From: an uncultured bacterium
GTDB taxonomy: Bacteria > Babelota > Babeliae > Babelales > Babelaceae
Direction: 5' to 3'
Length of the DNA: 64,000 nt
Assembly (NCBI GenBank): GCA_963722385.1
Contig: CAVRKK010000001.1
Coordinates: 256,001 to 320,000 of the forward strand
This document shows, one piece after another, positions 1 to 64,000 of this stretch; position 1 is the stretch's first letter, and each line of letters starts with the position of its first letter. The position numbers were made by a program, and so were the translations under genes. Below the pieces are notes generated by a model, which was not told the DNA's origin, ran no database searches, and was given only the letters and a program-made list of their open reading frames with translations.

Positions 1-234
1 GCTATCTCACTACTTGTAGTATCAGGTGCAACCCAAGCGGCTCAATGGAATTGCAAATTTTCGGAAAGAACTTCGGAAGGAACTGTTGGTTTTATGGGAT
101 CAGGGGCAACGCAAGAGAAAGCGAGCAAGGATGCCATAGCGGAGTGCAATCATGCAAATACGCTTTTTGAACATAAGCCCTATGTATGTAATCCAAATGA
201 TGTGGTAATGAGCTGCACCATTGTAAATGACTAA
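1..234 (+). CDS. 5'-truncated small secreted Cys-containing hypothetical protein
   Basis: Frame 1 is open from the window edge: AISLLVVSGATQA-AQWNCKF...CNH...CNP...CTIVND*. It shows the end of a signal peptide and 4 Cys, with TAA at 232-234. Confidence 0.65.
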   Translation, partial: AISLLVVSGATQAAQWNCKFSERTSEGTVGFMGSGATQEKASKDAIAECNHANTLFEHKPYVCNPNDVVMSCTIVND

Positions 235-304
235 GCTAAGCTAAAGCACTTGGTGAAGGTTTTTTATAGAGAAGGCCGCAAAACTAGCATATGTAGTCAA
301 CAAC

Positions 305-336
305 AAATCCCAGGATTAAACCTGGGATTTTTCTTT
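305..336 (+). terminator. intrinsic terminator
   Basis: AAATCCCAGG-ATTAAA-CCTGGGATTT followed by TTCTTT, between convergent genes. Confidence 0.75.
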
Positions 337-418
337 GCGTACTTTTAGCAAGAGGCTGGTGAGTCTAAAGGAGCAAGCGTCGCAACCGAAGAATAAATAC
401 ATGACTTGCAAATTACGA

Positions 419-1183
419 CTACTTTTCTTGCAACAGACTGGAGCTTAAAACTCCCCGCTCTATGAGCTGCTTTTCTACGGCATATGCGTCATTATGCTCA
501 AAATGAATCGCTTGCATGCCGCATTTAATCGCACCATCGACGTTATTTTTTTGGTCATCAATAAAGATGCAGTCTTTCGGATTCAGCTTTTCTCTCTCAA
601 GTAAATAGTGATAAATTGCAGGATCTGGCTTAACATAACCGATAAGGCCTGAAGCATAAATATGCTCCGAGGCAAAATGCTTAAAAATAACCTGAAGCTC
701 CGGTCGTTGATACATTTTCAGAAAAGATTCACGGTCCCAATTGGAAAGAACATACCGGGAGGAACCAGTCTTTGAACATTTTTCTAAAAGGCTCACCATA
801 TTCTGTTTGGGCTGTATGCTCTTTGCAAAAAGATCCGGGGTAAAAATCCACCTTAATATGCTTTGAACCAACTCTCGTTCTTGGCCGTCAAAATTCGGAG
901 CAGCTTGGATCCGCTTTAGGGCCTTGGCCAACATCTCGCTGTCTGAAATAAACCCGGCGAACCAATCACGCACCAATTGGGGTAATTCCTTAACGGTCGC
1001 ATAACGGGCTGCATCACCTTCAGAAAGCATCTTTGCCAACATACCATTTAACATTTCTTGGTTTAAGGCACCATACGTGCGCTGAAGGTAGAGGCAGTTA
1101 TCATAACCAATATCCTGAGCAACAGCAAAGCAATCAGGTTCAACGAGCGTGTATCCTAAATCCCAGATCAGAGCAGTACGCAT
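419..1183 (-). CDS. HAD-superfamily hydrolase (HAD-IA)
   Basis: Motif I WDLGYTL, motif II LSN, motif III KPDPAIY, motif IV FIDD. Confidence 0.85.
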   Translation of the reverse strand: MRTALIWDLGYTLVEPDCFAVAQDIGYDNCLYLQRTYGALNQEMLNGMLAKMLSEGDAARYATVKELPQLVRDWFAGFISDSEMLAKALKRIQAAPNFDGQERELVQSILRWIFTPDLFAKSIQPKQNMVSLLEKCSKTGSSRYVLSNWDRESFLKMYQRPELQVIFKHFASEHIYASGLIGYVKPDPAIYHYLLEREKLNPKDCIFIDDQKNNVDGAIKCGMQAIHFEHNDAYAVEKQLIERGVLSSSLLQEK

Positions 1184-1253
1184 TTTCTACCCATATTCTT
1201 TGTAACCCACCACCAAGTATGATGGCGACCCGGGCAAAAAAGCAAGCTCACGC

Positions 1254-2732
1254 CTAATGTTCCAAGAAAGAGCAATCGAGATGATCTTTCATAATATGAG
1301 CAAAATCGTGCTTAATATGACCAAGGCAAGCAACATCATCACCCTCAAATCTCATGCTTAACATGGGCTCGGTGTTTGACATCCGCACAATTGCCCAGCC
1401 ATAGGGCAATTGAACGCGCACACCATCAACAAGCACTAATTCTGCGTCATCCCGGTGCCCAAAACTGGTTTTTAAATCACTAATAATCGCAGCACGCTTT
1501 TCATGCTCGCAGGGAATGCGATAGGTTGGCGAAGCGACCTTGTCAGGAAAAACGGCAAGGAGCTCATCTAACGATTTGCCTGTCTCTTGGAGAATCTCAA
1601 ATAAGCGCAAAGCGCTATAAATACCATCATCGTAGCCAAACAGCCCCGGGCGGTCGTTAAATACAAAGTGGCAGCTTATTTCGCCTCCAAGCACCGCATT
1701 TGCTTTCTTCATTGACGCTTTAATATTCGTATGGCCCGTCGCTGACATTACAGGTTTTGCTCCCCATAGCTCAAGCAGTTGTATTAAGCCACTCGAGGCA
1801 GAAACATCAAAAACGACATCTCGACCTGGATTTTTCTTAAGTATAGGTTCGCTAAAGATCGCTAAGAGCCGATCACCTGAAACAAGCTTTCCCGTCTTAG
1901 TCATGGGTGCCATACGGTCTGCATCACCATCAAATGCCAATCCAAGTGCAGCATCAGATGAAGCAAGCTCCTTTTTTAGATCTTCCATATACTTTTCAAC
2001 CGTAGGGTCGGCGACATGATGAGGATAGGTACCATCAACTTCGGCATACATAAGCTTTATTTTTGTCCAATTCATCTTTTCAACAAGCTGTGGCATAACG
2101 GTACCAGCTGCGCCATTTCCGCAATCAATAATCGCTGAAATATCCATACCAACCAGATGAGGAAACTGCTGGGCAAGCCAATCAATATACAGCGGAATTA
2201 CCGGGTGCTCACTATAGACGCCTGGCACGTGGACGCCATCGCTAAAATCTCGTGTCTTATAAATCTCACGAATTTCTTCTATCTGGGCACCGTATACTGA
2301 TTGCTTATGCAAACATATTTTAATACCATTGTACTCAGCGGGATTATGCGATGCTGTTATCATAAGCGCTGCATCGGTATTAAGCACATGCTGGGCAAAG
2401 TATAAGATGGGCGTCGTACAGGTGCCTATAAAAATAACATCAAACCCCATCTTCACCAATGCTTCAACAATATGTTGCTTGATGGCAGCCGAATGAATCC
2501 TGCCATCCATGCCAAGCGCAACGGTCTTTGCATCAGGGGCCTGCTTGCTAAAATAAGTACCTATAGCACGGGCTATATCATAACAATCAGCTACCTGAAA
2601 GTCTTTATCAACGACGCCTCTTAAGTCGTACGCTTTGAACACCGTATCATCAGCCTTGGGTGAGGCAAAAAAAAAGAAACATGAGAGCGCAACCACCGAC
2701 AGCAAATAAATGATATCTCCGATCTTCATCAT
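1254..2732 (-). CDS. phosphomannomutase/phosphoglucomutase with N-terminal hydrophobic extension
   Basis: FKAYDLRG, TASHNP phosphoserine loop, DGDADR metal loop, GEISCH. AAGGAGG SD upstream of the ATG at 2732. Confidence 0.92.
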   Translation of the reverse strand: MMKIGDIIYLLSVVALSCFFFFASPKADDTVFKAYDLRGVVDKDFQVADCYDIARAIGTYFSKQAPDAKTVALGMDGRIHSAAIKQHIVEALVKMGFDVIFIGTCTTPILYFAQHVLNTDAALMITASHNPAEYNGIKICLHKQSVYGAQIEEIREIYKTRDFSDGVHVPGVYSEHPVIPLYIDWLAQQFPHLVGMDISAIIDCGNGAAGTVMPQLVEKMNWTKIKLMYAEVDGTYPHHVADPTVEKYMEDLKKELASSDAALGLAFDGDADRMAPMTKTGKLVSGDRLLAIFSEPILKKNPGRDVVFDVSASSGLIQLLELWGAKPVMSATGHTNIKASMKKANAVLGGEISCHFVFNDRPGLFGYDDGIYSALRLFEILQETGKSLDELLAVFPDKVASPTYRIPCEHEKRAAIISDLKTSFGHRDDAELVLVDGVRVQLPYGWAIVRMSNTEPMLSMRFEGDDVACLGHIKHDFAHIMKDHLDCSFLEH

Positions 2733-2832
2733 AAGCATCCTCCTTGGATTGGTAAGTTTATGAGATAGCATAGAAAAAACAGAGAAAATGAAAAGGAAAT
2801 TCTTTAGAAAAAAAGCAAAAAGCTGAAAAAAG

Positions 2833-3042
2833 CTACCAGCATGCTATTTTAAGATTAAACGACAAAATACCAAACTGCTCAAGCAAGAACAAAACGGCAG
2901 TCATCACGAGCGAAAGCACCACGACACCAAGAAGGCCGCGCTGCCTCACATGGTAAAAGGTACTATATAAGCTATCAAAAAAGAGAACGACGCAAAAAAA
3001 ACCCAAAAAGAGTACGCCGTAAGACACAATTTTACTTATCAT
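2833..3042 (-). CDS. small membrane protein
   Basis: 69 aa with two hydrophobic segments; GAGGA SD upstream. Confidence 0.55.
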   Translation of the reverse strand: MISKIVSYGVLFLGFFCVVLFFDSLYSTFYHVRQRGLLGVVVLSLVMTAVLFLLEQFGILSFNLKIACW

Positions 3043-3166
3043 TGATCTTTCCTCTTTTGCTCATGGTACACCAATACGAGTCTACGCGTGATTAACGTTT
3101 GAACATATACGTTAAGATAGAACAGACCAAAAGAAAAGTGCAATATTTTTAAAACATGCTTGTAAA

Positions 3167-3949
3167 TTAAGACTGGGTGCTTTTATTGCCGCTTAAGTAT
3201 TCCAAAACACGAGAAGCATATAAGAGCTCTTCTGATGTTTCAGCAATGTTTCCCTCAGTAACATCAAGCTTGCGGTGAATTTCTTGTCGCGCTTGCTCTT
3301 CCTTATGCAAAGTCTCAATTTCATCGAGCGAAACAAGTTTATATCCTTCTTCATAAGCCATATCAGCTTCACCTTGATACAAAAGCTTGGCCAGGTTCGT
3401 AAAGCTGTCTTTGCTTGCGGAGTAACACGGGGCACCACGGATGTGCCAATTATTTCGAGCAATATCAAAATAGAAGAGCTGAATGCGGATGTTGCCATAG
3501 TTCCCATGGAAATATTTTTTGAACACAAACGCTATAAAGGGCGCACCTTCAGCGTCATAGCTTAAGAAATAAGGCTTGCCCGCGGCCAAAAAATCATCTA
3601 ATGTTATACTGGTAACGAGAGCGGACGGTTTCTCGAGGAGGATTCGTCGGGTAAGATCAAAAGTAAGCAATGGCACTGCCTCACGCCACGGCATGCCAAA
3701 AGCATTTACTATGGCACGGGTAAAAGCAGAAAAAAGCTCCTGATGTTGCTGATTTGCTAAAATATTTTTAAAGACTAATAAGGCTTGATCGACTTGCTGT
3801 TGCTCAATTAGAGCATTATCTCTAATTTGGGCTACCTCGGATATATCAAAGCCCTGTCCCATAAATGGTGCTGACTCTTCCATACCAAGTAGAGAACTAA
3901 CAAAGCCAACAACTATCAATAGGTGATAATAACGCACACGATGAATCAT
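3167..3949 (-). CDS. secreted hypothetical protein
   Basis: Signal peptide ending LLG followed by MEE; GAGG SD. Confidence 0.7.
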   Translation of the reverse strand: MIHRVRYYHLLIVVGFVSSLLGMEESAPFMGQGFDISEVAQIRDNALIEQQQVDQALLVFKNILANQQHQELFSAFTRAIVNAFGMPWREAVPLLTFDLTRRILLEKPSALVTSITLDDFLAAGKPYFLSYDAEGAPFIAFVFKKYFHGNYGNIRIQLFYFDIARNNWHIRGAPCYSASKDSFTNLAKLLYQGEADMAYEEGYKLVSLDEIETLHKEEQARQEIHRKLDVTEGNIAETSEELLYASRVLEYLSGNKSTQS

Positions 3950-4180
3950 AGATTACCTCACTAACTTATACGCTTAAATAAGTATGCTTCTGGTCGTACT
4001 TATAGAGCTTAACAAGCCTTCCTGTAACATCTTCTATTGTCTGGTCTTTGATCATTACAAACTTTCTCCCTGGCTTGAGCAAGAATCATACTTAATAGTA
4101 GCATAAACTCCTTGTTTAGGCTATCTCTCGTACTGGCCCAGTAATTGGCAAGAAAAATATGCGCTCAACTATTTATCAAG

Positions 4181-6736
4181 TTAGTTTTGAGTGCCAAGAA
4201 CACCGAGCGCTGATTTCAGATAAGCGGCAGTGGCACTTTTTTGATCAAGCGCTACTTGCTCAGGGGTTCCTTGCGCAACAATCTGACCGCCCTCCTCGCC
4301 GCCTTCAGGACCAAGATCGATAAGGTAGTCCGCTACCTTCAGCACGTCTATATTATGCTCGATCACCATGACAGAATTACCTTTATCAACAAGACGATTC
4401 AGCACCTTAAGAAGCTTTTCTATGTCGCTTGCATGTAAACCTGTTGTTGGCTCATCCAAAATATAGAGGGTCTTTTGTCCCCTTTTAGCAAGCTCGTCAA
4501 CAAGCTTAATACGTTGTGCTTCACCGCCAGAAAGCGTTGTCGAAGGCTGCCCAAGCTTAAGATAATCAAGGCCAACGTCAACCATAAGTCGCAGCCTTTT
4601 AGCCAATGCCATATGGTTGGCAAAAAATGCAAGTGCCTCATGCGCGGTCATATCAAGAACCTGTGCTATATTTTTACCCTTATAAAGAATTTCAAGCGTT
4701 TGCTGATTATAGCGAAGGCCCTTGCAGCGACTGCACATAATCGTTACATCGGGCAAAAAATGCATTGAAATCGTCAGCACACCCTCACCGTTGCACTGGG
4801 CACAACGCCCTTCTTTAACATTAAAGCTGAAGCGTCCCACGGCGTAACCGCGCGCATTGCTCTCAGGCAAACTCGCAAATAATCTTCTAATTTCATCAAA
4901 AATGCCAAGATAGGTTGCCGGGTTAGAGCGCGGCGTCCGGCCTATGGGGCTCTGATCGATAACTACCAGAGAATCGAGCTGCGCAAAATTTTGAATTTTA
5001 TCAAAAGTTATCTGCCGATGCTTATGAAGAAGAGCGTGCTTTAAAGCAGGAACAAGTTCTTCCATGACCAGCGTACTTTTGCCAGAGCCCGAGACCCCTG
5101 AAATACAACAGAAAACACCTAAAGGAAATGCTACCGTAAGATTCTTCAGATTATGCGTCGATGCCTGCTTGAGCACCAGAAATTCAGCCGGCTGGCGCGC
5201 AGGGCCATGCCGCTTAATAGCTTGCTTGCCTGCAAGGTACGCACCCGTTATAGAGCCAGCAGCCGTACTAATAGAGTCAGGAGAACCAGCAGCAATAACG
5301 TTCCCTCCTTGTACGCCGGCAGCAGGCCCCATATCGATAATATAGTCGGCATGGCGCATCGTATCTAAATCGTGCTCAACAACAAGCACCGTATTGCCTT
5401 GATCACGAAGCTTTTTCAAGGTAACAATCAGCCGATCATTGTCTCGTTGATGCAGCCCAATACTTGGCTCATCAAGCACATAGAGGACGCCGCTCAACGC
5501 GGAGCCTATCTGCGTCGCTAACCGAATCCGCTGGCTTTCACCACCTGAAAGGGTACGAGCAGTCCTATTAAGCGTTAAGTAGCCAAGGCCTACATCAGAT
5601 AAAAAGGTATAGCGATTACGGATCTCAATAAGAAGGCGCTCAACAATAGTTTTTTGGGTTTGATCAAGCTCGAGCGCGCCAAAAAAGAGCAATGCTCGCT
5701 TAACAGAGAGCTGGCTCGCTTCGTAGATATTCAGACCACCAACCGTAACAGAAAGCGGTAATGCGCTTAAGCGACGGCCATTACATTCAGTACACGTAGC
5801 TTCAGCATGCTCCTGCTCATCGCGCTTATGCCACAGCGGCCTGGTAGGCGCAACAAAGAGAATCCCCAAACCATGACACTTTTTGCACGCTCCCACCGGT
5901 GAATTAAAGGAAAAGAGCCGTGGCTCAATCTCACCAAACGAACGAGCACAAGGAATGCACATCCGCTGCGATGAATAGACATAATGTTCCTGACCGACCA
6001 TGATCTTGCACAGGCCTTGAGCAAGCTCAAATGCTTTCTCAAGTGCCTCATGGACGCGTGCAGATTCCTCTAGGCTTACATCAATGGTATCAATAAGCAC
6101 ATCAATGGAATGCTTATGCGTCCGCTTGAGTGCAAGCTTTCGGATGTCTTCGGGAGATTTAAAGCGCTCATGCTTCCCGTCAATAATAAAGCGGTAAAAG
6201 CCGCTTAAAAAAAGCTTTTCAAGATCAGCAACAAACTCCCCCTTTTTCTCGATAACAACCGGAGCTGAGACAGTAATTGTTTGGTTGACAAACATGCTTT
6301 GAAGCCGCTGCGCAATCGTTTCTGGCGACTCCGCTTGTACAGGCTTGCTGCAGCTTGGGCAATTTAGCGTGCCAATGCGCGCAAAAAGGACCCGAAGATA
6401 ATCGTAAATTTCCGTTATGGTGCCAACGGTAGAGCGCGGATTGGCACCCACCGTCTTCTGGTCAATGGCAATAGCAGGGCATAAGCCTTCGATGCGGTCA
6501 ACATTGGGCTTGGGTGGCACCCCTAAAAACTGTCGCGCATATGATGATAATGACTCGATATAGCGGCGCTGACCCTCAGCATACAAAACATCCAATGCCA
6601 ACGTGCTCTTGCCCGACCCCGATGGCCCCGTGATGACCGTTACCGACTCCTTAGGAATAGCAACCGTCAGATCTTTGAGGTTATGCTCGCGCGCACCAAT
6701 TACCGTAATCCACTTTTTTGCTTCCACAACCATCAC
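4181..6736 (-). CDS. uvrA: excinuclease ABC subunit A (compact form)
   Basis: GAREHNLK, two Walker A motifs (GPSGSGKS, GVSGSGKS), LSGGE signatures, Zn fingers, RTPRSNPATY. Confidence 0.97.
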   Translation of the reverse strand: MMVVEAKKWITVIGAREHNLKDLTVAIPKESVTVITGPSGSGKSTLALDVLYAEGQRRYIESLSSYARQFLGVPPKPNVDRIEGLCPAIAIDQKTVGANPRSTVGTITEIYDYLRVLFARIGTLNCPSCSKPVQAESPETIAQRLQSMFVNQTITVSAPVVIEKKGEFVADLEKLFLSGFYRFIIDGKHERFKSPEDIRKLALKRTHKHSIDVLIDTIDVSLEESARVHEALEKAFELAQGLCKIMVGQEHYVYSSQRMCIPCARSFGEIEPRLFSFNSPVGACKKCHGLGILFVAPTRPLWHKRDEQEHAEATCTECNGRRLSALPLSVTVGGLNIYEASQLSVKRALLFFGALELDQTQKTIVERLLIEIRNRYTFLSDVGLGYLTLNRTARTLSGGESQRIRLATQIGSALSGVLYVLDEPSIGLHQRDNDRLIVTLKKLRDQGNTVLVVEHDLDTMRHADYIIDMGPAAGVQGGNVIAAGSPDSISTAAGSITGAYLAGKQAIKRHGPARQPAEFLVLKQASTHNLKNLTVAFPLGVFCCISGVSGSGKSTLVMEELVPALKHALLHKHRQITFDKIQNFAQLDSLVVIDQSPIGRTPRSNPATYLGIFDEIRRLFASLPESNARGYAVGRFSFNVKEGRCAQCNGEGVLTISMHFLPDVTIMCSRCKGLRYNQQTLEILYKGKNIAQVLDMTAHEALAFFANHMALAKRLRLMVDVGLDYLKLGQPSTTLSGGEAQRIKLVDELAKRGQKTLYILDEPTTGLHASDIEKLLKVLNRLVDKGNSVMVIEHNIDVLKVADYLIDLGPEGGEEGGQIVAQGTPEQVALDQKSATAAYLKSALGVLGTQN

Positions 6737-6924
6737 CTTGAGGTATTATGTTCTAGTATAGCATAGTGCTCGATGAGTTCGAGCACCTAATTTAATTACA
6801 TATTAAAATAATTATAGATAAAAAAATAATTTTGTAAATAATAATTGAAAGATTTTAGTAGGCAAAATTGCACTTAAATACACAGATTTGCTATAATATA
6901 CCAAAACAACCGTAGGAACTTCCG

Positions 6925-7356
6925 ATGATCCCTATTCTTTCTTTTTGCCTTTTAATCTTACCCGGGGCCTCCCTGGCGGCAGCCTCGAGTCCAACATTTT
7001 TTATAGAAGATGAGCGGTATATTGCTCATCTTGAGCAGGGGTACCTGAGCCAACAATTACGCGAGTCGATATTGCATAGAGACCACCAGGCGCTCCTCCA
7101 GGCAATCAACGATGGCGCCTCTGTCAACTCAATATACCAATGGGATTCGTGTCGTGGCACTCCGCTTCATTTGCTTGCCTACAGCTTTGGCGGTGTCTTG
7201 GGTCTGGCTCAACTTCTTATCGATCATGATGCGCCTATCAATGCTCTCGATCACGAAGGACTAACCCCCCTCGATAGAGCAATATTTTGCAATAACAGCG
7301 AACTGAAAGACTTTTTGGCACAGCGTGGCGCGATATCAGCCTTATTACCCCAATAA
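6925..7356 (+). CDS. small secreted ankyrin-repeat protein
   Basis: Signal peptide; GTPLHLLA and GLTPLDRA ankyrin repeats. Confidence 0.85.
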   Translation: MIPILSFCLLILPGASLAAASSPTFFIEDERYIAHLEQGYLSQQLRESILHRDHQALLQAINDGASVNSIYQWDSCRGTPLHLLAYSFGGVLGLAQLLIDHDAPINALDHEGLTPLDRAIFCNNSELKDFLAQRGAISALLPQ

Positions 7357-7409
7357 CAACTAATCAGGATTGTTTGTTGCGAGCACTTCCGTAAAAAATA
7401 AAGGATATT

Positions 7410-9068
7410 ATGAAAAGTACTCTTTTCGGATGCTTGTGCTTATGGCTTAGCGTCAATACGTTTGTTACTGGTATGAAAGCTGACGAGAAAGAAAAAGAGA
7501 AAGAATACGAAACTCCTCCAAGCAATAGTTCTCAGCATGAACTTGATGAAGGCGAGAAAAAAACAAAATCTGAGTGGAGAGCCGAAGCACAAACTGAGCT
7601 TTTTGATGCTATGACAGAAAGTATTATCAATCGAGTTTGGCAGGGAATTCGTGTAGGTGCCGCAGATGAATTACTTGATTCAGAACTCGTAGGCGCAGCT
7701 GTTGATCTCGAAAAAGCACGTTGAGCCTTGGAAAATGGCGCTGATCCCAATTCGTGGAGAGGTCTCCACTTCGGACTATTTGACCAGGATGAAGAAGAAA
7801 TCTATGAAGAGGAATTTCGAGGGGAATTATCAGGACCTCTCTTACTCGCTTCCCAAATAGGGAACATTGAACTGGCCAAATTGCTTATCGAGTATGGCGC
7901 TCATATTGATTTACCTGATGTCCGCAACATAACACCGTTAGGAAACGCTATAGATAATGGTTATTATCAGTTGGCACGCGCCTTGCTTGAGCATGGTGCA
8001 GCTATTTCTTTCGAACATATATGTGCAGAATTAGCAAAAGGGGAGGACTATAAGGGTAATCCTGCTCCAACAAGCCTAGATTTTGTTAAATTACTTATTG
8101 CGTATGGCTTTAACCTTCATAATCACATTCGACCTCTATCTGCATATTTAGAAGCAATGTTGAGGTCACTTAATGAGACCATCCAGCAACTTGAGAATCC
8201 CCAGGAACTAGAAAAAAGTAGAGCATTATCGCAAACATCAAATCAATTAGGTGATGTACCCGGCTTAAGGCACATGGGCTACTTATCTTGGTTGCTCGAG
8301 AATGCCGAAGATCCTCAATTCATAGCAAACTATAAGGCGAAACAAGCACAGATATCAGACCTAGCTTGGGAGCTTGTTTCCTATGGCGCTTTTAATAGCG
8401 ATGAGCTCTTACCTACTTTACGCACGCTCGTAGCTGAGCTCAACGTACCTGAACTTCTGCAGGCTATCCTTTTTGATACCGATAAAGCTCTAGAACGCCT
8501 CAAAGAATTCACTTTCTATAATCCTGATACTGATCAATCTCACAAAATTTCCCTTGTTAATGCAAGCCTCGCCTTAGCAGCCGCATATGGAAACTTACAG
8601 ATCATAGCATTTATTGTTGAAAATCTAAGGTCATTTCTTACTGATGATGCCACCGATAAAGCATTCGCCCGCACAGCTTTTGCAGGGCAACTTCGTGTAT
8701 TGCATATTTTAAGGCTGTTAATATCTGATGATCGCCTTTTAACTCTCATCACTGAAAACTTACAAATAATAGCTGCCCAACAGCGCGAAGACGTTGTTAT
8801 ATATCTTATGACGCTTGCCGAAGAGCTTCCTACCTATCCAAGGATTGATATTCTACCAGTAAGTAATTTTCTGAGCATCCTACTTCGTAATCAAAAATTA
8901 CCAGACAAAACTAAGAACAATTACCTCCGGATTCAAAATTTTCTATGGAGTTACCTGCTTAATCATATTGCAACAAGCACCACACCGAGCCATTTGGGCC
9001 AATTGCCACCCGAGCTCCACTTCCACCTTGCAAAATTCATAAGCCCAGGTAAATTCAATGCAAAATAG
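7410..9068 (+). pseudogene. secreted ankyrin/F-box-like protein, copy 1, interrupted by one in-frame TGA
   Basis: ORFs 7410-7724 and 7728-9068 are in the same frame. TGA at 7722-7724 corresponds to CGA in paralog 10861-12528 (gcacgtTgagcc vs gcacgtCgagcc). Confidence 0.85.
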
Positions 9069-9101
9069 TTAACGATTTTATAGCTTTAAATTAAGGATTT
9101 T

Positions 9102-10826
9102 ATGAAAAAAAATGCACTTATAGGATTCATCAGCTTATGGCTCAGTGCTCATACTTTTGTTATGGGTATGGAGGATGGAAAAAGATCTGCGCCTGAGAGA
9201 GAAAAAAAGAAAGAGTACGAAACTCCTCCAAGCAAAAGATCCCGGCATGAAGTTGAAGAAGCTGAAGAAAAAAATAAACCTGCATGGAGCGCTGAAGCCC
9301 AAACCGAGCTTTTTAATGCAATATCAGGAAGCAATATCCATCAGGCTCGGTGGGCGCTTATTGGCTCAATGGACGTGACGCAGCAACTTGGAGATCTTGC
9401 ACGGGTAAGTATTGATCTCCAAAAAGCACGTAACGCTTTAGAAAATGGCGCTGATCCCAATTCATGGCACGACCTACATTTTGGCCTTCTTGATCCAGGC
9501 GAAGTAGAAGATCTTGGTACAGCTCTATCGAGCCCTTTATTATTCTCCACTCACATAGGAAATGCAGAATTGGTTGAGCTCCTTATCGAATTTGGTGCCG
9601 ATGTTAATGCAACATTGGCCGGAGATTTGCTGCCTTTAGAAAACGCTCTACATCTTGGTTATTATGCTGTAGCTCAAACCTTGCTTGCGCATGGCGCATC
9701 TATCGTGCCACAAGTGCTTGAGTCGTCAATAAGAGGGAATCTTAAGGATGAATATCAAGCCTTAGACTTTACTAAGTTACTTCTCGCCTACGGTCTTAAT
9801 CTTCACGACTTTACTGCAATACGTTGCCTATCGAAGTTCCTGACGAAGGAGATAAGGAGCCTTCGTAAGCATGTCAAGCAACTCGAAGACCCTGAGGAAA
9901 TAAAAAAGAATAAAGCTGAGTTGGCAAGGATTGAAACTCAATTATCAAAAGAAACACTTTCGGCAGATGGAAGATGTGTTATACGCACTCGCCCAGGGAT
10001 GACTGAATACTCAAGCATCCTTCCACAGGACCGCAGCATTCTTTCTTATCAAATTAAGCTAGCCGAAGATCCTCAATATATCGCAAACCAAAAAACTAAA
10101 CTCTCAAAATTATTGGAGCTCGCGCGGTGGCTTATTTCCTCTGGTGCATATAACGGCGATACGTTCCTGCCTCCTTTACGCATATTATTAGCCGAACTCA
10201 ACATGCCTGCGCTTCTTCAAGATATTCTTTTTGATACCGACAAAGCTCTAGAAAGCCTCAAAGAATTCACTTTCTATAATCCTGATATTTATCAACCTCA
10301 CGACATTTCCCTTGTTAATGCAAGCCTCGCCTTAGCAGCGGCATATGGAAACTTACGCATCGTAGAGTTTATTGTTGAAAAAATAAAATCATTTCTTACT
10401 GATGATGTCATCAATAACGCATTCGCCCGCGCCGCATTTGCAGGGCAACTTGCTGTATTGCACATTTTGAGACCGTTAATATCCGACGATCGCCTATTAA
10501 ATCTCATCCACGAAAGCCTTCCAATAGCATCTATACAACAGCACAAAGACGTTGTTATATATCTTATTACGCTTACTAAAGAGCTTCCTAACAATCCAAA
10601 GATTGATTTTGTGTCAATAAGTAACTTTTTGAGCATCTTACTGCGCAATAAAAATTTATCACAAGAAACCAAAAATAATTACCTTTGGATTCAAAACTTT
10701 CTGTGGAGTTCTCTGCTTAACGGTATTGGCACAAGCACCACACCGAGCCATTTGGGCCAATTGCCGCCCGAGCTCCACTTCCACCTCGCAAAATTCATAA
10801 GCGCAGGTAAATTCAGCGCAAAATAG
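9102..10826 (+). CDS. secreted ankyrin-repeat protein with C-terminal F-box-like motif, copy 2
   Basis: Signal peptide, ENGADPN, SPLL..GNAELVELLIEFGADVN, C-terminal LGQLPPELHFHLAKFI. Confidence 0.88.
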   Translation: MKKNALIGFISLWLSAHTFVMGMEDGKRSAPEREKKKEYETPPSKRSRHEVEEAEEKNKPAWSAEAQTELFNAISGSNIHQARWALIGSMDVTQQLGDLARVSIDLQKARNALENGADPNSWHDLHFGLLDPGEVEDLGTALSSPLLFSTHIGNAELVELLIEFGADVNATLAGDLLPLENALHLGYYAVAQTLLAHGASIVPQVLESSIRGNLKDEYQALDFTKLLLAYGLNLHDFTAIRCLSKFLTKEIRSLRKHVKQLEDPEEIKKNKAELARIETQLSKETLSADGRCVIRTRPGMTEYSSILPQDRSILSYQIKLAEDPQYIANQKTKLSKLLELARWLISSGAYNGDTFLPPLRILLAELNMPALLQDILFDTDKALESLKEFTFYNPDIYQPHDISLVNASLALAAAYGNLRIVEFIVEKIKSFLTDDVINNAFARAAFAGQLAVLHILRPLISDDRLLNLIHESLPIASIQQHKDVVIYLITLTKELPNNPKIDFVSISNFLSILLRNKNLSQETKNNYLWIQNFLWSSLLNGIGTSTTPSHLGQLPPELHFHLAKFISAGKFSAK

Positions 10827-10860
10827 GTAAATGCTTTATAGCTTTTGAATTAAGGACTTT

Positions 10861-12528
10861 ATGAAAAAAAATGCACTTATAGGACTCATCTGCTTATGGC
10901 TCAGTGCTCATACCTTGGTTATAGGTATGGAGGACGGAAAAAGGTCTGAACCTGAGAGAGAAAAAGAAAAAGAGTATGAAACTCCTCCAAGCAATAGTTC
11001 TCAGCATGAACTTGATGCAGGCGAGAAAAAAACAAAATCTGAGTGGAGCGCCGAAGCACAAACTGAGCTTTTTGATGCTATGACAGAAAGTATTATCAAT
11101 CGAGTTTGGCAGGGAATTCATGTACATATGGTGGACGAACTACTTGATGCAGAACTCGCAGGCACAGCTGTTGATCTCGAAAAAGCACGTCGAGCCTTGG
11201 AAAATGGCGCTGATCCCAATTCGTGGAGAGGCCTCCACTTCGGACTGTTTGACCAGGATGAAGAAGAAATCTACGAAGAGGAATTTCGAGGGGAATTATC
11301 AAGACCTCTCTTGCTCGCTTCACAAATAGGGAACATTGAACTGGCCAAATTGCTTATCGAGTATGGCGCTCATATTGATTTACCTGATGTCCGCGACGTA
11401 ACACCATTAGAAAACGCTATATATAATGGTTATTATCAATTGGCGCGCATCTTCCTTGAGCATGGTGCAGCTATTTCTTTCGAACATATATGTGTAGAAT
11501 TAGCAAAAGGGAACTATAAGAGTAACCCTCCCCCAACAAGCTTAGATTTTTTTAAATTACTTATTGCATATGGCTTTAGCCTTCACGATCACATTCGGCC
11601 TCTATCTCCGTATTTACTAGCAACGTTGAGGTCGCTTAACGAAGCCATCCAGCAACTTGAGAATCCCCAAGAACTAAAAAAAAATAGGGCATTGGCGCAA
11701 AAGTCAGGCCAATTAGCTGATATGTCCCAATTAACGCGAATAGCCCATTTAGCTTGGTTGTTCGATAATGCTGAAGATCCTCAATTCATAGCAAACTATA
11801 AGATGCGACAAGCACAGCTATCAGACCTGGCTTGGGAGCTTGTTTCCTGTGGGGCTTTTAATAGCGATGAGCTTTTACCTATTTTACGCACGCTCGTAGC
11901 GAAGCTCAACATGCCTGAACTTCTGCAGGCTATCCTTTTTGATACCGATAAAGCTCTAGAAAGCCTCAAAAAATTCACTAATCCTGATACTGATCAACCT
12001 CACGACATTTCCCTTGTTAATGCTGGCCTCACCTTAGCATCCGCATATGGAAACTTACAGATCATAGCATTTATTGTTGAAAATCTAAGGTCATTTCTTA
12101 CTGACGATATCATCGATAAAGCATTCGCTCGCGCAGCATTGTCAGGGCAGCTTCCTGCATTGCATATTTTAAGGCTGTTAATATCTGATGATCGCCTTTT
12201 AACTCTCATCACTGAAAACTTACAAATAATAGCTGCACAACAGCGCGAAGACGTTGTTATATATCTTATGACGCTTGCCGAAGAGCTTCCTACCAATCCA
12301 AGGATTGATATTCTACCAATAAGTAATTTTCTGAGCATCCTACTTCGTAATCAAAAATTACCTGACAAAACTAAGAACAATTACCTCCGGATTCAAAATT
12401 TTCTATGGAGTTACCTGCTTAACCGTATTGCAAACGGCCATACACCGAATCATTTGAGCCAATTACCACCCGAGCTCCATTTTCACCTTGCAAAATTCAT
12501 AGGCTCAGGTAAATTCAGCAAAAAGTAG
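10861..12528 (+). CDS. secreted ankyrin-repeat protein with C-terminal F-box-like motif, copy 3
   Basis: Paralog of the two preceding genes; LSQLPPELHFHLAKFI at the C-terminus. Confidence 0.88.
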   Translation: MKKNALIGLICLWLSAHTLVIGMEDGKRSEPEREKEKEYETPPSNSSQHELDAGEKKTKSEWSAEAQTELFDAMTESIINRVWQGIHVHMVDELLDAELAGTAVDLEKARRALENGADPNSWRGLHFGLFDQDEEEIYEEEFRGELSRPLLLASQIGNIELAKLLIEYGAHIDLPDVRDVTPLENAIYNGYYQLARIFLEHGAAISFEHICVELAKGNYKSNPPPTSLDFFKLLIAYGFSLHDHIRPLSPYLLATLRSLNEAIQQLENPQELKKNRALAQKSGQLADMSQLTRIAHLAWLFDNAEDPQFIANYKMRQAQLSDLAWELVSCGAFNSDELLPILRTLVAKLNMPELLQAILFDTDKALESLKKFTNPDTDQPHDISLVNAGLTLASAYGNLQIIAFIVENLRSFLTDDIIDKAFARAALSGQLPALHILRLLISDDRLLTLITENLQIIAAQQREDVVIYLMTLAEELPTNPRIDILPISNFLSILLRNQKLPDKTKNNYLRIQNFLWSYLLNRIANGHTPNHLSQLPPELHFHLAKFIGSGKFSKK

Positions 12529-12559
12529 GCCAAGAGCTTTCTTTTTAAGAGTAGTCACG

Positions 12560-13584
12560 TTGCTATCACCATAGCGCACGATCCAACTGCCCTGCAAGCC
12601 ATGTGGATAAATGAACGCTCAAGGGAAACTCAGCTCAAAAACTTGGGTCGCTCACTAAGGGAGCAGGCCCGAGTCTGCTCCCTTATCATCAAGCAAATGA
12701 TGCAGGTACTGCTCTGGATTATCTACAAAAGATTTGGTGATGAGATGAGGATCATTTTCATGTGCCATTGCCTCAAAATGCCCTGTTGTAGGGCACGTTT
12801 TTCCTCGAGAAGGCTCGTATAAGAGCTCTTATGTTAAGATTTGGGTGTATAGGGAAGCCATAGTGCTATATCTCCAAGAATAGCGTCATATGTCTGCCCT
12901 AAACTACGTGTTTGATTATTCAAAGTGCTCAAGAGTGTTAGCTTCTGTTTCAGAAATTTTTTGAAGAGTAAGTTCCTTGCTTCTGTTTTTTGCTCAAGCT
13001 TTCGTGCTGCCTGGTATTGTTTCTCAAGGCTTTGCAGATCCCTGGCATAAAGACTTCTTGCTCTTGCGAGCTTAGTCCGATATGCGGTTTCAAGCTCCTG
13101 TTTGGTAAAGGTAGATTTAGTCAGGCCTAAAACTGAAGGATCATAGCTAACACCAAATGCCCCATATAGGATTCCTGATAAGAACCTTAGTCAAGATCTA
13201 CCTATTCCCTGAACCGGAACATATTCAGCCCCATTTTTTGATTCACTCAGATTCTGTTTAACGCTGTTTAAAGTAGCCCGTGCATTATTTGCGAGAACCT
13301 TAGCATTAGACTCACTATGGTCTCTCCGCTTGGCGCTGTTACGATAGGAATATTTTCTGCTGCTGTGGATGATGAAGGTTCTGTAACCGGTGGAGAAGTA
13401 TCTTTTTCAGTCGAGGGAGATGTCTCAGGTGAAGTAGCAGGTGGTTGTATATCTGGTTGCTTCGGCCTTTGCCATAGAGGCTCCCCAATTATTCTGGTAA
13501 TTGCTTTTTGCTGGGTTCATTCATAGCTCCTAAGCTACATACAAAAAAACTAATTATTGCTAACAAAATTTTACCATAATACAT
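12560..13584 (-). pseudogene. decayed secreted protein gene with Pro/Ser/Thr-rich linker and J-domain-like fragment
   Basis: Manual translation: GAGG SD, then MYYGKILLAIISFFVCSLGA-MNEPSKKQLPE*. Shifted frames follow with QPPATSPETSPST... and YDPSVLGLTKSTFTKQELETAYR, with several stops and frameshifts. 3' end approximate. Confidence 0.6.
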
Positions 13585-13812
13585 TATGTTACCTCACCCT
13601 CTATATACCTATTTTTCATCATTATAACTACTAAGATAAATAAAAATCAATAGTATTATTATTCTGTTTAATATTTTTGGTTTTTTTCTATTAGATCATT
13701 GGGAGCTGCGCTAGTTCTTTGATAGGCATAAAATATTGTTCCGAGCACCTTACTGTGCCTCAAAAATTACCCACCCGAGCTACCGCTTCCATCTTGCAAA
13801 AATAAGCTCAGA

Positions 13813-14730
13813 TCAGCACGAAGTAGACAAAGGGCTTTCTTTTTTAAGGGCAATTTGTACGTGCCGGTAAAAATAAAGCACAAGCCCTGTTACCACCAAA
13901 GCTCCGGCGATCATAACATTAACAGATGGCCGTTCATTAAATAAAATCCACCCGTAGAGTGCTGCGAAAAGCGGTGACAAGAAGCTCATGACTGTCATCG
14001 TGGTGGAACTATAGCGCTTGAGAATGGCCGCCTGTAAATGGGCCGATATGACATTACTTAAGATAATATTAAGGAAAAGCAATTGAATAAAAAGAAAAGC
14101 ATTCCCCTTAATCCAGACCGACTCGGTCCAAAACGAAGCATTAAACGTAAAAATACCTGCAAAAAACATCGTTAAGCCATTGGCCAAAAGGGGAGAGCAT
14201 TGACGATGACGAACCAATTGTTGCATAATAAGAAGGCTATAGCTAAATGAAAGTACCGCCATAAGTACGAAAACGTCAGCATACGATATATGGGTGACAA
14301 GCTCTTTAACGCTTTGAGGCTGCCCATTAAGAAATAAAGGAATCAGGCCGGTAAAGCCAATGACCAACCCCAGCAGTTGTATAAGGGTTAAGCGCTCTTT
14401 TAAGAAAAAATAGGTCAAAAGAGCTGAGAAAAAAGGCGCAAAATTAAACAACAATGCTATTTTAACGGCCGGTAGGTACTGAAGCGCCCATGCCCTACCG
14501 GCAGCGGGTATAACAACACCGAGCAACGCAAACTGCCCAATAAGAAACCAATCCTTAAGCCCAAGCGCCTGGAGGCGGATATTTTGCATATGCGCGTATG
14601 CGCATAAAGCTATACCCGAAATCAGCATTCGGACGCCCACAAAAAAAAGCGGCGATGCATATGCAAGCAAAACCTTGCCCAAGGTAATGGTAAAGCCAGA
14701 AATAGCATATAAGAGCACAATCAAAATCAT
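13813..14730 (-). CDS. DMT/EamA family transporter
   Basis: ~10 TM segments; twofold EamA repeat (APFFSALL..KERL, SPLFAALYG..NERP). Confidence 0.88.
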   Translation of the reverse strand: MILIVLLYAISGFTITLGKVLLAYASPLFFVGVRMLISGIALCAYAHMQNIRLQALGLKDWFLIGQFALLGVVIPAAGRAWALQYLPAVKIALLFNFAPFFSALLTYFFLKERLTLIQLLGLVIGFTGLIPLFLNGQPQSVKELVTHISYADVFVLMAVLSFSYSLLIMQQLVRHRQCSPLLANGLTMFFAGIFTFNASFWTESVWIKGNAFLFIQLLFLNIILSNVISAHLQAAILKRYSSTTMTVMSFLSPLFAALYGWILFNERPSVNVMIAGALVVTGLVLYFYRHVQIALKKESPLSTSC

Positions 14731-14872
14731 ACCAGCCCTATTTCAAAGCTTATCATTATGCGCTTTACAAGCTACCATTTTTTTTAGAATAAGTCTCCAA
14801 AAGAAAAAGATTTGCACGTATAAGTTCTTTTTAATCGCTCTTTTGGTATAATAAAGAAGAAACAGGTCCTTT

Positions 14873-16504
14873 ATGCACAGATATATTTTTATTACTGGCG
14901 GTGTCATATCTTCTCTGGGCAAGGGCATCGCTGCCGGCGGTATTGCAGCTTTACTCGAAGCCAAGGGGCTTTCGGTTTCATTTCTTAAGTTAGACCCTTA
15001 CCTCAATCTTGACCCCGGCACCATGAACCCTTATCAACATGGCGAAGTCTATGTCACCGAAGATGGCGCAGAAACCGATTTAGATTTAGGCCACTATGAG
15101 CGATTTAGCAGCACAATTCTTTCCAAAAACAATTCCACCACAGCAGGCACAATTTATGCCCAGCTCCTCCAAAAAGAGCGGAGTGGCGGCTTCCTCGGCA
15201 AAACGGTACAAACGGTTCCCCATTTTACGAACGAAATAAAAGAATACATTTATCAAGTAGGCAGAAGCGCTGATATCGCCATTGTTGAAATTGGCGGAAC
15301 TATCGGTGACATTGAAAGCCTTCCCTTTGTTGAGGCTATTCGGCAAATACGACTTGATCATAAAAATCGTTGCGCTTTTGTTCATATAACCTATATTCCC
15401 TATATAGCAGTCGTTGATGAGCTCAAAACAAAACCAACACAACACTCAGTCAAGGCACTTCTTTCGTTAGGTATTCAGCCAGATATTATTATTGGCAGAG
15501 CCGAGAAAGCGCTAACCCAAGATATCAAGCAAAAGATAGCACTGTTTACGAACGTTGATACAGAAGCCATCATATCAGCGCCCGACCTTAAAAACATTTA
15601 CGAAATACCTCTTATATTCTATGAACAAAAATTAGATAGCGTGCTCAGTAATCATCTTGAGCTCTCTTGCCAAAGGCCAATCCTTACCAAATGGCATACG
15701 TTTATCGAAAGCATCTCTACGCTGCATGATGCCGTCAATATAGCTATCGTAGGCAAATATGTAAATTTACCTGACGCTTATAAAAGCATAACCGAAGCGC
15801 TCATTCACGCTCAGGCTCCTAACAACACACGAGTTATGGTCAATTGGATTGACGCCGAGCAGCTAACGAGCGAAACCACACATCATCGTTTAGAAAACAT
15901 GGATGGTATCTTAGTACCAGGCGGATTTGGCGACCGGGGAGTTAAGGGAAAAATCGCGGCAGCACAATATGCCCGTGAACATAAGGTGCCTTATTTTGGC
16001 ATATGCCTCGGTATGCAGGTTGCCGTCATAGAATTTGCTCGTAATGTACTTGGTCTCAAAGAAGCTAACTCAACAGAATTTGATGCCTCAACGCCGTTTC
16101 CTGTCATTGATCTTATGCAAGAACAAAAAAGTAAAAAAGAATTAGGCGGCACCCTAAGGTTGGGATCATCTCGCTGTACCTTGAAAAGAGGAAGCGCTGC
16201 CGAGACTATTTATGGTATAAATAGTCTTACTGAGCGCCATCGCCATCGCTACGAATTTAATACCCAATTCATCTCACATTATGAAGAAAACGGCTTTGTT
16301 GTAACCGGCTACAACGAACTTCAACAGTTACCTGAAATGATAGAAATTCCTAGCAATCCTTTTTTTATTGCTTGTCAGTTTCATCCCGAATTTAAGAGCA
16401 AACCATTTGCTCCTCACCCTCTGTTTGTGGCATTTGTTAAAGCCGCTTCCGCATACAAGAAGAACCTTGCCAGGCATCTAGAGCTCGCTTGCTGCTTGTA
16501 TTAA
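14873..16504 (+). CDS. pyrG: CTP synthase
   Basis: YIFITGGVISSLGKG, DPGTMNPYQHGEV, GICLGMQ, RHRHRYE, QFHPE. Confidence 0.98.
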   Translation: MHRYIFITGGVISSLGKGIAAGGIAALLEAKGLSVSFLKLDPYLNLDPGTMNPYQHGEVYVTEDGAETDLDLGHYERFSSTILSKNNSTTAGTIYAQLLQKERSGGFLGKTVQTVPHFTNEIKEYIYQVGRSADIAIVEIGGTIGDIESLPFVEAIRQIRLDHKNRCAFVHITYIPYIAVVDELKTKPTQHSVKALLSLGIQPDIIIGRAEKALTQDIKQKIALFTNVDTEAIISAPDLKNIYEIPLIFYEQKLDSVLSNHLELSCQRPILTKWHTFIESISTLHDAVNIAIVGKYVNLPDAYKSITEALIHAQAPNNTRVMVNWIDAEQLTSETTHHRLENMDGILVPGGFGDRGVKGKIAAAQYAREHKVPYFGICLGMQVAVIEFARNVLGLKEANSTEFDASTPFPVIDLMQEQKSKKELGGTLRLGSSRCTLKRGSAAETIYGINSLTERHRHRYEFNTQFISHYEENGFVVTGYNELQQLPEMIEIPSNPFFIACQFHPEFKSKPFAPHPLFVAFVKAASAYKKNLARHLELACCLY

Positions 16505-16584
16505 CGGCCTCACCTTGTTAAGCTTAATGCTCATGGACTACTTAAAATAACAAATGTATAATCCACCAAGAAAGGTGTCATATT

Positions 16585-16947
16585 ATGAAATTTAATGTTT
16601 TATTTATTTTGCTCATTGCTATATTGGGCAACCAAACCTGCCAAGCGTATCTCTATAGGTTCCATAACACCAGCAAGCAACTTGTCGAGGTAACCGTAAC
16701 CGACCCTGCAACCCATAAAACGCACAATTTTAAGATTGGTTCGAATAAAATACATGATTTAGATCTACCTTCCGAACGCGAACAATATGGTCACCCGGAG
16801 ATTAAGATTAACGGTCAATTTGTTGAACATATCATGGATATTGAGATCATTTGTCATCCGCCTATCATAGGCGAAACTCTTGAAATAAAAAAATCTCCTT
16901 TTGCGCCAAGCGATTGGTGGATCGACTCGGTATGTATCTCAGAATAG
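16585..16947 (+). CDS. small secreted hypothetical protein
   Basis: Signal peptide ending CQA; AAAGG SD. Confidence 0.7.
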   Translation: MKFNVLFILLIAILGNQTCQAYLYRFHNTSKQLVEVTVTDPATHKTHNFKIGSNKIHDLDLPSEREQYGHPEIKINGQFVEHIMDIEIICHPPIIGETLEIKKSPFAPSDWWIDSVCISE

Positions 16948-17006
16948 GTTTCCAGTCTCTTTTTTCAAATTCAAGTATATCCATGAGGAACCTGTTATAG
17001 GTTTAG

Positions 17007-17041
17007 CTAGAGCCCCAACCCATAGGTGATCGGGGCTCTAG
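17007..17041. terminator. hairpin between convergent genes (possible terminator)
   Basis: CTAGAGCCCC...GGGGCTCTAG inverted repeat; no clear U-tract. Confidence 0.5.
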
Positions 17042-17050
17042 AGCTATAGG

Positions 17051-17497
17051 CTATATTCGCTCATTGAGCTCGGCAGTAACCTCCGCTTCTATCTTCCCAT
17101 GATCGGTGGTAAAAAGCGCATGTAGAGATCCCGTATAAAACTCTTGGGGTGATTTCCAGCAACCCCCCGATTTCGTACGTATAAGCAGCTGCCCATTACT
17201 ATACGCGACATAGCATTCCTTCAGAATTGTTATCGTTTGCTCAATGTCACGCATGGTAAATATATCCCCCTTAACACTCAGCTTGACGGGCAATTGTGTA
17301 CCTGCAGGACAGGCGACAATAAATCGCTCTTTTTGTGAGAAAAATCCCTCTATTTGTTCTTTGGTTAAATTATCCCATTGGATAATAGGCAAAGAAGCAA
17401 GGTCGTCAGCAACCGCACAAACAGGTGCGTGATTCATGCTTGCCTGATGAGCAGCAAAGAGAGAAAGCGCAATGGCAAAAACTCGCATACTATACAT
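17051..17497 (-). CDS. secreted hypothetical protein, probable BlaI-regulated target
   Basis: Signal peptide; AAGGAG SD adjoining a BlaI-type palindrome. Confidence 0.75.
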   Translation of the reverse strand: MYSMRVFAIALSLFAAHQASMNHAPVCAVADDLASLPIIQWDNLTKEQIEGFFSQKERFIVACPAGTQLPVKLSVKGDIFTMRDIEQTITILKECYVAYSNGQLLIRTKSGGCWKSPQEFYTGSLHALFTTDHGKIEAEVTAELNERI

Positions 17498-17507
17498 GAT
17501 ATCTCCT

Positions 17508-17523
17508 TACTACATTTGTAGTA
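17508..17523. promoter_or_regulatory. BlaI/MecI/CopY-type operator
   Basis: TACTACA-TT-TGTAGTA palindrome containing the TACA-NN-TGTA core. Confidence 0.75.
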
Positions 17524-17583
17524 GTTTCGGTAAAAAAAATAATCATTTAACAAGAAATTTTGATACTCTATCACCTACCTTTC

Positions 17584-18648
17584 TTAAAAGATCCAGAATT
17601 TGCCCAAAGCGACAATTATCAGGATCGAGCTAATACCAACCATATGGAGCATTTTTAATACCAAGGGAACTTTGTAGGGTATATCTTGTTTTAGCAGTGC
17701 TTCGATGCGGCACTTCATACGTTCGGCTTGAAAAAATGATGCAATCGGCAATGTCTGGCAGGACTGTTTTGCGTGTCGTGCTACCTTAACCAGCGCATCT
17801 GCCAGGTCTATCGGCGCAAGTGCAAACTTATGTATCGTACTATCACACGCTAGCTCTTGGGCCCCCTCAACGTGCTTAATCCAGCGTTTAAGCGGAATCC
17901 ACCAAAGAAGGGCAGCAAGCGCTTGAAAAAATAACCGCAGCGGCGCATCATACCAGGTCAAATGATTGAGCTCGTGAGCAATAATTGCCTCAAATTCAGA
18001 TTGGGTGATATGTTCGACTAATACTTGGGGAATCAATATGTATTTAGAAAGCAAGCCGAAGCAACAGGGAATGGTAACCTCTGGTGATAACATCACATGC
18101 GTGTTCGAGGACCTCAGGACCTCATTGAGCAAGGGATTATCGATATTTCGCGTACAAGCAAGCGCGCGTTGTATAAGTGCTCCTAATAACTTTCGTGAAT
18201 ACCAAAGATTAAATAACCAGTGCACAACAAACAATACCGAAAGTACCATCACACTTAGCACAAAGAGCTTGACCCACCATGGCCCAATGTATAACGCTAT
18301 TAAATCAGCGAACGTAAAAGTTTTGCCATCGCTTAAAATAAGTTGAATCACCGTGACTGGTATAAGGCGCAAGCCAGGAATCCACTCAAGTGAAAAAAGA
18401 AATGTTCTACTGCCCGGCATAACCCAAAAGGGATTGATCTCATGGGCAAGAGCCCATTTCGAAAAATCATAGAGATAAAGATCAAGGATAACTTTGAAAA
18501 GCGGTAGTGCCAACATTAAGGCTTTTAAGCGCGGCTGACGGACGCTCAGTATCATAATAGACAAGCGAACTAAAAGTGCCACCGTTATAAAAGAAAAAAA
18601 CATGTTAATAATAATGTTAAAGATATAAATCCAACCAAGGTCACTCAT
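17584..18648 (-). CDS. M56 family (BlaR1/MecR1-like) membrane metallopeptidase
   Basis: TM helices, IIAHELNH zinc motif, ELACD; overlaps a BlaI-like gene. Confidence 0.9.
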   Translation of the reverse strand: MSDLGWIYIFNIIINMFFSFITVALLVRLSIMILSVRQPRLKALMLALPLFKVILDLYLYDFSKWALAHEINPFWVMPGSRTFLFSLEWIPGLRLIPVTVIQLILSDGKTFTFADLIALYIGPWWVKLFVLSVMVLSVLFVVHWLFNLWYSRKLLGALIQRALACTRNIDNPLLNEVLRSSNTHVMLSPEVTIPCCFGLLSKYILIPQVLVEHITQSEFEAIIAHELNHLTWYDAPLRLFFQALAALLWWIPLKRWIKHVEGAQELACDSTIHKFALAPIDLADALVKVARHAKQSCQTLPIASFFQAERMKCRIEALLKQDIPYKVPLVLKMLHMVGISSILIIVALGKFWIF

Positions 18649-19030
18649 GAGATTTTTTCGCCTCGCGCTTACGCTTAATTGCTTCCTCTAAATGTGCCAA
18701 TTCGCTCTCAGTTATCTCCTCATCTTCGTTAATTAAAAAAGCGATCATAGATGATGATTTGCCGCCAAAAACTTTATTTTTAAGCTTGCAAAGAAATCCT
18801 GAATCATGCTTTGCCTGCACCAAGTTCATAGCATATTCATATTGATTGCCATTCAAGGATCGCTTGAGCTTTCCCTTTTCAACTAACCGGTTCATCACCG
18901 TCATTACCGTTGTATAACAGTCGCCTTGACCCAGGGTATTAACAACGTCACGAATGGTTAAGGTCGTTCGATTATTAAACGTCTGCAAAATAGCTAATTC
19001 AAGCTCGCCAAAGATACGCTTTCTTTTCAT
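18641..19030 (-). CDS. BlaI/MecI/CopY family repressor
   Basis: GELELAIL...YTTVMTVMNRLVEKG winged-helix signature; FGG...L dimerisation tail. Confidence 0.92.
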   Translation of the reverse strand: MKRKRIFGELELAILQTFNNRTTLTIRDVVNTLGQGDCYTTVMTVMNRLVEKGKLKRSLNGNQYEYAMNLVQAKHDSGFLCKLKNKVFGGKSSSMIAFLINEDEEITESELAHLEEAIKRKREAKKSHE

Positions 19031-19063
19031 AAATTACCTTTGCTTTTTGATATGCTATTACAT

Positions 19064-19088
19064 TACTACGCTTGTAGTAGCAAGTCAA
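19064..19088 (-). promoter_or_regulatory. BlaI-type operator within the promoter of the blaI-like gene
   Basis: TACTACG-CT-TGTAGTA (19064-19079). On the minus strand, TTGACT-17 nt-TAATGT brackets it. Confidence 0.7.
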
Positions 19089-19162
19089 CAATTGTTTGAC
19101 AAAAGTTTTTTCGCATAAGAAGTATGAGCAGTTGCTTAACATACTCAACCAAAATCATAACA

Positions 19163-20155
19163 TTATCTTAATATAAGTTTGAATTGCTTTAAAATATCGT
19201 TGGTTTCGTCGTGAAAACTAGGTGTACGATGGCCCAAAGTTCCGTGAATAAGTATCCAAACATAACGAATTTTAGAAAGATCAATTTTTTTTGGTTTGAT
19301 AGTATCTAGACAGCCAATCCATAAGCAGCGTATTCCCTCATTATTTTTAGGTTCGCAATCTTTGAGAATTTTATTCGGGCAGTTATGCCAGCGCCACTCT
19401 CTTTTTTTCCCCACTGGCATGCCAGCTCCACCTGCTACTTTAATTGGCAATTGGTCAGGTTGGCGTGACGGTGAAGCAGAAGGACCTGTCTTATTTACTG
19501 TTGATGAACTTGAATCCCGTTTTTGATCTGGTTGTTTACTAGTATTAGGCTTTGGTTGAAAGTTTAGTTCAGCAGCAGACATAAATTCTATTACAGGTTC
19601 TGCATCTGTTTCACCCTCATACTCAAAAACATAATATTCTATCTCTTCCGATTCTTCAGTTTGTTTATCCTCATTATTTTGGGCTCCCTCTTGAAAAGCA
19701 GCTTGAGAGGCAGATAGACGAGCCAAATAATATTTTGATGCTTCTTTTAAATCTATACAAGGTATAGATTCGTTACCAAAGGATTGCTTAAAGTATCTTC
19801 TTGCTTGCTGCCAATCAACAAAAATGATTACTTGATTATTAGTTAATGATGCTAATAAATCGCTTGCTTCAATTATAGATATGCCAAGATGATGTTTTAT
19901 AACTTGTGCTCCGCGCGACTTTGTTTTTTCATTAGTTGGAAGAGCGCTATAGAAACTAAGAAGCACCTCAAGCACACTATTCTTATTACGCAAAAAATCC
20001 TGTCGATTAGTTTTTACCAAAAATCTTTCAAAATTTAGTAAAGATATTTGCTTAATTTGATTTTTTCGAGGATCTTCCATAGTGTGAACATGGAAGCACG
20101 GAACAATAGTTAATAGAAACGCTATTAGCCAAAATCTATTTACTGTTTTATACAT
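19163..20155 (-). CDS. secreted hypothetical protein, probably C-terminally truncated at the start of an alpha/beta-hydrolase domain
   Basis: Signal peptide + MED, acidic/low-complexity linker, ends ~25 aa after WILIHGT. Confidence 0.55.
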   Translation of the reverse strand: MYKTVNRFWLIAFLLTIVPCFHVHTMEDPRKNQIKQISLLNFERFLVKTNRQDFLRNKNSVLEVLLSFYSALPTNEKTKSRGAQVIKHHLGISIIEASDLLASLTNNQVIIFVDWQQARRYFKQSFGNESIPCIDLKEASKYYLARLSASQAAFQEGAQNNEDKQTEESEEIEYYVFEYEGETDAEPVIEFMSAAELNFQPKPNTSKQPDQKRDSSSSTVNKTGPSASPSRQPDQLPIKVAGGAGMPVGKKREWRWHNCPNKILKDCEPKNNEGIRCLWIGCLDTIKPKKIDLSKIRYVWILIHGTLGHRTPSFHDETNDILKQFKLILR

Positions 20156-20227
20156 AAGCTTCCTTAAATGCTATATTTAACAAAAAATAGCTTTATAAAT
20201 GCTATTAGATTATAGGTTTTTCGGGAT

Positions 20228-22033
20228 CTATATACTTGGAGTGCTGGATTCTCCAATTATTTTAAACACCGCATTTTTATCTTCGTTGGAGAGGAAAGGG
20301 ATACTCGAGCTAATGTATTCCCATAGCAAACCTCTGACCGAACTGTTAATATCGGATGGACTTAATTGTTTCATCATAAATGCAAGTTGCTTGTTTAATA
20401 GTTCTTTTGTTCTGTTCGTATGGGCTCCACCTAGCAATTGAGGTAATAGCCACACTTGCATATCATTATTGGCAAATGTCATAGAGAGAACGATAAAAAG
20501 GTATTGATCTTCGCTAAAAGAGTATTGCTTGTCGCTTAATGCGTGAAGTCTTTCAATTGCTTGGCAAATAAGCTCATACGTATTCGGGCTCATGGGTAAA
20601 ATAGTGAGCGCATTGGTAATAGAATGGCTTAATAAGGCAGGGTCCTGCTCTTGTGAGAGCTGGTTAGTGATAAATAGGTGGGCGCTTACTATATCTTTGA
20701 CTGCCAAAATATCAGGATGGTTTGCAGCTTCAAAAGCATGTGAAAGAGCTGAGTAAGTGATTGCAGAAATTAGCTTTTGTTTTTTTTGTACGTTAGTCTC
20801 TTGATAAAACTCGTATATAAATGATGGAATAAGTTCATGAGCGCCGTAGATACTTAGAAGATCAGTGATGATAGAAAAGTGCTGCTGATTGCTGTTTTGA
20901 GCTCGCTGCCATAGGTTGTTTAGCTTTAGAGAGCGAGGGATGGTGGTGTCGCCGAGGTATGCTGTCAGCTCAATTTCTAGTGAGTTATATTCTTGGGAGA
21001 TATCAGTTTTTTGCTTAAGAGTTGTAGAATTAGGCCGATGAAAGAGAAACTCGTGGAAGGTAGATCGTGGTAATATTGGGGTTGGTGGATTAACTATATG
21101 TACATCAAATCCTTTAAGGTAGCAAAAATTAACAAAGGTATCACAGCGAAACATTCCTCGAATTATCCCTCTTTCGAGTATTAATCGATGTTGGGATTCA
21201 TCATAAACGGGTCTTAAGGTATAGCGACCTTCTCTCCATTGAGCAGTTAGCGTATATTCTGGGTCGAACTGTATTTGATTTACACCTGCTTGGAAAGCGC
21301 TGGTTGCTTTATTAGCCTCAATCATTTCTAATGATTCAAGACCATATACTGCTCCCCAGTAAGGGCTTCGGGTTTTAAAAGTGGTTAATGGATTAAGTTG
21401 AATAACTGGTCTTTCATTTAATACCTCAAGTACAAAGGCTGTTTGGTCAGTTTGGTTACTCTTAATTAATCCCGTATGGCCAAGCCAGCCTAACCCGGGA
21501 TAATCTAAATTTCTTCCTACAACGTCTGCCATGCATACTCCAGGTTCAGTTGAGCAAAAACGCCCGTATTCAGAGTTTTTGATGGCCGTGTTCCTTGGGC
21601 AGCGATAGGTGGGCTTGGTAAAGAGAACAGCTGAATCAATAATTTGGTTGTTATTATCTTGACAGTAAAAATTCCACATCTCTACTTTTGGAGCGTCATT
21701 GGGCTTTGATACTTCATAGTAGTCGCCGTTGGATGTTGGAAAATCATCCGGTACCATTTGTGGTATTGTAATCGGAGGTTGATTTAGCCAACGACAGCTG
21801 TCATGTTGAGGCAAATTTGCAGCAAACTCTTCAATAAGAGAATCCTTGCTAATAGCTTTAAAATGATAGTTAAATTGAGGAATATAACAACTATTAAATG
21901 TAGGGTTGCCTTCAGTGCTGTCATACCATTGATTGGCAAATTCAGGCAAGAGCTTTTGGCTCAATAAGTGAAAAGGTGCTATAAGAACTAAAAGAAATAG
22001 CAAAGTAACTCTTGCCGAATAGATACATTTCAT
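20228..22033 (-). CDS. secreted protein with permuted NlpC/P60-like (papain-fold) domain
   Basis: Signal peptide; ADVVGR...GHTGL (His) precedes FRCDTFVNFCY (Cys); helical C-terminal half. Confidence 0.6.
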   Translation of the reverse strand: MKCIYSARVTLLFLLVLIAPFHLLSQKLLPEFANQWYDSTEGNPTFNSCYIPQFNYHFKAISKDSLIEEFAANLPQHDSCRWLNQPPITIPQMVPDDFPTSNGDYYEVSKPNDAPKVEMWNFYCQDNNNQIIDSAVLFTKPTYRCPRNTAIKNSEYGRFCSTEPGVCMADVVGRNLDYPGLGWLGHTGLIKSNQTDQTAFVLEVLNERPVIQLNPLTTFKTRSPYWGAVYGLESLEMIEANKATSAFQAGVNQIQFDPEYTLTAQWREGRYTLRPVYDESQHRLILERGIIRGMFRCDTFVNFCYLKGFDVHIVNPPTPILPRSTFHEFLFHRPNSTTLKQKTDISQEYNSLEIELTAYLGDTTIPRSLKLNNLWQRAQNSNQQHFSIITDLLSIYGAHELIPSFIYEFYQETNVQKKQKLISAITYSALSHAFEAANHPDILAVKDIVSAHLFITNQLSQEQDPALLSHSITNALTILPMSPNTYELICQAIERLHALSDKQYSFSEDQYLFIVLSMTFANNDMQVWLLPQLLGGAHTNRTKELLNKQLAFMMKQLSPSDINSSVRGLLWEYISSSIPFLSNEDKNAVFKIIGESSTPSI

Positions 22034-22158
22034 AAATAAGCTCCTTGCTCAGGTTATCTCATAATTTTAGTTTTGAGCTGGTTGATTTGTTCTTAATTCA
22101 CTGTTTTTCCCCAGCGGATTTTCACTATTGACTGATTATATCTCAGATAAAAAAGATC

Positions 22159-22201
22159 GGCAATTCATCTCGCCACCCATAGAGGTGGGAGAATTCTTGC
22201 C
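22159..22201. repeat. isolated IS200/IS605-end-like or REP-like hairpin
   Basis: GGCAATTCATCTCGCCACC-CATAGA-GGTGGGAGAATTCTTGCC imperfect palindrome; no transposase nearby. Confidence 0.5.
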
Positions 22202-22529
22202 AATTTTCAGTTAAAAAAGAGGCACAGCTCTAGATTAACGTATATTCCTTGCCAGTATCCCCCACAACAGGATCGCAAAGATAAGGAATAACAGAGGAAT
22301 ACCGCTGTAACTTCTTGTATCAAATTTCTTACAACGAACAACATCTACGCTGCCGAGAAAACCTGTTAGAATACCATTGCATGTAGCTAAAAGACCTAAA
22401 CGCTTAATCATATTTTTATTGCTTGTCAATGTAATGGTTTGGGACAAACATACCTATCATGCTTATTTAGTAGGACATGATTCAGATAGTGCTTTCTTGC
22501 CGGCAAACCGAAAGCTGGCGGCACATAAA

Positions 22530-23151
22530 AAAACAAGAGGGTACTCCTGCTTGTAAGAAAGTACTTGCAAGCAGGAGTAATGAAGAATGGCGTGTGTGTA
22601 AGGACAGAAAAAGGGACACCACAAGGAGGCCCACTATCACCGTTATTAGCAAACATCATGCTAGACGATATCGACAAGGAACTAGAAAAGAGAGGGCACA
22701 AGTTCTGCAGATATGCAGACGACTGCAACATCTATGTGAACAGTATTGCAGCTGGAGAACGGGTGATGGAGTCGGTAACAACATTCCTAGAAAAGAAGCT
22801 GCGCCTTAAAGCAAACAAGGCAAAGAGCGCGGTGGCTCCCCGTAGTGAACCGAACTTTCTTGGGATGCCGGCTAACCAACTATGGGCTAACTATAGCGTT
22901 CGAAAGCGTAATGCGAATCAAAAACACCATAAGGATGATAATAAGAAGAAATAGAGGCTGCAGCCTGGAACAAGTCAGGGAAGGTTGGGTACGATATTTA
23001 AGTTAGCTCGATGCAAAACATATTGCAGGAACTTGACCAATGGATAAGGCGCAAACTAAGGCGGATAAGAATCAAACAGCTGAAGAGAAGATACACCATA
23101 GCAAAAACACTAATCAGCATGGGGGTAAAAGAATACCAGGCGTGGATACTT
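22530..23151 (+). pseudogene. ltrA: group II intron reverse transcriptase/maturase remnant
   Basis: KRVLLLVRKYLQAGVM, GTPQGGPLSPLLANI, RYADD. Frameshifted domain X: GWVRY..., LQELDQWIRRKLRRIRIKQLK. Confidence 0.9.
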
Positions 23152-23412
23152 ACCGAAAATTGGAAACCGATAATTTTAAACGGGATATAATATAAATTGG
23201 AAGTGATCAAAAATAAGCACAAAATAATGAAGATAGAGGCTCACAAGTTTTACCTTGCGTCTTTAATTAACTGGTTATTTAGACCTACTAACCAAAGCAA
23301 GCTTCAAACTACTCCTCTATCTCTAGTTAATAGATTATCATAAAAATTTCAGTTTGTCAAGTTGAAATTATTGCCTCGAGTTTACTTCCCGGTCAGCCAA
23401 AAAAAAACTAGC

Positions 23413-23955
23413 TCAAGCACTAAGTCTATCTCTATATTTTATATCTTCTTCGAGAATAAACCGACCCAAAAGATAATGCTTAAAATCTTTTTTACGCAAG
23501 AGCAAGGTTCCGTAGCCAGTTTTTAAAGGCCTCAAGCTGAGACCAACAAGCAGATGCTGCATTTCTTTTTTAATGGTATCAATATTCTCGATAGACGTGG
23601 CCATTAATTCTACTTCAAGAAAAGTACCTAAATCAGCAACCTCATCTATTCCAAGGGTGAAGTGCTGTGCTGCATAAGAGATTCTTCTCTTGTCAACCAC
23701 ATAATGAACAGTAAAATTATTCACGCGTTGTAGCTCGGAAAGATCGGCAACGCAGATTTGATGTAAACCAAGGCTCAGGAGAAGCTCATTAATTTTTTGA
23801 AGATCAGCATCTAGAAGCGGCAGAGAAAAACTATGCTCTTCACAGTAATCCTGAATAGCAAGATGGGGATTACTTAAGCAAGCACGATTAAATTTAAATT
23901 CCAGCTTCTTGTCGTTGCGCCTGCTGAACCGCCGATGCGTTTTCATATCTCCCAA
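23413..23955 (-). pseudogene. N-terminally truncated CYTH-domain (class IV adenylate cyclase-like) protein
   Basis: VDKRR..Y, IDEVADLGTFLEVEL and a terminal GY motif; the N-terminal ExExK motif is absent. Confidence 0.65.
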
Positions 23956-24446
23956 GCGTTACTTTCCCTGGCTCCCAGGGTAGATGCTCATATTTTATCA
24001 ACTTGCAAGAACAATGCAAGAACGACTTTAAGTCATTCTTACACAAATTTGAAGGCCCGTATATCCCAGCCTTAAAAGTGCTGGGTTTTACGGCCTTTTT
24101 TATAAAGCGTCCCGAGAGCTTCGTCAAACAATGATCAATAAAGCTGAAATTCTTCTTTAGAAGGCTCGCTGTTGCCGCGATCGCCCCCCAATAGAAGCAG
24201 ATGTTGTATAAGGGCATTTCGAAATCGCCGCCCCTAAACATCCGTGTTGTAAAATGAGCGTCATAATAGAACAATAGTAGAGGTATTTCATGACTTTATC
24301 CTTTAAAATCTAATATTATTATTTTTCTTAAGCGTATATTTTATTTAAATTTATATAATTCAATGCATATAAGTCAATAATTTTTACCAGGAGATCGCAG
24401 TGCTCGATCCGTATTCTAAGAAAACGATATAGACTCAAATACTTTC

Positions 24447-25340
24447 TCAGTAAATAATTGTGCTTATTTTTGAAAGCTGCTGCGCTTCTTCATAGGTAAT
24501 TACGCGATTATGCTTCTTGATATGGTCTAATTGAAATCGCATTATGATCGCATCAACGTCTGGCACCTGAAATTCGGCTGCTCGATAAATATATCCCTGA
24601 AATGGTATCCGTTTATGTTTCATTGCGAGAGCAACTGATTGAACAAATTCAGGTCTATCATCAACAAAAATAACGTTGTCTGGTGTATGGCCTATGTGGT
24701 CAAGAAATGCTGCAAGTACTACACCTTTTGGATATGATGACGAACATAAAATCCCCTTATAAAAGACAGGGATACCTCGAGGCGGAGCAGGAAATTTATC
24801 AAATCGTATAGATTGTTCAGGAAAGCTTTTGCTCAAATCTATACCAAGCCTTTGTAGTCTCTCATAACGCCATTCTTCAAAGCGCGGTACGCGCCCACCC
24901 CATACCGGCCCCGTGCCCTGTGCCGTAAGAGCAATAACTTTTATACCACTTTGACATAATCTATTGATGGTATCAACCATTGATTGCTCAACTGCCCGGT
25001 ATGATACCTTGGTATATATTTCAGCACTTATGGCCTCACTATAGTCTAAAGGATCCTCTTTTGTTGCTGCATGGCGAATAAACTCAGCTTGAATTTCTTT
25101 AACAACCGAATGGTTTTGGAGCGCAGCAAAGAGGTAAGGGTCGGTTGGCACAAGTATTGTTTCATCGCAATCAAATATTACTAATGTTGAAGGGTCTACG
25201 CGCTCTATCAAATCCTTAATTTCGTTAAATGAGTTAATCTCCTGTATCGATGAAAACGCTTTCTGTCCCAAAAATAAGAGCACAGCTCCCATAACCAAAC
25301 TCAAAATATGCTGCTGCATTGTGATTCTTTTATTTATCAT
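24447..25340 (-). CDS. DUF2608-like secreted HAD-fold protein
   Basis: Signal peptide; LVIFDCDETIL, ALTA, KG, IFVDD motifs. Confidence 0.8.
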   Translation of the reverse strand: MINKRITMQQHILSLVMGAVLLFLGQKAFSSIQEINSFNEIKDLIERVDPSTLVIFDCDETILVPTDPYLFAALQNHSVVKEIQAEFIRHAATKEDPLDYSEAISAEIYTKVSYRAVEQSMVDTINRLCQSGIKVIALTAQGTGPVWGGRVPRFEEWRYERLQRLGIDLSKSFPEQSIRFDKFPAPPRGIPVFYKGILCSSSYPKGVVLAAFLDHIGHTPDNVIFVDDRPEFVQSVALAMKHKRIPFQGYIYRAAEFQVPDVDAIIMRFQLDHIKKHNRVITYEEAQQLSKISTIIY

Positions 25341-25498
25341 ACTCGCCCTTAATCCAAACTTTAACAGTTATATATTCTAGCAAAGGAAGCCTACCGCCGT
25401 AAATAATTTTGAACAACGAATTCTCACCACCATAACTCTTGCCTACCTTACGCGCGCTCATTTAGATTGGTATAGATGTATTCAACGAAAGCGCTACC

Positions 25499-26167
25499 AT
25501 GGTATTCACAAAAACTGAGGTTCGTATCCCCATCAACAGTTCGTTTATATATGGTGATTTAAGCCTAGCCACCTCTACCAAAGGCATTATCATTTTTGCT
25601 CATGGAAGCGGCAGTAGTCGGCTGAGCACAAGAAACCAGTTCGTAGCGGACATTTTGCAACAAGCAGGCTTTTCTACCTTTTTATTTGATTTGCTTACAA
25701 AAGATGAAGAACATATTGATATATATACTCGGGAATTTAGATTTAATATACCGTTATTGGCAGAGCGACTTGTAGAGGTAACTCAATGGATTCGGACACG
25801 CGAAGATTTGTCAGTGCTACCCCTCGGGTATTTTGGTGCAAGCACCGGTGCCGCAGCGGCTTTAATTGCGGCCGCCCTCTTTGCTCACAAAGTAACTGCC
25901 ATTGTTTCTCGTGGTGGCAGGCCTGATCTGGCAGGTAGCTATTTACCGCAAGTTAAAGCTGCTACCCTGTTAATTGTTGGGCAACTTGATAGTGAAGTCA
26001 TTGCTTTAAATAAACAGGCCTATAACCAATTAACCTGCAAAAAAGAACTAGCGATCGTATCCGGCGCAACCCACTTGTTCGAGGAAGAGGGAACTCTGGA
26101 AGAAGCTGCCCGCCTTACAAAAGAATGGTTTGCTCGCTATATGGAGCCTAAGCGATATATTTCATAA
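25499..26167 (+). CDS. dienelactone-hydrolase-like alpha/beta hydrolase
   Basis: FAHGSGSSR, GYFGASTG, VSRGGRPDLAG, GATHLFEE. Confidence 0.9.
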   Translation: MVFTKTEVRIPINSSFIYGDLSLATSTKGIIIFAHGSGSSRLSTRNQFVADILQQAGFSTFLFDLLTKDEEHIDIYTREFRFNIPLLAERLVEVTQWIRTREDLSVLPLGYFGASTGAAAALIAAALFAHKVTAIVSRGGRPDLAGSYLPQVKAATLLIVGQLDSEVIALNKQAYNQLTCKKELAIVSGATHLFEEEGTLEEAARLTKEWFARYMEPKRYIS

Positions 26168-26703
26168 GTCACGCATAGCCATTTATTAAACTTACGTTGA
26201 ACCGAGGCATCGCAGGGAGGTAATTCCTCATGCTCTTTACCAAACCATTTGAGTTCTTTCGACTCGTTATTACCAATAGGCTGTTCATCCCTGGTAACAT
26301 GTAACAAAAAACCAATATCGTAATGGTAATGTTCTTTTTCACGCGAATTAGCAGGAATAAGGTGAATATCAATGTCAAAAATGCCACTGCTCATGGGAAC
26401 AATAGCGTTTATGCCTGACTCTTCTTGTGCCTCTCTCGTGGCGACACGCAAAACATCTGGATCACCATCACAATGCCCTCCTGGCTGTAGCCATTTATCA
26501 AGCCGGGCATGATGCATCAAAAGAGCCTTCGTTTTATCTTTGCTTAAAAGCCATGCTGAAGCCGTAACATGGCCTATCGGTAGCGATCTCTCAAAGCATT
26601 CTTCGTGTGTCTCAATAAATGAAATTATGCGATCTTTGGTGAGAATTTCTTCAGATGACGGCGTATATGCCTGTAGCATCTTCATAAGCGTATATCTATG
26701 CAT
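26137..26703 (-). CDS. NUDIX hydrolase
   Basis: GHVTASA, WLQPGGHCDGD...ATREAQEESG Nudix box. Confidence 0.9.
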   Translation of the reverse strand: MHRYTLMKMLQAYTPSSEEILTKDRIISFIETHEECFERSLPIGHVTASAWLLSKDKTKALLMHHARLDKWLQPGGHCDGDPDVLRVATREAQEESGINAIVPMSSGIFDIDIHLIPANSREKEHYHYDIGFLLHVTRDEQPIGNNESKELKWFGKEHEELPPCDASVQRKFNKWLCVTYEIYRLGSI

Positions 26704-26714
26704 AGTTCCACCTG

Positions 26715-27629
26715 TTAAAAATTTAGGTCCCATGTTACCCAAAAAGCAGTGATATTTTTATAGCCTTCCTTCTGTGGCTTATGATCAAAGCCCTCAGAAA
26801 AGCCCAAAGCAATCGAATTTGGAAGGTCATAGAGTGAAAAACAATACTTATATGTCCCGTAAAAAGTACTTCGTATATATGGTATATTTTTTACCACGTT
26901 AGCAATACGCGGGGATATCTTCGTTCCCCATAGAAAAGTTGGGTTATAACCAGCCTCAAATCTATGATCACCCCAGGTAGTATGATGTGCAATAAATAAG
27001 TCGGCAAGGTTGCCAAAATCAAAATCATACTGGTGTACTTGGTCATCATTTTTAAAAGGCGTCTTTCGCGGGAAAAAATGAATAACCCGAGCAGCCGTTC
27101 TCATTGAATGTTTCTGGTTTCGGTTCTGCAAATACTCGAAGGCGCCATCTGCCTGTATTCCCAATCCAACATGACCATACCCGAACTGGAAGTTTTCGAG
27201 ACTCAAGTCTCTATGAGTCGGAATACCGAGCAACCCTGAAAGAGTTACTATCATTCCCTCCTGCAAAGAATGTGTGTAGCCGGCTGAAAAAAGCAAATCA
27301 TCTGTTTGCGTTTGTGCAAAGTGAACACCTTGCTTATCTTGAGTGATGCGCGCTACAGCAAAATCAGCACGAACATAAAAAGTTTTTGCCGAATAAATAA
27401 AGTTACTTAAATTGGCTGCAACGGACTGGCGCGTACCATCGCGTTTATGCCGAAGTTGACCAAGGGGCGTATCAGCAATCAAAATAGGATAAATATAGTG
27501 GCTGTCTAGCCTGTAATGTTTTGTCGTTTCTGCTATGCGAAGGTTATAGACAACTGACACACTATCATAGCTTTTTTGCCCAATAAGGAGACAACACATA
27601 AGGATGATGATATGTGTTTTTACCTGCAT
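26715..27629 (-). CDS. probable outer-membrane beta-barrel protein
   Basis: Signal peptide, alternating aromatic strands, C-terminal WDLNF. Confidence 0.6.
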   Translation of the reverse strand: MQVKTHIIILMCCLLIGQKSYDSVSVVYNLRIAETTKHYRLDSHYIYPILIADTPLGQLRHKRDGTRQSVAANLSNFIYSAKTFYVRADFAVARITQDKQGVHFAQTQTDDLLFSAGYTHSLQEGMIVTLSGLLGIPTHRDLSLENFQFGYGHVGLGIQADGAFEYLQNRNQKHSMRTAARVIHFFPRKTPFKNDDQVHQYDFDFGNLADLFIAHHTTWGDHRFEAGYNPTFLWGTKISPRIANVVKNIPYIRSTFYGTYKYCFSLYDLPNSIALGFSEGFDHKPQKEGYKNITAFWVTWDLNF

Positions 27630-27968
27630 ATAATCAAGCTGCCAATTGTTTTTGTTTTGTGCTCACGATATTTCTCAAGATACCTTGAGTATACACTCTT
27701 TAGGCAAGTTTACCATAGTCATCGAGTAAGTCCCTCTAGCGAAATATATTACAATCTTCGATGTAAGTATGGAATTTTGTATGAGAAATCAAATTACGAT
27801 GCTATGATGCCCCTCTTACACCTAAACAAAGCACTCTTGCTACTATTGGCTTTACTGTTAAGCGTAAACATGGCAAAGCGATAATGCTCGCTTGATCAGT
27901 TTAACCGCCAGTTTCTTGAGGCATTTTTTTAGAAACCTTTACAGAACTTCGAGGCGGGCGCTTTGCTT

Positions 27969-28355
27969 TCAGTAACTCGCGTTTACCTTTTCTCGCTTAG
28001 GCAGTATTTCTAAATGGATAGAACTCCCTGAAGTACGTTTATTTGCAATAGTAATCTCTGCGGTTTTTTCCCACTCGGCTATCATAACAGGGCTTGCTAA
28101 AATAAAGTGCCCTTCTTTCTCCACCTTAATTACAAGGGCTTCAATTTCAACAGCACTTTCATCCTGCTCACGTATTACGAGATCGAGAAGATACCCATTT
28201 GTTGTAGCAAAGCCAAATCGTTGGCCGTCAATAAACTCAACGCTTTCGTTAATAAGCGTTTTGCCATCAATACCAAAAGTAACAAAGAGGCTGCTGGCTT
28301 GTGAGCCGGCAGACACCAATAATATGCTCGCTAGAATTGACTTAAAAATTTTCAT
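27969..28355 (-). CDS. small secreted hypothetical protein
   Basis: GGAG SD; MKIFKSILASILLVSAGSQA signal peptide. Confidence 0.7.
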   Translation of the reverse strand: MKIFKSILASILLVSAGSQASSLFVTFGIDGKTLINESVEFIDGQRFGFATTNGYLLDLVIREQDESAVEIEALVIKVEKEGHFILASPVMIAEWEKTAEITIANKRTSGSSIHLEILPKREKVNASY

Positions 28356-28606
28356 AATTCTCCAGAGATAAATTAGGCACAACTAGCAAAAACGTACCAA
28401 TTTATTTTAAGCATGTCTACGAAATAATAGGTGAAAAAGTACACCTGCGCATGCATCTTTAAAGAGCCGCATCAAAATCACGATGAAAGCGCTAAAATGG
28501 AGTAAGGCAGCTTAATGTTTTTGGGCAAATAATTTAACTAATTATTCAAACGTCATTTTTAAATTGGCCTAATAACTCTAGCAAGCATGAAGCTTCTATA
28601 AGTGTT

Positions 28607-29953
28607 TTATGATTTAGCTCCTGCTTCTCGTAAAGGCTGGAGGAGCATTGCCATGATTATGGCAAATAGTTCTGGGAAAAGGCGTTGCAACTGAGCAGTA
28701 ATTTGGCTGGCATCAAGACCGAGCACGTTGGGGCTTAGTAGGCGTTCAGCACCTATAGAGTATATGTCGTTAACTAATACTTGTAATTCCTCTTGTTCTT
28801 CAATGGCTTTCAACCGCGCAACAGATTCTTCAGCTGATCTGGGTTGTTGATTGATGATATGCTCTAGAGCGCTTAAGCGACGATTGAGGGAATGCGTGAG
28901 GGCGGTAAGGTTGACCGCTATATTTTCATCAAGAGCAGTACTGAGGAGCCAACGCACTTGGTTGTAGCGACGTTGAGCGAGTGCGTAAGCAAGAGCCCTG
29001 TCGAAAATGCCAGTCCTATCAAAATCTATGTTCTGAGAAACGTCTTTCACAGCATCATACACATTTTGCATCGCTTTGATATTGCCTACAAGGGCAGCTC
29101 GAGCGAAGCCAGCAGGAAGGTTAACTATATGAGTAAAATTACCGAGTATAAAATTGAAAACATTATAATTGCGCTGAGCAATAGCAAGGAAAAATGCTTG
29201 CCGAAGAAGTTGCTTATCTTCCTCACTGAGCTTATGATGGTGAGCTTTTTGTAGTAATTCCTCTAAGAGCCGTAAAGCCTCTTTATTTCTCCTCGCTGTT
29301 ATATAGGAAAGCAGCAATTTTTCATCTGTATAAGCTCTCATTGCAAGAATCAGGCGGGAGCTCGCGGTAGGGGTGAATCCATGTTCAAATAGCCATCGCA
29401 ATACCTCTAAGGGATACGTACCTACTTTTAGATAAGGAAGGTTGAGTTGAGCACCAAGCATCATAAATTGGGCAAGCTCAAGAGGTTGAATTGCGAGTCC
29501 TAAATTAGATTTAATAAAGACAAAAATGGCTGTGTCGCCTAAGTGAAAAGGATGGTTTATTGTAGAAGGGGAAGGGGCATTAATATCAGCACCATAATCT
29601 ACCAACAGTTCGATAAGTTCTAAAGCGTCAGGCATGGTTGCCGCTAAAATAATTGCCGGAAAACTTCCTGTTTCATGAGGTAAGGCACCATGAGCATTAG
29701 CCCGAGCGCCCTTTGCGAGAGCTTCTTTAGTAGTTTCTATGTCATTGGCTAAAATAGCGCTGATCAGCATATGGTCAAGCCTTTGCTGTTCTTCAGACCT
29801 TTCTTCAGAAATTATTACCCAAGAAGCCGGAGAGGCTTTAGGCTCGCCAGGGGCCTCTCCGGAAGGTTGATTATTCTGCTTCTCCATGGTATTGATGCCA
29901 GCGCTTGAGAATATTCCAAAGATAATTAATATAAAAATAGTATAAGTCTTCAT
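28607..29953 (-). CDS. secreted ankyrin-repeat protein with C-terminal F-box-like motif
   Basis: Signal peptide + MEK; ELIELLVDYGADIN; C-terminal LQRLFPELFAII. Confidence 0.8.
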   Translation of the reverse strand: MKTYTIFILIIFGIFSSAGINTMEKQNNQPSGEAPGEPKASPASWVIISEERSEEQQRLDHMLISAILANDIETTKEALAKGARANAHGALPHETGSFPAIILAATMPDALELIELLVDYGADINAPSPSTINHPFHLGDTAIFVFIKSNLGLAIQPLELAQFMMLGAQLNLPYLKVGTYPLEVLRWLFEHGFTPTASSRLILAMRAYTDEKLLLSYITARRNKEALRLLEELLQKAHHHKLSEEDKQLLRQAFFLAIAQRNYNVFNFILGNFTHIVNLPAGFARAALVGNIKAMQNVYDAVKDVSQNIDFDRTGIFDRALAYALAQRRYNQVRWLLSTALDENIAVNLTALTHSLNRRLSALEHIINQQPRSAEESVARLKAIEEQEELQVLVNDIYSIGAERLLSPNVLGLDASQITAQLQRLFPELFAIIMAMLLQPLREAGAKS

Positions 29954-30098
29954 TATAATGATCCTAATTATTTTATTTATTTTAATAATAATAAATTTTA
30001 AATTAAAAAATCAATATATTTATTACTGAAAATTTTATAAGGTTTTTACCAAGGGGTGCAAAATTTGCACTTCTATAAGTAGTTCATAGGCTATTGTT

Positions 30099-31057
30099 TC
30101 ATTTAGCTTCTGGCTGGCGTCGTAGATGCTGGAGTAAAGGGGCCATGATTATGGCAAGCAGTTCTGGAGGTAGGCGTGGTATCTGAGCAGTAATTTGGCC
30201 GATATCAAGACCGAGCACGTTAGGACTTAATAATCGCTCAGCGCCTACGTTACGTATATCTCTCAAGAGGGCATTTAACTCTTCTCGTTCATAAAGGGGG
30301 TTGCTTATTTCATCCTCATTTTTATAAAAAGGGACTAATTGCTTCAGTCGAGCTTTTATGTCAGTTAATTGTTCATCTAAGGCATTTAATTCATTTTGTT
30401 CGTTTTCAGGCTGACCAGAGGTTTGCAAGCGATTTATGACTTGGGATCGCTGAATCATTAATTCTTCTTTTTGCTCAAATAAGATGGTTAGTTCATCTTG
30501 CTCTTCTTCTGATAGGGGTGAGGTAGCAAAATGATTAATGGCTATATTGTCATTAAAAGCAGTATTGAAAATCCAGCGTATGGCATCCATATGTCGCTGG
30601 GCGAAAGCGTAGGCAATCGCTCTGTCGAAGATATCGTCCCAGTTTACATGAGGTGCATCATGGTAAATAGTTTCCATAGCATGGATATTGCCCACAAGCA
30701 CTGCACGTGCAAACGCTGGAGCAAGGTTAAGTCGATCAGCAAAATGATTGAATATAAAATCGAAAATAACGTCATTCTGCTGTGCAATAGCAAGTAAGAA
30801 TGCTTGCTGAAGAAGCAGTATACCATCTTTGGCAAGCTCATTATTTTCTGCTTTTTGATGCAGCTGCTCGAGAATAGATAATGCGTTTTTAGTCCAAAGA
30901 ACTGATAAAGCTTTTTTCTTATTGGTTACTATATAATTGCGTAGATCGTTGTTCGGATAAACGTTTTGTAATATTAGACTATGTTGGATTAATCCATGCT
31001 CTAACAACCATTGCAGCACCTTGTGGGAATAATTTCTCCAATTTAAAGGAAGGAGAC
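30099..31057 (-). pseudogene. N-terminally truncated paralog of 28607-29953
   Basis: Shares QAFxLAIAQ, FARAxLVGNI, GAERLLSPNVLGLD, LPPELLAII. No signal peptide; the frame is open back only to the stop of the upstream DUF1761 gene. Confidence 0.7.
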
Positions 31058-31477
31058 TTACCTCCAGATACCCAAGATTGCACCTGCAGCTAAAAGAGTT
31101 ACTAACATATTACCTATACCTAACCAAAACAAAGTCTTTTGGTTACACCATAATGCATCGCTTAATTTGATTGGTACAACAAACCCGATCCATACTAAGG
31201 AAGCTACCATCAGCCCACCATTAAAAGATACCATCCCCATATTTTTCATAAACACGGCCAATACGTAAACCATAGCCAAAGTGCCGAGGAATTGATAGAT
31301 GTATACCATTCCAAGGGTCTTCTTGAGCTCGGCTATTTGATCTGCGTTCATTGTATCCATGCCAACGGCACACATAAAGTGCTTCCCAAAAAACAGCCCG
31401 TACCATAACGCTCCAATGATCATAGCTACAATAGAAGCAGCTACTACCGGTAGCCAATGTACGCTCATAATCATCAT
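31058..31477 (-). CDS. DUF1761 family membrane protein
   Basis: WLPVVAA...IGALWYG.FFGK.FM and 4 TM segments. Confidence 0.8.
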   Translation of the reverse strand: MMIMSVHWLPVVAASIVAMIIGALWYGLFFGKHFMCAVGMDTMNADQIAELKKTLGMVYIYQFLGTLAMVYVLAVFMKNMGMVSFNGGLMVASLVWIGFVVPIKLSDALWCNQKTLFWLGIGNMLVTLLAAGAILGIWR

Positions 31478-31677
31478 TACTTCACCTTCTTGCTTTAGTT
31501 GAATCCTAAATACCAATTCATAATCCTTAAAAAGGGTAATCAGATTCTCCTAGGCTGTCAAGACATCCAATGGGTTTTGCATGCTAAGCATAGCAATCAC
31601 AGATTACCGCTATCAATGAGCCGAATGCTTGATTTTTTTTAAATAAATATTATATTTGCTAATAATTTATTAGGAAA

Positions 31678-32427
31678 ATGATGGATAATTATCAAATGAT
31701 CGCTGGCATTGATGATGCAACTAAATGTCCCTGTATAGGGAGCATTTTCCTTGCGGGTGCAGTTGCTGATGAGACCACTATACATTCATGGCAGGAGATT
31801 GGGGTTAAAGATAGCAAGCTTATTGCGCGTAAAAAGAGAGAAGAATTAGCAGGGATCATAAAAGCAACTAGCCGCGCTTATCATGTTGACCAAATAACAC
31901 CTTCCATGATTGACGATAAGAGCTTTAATCTTAACGAGTGGGAGATGCTTATTGTTTTTAGGATAATTGAGGCATTGAGTCTATGTGAGCCTCAGCATAT
32001 TTATATTGATAACTGGGAGACCTCTCAAATTGGCTTTAATAAGCGTTATCAGTTTTTAATGAGTGATGCTGCTCAGTTTCGGCGAGCTGAAAAAAATATT
32101 ATATTGCAGCCAAGTCTGCTTGCTCAAGCGCCGGTGATTGCCGAGCATCGTGCCGATGAAAATTATACTATTGTAGGTGCTGCTTCTATATTAGCTAAAA
32201 CGGCTTCTGATGAGCAATATGATCACTATAAAAAAGAATATGGCGATTTTGGCAGCGGTAGTCCTGCCGATCCCAAGACGCGTCATTTTGTTTGGCAGCA
32301 TCGCCATAATCCTCCCCCTCTTATTCGTACAAGCTGGCATACATACAAAACGCTTTCTCTTCTATCACGTATAGAAGACGATCACCTTTATAAACCTAAA
32401 AACTATGCATTGACTGAGCGGTTGTAG
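31678..32427 (+). CDS. rnhB: divergent ribonuclease HII (archaeal/eukaryotic type)
   Basis: AGIDDA, GVKDSK, YID, EHRADE...VGAASILAK, DFGSGSPADPKT, IRTSW. Confidence 0.8.
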   Translation: MMDNYQMIAGIDDATKCPCIGSIFLAGAVADETTIHSWQEIGVKDSKLIARKKREELAGIIKATSRAYHVDQITPSMIDDKSFNLNEWEMLIVFRIIEALSLCEPQHIYIDNWETSQIGFNKRYQFLMSDAAQFRRAEKNIILQPSLLAQAPVIAEHRADENYTIVGAASILAKTASDEQYDHYKKEYGDFGSGSPADPKTRHFVWQHRHNPPPLIRTSWHTYKTLSLLSRIEDDHLYKPKNYALTERL

Positions 32428-32559
32428 CTTTCCGCACTCATACTATTTGATCTTCATTGACTTATTTACCTGTTAGTCTATTCTATTTAAATTGGTATTC
32501 CAGTAGATAGCTCTATCCTACGCTTATTTTGAAATAATTTAATGAGGTTGTTGTTGCTT

Positions 32560-34317
32560 ATGAGATTTGTTGCCTTATTTCTTATTAGTATAATTTTATA
32601 TGGTGCTTCTACTGACGCGATGGAAAGTACGGACCCTTCGGAACAGCTTAGGCAAGCTATTGTTCGAAGTGACTTTGGGGCTGCTCGGCAGGCTTTTATG
32701 CGTGGAACAAATGTTCCTGCTATATTGAAAAGCATGGAGATTGCTGTTGTGGAAGAGTTTAAGCAAGCATTTGCTCGAGGTGACGTTAAGGCTGTTGAGT
32801 TGGCTATCATGCGTGGAGCGGCTATGCCCGCTATAGTGCAAAGCGATGAAGCCATACGAGGGTGGTATGGTAGTCCTTTGATTAATGTTGCTGCCCGTAT
32901 TGGCAATGGTGAATTAGTGCTGCTTCTCTGTGAGCATGGTGCCGATATCAATTCTTGTGAGTTCGAGGTTTTCCATTATGGGAAGCATATTGAATCGACA
33001 TCGGTGATAATGGCTTTTTTGATGGCGGAGCTCAATGGTACTGAAAGCGTCGAGGAGCAATGGAAGCAACGAAAATATTGGCTTAACCGTGTCTTAATGC
33101 GTGGAGCTCAATTAAATATTGATGCGGAAATGCCCATTCAATTATTGCGACACCCTTTGAAAGAAAAATGCTTGCGATGGCTTTTCAGACATGGATATCG
33201 ATTAAAGCCTGGCAATATACCTAATACCTTTATTCGTCAAGCAGTAGAAGATGCTTATGAAGATTTTCCTTTTTTGGCACTTGTTGTTCTTAGATCTTCT
33301 GGTACAGCGAAGATGTTTAATGAGATGCTTTATTTTTTTGAGCAAGGTGATGATTCCGAAGTTGATGCTAAAGAAAAAGCGAAGACTTATAAAACATTGA
33401 TAATATTGGCGACGGCACAGCGAGATCGAATATTAGGCAAAATTTTGGATTCGTTAATAGTTAATGATATCCCAGAAAAAATTTTACTGAAGGCGCTTGT
33501 TATTGCAGCGCTTATTGGGAAAAGGGGGAGCTTCGGCTCATTATATCAAAAGTATATTGACAGAAGGCTTAAGCAATCAAATAAAGAATATATTGAGAGA
33601 GCGCTGAAGAAAGAGAATGAAAATGCTAAAGACAGAATGCTTGAGCAAGCGGATAGATTGGAACTGCTTGTCAGTGTGGAGGAAGTGAGGGCTTTAAGCC
33701 AAGCGCTTGGGTATGCCGACGCTCATGGACATGAGAATCTCATTGCTTTTTTAAATATCAAGATTAACGAATTGTTTATCAAATTAGTAATGAAAAGAAA
33801 TCCAGCCTATACTATAATTTTAGATAAATCGGGCGATTTTCTGGAACAAAAAACTCTTCAGAAAGCATTTGATATTGCTATCAAAGCTGGAAATTGCGAG
33901 ATAGTTAGAAATATTACTCGGTATGCTCATAATACGATAATGGCAAATGAAGACGAATGGCATGCTACCATCGTAACAGCTCTTAAGCATGTCATTGTTT
34001 ATGGGCCTGCCATACTTATTACGCAACTTTTACTAGCAGTGCCTTCTCATGTAGTAATTCCTGTCTTTGAACAATTGTACGTAGAACTCGCATCTTCTAA
34101 TCAAGCGACATCCAAAGGATGGCAGACTGCGCTGATGAGAGTCATACAGGATGCAAGCTCACAGTATTCGGCAGAGAATGAGCCGGAACCTCTATCATTT
34201 GATGTATCGTCCCAGCTAGCAAGGTTGATCGGTTTTTTGCCTCCACAAGCGCTTCCCATACTTTTCCATATTCTCATTGGCTCATGGGAGCGATGCAAAA
34301 GGAACTCAGATTTTTAG
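32560..34317 (+). CDS. secreted ankyrin-repeat protein
   Basis: Signal peptide + MES; SPLINVAARIGNGELVLLLCEHGADIN; C-terminal FLPPQALPILFHIL. Confidence 0.8.
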   Translation: MRFVALFLISIILYGASTDAMESTDPSEQLRQAIVRSDFGAARQAFMRGTNVPAILKSMEIAVVEEFKQAFARGDVKAVELAIMRGAAMPAIVQSDEAIRGWYGSPLINVAARIGNGELVLLLCEHGADINSCEFEVFHYGKHIESTSVIMAFLMAELNGTESVEEQWKQRKYWLNRVLMRGAQLNIDAEMPIQLLRHPLKEKCLRWLFRHGYRLKPGNIPNTFIRQAVEDAYEDFPFLALVVLRSSGTAKMFNEMLYFFEQGDDSEVDAKEKAKTYKTLIILATAQRDRILGKILDSLIVNDIPEKILLKALVIAALIGKRGSFGSLYQKYIDRRLKQSNKEYIERALKKENENAKDRMLEQADRLELLVSVEEVRALSQALGYADAHGHENLIAFLNIKINELFIKLVMKRNPAYTIILDKSGDFLEQKTLQKAFDIAIKAGNCEIVRNITRYAHNTIMANEDEWHATIVTALKHVIVYGPAILITQLLLAVPSHVVIPVFEQLYVELASSNQATSKGWQTALMRVIQDASSQYSAENEPEPLSFDVSSQLARLIGFLPPQALPILFHILIGSWERCKRNSDF

Positions 34318-34526
34318 TTTATAAGAAAGATCAAGCAGCGCTGTCGCAAGCCTTTTGAGTCAAGAAAGTTATCACAGCTCGTATATTGTTTCAGCTAAAT
34401 TTACTAAATTATGTAGGAAATCAAGCTATCTTTCTCAAATAGTTAACATTATCGCCATAGAGATGCCTACCTCGCCTAAAAGCCGGCAAGTCTTTCCCAA
34501 GGCTTTTTTCTGATGCGGAAAGGATG

Positions 34527-35693
34527 CTAAGATAATAAGAAGCTGGTTTGTGCTGTTATTTGTATATTAAGCGGCTGAATAGTTAACCATTGGGCTGGTC
34601 TATTTTCTTCATTCACATGCCCAGCAAGTATACCATACATATAAGCATATCTTATTTCAGCATCTGCTTCTATATTCCACAAAGACACTAATTGCGATAA
34701 GGCTGGATAGACAGAAAGGTTGAGCGAATGCTCGCTATCAAGGTTCAGCAAATATCTAACCATATTCTCATTTCCTTGCACTGATGCTGTTATAAGTGCC
34801 TGCTCTAGAATTCTACGGCAATCGGTTTCTTTTATTATTCGCTCTATTAAGGCCATAAAGGTAGCAAACTGCTTTTGAATGATTGCAGCTTGAAGAGCGA
34901 ATTCCATGCCATGCCTGCTCATAGGAAAGCTATTAAGGATCAAATTAAGCATGTCTAAATTTCCATTTGCTGCGACAAGGTCAAGCGCCGAATCTGCTAA
35001 TGCGGTAGGTGAAGCGAATTGGTTATTCGGTAATTGGGCAATAAGGTCCCGAGCTTCATCGAGCTGATCACAAAGAAGGCTATAAAAAAGAGGACGAAAC
35101 TTCATATACTGTGTTAACAAAGGATAGCCCTCAGATTCCACCATAGCGATTAAAGTCTTTCTATTTTCTTCGCTTAAAGTTCCGTGCTCTAGCAGCCAAA
35201 TGAGCGCAGAAGCTGCGCGAATACAATCCTCGCTATCTCTAGGGGAACTTTGATCTGCCCATTTATATGCCTCCCTAAGCGAAGCAAACGCTAAAGCAAC
35301 CATTTCATCGTAATTATCAATGAGATTTCCCCCTCGCTCAACCAGGGCATTAAGGAAAGCACCGTCACCATATACGGCGCTTGCTCGCATTATTTCACCA
35401 GTGATGCTCGCTCCATTCTTAAGTAGAATATGAGCAGCCTTTAAATTATTTTGAAGTAGGCCCAGCAAATCGTTCTTAAACTCGACGACCTCAAGTAAAT
35501 CGGATTCTTGTTCCTCCATCAGATTTGTGCTATTAGGGGGAAGAATAAACCTACATTGAGTACGACTGGTCGGTACGCTTGCTGTTTTATTTTGATCTTG
35601 GGCTGGATATTTTTTTGTTCTTCCACTTTGAGCAGAAAAAGGCATGAGTAAAGAAAAACTAAATAAAATAATATGTACGGCCGAGTATATCAT
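34527..35693 (-). CDS. secreted ankyrin-like repeat protein
   Basis: Signal peptide; ALDLVAANGNLDML and ALITASVQGNENMVRYLL repeats. Confidence 0.75.
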   Translation of the reverse strand: MIYSAVHIILFSFSLLMPFSAQSGRTKKYPAQDQNKTASVPTSRTQCRFILPPNSTNLMEEQESDLLEVVEFKNDLLGLLQNNLKAAHILLKNGASITGEIMRASAVYGDGAFLNALVERGGNLIDNYDEMVALAFASLREAYKWADQSSPRDSEDCIRAASALIWLLEHGTLSEENRKTLIAMVESEGYPLLTQYMKFRPLFYSLLCDQLDEARDLIAQLPNNQFASPTALADSALDLVAANGNLDMLNLILNSFPMSRHGMEFALQAAIIQKQFATFMALIERIIKETDCRRILEQALITASVQGNENMVRYLLNLDSEHSLNLSVYPALSQLVSLWNIEADAEIRYAYMYGILAGHVNEENRPAQWLTIQPLNIQITAQTSFLLS

Positions 35694-36841
35694 TGTTCCT
35701 CCGAAAAGGCATGGAAACTGGGCTCTTTAGAGCGCAGAGGAAATACCCTGTTAAAACTAAAACTATAACCATGAGCAGCTGAAATGATTTTACAGAAGCG
35801 GTAACTAATCCCCTGAACTGTTTTGGAAGGGGTAACAATATTAAAAGAACCGCTTGTTCTGATAGCAACCTTACCGAGGTATTTCCCTTTCTTTTTACCG
35901 TGTGGTACGCGAGCACAAATAATATCGCCTGTTTGAAACCCAAAACATTTTTTGGCAGATTTTGCGCTAGTACGAGGAAAACCATACTTATCTACTCTAC
36001 ACATTTGTCGGCTACCATGACCTATTGCTTTTATCAGGAGCGGATTAACATGATTCACCATGAGCTGCGATGGTGTAGATGCACCAACACAAGCAGCATC
36101 GAGCCAATGAGCCTTCGGTAAGTTTTGCAGATTTCTATTATATTTAGTTCTTCCACCGGTACCTGTTTCTACGGGTAAGCCGAGAGAACATAACGCATGG
36201 TAAAGATGCCAACGAACGCTATTCATCGCCGCGGCGTCTCTCAGTGACGTCTTGCCTAACTCATGTACTTCAGGATGACCAAATTCTTGCACAGTCTTAT
36301 TGCCTTTTGCCTGATTGCATGAAGTACACGCCAGAGTGAAATTTGAAATACGACTGCTACCTCCTCTGCTCTTTGGTATTATATGCTCTATTTCAAGAGG
36401 GATCCCAGATTTTTTACAATAGACGCAAGATCGGTGAAACTTTTCGAGCAAATACTCGCGAACTTCATAGCCAGCCAAGGTTCCTTGTTGATATTCGACA
36501 CCCGTAATATGGGCATTTTGCATAAGCTGCGTATCGAAACGTACCAATTCCTGGCTAATAGCGCCGATAGGACAATAACGTATAAGCTTATGGACCCATG
36601 TTATGGTATTATCTATCCTACTCTGCAATGAAGGGGCAAGCCAGCCGGCAGGCCGAGTTCTATTATCAAATCGAGATTGGCGATATCGCGTCTTTCTATT
36701 CCTTCTGCTTCTACGGAGACTTCCTCTTGCAAGAAGTTGATCGCGAATGGTGTTTCCTCTGTGCTCAATCTCTGCCGCAAAGGCTACTTGGCAGGGGTTA
36801 CAGGGTTGCTTATTCTTGTCTACGACAAACACTAAGGACAT
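35690..36841 (-). CDS. iscB: RNA-guided endonuclease IscB with internal N-terminal deletion
   Basis: AGGAG SD; VFVVDKNKQPCNPC, RRSRRNRKTRYR..RFDNR bridge helix, ELVRFD, CVYC..EHIIP.SRGG..N HNH, HWLDAAC. The RuvC-I DPG segment is absent. Confidence 0.88.
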   Translation of the reverse strand: MSLVFVVDKNKQPCNPCQVAFAAEIEHRGNTIRDQLLARGSLRRSRRNRKTRYRQSRFDNRTRPAGWLAPSLQSRIDNTITWVHKLIRYCPIGAISQELVRFDTQLMQNAHITGVEYQQGTLAGYEVREYLLEKFHRSCVYCKKSGIPLEIEHIIPKSRGGSSRISNFTLACTSCNQAKGNKTVQEFGHPEVHELGKTSLRDAAAMNSVRWHLYHALCSLGLPVETGTGGRTKYNRNLQNLPKAHWLDAACVGASTPSQLMVNHVNPLLIKAIGHGSRQMCRVDKYGFPRTSAKSAKKCFGFQTGDIICARVPHGKKKGKYLGKVAIRTSGSFNIVTPSKTVQGISYRFCKIISAAHGYSFSFNRVFPLRSKEPSFHAFSEEQ

Positions 36842-37193
36842 GACACTCCTAAAAATCTCCCCATAGGGGGTAAAGTTTGCCTCGCTCATGTTATAAGGCG
36901 GCGTATCTAAAAAGCACTGACTTAAACCCTCGGTCTGTTTAACCCTTTAGTTACAGAGCTTGGTCCGGCCTTCGTAGCCACATTACCAGCTAGAATCTGG
37001 TTTACAGCAAACTTCGGCGGAGTAGGCAACTGGCAACCCCCTTCGCTAAAGCTTCGGAGGTCAGGCGCATCCCAAGGTGTGATCTTAAGCCCTTCCTTAT
37101 AACGTAGCCGTCTTCGCTCAAGAGCTACATCGGCTAAAGCTGGTCAACCCGGGCTTCTACAAGCCGCGGCCTAAAGGCCGCTGGTTAGTTGAC
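35694..37193 (-). mobile_element. IS200/IS605-family IscB element (OMEGA), non-autonomous
   Basis: Begins GTCAAC..GCGGCCTTTAGGCCGC hairpin on the minus strand, then omega-RNA and iscB. Ends with a TTCCTCTGCGCTCTAAAGAGC..TTTCC hairpin before ATGA. No tnpA. Confidence 0.85.
36850..37193 (-). ncRNA. omega-RNA (HEARO-like) scaffold of IscB
   Basis: Blocks in canonical order: GTTGACCAGC, CTACGTT, ACACCTTGGGATGC, GCCAGTT, AGCTCTG, TTAAACAG, CAGTG, AACATGAGCGAGG. Confidence 0.85.
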
Positions 37194-37333
37194 TGAAGTT
37201 CCTAACTTACTAAAAATCACTTGCCAACGACTTGCTCCCCAAGATAACAAATGGCAAAAAAAACGTCAAAAGGAAAAAAATGATAACCTAGCTTTGTTAC
37301 AGCTGAGGAAATGTCACCAAGAGGCAGGAAACC

Positions 37334-37598
37334 ATGAAAGTGAAAATGAGCTCTTCTGGGCAAGAAGCGAAGGAACTTAAAATCGGAGGAACCTATGAGC
37401 ATTATAAAGGAAATCGCTATAAAATTATCATAATAGCTCGCCATGCCGAAACATTGGGAGGAGCATGTTGTTTACCAAGATCTTAGAGAAGCCCAAAAAA
37501 TATGGATTCGCCCTCTTAAGGTATTTCAAGAGGAAGTGCTGCGAGAAGGCCTAAGCATTCCAAGATTTCGGTATCTACAGAAGGAGCTATCCGAATAA
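37334..37598 (+). pseudogene. DUF1653 family protein, frameshifted
   Basis: GGTYEHYKGNRY..ARHAETL, then after a +1 shift near 37457, EEHVVYQ..WIRP..F..PRF. Confidence 0.8.
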
Positions 37599-37699
37599 AT
37601 TTTGCTTAAGAGTTCCAAAAGAAAGCGTAGAGGTTATCTTTACCAAGCGCCCAGTTTGCCAAGAGGTCATTGTTCGTCCTTTCACGGCCTCAGCATTTA

Positions 37700-38299
37700 T
37701 TAACGTCCAAGGCGTATGGGGGCGGATTTCCGGCGTTCAGTAAAGCGCCATAATACCTCCTTATTCTTGCTTATCCCAATACGCGGAGTTGCTGTAAATC
37801 TCACGGGTTTCATTGGATCCAGGACATAGAGTCTGCTTGTGATACTTGTTATGTCCAACCCATTATCAGTAAGTGTAATGCCAAATGCTTGCCCTACTTT
37901 GCCAGGACCATTGGTTAAGTTTCGTAATACCAAAATTCCTCGTTTTTCTTGCATTTCTTCTATGCCTTCAATTGGTTGAACAGCTCTTATAAGCACTCCT
38001 CCAGCCGGCACATCTGGAGGATGTGCTACAAGATTAAGGCAGGTATGTAGGCCATAGATAAGGTAGACATATGCAGAACCCGACGGGCCAAAGAGGGCTG
38101 CATTTCGAGGAGTTTTTCCACGTGCAGCATGACTTGCTGGGTCACTTAACCCACAATAGGCTTCAGTCTCAATAATGTAACCGCTCAAACGCTTATCGGA
38201 AACTGGGTCTTCATGAACAAGAATTTTGCCTAAAAGTTGACGCGCAACAGCCACTGTGTCGCGCTCAAAAAAAAAGGCTTGTAGCCGCTGCATAAGCAA
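37700..38299 (-). CDS. mpg: DNA-3-methyladenine glycosylase (MPG/AAG family)
   Basis: IIETEAY, DPASHA, AYVYLIYG, GVLIRA, GPGK, TPRIGIS, WRF. Confidence 0.93.
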   Translation of the reverse strand: MLMQRLQAFFFERDTVAVARQLLGKILVHEDPVSDKRLSGYIIETEAYCGLSDPASHAARGKTPRNAALFGPSGSAYVYLIYGLHTCLNLVAHPPDVPAGGVLIRAVQPIEGIEEMQEKRGILVLRNLTNGPGKVGQAFGITLTDNGLDITSITSRLYVLDPMKPVRFTATPRIGISKNKEVLWRFTERRKSAPIRLGR

Positions 38300-38549
38300 A
38301 GCCCTTTCTTATTGGACAATCTTGCTTTGAGTGTAGCTAAAACATCTTAGGGCAGCAATGGAATCTTCGCAGGGACGTTATGGATTTTTCAAGGAGTTAA
38401 TTTTGAAGAAAAGAATAATCTTGAAAATTATAAGTACTTGCTAAAAGCAAATGTGAATGGTTATCATACAGGTAACTAACCAACTATTGGTTGCTGCGTC
38501 ATACGCACATTTATTGAAAAGATTACACACCTAAAATAGGAGCTTGCTT

Positions 38550-39218
38550 ATGCTTACAAGATACAACCCATTCTACTTCACTGCACTACTTGTTATACTG
38601 CAACCAGTGTATGCCGGGGTTGACTTTGCTGCAGTTACATTGCCAGCAGCTATACAAAAGGAAATGAGTAATATACAAGCTTACATAGAGCATAGAGCAA
38701 AAGGAGCAACCTTTGTCCCTCAAAGTAAAAAAAACATGCATATCACGCTAAAAGAGTTAACTGTACTCAACAATAAGCAAAGAAATTCACTAAAGCCAGC
38801 TTTGGTCAAGGTTGCTCATAAGTTTAAGCCGTTTAATATTAAGAACGCGGTTAACAAAGGGAAGTTAAAAATCTCGGCTAAGGACGGCTTAACCACTCTT
38901 ACCTTAGCTCCTGACCAGTTGCTTACAAAACTTGCTTTTTCTATTCAGGCTGCTGCCAATGCCTTGGTTAAAGCAAAAAAAATACCGCCTATTTCTAAGC
39001 GTATTGATTTTCCCTTGCATGGCCATATTACTTTAGGGTACCTTATCAAATCACCAAAGACTTCTACGCAAGAATACAAAAAGCTTATCAAAAAACTGAC
39101 AAGTAATTTTAAAAATGCCGCTAACACTAAATTTATAGTCGATAAGTTTTCATTATTGCAATCTAATGCTCCCAAGTTACCCCGTGTCTACTATAATAAA
39201 GGATTTTTTCATTTTTAA
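38550..39218 (+). CDS. secreted 2H-phosphoesterase (2'-5' RNA ligase/ThpR-like)
   Basis: Signal peptide ending VYA; two HITL (HxT) motifs; LLQS...Y C-terminal strand. Confidence 0.75.
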   Translation: MLTRYNPFYFTALLVILQPVYAGVDFAAVTLPAAIQKEMSNIQAYIEHRAKGATFVPQSKKNMHITLKELTVLNNKQRNSLKPALVKVAHKFKPFNIKNAVNKGKLKISAKDGLTTLTLAPDQLLTKLAFSIQAAANALVKAKKIPPISKRIDFPLHGHITLGYLIKSPKTSTQEYKKLIKKLTSNFKNAANTKFIVDKFSLLQSNAPKLPRVYYNKGFFHF

Positions 39219-39337
39219 ATGCCGCAAAAGATAGAAAATGTGGCGAAGATTCCAGCCGCTCAAGCTCATCTTTTTGAGGAAGCCCGAGCATCCAATGGGA
39301 TGCAAAAGTAAGCATCTTTCTTTACTCTGATCCAAAA

Positions 39338-39379
39338 AAGCCCGCCCGCGCGCTCGTATAGGCTGTAGCGCGCGGGCTT
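39338..39379. terminator. GC-rich hairpin, probable terminator
   Basis: AAGCCCG(CCCG)CGCGCT...AGCGCGCGGGCTT preceded by an A-run (a U-tract on the minus strand). Confidence 0.55.
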
Positions 39380-39565
39380 AAGACTGTGCAATTAAAAGCA
39401 TGCTTGAAAAATCGTTAAAGATTTACTCATTGAATAGAAGTAGAATCCCTCGGTACAATAATCAAAACAGCACTGAGGGATCTTTCACGTAAACTTAAAT
39501 AAATTAAGCTCAAAATCATTCACCGGCCATGCCAGCAAAGAAAAACATTCTAAAAATTCTAACCA

Positions 39566-39904
39566 TTACCAGACCAAGCCTAAAATAGATCCCTTCGATA
39601 TAGGCGCAAAAACACGGCTATCATCATGCTGTGCGCTGAGATTGTCGGAGAGCACATATACATGACCAAGCGGAATCTGAAGCGGCTTAGAAATGGCATA
39701 ATTTCCCTGTTTCCAATCAGACCAGTTTCTGCGAATTGACGCATCTTGAAGTGCAACTCCATTCAAAATTAATTTATCTTCGTCAATTTGTATTGTATCT
39801 GTTTCCAGTGCTACAATTCGGGATATCCATACTTTTTCTTTATGATTGAATAAAACAATATCATTTACTCGATATCCTCGTAAATAGGGCAACGACCTAT
39901 TCAA
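39566..39904 (-). pseudogene. signal peptidase I (S26) C-terminal fragment
   Basis: DIVLF, IPLGHVYVLSDN...DDSR.F; the catalytic Ser region is missing and the usual KR reads SR. Confidence 0.65.
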
Positions 39905-39944
39905 AAAGCGTAGCTGCCTGTCACATTGATTATAGCATTGATAA

Positions 39945-40478
39945 TTATAGCGCAGGCATTTGCCTGGCCCTACCGGATTCCCACCACTTTTTTACATGCT
40001 TTTTTAAATGTCGAAAAAAGAATTCGAAATCCTGACGTTCCTTGGCATCTCGCCGCGTGAACCATCGCCGTCGTGCCGCTTGGCAATAACTGCAGGATAG
40101 GTCGATGTGTCTAAAAGCAATAGGCTCACCCATTTCATCATAGGCACATTGTTCTGAACCGAACGTATCCTCAGGACACTCACATTTCCCGCGCTTTTCA
40201 GTTCCCTCAAGTTTTTTATTCAGCTCATAATAAAAATTACTAAAACCAAAACACGCTAATAATTCCTCAGCTACTTTCATATCCCGAACGGTTTTTTCAT
40301 ATCCAAGATGCCGCTGATTTTTGTCGATTTCTTGCCGTATACGGCAAATTTTAAACCGCATAAGCTCAAAGAGGTAGGCTTGATCCCAATCTTCATCTCT
40401 CCATATCACAGGCAACCATGCAATAAGCCGCTTAAGCCTTCTGTATCCGCTTTGAAAATAATGCCATGGAAATTCCAT
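39945..40478 (-). CDS. hypothetical protein, phage-like, with CxC/CxxC
   Basis: GGGGGA SD; WLPVIWRDEDWD and KKWW motifs; no confident family. Confidence 0.5.
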   Translation of the reverse strand: MEFPWHYFQSGYRRLKRLIAWLPVIWRDEDWDQAYLFELMRFKICRIRQEIDKNQRHLGYEKTVRDMKVAEELLACFGFSNFYYELNKKLEGTEKRGKCECPEDTFGSEQCAYDEMGEPIAFRHIDLSCSYCQAARRRWFTRRDAKERQDFEFFFRHLKKHVKKWWESGRARQMPAL

Positions 40479-40514
40479 ATTCCCCCCATTAAGTTAAAAT
40501 TACATCTTTGGAAA

Positions 40515-40762
40515 CTACCAAAGTCTTTTTTGAGCAAAAGCATGTCCAGAACCCAATTTTAGACATTTTTCGAACGCTAGAGCTTTAGGTTTTTCATCAA
40601 AGCAAATATATGTTACTAGCTTCCAAGGCCTAAAATTAGCAGTATATATTGATGCGCCCGAATTATGTTTTTCCAATCGTTTCGTTGAACAAGATTAACT
40701 GTAGAACCTATATAGGTTTTTGTAGAGTCTTTTAAAGACCTGACTAGGTAAACGTAATACAT
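40515..40762 (-). pseudogene. small GIY-YIG nuclease, frameshifted
   Basis: MYYVYLVRS...TYIGST.NL.QR, then a 5-bp AACGA duplication; the shifted frame gives LEKHNSG..T...RPWKLV...AFEK.LK.GSG. Confidence 0.85.
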
Positions 40763-40924
40763 CACTGGTGCTCGAGTTCTGCTTTTGTTTTATTTATATA
40801 ACAAAAAAGCTTATAGATAACAAAGAATGGCTCTACTACGCTCTTTCAGAGCTACGAAGGGCATACTGCGCTCTACGCTTAGTGAAGAGTTCAGAAATTA
40901 TTAAACTAAATCGTTAGATATGAC

Positions 40925-40956
40925 CAGCCATACGTAGCTTTAGCGAAGTATGGCTG
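40925..40956. repeat. palindromic element with CTTCGCTAAAGCTACG core
   Basis: CAGCCATAC-GTAGCTTTAGCGAA-GTATGGCTG. Confidence 0.75.
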
Positions 40957-41145
40957 ACGTTGATCGATATGTTTAGGAACCGAGAAATCATGTTTGATTT
41001 TAGCTTAAGCAATATCCACGGGCTATTTTCCTCCTTTGAGCTAAAACTCTACATCTGAATAAATATTCTGCTGAACCAAGATACTCTTGTTTTGAACCCT
41101 ACATTAGGTTACAATAAATGTGACTTACTGTGGAGTTATTTTAGA

Positions 41146-41694
41146 ATGCAACCAATGAAAACTTTAAACGACTGGCTACTAGCGAATGCTCATAGTGAAC
41201 GTTACTTGTTTACATCACAGGACTTGAGGAGTCTCTTCCCTAATTTATCTAACGGGGCTTTTAAAACGTTGCTTTCTCGAGCAGGTCAAGCTGGTTATTT
41301 GGAAAGATTATGCAGAGGATTATATGCCTACAAAAAGGCTATTCCATCCCATGGATTATTGTTATTCCATGCAGCAGCGCTCCTAAGAAGTAAAGAATTC
41401 AATTATATCAGCTTAGAAACTGTTTTAAGCGATGCAGGTATAATTTCTCAGGTACCTATAAATTGGATTTCTATTATGTCATCAGGAAGAAGTAATAAAG
41501 TGATTTGTGGCAGATTCGGTACAATAGAATTCATCCATACTAACAAGAAGCCACTTGAGGTTATGGACCAGTTAACCTATAATGCACAGCGCAAATTATG
41601 GCAGGCGAATGTGCAGCTTGCGATCAAGGATATGAAAGCAACACATAGAAATTGTGATTTAATAGATTGGGATATTGTTCATGAATTTATTTGA
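41146..41694 (+). CDS. type IV toxin-antitoxin antitoxin, AbiEi family
   Basis: LERLCRGLY, YISLETVLS..GIISQ.P, FGTIEF; overlaps the AbiEii gene. Confidence 0.85.
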   Translation: MQPMKTLNDWLLANAHSERYLFTSQDLRSLFPNLSNGAFKTLLSRAGQAGYLERLCRGLYAYKKAIPSHGLLLFHAAALLRSKEFNYISLETVLSDAGIISQVPINWISIMSSGRSNKVICGRFGTIEFIHTNKKPLEVMDQLTYNAQRKLWQANVQLAIKDMKATHRNCDLIDWDIVHEFI

Positions 41695-42574
41695 TAAGTT
41701 AACGGAAGAAGCATTAAAAAATCAACCAAATTTCTCACATTTAAGGATAGTCGTCGAAAAAGAGTTGTTACATCACGATATCTTAAGGGTGCTTCGTGAT
41801 AATAATCTAATTTCGAGCCTTACTTTTATAGGTGGAACCTGTTTAAGGAGCTGTTATGGAGGAGTAAGGCTTAGTGAAGATCTGGATTTTACCGGAGGTG
41901 CCGATTTTTCGAGAGATACTCTTTCTGCAATGGGAGAAATACTAACCAAAAGCTTGTACGACAAATATGATCTACAGGTTACCGTAAGCGAGCCAATAAA
42001 AGATAAACAAAATGTTGATACATGGAAAATCAAAATTCAAACAAGACCAGAGAGCAATAATATACCTTCCCAGCGTATTAATATTGATATTTGTGCATTA
42101 CCTTCCTATGAAAAGCAACCTATGATGCTGCTGAATCCTTATGGCGTAGATATGGGAACATCAGGGCTCATTATACAAGTGCAAAGCCGTGAAGAGATTT
42201 ATACTGACAAACTTATTGCATTTGCGTTTAGGCCAAATCGTATCAAATACCGCGACCTATGGGATATAATTTGGCTTAATGAACAAGGAATAAAACCAAG
42301 GTTACCTTTGATCCCTAAGAAACTTAAGGATCGAGGCCACACCAAAACCACTTTTTTTAGTTTATTTGAAAAACGCATCCAGCTACTTAAAGAAAGACCT
42401 GAAACAGCATTAGAATTTAAGCATGAAATGCAACGCTTTTTACCAATAGAACACGCTAACAAAACGCTCGAACAAGAACATCTATGGAATTTTATCATCT
42501 ATTTAATAGAAGATTTAGGAGCTCAGATTCGAAAAAATTGGAATCAAGTTTGGCGAGAAGCCATAGTTAAATGA
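41681..42574 (+). CDS. nucleotidyltransferase toxin, AbiEii/AbiGii family
   Basis: FIGGTCLR...RLSEDLDF, DKLIA..R, RDLWDI. Confidence 0.92.
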   Translation: MNLFDKLTEEALKNQPNFSHLRIVVEKELLHHDILRVLRDNNLISSLTFIGGTCLRSCYGGVRLSEDLDFTGGADFSRDTLSAMGEILTKSLYDKYDLQVTVSEPIKDKQNVDTWKIKIQTRPESNNIPSQRINIDICALPSYEKQPMMLLNPYGVDMGTSGLIIQVQSREEIYTDKLIAFAFRPNRIKYRDLWDIIWLNEQGIKPRLPLIPKKLKDRGHTKTTFFSLFEKRIQLLKERPETALEFKHEMQRFLPIEHANKTLEQEHLWNFIIYLIEDLGAQIRKNWNQVWREAIVK

Positions 42575-42584
42575 TGTAAACTTT

Positions 42585-43310
42585 TCAAGCCTTCTCTATA
42601 CCTACTAATGAAAAAGTGTTGGTAGAGTTACAGTAATCTATTTCCACAACTGAACAGTTTGGTATAGGTTCAACTCGTTCAGTAAGATGAGTAATAAAAA
42701 GTTTGATAAGACCACCATGAGTTACGACAGCAACGGTTTTACCTTGTTGACTATTCGCAATATTTTTCAAGAATGTTTCTATCCGAGTAAATGATTGTGC
42801 TTTATTTTCAGCGTGAGGAACAGGCGTATGGTGCCACCGTTCCCATCGATCAGAATACCGAGCTAGCAATTGCTCATAAGCGGAAGCATAACGTTTATTA
42901 AACTCAGACTCTAGCATACCCTCGGCATCCCCATTATATATTTCACGAATATTCGAATCAGGAATAACAGGTTTTTCAAAAGCTATAGAAATTTCATGTG
43001 CTGTAGCCAAGGCCCGCTGAAGATCTGATGAATAGATAGCATCTATTTTCCTTTTGTTATTCAACAAAAGTTGTGCAACACATTTCGCTTGACGTATTCC
43101 TTCTTGGTTAATAGGAATATCAGAAAGTCCTCCTTGAATTCTTTGCTGCGTATTCCAATCAGTTTTGCCATGACGTATGAGTAAAAATTTTGTTATACAA
43201 GACGAGGTATCTTCTTGAGCATTGTTATTTATTTGGTTGGATAAAAAGTAGGCAATGATTATCGCCAGAATCGACAGAAAAGCAATGTGCAAAGCTCGTG
43301 AATAGGTCAT
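42585..43310 (-). CDS. histidine phosphatase family protein with N-terminal anchor
   Basis: LIRHG.TDWN, SSDLQRA, VVTHGG, N-terminal hydrophobic helix. Confidence 0.9.
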   Translation of the reverse strand: MTYSRALHIAFLSILAIIIAYFLSNQINNNAQEDTSSCITKFLLIRHGKTDWNTQQRIQGGLSDIPINQEGIRQAKCVAQLLLNNKRKIDAIYSSDLQRALATAHEISIAFEKPVIPDSNIREIYNGDAEGMLESEFNKRYASAYEQLLARYSDRWERWHHTPVPHAENKAQSFTRIETFLKNIANSQQGKTVAVVTHGGLIKLFITHLTERVEPIPNCSVVEIDYCNSTNTFSLVGIEKA

Positions 43311-43789
43311 AGTTTAATTTTTTTCTAGAATTATTCTATAATTTTATTAAGTATAGCATACTGGCAAGCAGAGGTAAAATCTATTTTTGAAAGGCACGAG
43401 CTTATTAAAATTATGGCCAAATATGCTACTTAGTTTCGTGCAGCTCTACCTGGACGAGCAACCAAGGGTGGTATACCTTATTGACGCATTCAAGAGCAAA
43501 CATGCTTTAATATTACATCAATTATTTTCGTGACTATAGCCGTTTTTTCCTTTTCAGGTTTTTTTAAATTTACCTGCTTTGGCCATTTAATATGTCCGGA
43601 AATATGCCCGGTCCTCAATAAAGGCCCACCTCAACGGAGGGTTCTCTATTTTCTGACTCCTCAAGGAAAGTAAGCAAGCAAAGGATTTTTGGTAGTTTCG
43701 TAATCAACCCTGCCAGTTTTTGCTTCAGGGTTTTGCAGGGTTCTTAAGTTATGCCCCAAAATAGCAAAGTTACAACTTTGGAATGATCA

Positions 43790-43915
43790 TCATGCTCATA
43801 ATTAGCATAACCATATCCTTTGCTGATAATAATTTTTCCATCTCTCGCAACTAGGACTACGCCATTAAAATTACCGTACCTTTGTATATAGGTATCGATT
43901 TTTTGAGCAAGCTTT
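43790..43915 (-). pseudogene. serine hydrolase/beta-lactamase family N-terminal fragment
   Basis: KLAQKIDTYIQRYGNFNGVVLVARDGKIIISKGYGYANYE on the minus strand, with no start or continuation. Confidence 0.6.
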
Positions 43916-44218
43916 CGATGAAGACTAAATCTTCCGATTTATAGGGTATGCTAATTTCGTATAATTGAACTCATATCCAAATTAAAGAAAAGAATTTCTT
44001 TAAAACGCACCTAACTAAGTAGCAAGCGGGTGGTCACCTCGAATGGTAGGTTAAATTCCTTTTATGATATGCTTGTGTGCAGAGGAGCTTTAAATAGCTT
44101 CCTTTTTTATGAGAAAAAACATCTTAACGCTTAATATTCTGTATTTAGGAAAGATAGATGATACAAATATTTTTCATATCAGGTTTTTTGCATCGGTTAA
44201 CCCTGTTAGCCTTTGCTA

Positions 44219-45342
44219 TAGACATCACACTTTAAAAATAGACTAAAACGGTAAACTGTTTTGGCAAAAGGGAGTGTTTTAAAATGCCAAGACAGATTGT
44301 TTTAAACCAAGCACAAATTGAAGATCTTAAAGCATTTTCAAAAAACAAAGAAACAAACACGAAAGAATCGCTGCGTAGCCAAGCGATTTTAATGCTTAAT
44401 AGAAGATTCGATTTAGGAATTATTGAAGAGCTAACTGGGTTTAAAAGAAGTTCAATATTTACATTGCGAAACAATTTTCTGCGGAAAGGAATCGACGGGA
44501 TTAGGGACAAGCGTAAAAAAAAGACTCGATCACTGCTGACTAAAGGCCAACGAACACAAATTTTAGAGACGCTCAAAAATAATACTCCTCGAGATTACGG
44601 ATTTGATGAGGATTACTGGACAACTTGGTCATTAGGACATCTTATTCGCGAGCAATATGATGTAAAATATAAATCAAAAACCTCATTGTATCTTATTTTT
44701 AAAGAAGCGCGTTTTACATTTCACAAGCCTGGAAAGGTTTATCAGAAACGTGATGAACAGCAGGTTCAGAAATGGAAAGAAGAAGTAATGCCTGTAATTA
44801 AAAAAGCCTGGAATAGTGATCAGATCGAGATATTCGCTGCTGACGAAATGATTCTTTCATCAACAACAACATTCCAAAAAATTTGGTTGCCCGCCGGCGA
44901 GTACCCTAAAATTGAGGCCACAAGCACACGAGAAAATCGGGCATTTTATGGGTTTTTAAACATAAAAACAGGCCGAGAACATGCTTTCATCACAGAAAAA
45001 CAAAACATGTATATTACGGTAGATGTGTTAAAGCAGCTTAGACGTAATTATCCGAAAAGCAGATTGCTTTTGATTTGGGATAATGCAGGATGGCATCGAG
45101 GGTCAGCCGTCCAGGAATTTTTAAAAGGAGATAAAAACATCGATTTAATCTACTTTCCAGCATATGCTCCTGAAGAAAACCCGCAAGAGAAGGTTTGGAA
45201 AGCTGCTCGCAAAAATGTTTCACATAATCGTTTCATCGATAATATCAAGCAAATATCAAATGATTTTGCTGAATTTTTAAATAACACTTTCTTTGAGTAC
45301 AGTTTGCTGGGCTTTAAGTCTAAAACCTAAATGTGATGTCTA
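44219..45342 (+). mobile_element. IS630-family insertion sequence
   Basis: Terminal inverted repeats (TA)TAGACATCACA / TGTGATGTCTA(TA) with flanking TA. Exact ends are ambiguous by 2 bp. Confidence 0.9.
44284..45330 (+). CDS. IS630 transposase
   Basis: HTH region; DDE motifs AADE, WDNAGWH, PAYAPEENPQE..W. Confidence 0.93.
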   Translation: MPRQIVLNQAQIEDLKAFSKNKETNTKESLRSQAILMLNRRFDLGIIEELTGFKRSSIFTLRNNFLRKGIDGIRDKRKKKTRSLLTKGQRTQILETLKNNTPRDYGFDEDYWTTWSLGHLIREQYDVKYKSKTSLYLIFKEARFTFHKPGKVYQKRDEQQVQKWKEEVMPVIKKAWNSDQIEIFAADEMILSSTTTFQKIWLPAGEYPKIEATSTRENRAFYGFLNIKTGREHAFITEKQNMYITVDVLKQLRRNYPKSRLLLIWDNAGWHRGSAVQEFLKGDKNIDLIYFPAYAPEENPQEKVWKAARKNVSHNRFIDNIKQISNDFAEFLNNTFFEYSLLGFKSKT

Positions 45343-45551
45343 TAGCTCATAAGTAGATACGCCAAGAATTCGGGGGTACCTAAGCGACGCATTCGGGAAT
45401 AGATAAATCAGATTTTAAGGTAATCAAACAACCTATCCTAAAACGGATCAATTTTCGCCTTTGGTTGATCAGATCGTTAAAAAGCTCTCTCAAATACTTG
45501 CTTTTGTAACATAATAATGTTACGATTATAAATCTTAAAAGTCTTGTAGAG

Positions 45552-45941
45552 GTGGCAATGGCCAAGAAACATATAGTATATACTGGTCGAGAGTTTACTA
45601 TAGAATGGTATTACGATGAACGAGGACAAAGCGGAGCTCGCGACTACTTCGACAATTTAGTTATCGAAAGAAGAAAGAAAGCATTTTATTTATTCAGGAC
45701 GATGGGAGATCTTGGAGAAATCTTAAATATTGAAAAATTTAGGAATGAAGGAGATCAGATTTACGCATTTAAGCCTAGCCCTGATAGATTCCTTTGTTTC
45801 TTTATTAAAGGGTCAAAGATTATAATAACTAATGCATTTCATAAGAAAGGCGATAAATTGCCTCAAGGTGAAAAAGAAAGAGCTCTTAAGTATAAAGAAA
45901 GTTATCTCAAAAGAATTAAACTAGGAAACTATTATGAATAA
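45552..45941 (+). CDS. type II toxin, RelE/ParE (Gp49-like) family
   Basis: IEWYYD..G.S, IYAFK..RFLCF, IIITNAFHKK..K.P..E..RA. Confidence 0.85.
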   Translation: MAMAKKHIVYTGREFTIEWYYDERGQSGARDYFDNLVIERRKKAFYLFRTMGDLGEILNIEKFRNEGDQIYAFKPSPDRFLCFFIKGSKIIITNAFHKKGDKLPQGEKERALKYKESYLKRIKLGNYYE

Positions 45942-46296
45942 AAAAGAGTTAAGCAGCTACGATGAGTTTATTGAAAGTCTTAGCCAAAAGGACCGTGAAA
46001 ACTTTGAGAAAGGATATAGAGAGTTTTTGCTATCTGAGCTGCTTCTTGCCATCATGAGAGATAATGAAGTATCGGTAAGAAAATTAGCAAAAGAAGCCGG
46101 AGTTTCCCCAACTATCGTACAAGAGTTACGATCGGGCAAAAGAAAAAATATTACTTTGCAAAACTTTGTAAGTATTCTTAGCTCATTGGGATACTCACTT
46201 ATCGTTGAAAGACGGGCAAGACAAGGCTTAAAGAAGACAAGAATGGTTCTACATAACCCGCAAAATTTTAGCAATCAGCTGTCCAAAAGTAGATAG
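45934..46296 (+). CDS. HTH (XRE) antitoxin
   Basis: SVRKLAKEAGVSPTIVQELRSG; overlaps the toxin stop. Confidence 0.85.
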   Translation: MNKKELSSYDEFIESLSQKDRENFEKGYREFLLSELLLAIMRDNEVSVRKLAKEAGVSPTIVQELRSGKRKNITLQNFVSILSSLGYSLIVERRARQGLKKTRMVLHNPQNFSNQLSKSR

Positions 46297-46304
46297 CACA
46301 TCTA

Positions 46305-47219
46305 TTGTTCAAGTCTATAGGTTTTATGGATAAAAAAGATTTATTACAGCTTATTGGCCCGCTCCCTATCAAAGTTAATTTAAACGCAAAAACAGTTGAA
46401 TTAGTAGACTGTGGGTCTTATATTCGTGAAAAAGTAGAATATAGCACTGAAAATAATGATAGAATACCTGCCTACATTCTTATACCAAAGAACTTGAAAT
46501 CTTCTATGCCGGCAATCTATTGTCATCATCAACATGCAGGCAACTTTAAACTCGGAAAAAGTGAAGTCGTAGGGCTGGCTGGGGATTCTAACCAAGCATT
46601 AGCTGTGGAACTTGTAGAGCGTGGGTATATTACTTTTGCTCCTGATGCGATTGCTTTTGAGGAAAGAAACTGGACAGAAGATAAGTCGGGTAGAGCAGAG
46701 TATTTTGAGCTAGCTACTCGTATCGTAAGAGGCTATACCCTGCTTGCAAAAGTTTTACATGATATGTCGGTAGGACTTGATTATCTAAGTAGTAGGGCAG
46801 AAGTGGATGCAACGAAAATCGGCTTTATTGGCCATTCTTATGGCGGCCGAATGGCTATTTGGTCCCCGGCATTTGATAAGCGTATAAAAGTTTCAGTCTC
46901 AAACTGCGGATGTGTGAATTATAAAGATTCTCTCTCAAGATATATTGGAATTCAAATGGAATTTTGCATTCCAAATATTATGAGATATGGAGACATCGAA
47001 GACATAGTTAAATTAATAGCTCCGATACCATTCTATATTTCAGCTACCAATGAGGATATATGGAGCAAGGGAGCTGAAAAAATCTATAATTATGCTAAAC
47101 CCTCATTTGTAGATACTGAGTTAAAATTAAAAATATGGCCCGGTAAACACATCTTTACTAGAGAAATGAGAGAAGAAGCATATTTATTTTTAGACACATA
47201 CCTTAAAAAGACTGAATAA
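46305..47219 (+). CDS. alpha/beta hydrolase (acetyl-xylan-esterase/dienelactone-hydrolase-like)
   Basis: IPAYILIP, GFIGHSYGG nucleophile elbow, GKHIF; real start may be 46326. Confidence 0.85.
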   Translation: MFKSIGFMDKKDLLQLIGPLPIKVNLNAKTVELVDCGSYIREKVEYSTENNDRIPAYILIPKNLKSSMPAIYCHHQHAGNFKLGKSEVVGLAGDSNQALAVELVERGYITFAPDAIAFEERNWTEDKSGRAEYFELATRIVRGYTLLAKVLHDMSVGLDYLSSRAEVDATKIGFIGHSYGGRMAIWSPAFDKRIKVSVSNCGCVNYKDSLSRYIGIQMEFCIPNIMRYGDIEDIVKLIAPIPFYISATNEDIWSKGAEKIYNYAKPSFVDTELKLKIWPGKHIFTREMREEAYLFLDTYLKKTE

Positions 47220-47348
47220 GATTCATTCCATATTGTGAGCTACGACTCGTGAGCATTTGCTTACTTTGTAAAAAGAGGCACTAAAATTATAATGATGCTG
47301 GCCTTTTCGCTGCAGCTAATACGAGACCCCATTCGTGACGTTGGCAAA

Positions 47349-47541
47349 GAAGGTGATGGTATATATGCTTTTAAAACTCACTATGATAGATTTCTCTGTT
47401 TTTTCTTCGAAGGCGCAAAGGTAATCGTAACTTGCAGACCAAAAGGCAAGCAATAAGATGACTCATGCAGAGAAAAGCAAATCGCTATTTCGCAGAGAAG
47501 ATTATAAAAAAAGGGTAAATTTAGGAGGATACTATGAATAG
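47349..47541 (+). pseudogene. decayed second RelE/ParE toxin copy
   Basis: EGDGIYAFKTHYDRFLCFFFEGAKVIVT and EDYKKRVNLGGYYE* match the toxin at 45552. Confidence 0.75.
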
Positions 47542-47973
47542 GAACGAAAATAAGGGTACCGTTGATTACTTCTTGAATCTTTAACTCCCAAAGAACGACA
47601 TAAGCATGAAGAAAGTTACAAAGATTTTCTTGTATCAGAAATGATTATTGCAGCTATGGAAAATGACGATGTATCCGTAAGAGAGCTTGCAAAAACGGCT
47701 GGCATTTCACCCACAACGGTACAAAATCTTCGGTCAGGTATATCAGACTCAGGAGTTAAAAGTTTGCTTAAGACTTTTAAAAGCCTTGGCTACTCAATAT
47801 TTGCCGAAAAGGGTGATGAAAGATTAACCCTTGTAGAAGCCGCAACACCTAAAAAATCTAATTTAGCTCAACGGTCAACAAAGGCTACTAAAGCAAAAGA
47901 AAAAACTAAGGCATATAAGAGAGAAATAGAAGAAATATCAACGATCGCTCCCAAAATAGCTAGACGCAAATAG
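47534..47973 (+). pseudogene. second HTH antitoxin copy, frameshifted near 47570
   Basis: AGGAGG SD; SVRELAKTAGISPTTVQNLRSG; paralog of 45934-46296. Confidence 0.7.
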
Positions 47974-48010
47974 ATAGAAACCTAAAAACCTTGTGCTTTT
48001 ATATGACTTG

Positions 48011-49754
48011 ATGAAAGCAATACTTATTGCTCGCCTAAGCACAGAAGACCAAAGAAAAGCAGGCAACTTTTTGCCCGCACCAATTACGCGACTTGAAAAA
48101 TACTGTCAAAACATAAGCTTCGAAATCATCCCAATATGCAGACTTTAATGAAAGCGCTTATTCAGATGAGCGTACAGAATTTGACCGTATTATTGATCTT
48201 ATTTTAAAGCAAAAAGAGAAGATAGCTGTTTGTTGTGATAAAGTAGATCGCTTATCACGTAATATATTTGATAAGCGGGTTCCTATCCTGTATAAGAAAG
48301 CTCTACAGGATCAAATTGAGATGCATTTTGTATCTGATGGGCAAATAATTACCAGTAAAATATCAGCTACTGAGAAATTCCAATTTGGGATCAGCCTCGG
48401 ACTTGCAAAATACTATTCAGATGCCATCAGTGATAACGTGAGGCGAGGTATTGAGCAAAAGCTTCGTAAAGGAGAATGGCCTGGCAAAGCTCCTTTTGGG
48501 TATAAAAATATTGTCTTGGAAAATGGCAAAAATGATATCGCTGTTGATGATTATAACGCAATAGTACTCAAGCAAGTATATGAGCTTTATGCAACAGGTA
48601 CCTACTCAATGCAAACCCTCCGCAAAAAGTTTGCCGACCAATATGGTATTAAGTGGTCGAGCGGCTTTATTGATATGGTGCTCAAAAATCCGTTTTATTA
48701 CGGTGTTATGCTAGCAAAAGGTAAACTTTATCCGCATCGATATCCTCCTCTTATTACTCACGCATTATTTGACCAGGTTCAGAAAATAAAAGCCTCATTT
48801 AATAAGAAGCCGGTGAAATTCGCTGGACGCCCTTATGTCTACCGAGGACTATTCCGCTGCGGCGAATGTGGATTGTACATAACGCCAGAAAAGCATAAGG
48901 GCTTGGTGTATTACCATTGCACTCAATACCATGGCAAGCATGGTGCAAAATGGTTCAGGGAAGAGACAATAACGAAGCGGTTAGGCGAAGTTTTTAAGCG
49001 TTTACAGATGCCACCCGAAATCGTAAGCGAGATAACGAGCACTCTCGATGAAGTCCAAAAAACTAAGACAGAATTCTATGACAAGCATTTGAATGAGCTC
49101 AAGAGAAAGCAAAAAGAAAACAACACCATGTTGGACAATCTTTACCTTGATAAACTCAAACGGAGAATTACTGAGGAGCAGTATGACAAATTTTACACAA
49201 CTCTCCGCGAGGAAGGTGAAGATATTGCCATCAGGCTTGAGCAATTACAGGAGGCTGATGACAACTTCAGAATCACCGCAAAATACGTTCTGGATCTAAG
49301 TAATCGAGCGCATGATCTTTTTATAAATTCAGGATTTGAAGAAAAAAGGCAACTTATTAAGCTCGTACTATCGAACTTGAGAATGGAAGGCGAAAACATC
49401 GTCTACGACGTTCAAAAACACTTCGATGTGATAATAAAAAATGGGGATGATATGCTATGGCTGGGGCGGAAGGATTCGAACCTCCGAATGCCAGGACCAA
49501 AACCTGGTGCCTTACCACTTGGCTACGCCCCAAAAATTAATTTCTATAAAACGGCTATATCGGAATCGCCAAACTCTTTGAGGACCGATTCCTCAATATG
49601 TTTTCGCATATTCGAGTTAAGCGGATGGGCAACGTCGCGAAATGAGCCATCTTTTCGTCGCCGCGAAGGCATCGATACGAACAGCCCTTTATGGCCTTCT
49701 ATAACTTTTAAGTCGCGTATAATGAAACTATCATCAAAGACAATTGTTGCGTAA
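48011..49754 (+). pseudogene. large serine recombinase (resolvase + recombinase + Zn ribbon), frameshifted near 48140
   Basis: MKAILIARLSTEDQ (catalytic Ser), then shifted DKVDRLSR, APFGY, LKNPFYYG, CGECG..YYHC. The frame runs antisense through tRNA-Gln and spoVG. Confidence 0.88.
49458..49532 (-). tRNA. tRNA-Gln(UUG)
   Basis: TGGGGCGTAGCCAAGTGGTAAGGCA-CCAGG-TTTTGGT-CCTGG-CATTCGGAGGTTCGAATCCTTCCGCCCCAGCCA. Confidence 0.97.
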
Positions 49755-49810
49755 GCTTTAAGCCGACCCGTCTCTTTCGCCGGGTAGACCTTAACTTCGG
49801 TAATTTCCAT
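49544..49810 (-). CDS. spoVG: septation regulator SpoVG
   Basis: MEITEVKV, LKAYATIVFDD.FII, GLFVSMPSR, FRDVAHP. Confidence 0.93.
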   Translation of the reverse strand: MEITEVKVYPAKETGRLKAYATIVFDDSFIIRDLKVIEGHKGLFVSMPSRRRKDGSFRDVAHPLNSNMRKHIEESVLKEFGDSDIAVL

Positions 49811-49913
49811 TTGCCCGTGCCTTATCTTCATCGTACTAATACTTTCTTAAATTGTACGCTGAATCGCCCATGTTGTCAACATGCTAAAGTTGCTTAAGCT
49901 CACAAGCAACTAC

Positions 49914-50822
49914 CTATATGCCCGAGTGGGATTTGCGCTCACCTGCGCGTAAGCGGGCCGATCGGGCTGAAGGATTGTACCGAATTTCTTCAGGTGTTGC
50001 CTTGACCGCTTTTGCCGTTAGCAGGTTAAAATCATGTCGATGATCCCGTAAAAAATTTTTAACGAGACGGTCTTCAAGAGAGTGAAAACTAATGCATACA
50101 AGTCGTCCCTGGGGCGCTAAGACCGTGAGGCTTTGCGACAGAAGCGCGCGAATATTATCGAGCTCATGGTTGACCGCGATCCGAAAAGCTTGAAAAACGC
50201 GTGTCGCAGGATGAATGCGACTACGCGGGTTTCGCCCAATAACCGAGGCAATAATATCAGCTAGTTGCCCCGTGGTTTTTATAGGGCGGATTCGCCGTGC
50301 CTCGATTAATGCTCTGGCAAGACGACGGGATTGCGGTTCTTCGCCATATTCATGAATTATATAAGCCAATTCTTCCTCAGAAGCCTTGTTAACCAAGTGA
50401 TAAGCCGTATAGCGCTGATGGGCAGGTGACATGCGCATATCAAGCGCTGTATCATGAGCAAATGAAAAACCAGGCTTTTGGAAAATTTGGTAGGTCGATG
50501 TACCGAAGTCAGCAAGAATGCCATCTACTTGTCCGATTTGATGGCGTTTAAGCAATAAACCAAGCTGGGAAAAACTTCCCCATATGGCTTTAAAGCGCTG
50601 GCCAAACTCTTGCTCAATGGGAGGAGCATTTTGTTCAATCGCCGTTTTATCCCAATCAACACCTATAACTTTGCACGCGGGTTGTTGGGTTAGGAGGGCG
50701 CGAGTATGCCCTCCACCACCAAAAGTCGCATCGATATAAGTTCCACTAGGCTTCGGCGCCATATAATGCACTACTTCTTCTACCAAAACTGGTTTGTGAT
50801 AGCTTGATTCGATCGTTTCCAT
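49914..50822 (-). CDS. rsmH: 16S rRNA m4C1402 methyltransferase
   Basis: HKPVL, DATFGGGGH, LDMRM, HPATRVFQA.RI.VN.EL, ISFHSLEDR, NP.ARSA.LR. Confidence 0.96.
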   Translation of the reverse strand: METIESSYHKPVLVEEVVHYMAPKPSGTYIDATFGGGGHTRALLTQQPACKVIGVDWDKTAIEQNAPPIEQEFGQRFKAIWGSFSQLGLLLKRHQIGQVDGILADFGTSTYQIFQKPGFSFAHDTALDMRMSPAHQRYTAYHLVNKASEEELAYIIHEYGEEPQSRRLARALIEARRIRPIKTTGQLADIIASVIGRNPRSRIHPATRVFQAFRIAVNHELDNIRALLSQSLTVLAPQGRLVCISFHSLEDRLVKNFLRDHRHDFNLLTAKAVKATPEEIRYNPSARSARLRAGERKSHSGI

Positions 50823-50826
50823 CTAC

Positions 50827-52215
50827 TTACTCGGTAACCTCACGAACAAGATTTTCAAGGCCCAGCGAGTTTGAACCCTTAACAAGAACTACACACTCAT
50901 TCGTGAGGCGCGCTGTCAGGCAGCTTAAAGCTTGCTTCCATGTAGGAACAACCTCACAGGTTACATAGGTAGGCATAGTTTTTTGTGCCCACTTAACGTT
51001 ATCTCCAACTAAAACAACATGTTGCAATGAAGGCACTTTACGTAAGAACCTACCAAGTTGCCTATGCCAAAATGGAGCGTTGACGCCGAGCTCAAGCATG
51101 TCGCCCAAAACCGCAATTTTATGACCTTTCTCGTCAAGCTTCTCAAAGGCAAGCAATGCTGCTTTCATGCTTTCGGGGCTTGCATTATAGCAATCGTCTA
51201 TGAGGACACCCTTTTTTGCTTTTATAAGCCGCCGCTCAAACCTGCTTGGCACCGGCGTATGCGACTGGAGCCCTGCAATAATCATCGCTGCAGGTATCCC
51301 AATAACATGGGCAGCTGCGCATGCCGCAAGACCATTCATAACCGGTCCCATGTGGTTGGTTGACATCGACACGCGTAAGCGATCACGATAAAGCTTTAAA
51401 ATGAAATTTGTGTTTTGACCAAGAACTTGAATCTTACGTGCCTGGACCTGATTGGTCATCTTACACCCAATTCTAATAACAGGATGTGAATATGCAATCG
51501 ACGTGAGCAACGGCTGGTCGCCGTTAATAATGCCTATACTATCTTCTTTAAAATATTTAAAAATATCACGCTTTTCGCTCGCAATGTCGTTAATCGAGCC
51601 AAGTCCCTCCATATGACTATGGCCAATAGCGGTAATAATAGCGGTTGTTGGTCGTACCATTCCAGCAATAAGCGACATTTCTCCACGCTTGTTTATACCC
51701 ATTTCAAAAATTGCAACATCATGGTCAGCTCGCATCTTCAAAATATTTAAGGCTGCTCCTATAACGGTATTTTGGTTGCCTGATGATGCTACATATTTTT
51801 TTCCAGCCTGCTGCACTATATGGGCAAGCATCTCTTTGGTCGATGTTTTTCCTACCGAACCTGTAATGCCTATGATGGGATAATTAAACTGTGCTCGCCA
51901 GGCAGTAGCAAGCGCTTCGAGGGCTCGACAACTGTCAGGAACAACGGCTATAGCAAGACTTGCCTTTTGTTCAGCACCAAGCTTTTGTAGGCAGTCTTGT
52001 CGGGATTGGCTTACTATAATCCCCCGCGCACCCCGCGCAATAGCCTCCTGCATAAAATCATGGCCATCCAGGCGCACTCCCTTAAGAGCAACAAAGATCT
52101 CACCTGGTTTGATCACCCGAGAATCTACAGCAAACGAAGATTCTTCAGGAAAGTCTGTACCGTAAAAAATTGCTTCCGGAATTACCGATTTTACGAACTC
52201 TCTATTAAAACGCAT
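50827..52215 (-). CDS. murF: UDP-N-acetylmuramoyl-tripeptide--D-Ala-D-Ala ligase
   Basis: DSR, GITGSVGKTSTK, EMG, DDCYNASPESM, LGDMLELG, VLVKGS. Confidence 0.95.
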   Translation of the reverse strand: MRFNREFVKSVIPEAIFYGTDFPEESSFAVDSRVIKPGEIFVALKGVRLDGHDFMQEAIARGARGIIVSQSRQDCLQKLGAEQKASLAIAVVPDSCRALEALATAWRAQFNYPIIGITGSVGKTSTKEMLAHIVQQAGKKYVASSGNQNTVIGAALNILKMRADHDVAIFEMGINKRGEMSLIAGMVRPTTAIITAIGHSHMEGLGSINDIASEKRDIFKYFKEDSIGIINGDQPLLTSIAYSHPVIRIGCKMTNQVQARKIQVLGQNTNFILKLYRDRLRVSMSTNHMGPVMNGLAACAAAHVIGIPAAMIIAGLQSHTPVPSRFERRLIKAKKGVLIDDCYNASPESMKAALLAFEKLDEKGHKIAVLGDMLELGVNAPFWHRQLGRFLRKVPSLQHVVLVGDNVKWAQKTMPTYVTCEVVPTWKQALSCLTARLTNECVVLVKGSNSLGLENLVREVTE

Positions 52216-52308
52216 TGGACATTCCCCATTGGTTAGTATGCTCATATGGTACGACGTACAAAAATGATCCCATTTTGTACATTTGTCAAGAAATAAGTTA
52301 AAAAGGTT

Positions 52309-52959
52309 TTAATCATAACGTGGTTGATACGAAGAAAGCTGAGTTTCTTGCCATATTTCTACAATAATTTTCTCGATATCTTGATCAGTGTCGGTGGTTA
52401 ACGTTTCCTGCAGCTTGAAGTTGATACATGAGAACGTACGGCGAACACCCAGAGAAGGCAGAGGTATCGAAAGCGGGCCCAACCATGAACATCCGAGAAT
52501 AAGCACCAATGAGGCCCACAAAAGAGCGATTATCACTATATTGCCTAAGCCATTGCTGATGGCCAAGCAACCAAATATAAAATCACCGAGTGCACCTCCA
52601 TCACCTTTTTCGCTTGTTAGAAACCATGCTAAACTCGATATTATAAGCGTAAATCCTGCGAGCCGTTGCATAAGGTCATGATAATTCGCTTTGCCTACAA
52701 GCATTACACCTATCAAAATAAGCAATACGTAAATGGTTTGGCCAAACAAAGCAATCAAAACGCTTGCCATATAAGCGCCACCTGCGCCAAGAGCATTATT
52801 GCATGCTCTTGGCATACTATCTTCGTAAAGCCACGATTCGTCATGGGGATTATACGTTATAAGCGCGATGATGCTCAAGCATAACGCAGCGATAAGCACG
52901 CAGCGGCCTACCATAAACACGTACTCGGGTATTTTTCGTAAAGGATCAAAAATGCGCAT
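52309..52959 (-). CDS. stand-alone FtsK 4TM-like membrane protein
   Basis: YNPHD.SW, N.LG..GAY.A..L..LFG, GG.LG; no motor domain. Confidence 0.6.
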   Translation of the reverse strand: MRIFDPLRKIPEYVFMVGRCVLIAALCLSIIALITYNPHDESWLYEDSMPRACNNALGAGGAYMASVLIALFGQTIYVLLILIGVMLVGKANYHDLMQRLAGFTLIISSLAWFLTSEKGDGGALGDFIFGCLAISNGLGNIVIIALLWASLVLILGCSWLGPLSIPLPSLGVRRTFSCINFKLQETLTTDTDQDIEKIIVEIWQETQLSSYQPRYD

Positions 52960-53023
52960 GAGCGTTTCCTTTCTTATGTTCACGGCAGTGTGCTCAATTT
53001 TTGGTAGTATATACCGACCTGCT

Positions 53024-53797
53024 TTAGAAAAAAAAGGAGATGAAGCAAGGCACAATGAGGTAAATTCCAAAATGCCACCAGGTTCCCTGTAATGCCATCC
53101 GGTAAGTCATCCACAAGGTAAAATACGAGATAATGCCTCCCACAAAGAGGCACAGAGGTAACAATCCTCCAACCATGCAGGGAAGATCATTATCACACAT
53201 GCTTTTTAAGAAAGCCACCATAATCAACGGCCATTCGATCGTCAAAGAAAACATAAAAGACGTAGAAGGCGCAAGGCCCAGCCAACGCCCCATGCTATAG
53301 GTCGATCCCAAGCGAGAAATTCCCGGGAGCAAGGATACCCCTTGGATGCAGCCGATAACAAAGGCTTGCCAAGGCTTGATAATCGTCATACCTTGACGAC
53401 CAGCCCTATCCGATTTAATCAGCGACAAAGCAGCGAGCGCACTTATGGCAAAACCAAACCACAAAGAGATTGTTATTGCACATGACTTGAAAAAAAAATA
53501 GCATATGACCGTAGGAATTTCAGCACAGACACCAAGTGTAAGCAACCACATGAGGGAGGCCCTTGCGCGCCACGGATGCTTAAGCATCAAAAGCCATCGC
53601 CGCTTTAAAAATAGTGTTAGAATTATAACACTTGGACCATGCAATATAGATTCGCAATTTGATAACGAAAAAAAATTAACAATCTGAGCATCCCCAAAAA
53701 GTTGTACGAGAAGTCGCAGATGACCCGAGCTGCTAATCGGTAACGACTCGGCAACAAGATGAAGAAGAAATAAAAAGCACAAAATTTTTGTAAACAT
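53024..53797 (-). CDS. uppP: undecaprenyl-diphosphate phosphatase
   Basis: ESLPISSSGH and Q..SLLPGISR.G.T motifs. Confidence 0.88.
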   Translation of the reverse strand: MFTKILCFLFLLHLVAESLPISSSGHLRLLVQLFGDAQIVNFFSLSNCESILHGPSVIILTLFLKRRWLLMLKHPWRARASLMWLLTLGVCAEIPTVICYFFFKSCAITISLWFGFAISALAALSLIKSDRAGRQGMTIIKPWQAFVIGCIQGVSLLPGISRLGSTYSMGRWLGLAPSTSFMFSLTIEWPLIMVAFLKSMCDNDLPCMVGGLLPLCLFVGGIISYFTLWMTYRMALQGTWWHFGIYLIVPCFISFFF

Positions 53798-54093
53798 AGA
53801 CTTGATCGATCAATTGGCTCAATATAAAAGTGGTTTTTATGCGTATTTCACCCAAATATCTTTGTATATAACAAGAACATTCTACGATTAACTGTTGCAA
53901 TCTCAAAATCTTTTGTCTAAATTATAGACCGACTACTAAATAGATACCATCAATTATGGTCAAAAATTTTGAGAGAGGTTGAAAGGGGGTATAAAAGATC
54001 AACAAGCGAACACGTATAGAAATATAATTCAGCATATCGGTTGTTTCTCGATTAGACGGTAATCGAGTTAAGTCATACATAGGGAGTACTTAA

Positions 54094-56019
54094 ATGAAAC
54101 AATTCGCGAAACCGTTCTTATCTGCCTTATTGCTTCTGTCAGTTGCAGCAGAAGCTGTTGAATCAGGCTCAGGGTCTGGCTCAACAATAGCGTCAACATT
54201 TTCTGGTGGCACCGGATCAGGTCAGACACAGAATTCCGACGGCGGCAAAAAAGCCTCTGGACGGTCTGGCTCTGAACGCTGTGGCGACAAACATGGTGGC
54301 CAAGCATGCAGCTCAACCCTCTTCCTTCCACGACCACAGGGTTCGAACGAAGCACGCTTCTTAAATCCACTGTGGTATGGACCTGATGGCGAACAATGTT
54401 TGTATCTTGACATTGGCTACCGCTACCGCCAATCATGGAAAGGCGATAGAATCGCTCGATGCATTTTTGGCTCCGACAAGATTGAGTTTGCTGGAAGCCA
54501 AGCCGATCATAAAAAAGGCGAATTTCTTGCAGACAACATCGGCCTTGCACCTAACTTCCGTGGCACCTTAAAACTAGAGCCAAGAATCCGCGATCACATG
54601 TTTGACTTTGAGACTCGCTGGGAACTTGGCAGCTGTATGGAATGTCTCGAGGGTGCTTACTTTAAATTAAGGGGTACTGTTGTACATACACGTTGGGAAC
54701 TTCGTGAATGTGAAACCATTACTACATCGACCAATACAACCTTCTCTAACTTCGCACCAGGCTACATGTCCTCGGTCGAGTCGAGCGATGGATCGCTTCC
54801 AGGAGTTAACGCAACAGATAGCATAATTACCGCCTTAAGTGGTAACTTTACGTTTGGCGATAACACCGAGCCATGGAGATTTGGCCGTTTTAAAGGGCGC
54901 GATAATACCACAAACCTTGCCAACCTTGATTTGATGCTTGGTTATGACTTCTTGCTCTGTGATGAATACCACCTTGGTGCCTATATCAAAACAACGGCGC
55001 CAACAGGTACGAAGCCTAACAGCCAAGAGGTATTTCAGGCTATAGCTGGTAACGCACATCACTGGGAATTAGGTGGTGGTCTTGATGCCCACTATGAATT
55101 CTGGAATTGCGATGATCAATCGTTAGCTGTATGGTTAAATGGTTATGTTACGCACTTGTTTAAGGACACACAATGGCGCTCATTTGACCTGAAAAGTTCA
55201 CGCGACAACTCTGGTTGCCTAAGCCGCTATACCTTGCTCAAGGAATTTACCCCTGACAACAAATATGCAGGTCACTTGATCCCAGGTGTTAACTGGCTTG
55301 GTCGTCGGGTAGAATCCTCATTTGCAGTACAAGGCGATGCAGCACTTCGCTTGCTCTATCGTAGCTGCGGATGGGCTCTAGGCGTTGGTTATAACGTCTT
55401 TGGACGCACCCATGAGAAATTGGAAAATGCTTGCCAAAGCGAGTGCACTGATACGCTGACACGAAGAGTTGGCATCAAGGGCACAAGCGATGTCAGAAAT
55501 CCATCAAGGGCCAGCGCAACCGACTCTAGGGTTTCGTCAGCAACACAAAGCCAGCACCGTCCTATGGGTGACCATACTGTCGGCATAGACAATGCAACTC
55601 CGCTTAACGATTATGTAACAGCTGCAAGCGCTCGCACCGGCGATGATCATCAGGCTCATGACTCGCTTTCTGGCAGTGAAAATCAAAAGCGCGAGCCGAA
55701 GTTGCTCGTATGTGAAAGAGACATCAACTTTGGTGGCGAAGAGCGCGTTTCTGGACGCAAGAACAGCAAAGATGGCAAAGCAGGCAAAGATAGCAGCGAA
55801 GGCGAGCTGAAGGAAGAGCACAGAGAACATCGTGGCGTGCGCAGCTACCTTAGCCACAAATTCTTCGCGACTATCGACTATCAATGGGAAGAGTACTGTG
55901 ACGATTACAGACCGTTCCTTGGTGTCGGCGGTGAAGTAGAATTTGCACAAAATGGTGAATGCCATGTATGTACACCTAACCTTTGGGGTGCTTGGGTACG
56001 TACCGGCGTTAACTTCTAA
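54094..56019 (+). CDS. Cys-rich outer-membrane beta-barrel-like protein, copy 1
   Basis: GGGAG SD, signal peptide, Gly/Ser linker, C-terminal WGAWVRTGVNF. Confidence 0.7.
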   Translation: MKQFAKPFLSALLLLSVAAEAVESGSGSGSTIASTFSGGTGSGQTQNSDGGKKASGRSGSERCGDKHGGQACSSTLFLPRPQGSNEARFLNPLWYGPDGEQCLYLDIGYRYRQSWKGDRIARCIFGSDKIEFAGSQADHKKGEFLADNIGLAPNFRGTLKLEPRIRDHMFDFETRWELGSCMECLEGAYFKLRGTVVHTRWELRECETITTSTNTTFSNFAPGYMSSVESSDGSLPGVNATDSIITALSGNFTFGDNTEPWRFGRFKGRDNTTNLANLDLMLGYDFLLCDEYHLGAYIKTTAPTGTKPNSQEVFQAIAGNAHHWELGGGLDAHYEFWNCDDQSLAVWLNGYVTHLFKDTQWRSFDLKSSRDNSGCLSRYTLLKEFTPDNKYAGHLIPGVNWLGRRVESSFAVQGDAALRLLYRSCGWALGVGYNVFGRTHEKLENACQSECTDTLTRRVGIKGTSDVRNPSRASATDSRVSSATQSQHRPMGDHTVGIDNATPLNDYVTAASARTGDDHQAHDSLSGSENQKREPKLLVCERDINFGGEERVSGRKNSKDGKAGKDSSEGELKEEHREHRGVRSYLSHKFFATIDYQWEEYCDDYRPFLGVGGEVEFAQNGECHVCTPNLWGAWVRTGVNF

Positions 56020-56042
56020 CTTTGGTTTTATTAACCAAGTTC

Positions 56043-56078
56043 AAACAGGGACTGCTTGTTAGCAGTCCCTGTTTTTTT
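56043..56078 (+). terminator. intrinsic terminator
   Basis: AAACAGGGACTGCT-TGTT-AGCAGTCCCTGTTT-TTTT. Confidence 0.9.
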
Positions 56079-56146
56079 GTAGAGCACTCTTCCTATTTGT
56101 TGATAAATGCGGTAGGATAACCTAGCACAACAAATGGGGAGTATTC

Positions 56147-58009
56147 ATGTATAGCAAAATTAGGCCTTATCGTCTGTTTCTCGTACTATCTTTAATAAGT
56201 ATTCAGCCAATTCGAGCGGCGTCATGCGCAGAAAACCGGCGCGGTTCGGCTCATTCTTTTGATTGTAGTGATTGTGGCCATGAGACTCCTAATGCTTCTT
56301 CAGAGTCTGGATGTGGTAAAAGTTGTGTGGATGGTGTCGGCACGCCATTCTTGCCGCGGCCTCAAGGGCTAAACTCGGCAGCTCTTTTTAATCCTTTCTA
56401 TTATGGGTGTGGCATTGAGGATCGCTGCATGAGCTTTTCACTCGGCTATAGGTACAACCAAATCTTTAGAGAGAGGCGATTAGCTCGGTGCCTCTTTGGT
56501 TCGGAAACATTGCGCTTTAAGGGAAGTCAGGTTCACCAAGCGCTCCACGACAACAAAAAAATATTTTTAGCAGATAATTTTGGGTTAGCCCCTGACTTTC
56601 AGGGCAAGCTTATGGTCAAGCCAAAGATCAAAAATCATATTATCGATATTATGACGCGTGTTGAGCTGGGCAGCTGGGCAGAGACTTTTGCAGGAGCGTA
56701 TTTGGCATTTAACGCATCTGTTGTTCATAGTGTATGGCAACTAAATCCCTGCGAAACGAGGCAAACCGCTACGCGGGTTGATAACACGTTTGCTCAATTA
56801 CCACCATGCTACATGGCAAGCACTACCAACTCGAGTATAGAGCCTGCAGGAGACCTGAATACTGCTCTGAGCGGAGATTTTCTCTTCGGGGACATGCAAA
56901 GCGTGTGGCGGTTCGGACGATTTGAAGGTGATGATGGTCGGCAGCGAAGAGATACAAAGCTTGCCAACATTGATATTATTCTCGGTTATGACTTTGTTGG
57001 CGAAAGTTACCATGTAGGCGGGTTTCTTAAGGGCGTAGCCCCCACGGGTACTCAGCCTGATAGCAGGACCGTATTTCAAGCAATTATCGGGAATGGTCAC
57101 CACTGGGAATTCGGTGGCGGTGTTGATGCCCATTACGACCTATGGATGCAGGGCGATCATTGCTTAGGTGCGTATCTTAACGGTTGCGTTACACATTTGT
57201 TCAAAGATACGCAATGGCGAACGTTTGACTTCAAGAAAGCTAAGCATCCTCATGTTTCAGGGTTTTTTAGCCGTTATGTTTTGCTTAAAGAATTTGATGC
57301 CAGCGGTAATTACGCTGACAGGTTAATCAATGCTGTTAATTTTACGACACGCCGAATTAAGTCGTCATTTGACGTTCAAGGTGATGCGTCACTACGGCTG
57401 ATCTATCGTTTAAAACGATGCGAAGACGAGGGCGAGCTTGCTATTGGGGTAGGTTATAACGTCTACGGTCGTAGCCAAGAGGATATTAGCGGCCTTTGTG
57501 ATTGCTGTCCCGAATTTTCTAATCGTCGCTTTGGAATAAAGGGTGTTAACGGGGTATGTGCGCGAGAATTTATACCAAATGTCGGCCTAACAGGAGAAAC
57601 ACGCAGCTTATCATCAACTTCACACAAAGCCCGCATCTTTGACGACCGGCAGGTTCTTAAGCAAGTAGATCATGCGGTAAAGCTTGAGAGCCCATTATTT
57701 GTGGCTTGGAACAGCCCAACTAATCCCGAGACACCTGAGCAAGACCTGATCGTAGCTGAGGACTCGGAGATCGATGGGGCGCCAGCGCCAGTTTTAGTTT
57801 CTCAAAATGATCTTGATATTAAGCGTATTCCTGGGCAGTTAACTCACAAGGTCTTTGCACATATTGATTATCAATGGCAAGATTGCTCGGGTTGGCAGCC
57901 GTATTTTGGTGTCGGCGGTGAGGCTGAATTTGCCGATAGCAACGACGCTTGTCGCTCATGCACGGCAAATCAGTGGGGTGTCTGGGTCCGCGGCGGTGCC
58001 AATTTCTAA
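56147..58009 (+). CDS. Cys-rich outer-membrane beta-barrel-like protein, copy 2
   Basis: Paralog of 54094: FLPRPQG, LADNxGL, APTGT.P, GN.HHWE.GGG, HK.FA.IDYQW, WG.WVR.G.NF. Confidence 0.7.
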   Translation: MYSKIRPYRLFLVLSLISIQPIRAASCAENRRGSAHSFDCSDCGHETPNASSESGCGKSCVDGVGTPFLPRPQGLNSAALFNPFYYGCGIEDRCMSFSLGYRYNQIFRERRLARCLFGSETLRFKGSQVHQALHDNKKIFLADNFGLAPDFQGKLMVKPKIKNHIIDIMTRVELGSWAETFAGAYLAFNASVVHSVWQLNPCETRQTATRVDNTFAQLPPCYMASTTNSSIEPAGDLNTALSGDFLFGDMQSVWRFGRFEGDDGRQRRDTKLANIDIILGYDFVGESYHVGGFLKGVAPTGTQPDSRTVFQAIIGNGHHWEFGGGVDAHYDLWMQGDHCLGAYLNGCVTHLFKDTQWRTFDFKKAKHPHVSGFFSRYVLLKEFDASGNYADRLINAVNFTTRRIKSSFDVQGDASLRLIYRLKRCEDEGELAIGVGYNVYGRSQEDISGLCDCCPEFSNRRFGIKGVNGVCAREFIPNVGLTGETRSLSSTSHKARIFDDRQVLKQVDHAVKLESPLFVAWNSPTNPETPEQDLIVAEDSEIDGAPAPVLVSQNDLDIKRIPGQLTHKVFAHIDYQWQDCSGWQPYFGVGGEAEFADSNDACRSCTANQWGVWVRGGANF

Positions 58010-58026
58010 ATCGAAGTGAACTGAAT

Positions 58027-58369
58027 CGCCTGCGCGGCTAGCGGCTAAGGAACATCGTCCCTTAGCAATCCCGATGCAATATGCAAAGTAAAGCATGCGG
58101 GTTAGGCTTGGCAAGTAGTTATCGTACGCTTTTGCGGACGATAACTTACACCATTATCATGTGCTGCATGATAAAACTCAATATCGCTTTCTATTCTCCA
58201 TCAGGAGAATTGCGTTTGCTATGATCATGCGCCCCGCATGGTTATAGCATTGAAACAGAAAAACATAGAGCAATTAAGCAAGAGAGACAAATCGACAGGT
58301 GCAGGAGCACGCTCCTGCTGCCCGCTGCATAGGCGCGCTCGATGCGTAGTCGCACCAGCCGTGCAGGCG
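58027..58369 (+). ncRNA. candidate large structured RNA of unknown class
   Basis: 13-bp terminal helix plus at least 7 internal hairpins; G-U pairs form on the plus strand only. Confidence 0.55.
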
Positions 58370-58381
58370 TATAATATTTGC

Positions 58382-58633
58382 TTAAATAGACTGCTTGAGT
58401 TGGGCGACGTAATCGATAACTTGCCCAATGTTATGAATCTTCTCTGCCTGCTCGTCGCTGATCTCGATGCCAAAATGCTCTTCAAGCTTCATAATGATCT
58501 CAATGCGGTCCAAAGAGTCAGCGCCCAGCTTTTCAAGCGTATCATCATCATGAAGTGCCGTCACCGGCTTGCTGAGCTGCTCTGCGATAATCGAGAGGGC
58601 TTCTTGACGAATACGCTCTTTGTCACTCAACAT
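58382..58633 (-). CDS. acpP: acyl carrier protein
   Basis: LGADSLD.IEIIM.LEE.FGIEISD. Confidence 0.95.
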   Translation of the reverse strand: MLSDKERIRQEALSIIAEQLSKPVTALHDDDTLEKLGADSLDRIEIIMKLEEHFGIEISDEQAEKIHNIGQVIDYVAQLKQSI

Positions 58634-58640
58634 ACTGCTC

Positions 58641-60062
58641 CTAAGACTCGTGAGGGTTTATAAGAAAGACCGCTTGCAGCCGCTTTATAACCTCATCTCT
58701 GCCAAGCGTTGTAAGCACAGCGTAAAGGTTCGGGCTTGTAGGCTTACCCAATAGCGCAATACGTAACGGCAACGCTAGTTCCGGCAGCTTAACCTTAAAG
58801 CGCTGACAAAGCTCCTTAACCACCATCTCGCTTGAGGTGACCGTTAACATGTCGACATCTTTACATGCCTGGACAAGCGCATCAGCGTACTCCTCAATGA
58901 ACAATGGGTACTCTTTAAGCGCTGCTAACTCCTCAGGCGTGGGTCCCAGAGCGAGTGCTTTAATATGCCCCATTAACTCGCCTAAAGTTTTGCTACGGTC
59001 TTGAAACAATGCGATATAGGAACATAAATGCTCATCGGACAGCCAGCTTAAGCATGCTTGAAACCCTGGATCACAATCACGCAAAATAAGCCGCAAAAGA
59101 TCATGCGAGGACGCTTGGCGAATATATATACTGTTCATCCATTCAAGCTTATTAATATCAAAAACAGCACCCTTCTTGCCAACCCCATCAAGCGAAAAAT
59201 AACGAATCAGCTCGTCCTTGGTAAAAATCTCTTGATCGCCATGCGACCAGCCAAGACGAACCAAATAATTGCAAAGCGCTTCTGCTAAAAATCCAGCACG
59301 TTGGTAATCTATCACGGCTGTCGCAGCATCCCGCTTGCTCAGCCGATTACCATGAGGACCCAAAATTAATGAAAGATGGGCAAACAAGGGGACATCAAAC
59401 TCACATGCCTGATACAGCAATACCTGCTTGGGCGTGTTAGAAATATGGTCCTCACCACGAATAACATGCGTTATTCCCATGTCAGCGTCATCAACCACAA
59501 CAACAAAGTTATACATGGGCGAGCCGTCGGACCTTACCATAATAAAGTCATCAAATTGCTCCCTTTTAAAGGTTACCTGCCCACGCACCAGATCATCAAA
59601 AGTTATTTCTTCAAAATCAGGAACCTTAAACCTAATAGCATACGGGAGAATGGTAGGCTCACCGACTCGGGAACGACAAAGGCCATCATATTGCGTATAG
59701 CCTTCACCTTCAGCAGCACTCTGACCTAACCGCTGCCGAAGCTCTTGCGGCGTGCAATAACAGGCATATGCTTTGCCTTGGGCAAGAAGCTTGTGCGCGA
59801 CCTCAAGATGCCGTTGCTTGCGTTCAGACTGTATCACCAATGGCTCGTCGCCTTCAATGCCTACCCAACTTAACGCTTTAATCAGCGCCTGCGTGTATTC
59901 GACAAGCGAGCGCTCAAGATCAGTATCTTCAATACGAATAAGAAAAACACCGCCATGATGACGAGCAAAAAGCCAATTAAAAAGCGCCGTTCGCAGGTTG
60001 CCAATATGCATGTACCCTGTTGGCGATGGCGCAAAGCGCACCCGAACTGGAGATGCTGCCAT
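58641..60062 (-). CDS. gltX: glutamate--tRNA ligase
   Basis: RFAPSPTG.HIG, RIEDTD, HVIRGEDH, RLSKR. Confidence 0.96.
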   Translation of the reverse strand: MAASPVRVRFAPSPTGYMHIGNLRTALFNWLFARHHGGVFLIRIEDTDLERSLVEYTQALIKALSWVGIEGDEPLVIQSERKQRHLEVAHKLLAQGKAYACYCTPQELRQRLGQSAAEGEGYTQYDGLCRSRVGEPTILPYAIRFKVPDFEEITFDDLVRGQVTFKREQFDDFIMVRSDGSPMYNFVVVVDDADMGITHVIRGEDHISNTPKQVLLYQACEFDVPLFAHLSLILGPHGNRLSKRDAATAVIDYQRAGFLAEALCNYLVRLGWSHGDQEIFTKDELIRYFSLDGVGKKGAVFDINKLEWMNSIYIRQASSHDLLRLILRDCDPGFQACLSWLSDEHLCSYIALFQDRSKTLGELMGHIKALALGPTPEELAALKEYPLFIEEYADALVQACKDVDMLTVTSSEMVVKELCQRFKVKLPELALPLRIALLGKPTSPNLYAVLTTLGRDEVIKRLQAVFLINPHES

Positions 60063-60071
60063 AAAGCCCCC

Positions 60072-60740
60072 TTATACGCGTGTGACGAGCGCTAATTGCC
60101 GTTGAGCGGAAATGGCCCACACAGAGTTTGATCCACCACGAGCCGCAAGCTGCGCCCATACCTGGTTTGCTCGACCTTTATTGCCGACTGCCAGAAAATA
60201 CGCACCAAGCTCATAGGCGGCCCAATCACGTTGCGGATTTTTAATGTCTGACGCTAAATTTTCAAGATCCCCCAACCCCTGCTCACGCATGGCTTGATCA
60301 ACACCGTCAATTTTCATAAGCGCCAACTTCGTAGCATAGAGGTAATATAATGGCGAAGACTTCTTTGCGCCGTTTACCACGTGAGCCGTTACTTCAAGGG
60401 CAGCCTCAGGCTTATTCGCATAAAGCAAAGATTGAGCTTTGTAGGCAAGAAAATAAGGGGCAAATGGCGTACCGCCGTACTTTTGATAACCAGCATCAAA
60501 GGCCGATATAACTTCCTCCCAATGCTGCATTGCTCGCTCAGCTTGCACGTTTTTTTCAAATTCGGTCAAGGCCTGCGAAAAAGCTTTCTGCGCTTCTTCT
60601 ACTTTTTTAGCTTCAAAATAAGCATAAGCACCCCAGATCGTTAACCCAAGAAGGGCACAACATACCAAAAACAACAAATAGCGAATATACTTATTTTTGT
60701 GGAGCGTAAAAACATAATCTTGTATCAGAAGCAAATCCAT
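60072..60740 (-). CDS. membrane-anchored TPR protein (YfgM-like)
   Basis: N-terminal TM followed by helical repeats (KYGGTPFA, ATKLA). Confidence 0.6.
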   Translation of the reverse strand: MDLLLIQDYVFTLHKNKYIRYLLFLVCCALLGLTIWGAYAYFEAKKVEEAQKAFSQALTEFEKNVQAERAMQHWEEVISAFDAGYQKYGGTPFAPYFLAYKAQSLLYANKPEAALEVTAHVVNGAKKSSPLYYLYATKLALMKIDGVDQAMREQGLGDLENLASDIKNPQRDWAAYELGAYFLAVGNKGRANQVWAQLAARGGSNSVWAISAQRQLALVTRV

Positions 60741-60781
60741 ACCTTAAGCTCTCCCCGTATTTTGATAGTACCATAATTTTC

Positions 60782-61054
60782 TTATTCACCCGGAGCTTCA
60801 GGCGCTTGGTTTGACGATGCCGCCTTTTGCCGCTTCGCTATAGCCTCCCGCTCTTCGCCACGTTTTAAGGTCCGATCAAGCTTCGTTTTTAACACCTTAC
60901 GACCCTTGTAAAAGCCACAGGTGGTGCAAACAACATGGGGCATAAGCGGCGATGTGCACTGCTCACACGCGGCAAACACCTGGGGCCGCAAAAATTTACA
61001 CGCAGAACGTTGGTCGCGGCGAGATTTACTTGTTTTACGTTTAGGTACTGGCAT
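60782..61054 (-). CDS. rpmF: 50S ribosomal protein L32
   Basis: MPVPKRKTSKSRRD.R, CxxC...PHVVCxxCGFYKGR. Confidence 0.95.
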   Translation of the reverse strand: MPVPKRKTSKSRRDQRSACKFLRPQVFAACEQCTSPLMPHVVCTTCGFYKGRKVLKTKLDRTLKRGEEREAIAKRQKAASSNQAPEAPGE

Positions 61055-61137
61055 GATAAAACTCCATTTATTAAAAGCTTTTTAATTTACCGCAATATCT
61101 TAAGTTTATAGCAAATTATCGCTTATGGCAAAGCAGA

Positions 61138-62241
61138 TTACGCCCATTGCCACAAGCCCATAAAATTCTGCTCGACTTTTCCTCTCAATTGTAAAGCAAA
61201 GAGCTGCTCATACAACTGATCAGGCGCTACATTCGCTTTCTCTAGCAACTCATCAAATGAGATCGGCTTTTGGCATAAATCCATGATAGCGACCAGTTCC
61301 GGTGGCACTATAGAGGGCTTGTCCTTTAAGAGCGGCTCAATTCGCTTGGTATCAAGAGGCACGTCGGGCTTTCCCAAAACCTGCGAGACATCCTCTGCGC
61401 ATGTAACCAAGTGCGCGCCCTCAGCAATAAGCGCATGGCAACCAGCACTCAGAACATCATCAATCGGGCCGGGAACCGCAAATACCTCACGGCCCTGCTC
61501 GAGCGCATAATGTGCAGTAATGAGCGCACCACTTCGTGCAGCTGCTTGCAAAACAATGCATCCCATGCTGAGACCAGCAATAACCCGGTTACGCGCAGGA
61601 AAATTTCCTGGTACAGGCTCAGCAAGCAGTGAAAATGGGCTTACGACCGCTCCGCCACGCTCGTATAAATTAGCAAACAGCGACTTGTTCTCAGCTGGGT
61701 AAGGCTTCAGCAGGCCAGAGCCGATGATCGCCATTGTAGATCCATGAGCCTCAAGTGCTATTTCATGAGCCATTCTATCGGCTCCGAGCGCACCACCGCT
61801 TACGATACACCATCCTTGGGCTACCAAGGGCATGAGCAATTTTCGAGCAAGCCGTCCGCAATAGGCGTTAGCTTGACGCGAACCAACGACTGCCAAACAT
61901 TGAGCAAATTCGGCTGGGTGCCTCCCAAGCCAGTACAATACAAGGGGCGGGAGATACGTATTTTTGAGCTGAAGTGGGTAATCTTGGTCAAAGGAACTTG
62001 TCCATGAAACATTGTGGCGGTCAATACGCGCCAATTCATCATCTAAAAGCCTTCTATCAGCAAGCCCTGCAACCAAGCGCTCAGCGCTTTGCAAGGAAAT
62101 ACCCAACCCCTGCAAGTCTCTAGCCCGTGCTTGATAAAGATCGCTCAGCGGATAATCGCCCAGCTTGGCCGCCAATTTTTCAACCATCGATGGCCCAACA
62201 TGCGTTATAAGAGAAAGATGCAACGCAACGCCACTGCTCAT
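61138..62241 (-). CDS. dprA: DNA-processing protein DprA
   Basis: AVVGSR, VSGGALGAD..AH, FPARNRVIAGLS, SGALITA, GREVFAVPG, C-terminal winged helix. Confidence 0.95.
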   Translation of the reverse strand: MSSGVALHLSLITHVGPSMVEKLAAKLGDYPLSDLYQARARDLQGLGISLQSAERLVAGLADRRLLDDELARIDRHNVSWTSSFDQDYPLQLKNTYLPPLVLYWLGRHPAEFAQCLAVVGSRQANAYCGRLARKLLMPLVAQGWCIVSGGALGADRMAHEIALEAHGSTMAIIGSGLLKPYPAENKSLFANLYERGGAVVSPFSLLAEPVPGNFPARNRVIAGLSMGCIVLQAAARSGALITAHYALEQGREVFAVPGPIDDVLSAGCHALIAEGAHLVTCAEDVSQVLGKPDVPLDTKRIEPLLKDKPSIVPPELVAIMDLCQKPISFDELLEKANVAPDQLYEQLFALQLRGKVEQNFMGLWQWA

Positions 62242-62251
62242 CACGAGCCTT

Positions 62252-64000
62252 TCATGATTCGGTTGGGCAGCCTTCGCCAGTTGCTTCCTGGCTACATACA
62301 ACAAGCGCGGTCAACTTTTGCCCTGAATCAAGCTTAATAAGTCTAACACCTTGTGCCTGCCTACCCATCGTACGGATCTCTTTGGGCAAGAGCCGAATAA
62401 TCTTACCTGAGGCCTCAATTAAAAGAACACTCGTTACGTCGTCAACCACCTTTAAGCCAATAACTTTACCGTTACGCTCATTGGTTGGAATTGTACGTAC
62501 GCCATAACCGCCCCGATGCGCAATACGGAAATCGCCTGCACGAACACGCTTGCCATAGCCACGCTCGGTGGCAAATAAGATATCTTTATCATCTGACACG
62601 ACTGCCATACCTACAACATAATCAGCATCACGTAGCTTAATACCGGTAACACCAGCAGCATTTCGTCCCATCGAGCGCACCTCTTTTTCATTAAAGCGAA
62701 TGCCTTGCCCTTCGGCTGTCGCGATAACAATCGAGTCCTCTCCCGAGCTTAACGAGCAGAACGTAAGCTGGTCGCCCTCGTTTATCGTTAAAGCGCGAAT
62801 GCCAGCCGAACGGATCTTCGCAAATAACTGAGCTTCGGTACGCTTAATAATGCCTTTTTTCGTGAGCATAACAAGATACTTGCCATCCAGGTCCCGGGTA
62901 CACAAGAGCTTAACAACATGCTCTTCAGGCAAAAGCGGAAGAAGGTTGACAAGCGCACGCCCTTTTGCCGTTCGCGACGCTTCCGGTACCTGAAAGACCG
63001 ATAAGCTGTAGACGCGGCCTTGGTTAGTGAAAAAGAGAAGCTCATCATGCGTTCGCGCCGAAAAGACATCCTGAACAACGTCTTCTGAATCTTCAAGATC
63101 ATGCATACCCATCTTGCCCTTGCCACCTCGGCGTTGGATGCCATAGACTGACAGTGAAACACGCTTGACATAACCTTTACGTGTCAGCGTAACAACAACA
63201 TCCTCATCCGGAATTAAGTCAATCTCACTCAAGAGATCTATAGGGCCTTCAAAACGCGTACGGCGCGCATCAGCATACTCTTGCCTAATAAGCGTAAGCT
63301 CTTTTTCAATTTCTGCTAAGAGTTGCGTACGGTCCCCAAGGATACCGGTCAGGAAAGCTATTGTCTTCTGTATTTCACGCATTTCTTCATGTATTTTTTC
63401 TTGCTCAAGAGCTGTTAACCGCTGCAGACGCATATCGAGGATGGCACGCCCTTGGTCATGACTTAAGCCAAAGTGCATATTAAGATTTTCAAGAGCCTCG
63501 TCTGGGGAGCTCGCCGCTTTAATCTGAGCAATAACCTCGTCAATCTTAGCTAAAGCTATGATAAAGCCCTGTAAAACATGCTCACGCGCCTGGGCTTTTT
63601 TTAGATCAAATTTTGTACGCTTATAAATAACATCTTCGCGGTGAAGAATAAACTGTCGGATAAGCTCGCGCAGGGTAAAAATGATCGGGCGATTATCAAG
63701 CAATGCCAACATTAAAATAGTAAATGTTGTTTGCAGATTTGTGTGCTTGTAAAGCAGATTAAGAATGAGCTGCGGTGACTCACCGCGCCGCAAATCAAAG
63801 ACTAAGCGCATTCCCCGCTTATCTGATTCATCCCGAATATTGGTAATACCTTCAATAACCTTATTACGTACCAGATCGGCAACTTTAACTGCTAGGTCAG
63901 CCTTGATAACCTGATAAGGCAGCTCGGTAATTACGAGAGCAGTGCCTTTGCTCGTTTCTTCGATATCAACAACGCCGCGGACAACACAACTGCCGCGCCC
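62252..64000 (-). CDS. gyrA: DNA gyrase subunit A (5' part beyond window)
   Basis: AILDMRLQRLT.LE, GyrA-box QRRGGKG, beta-pinwheel repeats; frame open to the window edge. Confidence 0.96.
   Translation of the reverse strand, partial: GRGSCVVRGVVDIEETSKGTALVITELPYQVIKADLAVKVADLVRNKVIEGITNIRDESDKRGMRLVFDLRRGESPQLILNLLYKHTNLQTTFTILMLALLDNRPIIFTLRELIRQFILHREDVIYKRTKFDLKKAQAREHVLQGFIIALAKIDEVIAQIKAASSPDEALENLNMHFGLSHDQGRAILDMRLQRLTALEQEKIHEEMREIQKTIAFLTGILGDRTQLLAEIEKELTLIRQEYADARRTRFEGPIDLLSEIDLIPDEDVVVTLTRKGYVKRVSLSVYGIQRRGGKGKMGMHDLEDSEDVVQDVFSARTHDELLFFTNQGRVYSLSVFQVPEASRTAKGRALVNLLPLLPEEHVVKLLCTRDLDGKYLVMLTKKGIIKRTEAQLFAKIRSAGIRALTINEGDQLTFCSLSSGEDSIVIATAEGQGIRFNEKEVRSMGRNAAGVTGIKLRDADYVVGMAVVSDDKDILFATERGYGKRVRAGDFRIAHRGGYGVRTIPTNERNGKVIGLKVVDDVTSVLLIEASGKIIRLLPKEIRTMGRQAQGVRLIKLDSGQKLTALVVCSQEATGEGCPTES

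Follow-up and report, generated by a model that had tools for sequence, protein, structure and literature searches.

Does a mobile element that inserts at a tRNA gene split the gene of its own integrase, leaving the C-terminus behind at the other end of the island? This question is raised by a decayed mobile element of 8.5 kb that adjoins the 3' end of a tRNA-Gln gene in the window (the whole 64,000-nucleotide stretch analysed, from an uncultured member of the Babelaceae). Its integrase gene is a large serine recombinase pseudogene (48011-49460, plus strand) with catalytic, recombinase and zinc-ribbon/coiled-coil domains in the order Resolvase, Recombinase, zinc ribbon (PF00239, E 1.7e-10; PF07508, E 3.7e-10; PF13408, E 3.7e-5, the last at 24.5 bits slightly below the cut-off of 25.3). 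Ser10, counted in the frame from 48011, is the catalytic serine and is nearly invariant in our alignment A1. As originally predicted, the frame reaches GDDML and continues antisense through the tRNA; it reads W-L-G-R-K from this point and closes with a stop at 49754. TGG at 49458-49460 is the last codon shared and the antisense of the CCA of the intact target, tRNA-Gln(ttg) (49458-49532, minus strand), whose antisense forms the start of a non-conserved C-terminal extension. The N-terminal frameshift noticed earlier was located at about 48140-48146, and S20, Q24 and P470, all invariant in A1, are altered. An assembly error was judged an unlikely source of the frameshift, since no homopolymer lies at the site and three invariant residues are altered as well. 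Judged by its sequence, this integrase copy is a broken pseudogene that matters solely as a marker.

The 8-bp repeat TATGGCTG marks the far junction (40949-40956, plus strand, with TGG at 40951) and the tRNA-side junction (49456-49463, plus strand), and both copies and their flanking frames are as described in the original prediction. From 40951 the frame translates as WLTLIDMFRNREIMFDFSLSNIHGLFSSFELKLYI and stops at 41056-41058. This is the detached 35-residue C-terminal tail of the integrase (40951-41058, plus strand), and its first ~30 bp are also the att arm of the element. Four independent lines of evidence identify 40949 as the true far junction of the island. Among the 1,774 TGG sites on both strands of the window, scored solely against the tails of natural fused genes and with the first three codons ignored, the peptide at 40951-41058 ranks first (49.5 versus 18.0). 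The host arm of this junction is a REP-like hairpin (40924-40956, no strand assigned), the original 3' flank of the tRNA-Gln gene, and outside the island lies a frameshifted GIY-YIG nuclease gene as host flank (40515-40765, minus strand; PF01541 in two frames). The possibility had been raised that relatives lacking the island have a different junction; instead, a near-identical hairpin lies directly at the CCA in 2 of the 29 other tRNA-Gln loci (L044 and L057, both island-free), and a GIY-YIG gene lies 3' of tRNA-Gln in 4 of the 29. The closest integrase (G008, 76%) has a far end of the same kind, and the GIY-YIG gene of its locus is outside its island. Finally, the island has a GC content of 0.35-0.40, compared with 0.43-0.50 on the right-hand side of the tRNA and roughly 0.39-0.45 over the 5 kb on the left.

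The cargo includes an AbiEi/AbiEii type IV toxin-antitoxin pair (41092-42574, plus strand; Pfam, PADLOC), a histidine phosphatase (42585-43310, minus strand; PF00300), a Gp49-like toxin gene, presumably RelE-type, with an HTH gene (45552-46296, plus strand; PF05973 and HTH) and an alpha/beta hydrolase (46305-47219, plus strand; domain search). An IS630-family element (44215-45346, plus strand; transposase at 44284-45330, 34-nt inverted ends) and a second, decayed Gp49-like/HTH pair (47292-47973, plus strand) with a near copy at C2:429316-430057 are also present. Besides its ends, the island contains two further decayed att arms on the plus strand: one at 43468-43508 (nhmmer, searched in the window, E 0.0017; the best match in the reversed-genome control has E 0.33) and one of the G001 tRNA-Asp array type at 45372-45415 (E 1.2e-10; 89% over 37 nt to L073). 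We consider an internal arm less likely as the far end belonging to this integrase: the cores of these arms do not fit tRNA-Gln, and its closest relative among the integrases is paired with a tail resembling the one at 40951.

This layout is common to many relatives. All of their tRNA-abutting junctions (101/101) lie exactly at the CCA (offset 0), eight kinds of tRNA are used, and the att site overlaps the 3' end of the integrase gene. The islands measure 2.9-19.8 kb, and the genes shared among 27 of them are those for the integrase, a Rep, a small ORF and toxin-antitoxin pairs. In 26 elements the shared att core spans 5-10 nt, and 18 of the 26 have a hairpin-type arm at the far junction. Between the element arm and the tRNA arm the outer motif appears displaced by 4-6 bp, as predicted by the attP/attB model described for phage serine integrases (PMC3783163). 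A dyad axis at TG is weakly marked (0.357 for the best offset and 0.327 for the next, over a mean of 0.255 with sd 0.043); the crossover would lie at or beside the TG of TGG, so that the tRNA would be left whole. Identity of the gene-side motif with the LI ZD motif TTTAGTATC was rejected, its orientation being opposite. The predicted outer binding motif is similar to the universal T-loop, a likeness that could make it easier to retarget from one tRNA to another; among 89 integrases, mostly of about 60% identity, target switches number at least 17. The Pfam domains and the junctions of the family support the tRNA-targeting large serine recombinase that was originally proposed. We put at about 97% the probability that the island belongs to a family of integrated elements in which a large serine recombinase targets tRNA CCA, with attP in the last codons of its gene.

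The free circle would accordingly encode the core together with a conserved tail of ~35 residues. Because the recombination site lies within the integrase gene, integration strands the tail at the far end, and the core gains a short or arbitrary antisense-tRNA end; these tRNA-derived ends comprise 3-80 residues, most commonly 3. The idea that integration swaps the C-terminus thus holds in one respect: the C-terminus does change, but a tail is removed and no functional tail is gained. Natural fused genes of core and tail exist (e.g., P0014, L120, L129). Homologues had been expected to end in a W-L-x3-D-x-F-R-like tail, and a conserved W-x-x-L-x-D-x-F-R-N tail was found, which the circle would carry, as predicted. 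It is encoded at 13 of 13 junctions defined from DNA alone, with 31-41 open codons. In 29 far-end tails the integrase frame is open for 31-48 codons, and the other two frames reach 25 codons in only 4/29 and 2/29. Across 21 elements, the similarity of the tails correlates with that of the cores (Mantel rho 0.34, p 0.009). A protein search with the tail region returned 6 of 45 candidates. Separate translation of the tail from TTG at 40960 was rejected as a trait of the family, since codon 4 seldom is a start codon.

We then turned to structural models. AlphaFold2 with alignment A3 predicts two helices for the tail (484-491 and 501-510, pLDDT about 80); an earlier fold gave a pLDDT below 50 because its alignment was almost devoid of such tails. 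The tail is conserved at the amino-acid level and, according to the model, folds as two helices. In the model of the homologue P0014, helices 335-382 and 388-439 form a coiled coil within the zinc domain, and the best structural match is Bxb1 (Z 15.6, rmsd 5.1, 374 aligned). Without the tail, the core covers all of the architecture solved for Bxb1, SPbeta and phiC31, the alignments reaching model residues 470-478, and the 34-residue tail lies beyond the region aligning to these structures. Docking of the tail on residues 268-478, the zinc/coiled-coil domain, is weakly suggested by a predicted score of 0.45 (best of three controls, 0.01), a mark reached by 116/157 solved and 2/215 mismatched pairs; the contacts agree by at least 78% and the partner pLDDT is at least 69, but the pass is weak and may reflect likeness to a contiguous chain.

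Intact elements probably replicate as circles via a Phage_CRI-like Rep. The Rep of the family scores 0.97 in the Atlas against clusters in which 25-31% of members have PF05144 (recognition 2020); a Phage_CRI Pfam match was found in 0 of 14 members, a PDB sequence search found nothing and no Rep was found among viral contigs. Nor was the family Rep found in the window, and the integrase is broken; this copy would be mobile only with enzyme supplied in trans. No circle or empty-site joint was found in the contigs of four runs (X1, X2, X3 and X5), which is no sign of absence because these contigs are short and drop rare forms. A loose end at 41011 in X3 was rejected as a circle, since it matches a paralogous arm at C2:431817. 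No terminal repeats were found in any locus examined, and viral contigs gave two weak loci for the integrase and no close match. The two best matches in a phage collection and the two best in a plasmid collection (~30% identity) are integrated copies abutting tRNA genes and were likewise rejected as circles.

SSV1-type integrases are tyrosine recombinases with attP inside int, and phage large serine integrases generally have their att sites outside the integrase gene. The elements described here combine attP in int with an enzyme of the serine family that shares the domain order and fold of Bxb1, SPbeta, phiC31 and LI/A118. The precedents originally named, Mx8 and the SSV1 type, stand, but the arrangement is not confined to tyrosine enzymes, as the accounts of DsiB (PMC3146451) and of the rumA-type integrases (PMC4701971) indicate. 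For Mx8 IntP, attP is described as lying inside int, and integration replaces the C-terminus, with 112 residues lost and the activity changed (PMC6070905, PMC4701971). DsiB, the serine integrase of Dehalococcoides ssrA islands, is reported to overlap att always with its 3' end and to run antisense into the target RNA gene; its islands occur in tandem, and full function was proposed only for a gene that is on the circle or spans a tandem junction (McMurdie et al. 2011, PMC3146451). The likeness extends to the large serine recombinase itself and to tandem islands. By its description, however, DsiB is set apart: it targets ssrA, where the repeat is 20 bp long and the site falls in the T-loop, and it comes with a six-gene module including DsiA, ParB and Mom (PMC3146451). 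The ssrA target and the repeat are absent here, and the DsiA/ParB/Mom module is not among the genes shared by our 27 islands; the family has the CCA of at least eight tRNA kinds as target, a core of 5-10 nt, a putatively CRI-like Rep and a conserved coded tail. The rumA-targeting single serine integrases of streptococcal ICEs also have att in the integrase gene and an altered C-terminus, with a functional difference proposed (Ambroset et al. 2016, PMC4701971). Theirs is a protein-gene target with reciprocal 3' exchange in conjugative elements, whereas here the targets are tRNA genes and the shared genes include no conjugation module. Integration at tRNA genes, tandem accretion and target switching are likewise described for Islander islands and tycheposons (PMC4383910, 10.1101/2020.12.28.424599); 27 of 937 Prochlorococcus elements have a large serine recombinase, and their description, as far as it covers these, mentions no split gene (10.1101/2020.12.28.424599).

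What, then, is the tail for? That it regulates the direction or activity of the integrase is an even bet. In the mechanism that we favour, the tail would fold back onto the zinc-ribbon/coiled-coil base, the site of action of directionality factors in integrases already characterised. The full-length form encoded by the circle would recombine attP x attB efficiently, and activity would be changed in the tailless form in the chromosome, with less integration and relatively more excision, as in Mx8. A more far-reaching version seems rather unlikely to us: the tail would be a built-in directionality module removed by recombination, one gene giving an integrase while on the circle and, once in the chromosome, an excisionase that needs no RDF; these enzymes would also recognise the universal T-loop and CCA, move between tRNAs and collect integrase-less cassettes (hairpin plus att arms) in integron-like arrays.

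Phage large serine integrases use a separate RDF (PMC11722253, PMC3783163), and a separate factor is a serious, if doubtful, contender here. Direction would then be set by a small helical ORF beside rep or by a protein of a helper element, and the tail would stabilise the enzyme or raise its activity, its loss merely lowering the enzyme in the chromosome. The RDF of SPbeta is described as a small helical protein on DBD2 and the hinge (PMC11722253). The ORF (52-125 residues) is conserved, adjoins rep in 19 of the 27 islands that were delimited and could be a conventional directionality factor. Yet it was not found in the other 8 of the 27 islands and matches nothing in Pfam or the Atlas, and its place beside rep, in the orientation of that gene, is one expected of a replication regulator.

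It is improbable that the full-length form alone is active, so that integration would be one-way and excision would depend on an incoming circle or a tandem junction to supply the full-length enzyme. The conserved, structured tail and the remnants and tandem junctions common among relatives would fit, and McMurdie et al. raised the same reading for DsiB (PMC3146451). However, every canonical domain is present in the tailless core, 88 of 92 integrated integrase genes are open (a sample biased because it was drawn from best matches), and L117 and L227 have the appearance of later recombination at the tRNA-side junction.

We consider it very improbable that the tail has no protein role and owes its conservation to the att DNA arm and shared descent. 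A DNA motif that has an echo on the opposite arm covers part of its codons 8-10, and the first 36 nt are preserved at 82% in arms that lack an integrase. But synonymous sites are saturated in the 29 tails (pS 0.77, pN 0.37, a ratio lowered because the tails were selected on peptide similarity, and the DNA motif itself includes the F-R-N codons), the tails retain their hydrophobic positions 13-31 outside the att arm, and no tail frame closes before codon 31. Past the arm, codons 12-31 show 33% identity in far-end tails versus 14% in integrase-less arms. There is practically no chance that the repeat is coincidental and 40949 no junction, a doubt raised at the outset: TATGGCTG alone is unremarkable (it has 75 genomic copies and forms an arm of a dispersed hairpin, and at 46576 the tRNA end is matched over 9 nt), yet the tail match and the island-free tRNA-Gln sites already refute this reading, and the far end of G008 also speaks against it.

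Taken together, what is new is the combination of a conserved detachable tail, a tRNA-CCA target and frequent retargeting. According to the Islander description, tRNA genes are not known as targets of serine integrases (PMC4383910), and a standard island finder excluded CCA targeting by such enzymes. Repeat-based searches would miss such islands because the core has just 5-10 nt. Many database entries of these proteins have false C-termini. The idea of C-terminal control was raised for DsiB and the rumA-type integrases without a test in those accounts (PMC3146451, PMC4701971). Direction control is the central question for serine integrases, also as genome-engineering tools, and this family supplies a natural pair, the core with and without a 34-residue folded tail, with mapped att sites for a simple assay. 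Its target switches are a resource for learning att specificity.

All coordinates of the original prediction, a serine recombinase split by its own attachment site at a tRNA gene, were confirmed in the window, which is C1:256001-320000 of a 1.6-Mb genome, probably of Dependentiae/Babeliales to judge by what its close homologs are called. The large serine recombinase gene (Resolvase, Recombinase and zinc-ribbon domains) starts at 48011, carries a frameshift at ~48140-48146 and reaches a TGG at 49458. This TGG is the antisense of the CCA of tRNA-Gln(ttg) (49458-49532, minus strand), and the recombinase frame passes through. The integrase is decayed: besides the frameshift, three otherwise invariant residues are altered. 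Beyond the island limits, a protein with RRXRR and HNH domains, presumably IscB-like, is encoded at 35690-36889 (minus strand).

The far junction at 40949, where the C-terminal tail is encoded (40951-41058), had been linked to an 8-bp repeat. Alone, this repeat is weak evidence (75 genome copies), but the junction is upheld by other data. A 9-nt match to the tRNA end also occurs at 46576, and the left 8-bp copy belongs to a dispersed hairpin, of which it makes up one arm. We searched 60 relatives and examined the best 29 other tRNA-Gln loci. A hairpin-type flank at the CCA was found in seven, in two of them (L044 and L057) almost the same as window 40924-40956, and in four a GIY-YIG gene is next after the tRNA (window counterpart at 40515-40765). 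Excision of 40951-49457 would thus regain an arrangement present in relatives without the island, and we regard the left junction as genuine. A hairpin together with a GIY-YIG gene at the 3' end of a tRNA was seen at window 40515-40956 and in L035, L044, L047 and L049. A tail score with five natural fused tails as sole reference and codons 1-3 left out ranked 40951 first among 1,774 TGG sites (49.5 versus 18.0 for the next); at least 24 was scored at one further genome site only, the second island at tRNA-Glu. The closest integrase (76%, genome G008) is likewise at tRNA-Gln, and its far end, 26.3 kb off, comprises hairpin, TGGCTG and tail WLTLVDAFRNREIEFDFTLGRIQTLFSSLDITCIYLNL, with GIY-YIG on the outer side. 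Hairpin-type flanks occur at 18/26 far junctions versus 7/24 unoccupied tRNA-Gln sites (Fisher p 0.01, with kin not independent and tRNA kinds differing between the sets), hinting that hairpin-type tRNA ends may be preferred targets.

Integrase matches were obtained in 27/61 genomes. Of 29 integrase loci read besides that of the window, 26 have a tRNA immediately following the gene end. A further 159 loci yielded 146 gene ends, 101 of which abut a tRNA, invariably with an in-frame TGG exactly at the CCA (101/101; Asp 36, Glu 26, Arg 14, Asn 11, Gln 10, His 2, Pro 1, Leu 1); 35 lack a called tRNA and 10 lack the TGG. The locus collections overlap (93 distinct plus-strand elements). Trp occupies the junction position in 116/120 database proteins. 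Most of these proteins run on as antisense tRNA; P0014, a natural core-plus-tail fusion, has the tail type of the window, and six have a related type. In Legionella adelaidensis and Neochlamydia, too, distant homologs terminate at the CCA of a tRNA. In a quick tree built from 89 cores, 17 target changes are needed (minimum possible 7, shuffled mean 52). The window's own genome carries a second family island at tRNA-Glu (C2:647394-659277), in which the integrase frame is open and both Rep and the small ORF are present; an older integrase remnant precedes its tail. Integrases or tails reversed inside or adjoining islands (L120, L129, L062:14243) suggest inversions or nested insertions.

An upstream tail scan of 81 elements reached at most 8.5 kb and therefore missed many far ends. 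Among the 56 elements listed, 17 sites outscored every opposite-strand control, and each of the 17 has 6-10 nt in common with the tRNA end of its element, a feature outside the score. Junctions set purely from DNA, through a hairpin end and a 6-nt core (the hairpin pattern derived from earlier matches), encode the tail in 13/13 cases, open for 31-41 codons; core-only matches are open for 30 codons in 30/97. For 29 tails, selected by peptide with L067 counted one per locus and one weak match left out, pS was 0.77 and pN 0.37, with no comparable gap in the other two frames. Past the att arm, the element-side sequence starting the tail, amino-acid identity is 33% in far-end tails versus 14% in seven integrase-less arms. 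Judged from these comparisons, the tail is coded and conserved. The tRNA-derived C-terminal ends are 3-80 residues long and unconserved, so integration takes away a module and contributes nothing fixed.

Starting at the TGG, the core shared in 26 two-ended elements runs 5-10 nt into the tRNA; its leftward extension is 0 nt in 15. The best dyad axis, a modest one, lies at TG, the CA of CCA (0.357 versus mean 0.255). Agreement between the T-loop region and the element arm is 0.39-0.41 for shifts 4-6, 0.41 for shift 0 and 0.09-0.32 elsewhere, and TTCGAAC in several second-type tails sits 5 bp farther out than in the tRNA. This displacement might agree with the attP/attB model for serine integrases, as far as presented in the accessible part of PMC3783163, and is suggestive only.

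Two decayed att arms within the window island (43468 and 45372) indicate that it accreted units; between the 43468 arm and IS630 lies a protein-gene remnant (~43768-43926, minus strand), which we take to be serine-hydrolase-like. Natural core-plus-tail junctions form in tandem arrays (C2:647394, G001), which probably account for the majority of fused entries in databases. No free circle turned up in contigs of four runs, viral matches or relatives' loci. The G001 tRNA-Asp locus (L087, L099, L073) contains ten att arms in ~27 kb from the tRNA: integrase 3' remnants precede two of them, and most others lie behind a small hairpin and divide short integrase-less gene blocks, resembling a cassette array. 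In L117:11447-14211 and L227:6046-11860, an integrase with second-type tail is followed by an integrase-less block and a hairpin at tRNA-Asp, as though the tRNA-side junction had taken up, by recombination, a unit bearing a hairpin/arm junction. About 15 arms occur across the window's own genome, including tail-like ones distant from any tRNA (C2:429058-431817, C2:480818-482615); the former pair, 83-87% identical to the window tail, encloses a toxin-antitoxin pair almost identical to window 47292-47973.

The main rival to a built-in tail switch is that a small helical ORF sets direction. It adjoins the candidate Rep gene in 19/27 delimited islands (median 7.6 kb), and a search for its family returned no match. 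The neighboring ~370-residue gene, common to 24/27 islands by clustering and full length in 22, may encode a rolling-circle Rep of the Phage_CRI-like kind but gave no Phage_CRI Pfam match. Neither gene was found in the window island, whose cargo comprises AbiE, two Gp49/HTH pairs, a phosphatase, a hydrolase and IS630. A SpoVG-like gene lies close to rep in L063, L129, L243 and L248, and two islands have an HTH_17-like small gene. AlphaFold2 (alignment A3, tails in register) folds the P0014 tail into two helices (pLDDT ~80). Solved integrases align to model residues 1-470/478, so the tailless form retains the full canonical architecture. Predicted docking of the tail on residues 268-478 scored 0.45 versus 0.01 for the best control, which counts as weak support on a calibration whose mark was reached by 116/157 solved and 2/215 mismatched pairs (18 solved and both mismatches at ≤0.60). 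Contacts agree to at least 78% and partner pLDDT is at least 69. The SPbeta RDF (recombination directionality factor) binds the equivalent domain and the coiled-coil hinge, according to the accessible part of PMC11722253.

The att-in-integrase principle is published for the serine enzyme DsiB (PMC3146451), rumA-type serine integrases (PMC4701971) and Mx8 (PMC6070905), as the accessible parts of these sources state. The window element works like DsiB and Mx8 but lies outside both families, DsiB being set apart by description. In the portions available, Islander (PMC4383910) says that tRNA genes are not a known target of serine integrases, the tycheposon preprint (10.1101/2020.12.28.424599) reports large serine recombinases in a minority of elements, and PMC12884075 and PMC12424338 give no account of the split-tail tRNA-CCA layout; the word 'tRNA' is absent from the main text of PMC10083194. 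Literature searches, mainly of open-access main texts, returned no account of a serine family that targets the CCA and has a conserved tail detached from its integrase. The split integrase in the window is real, and we put the architecture of a tRNA-CCA integrase with att in the gene and its tail at the far end at about 97%. A fully RDF-free switch is unlikely, and the chances that the tail may have a regulatory role are evenly balanced.
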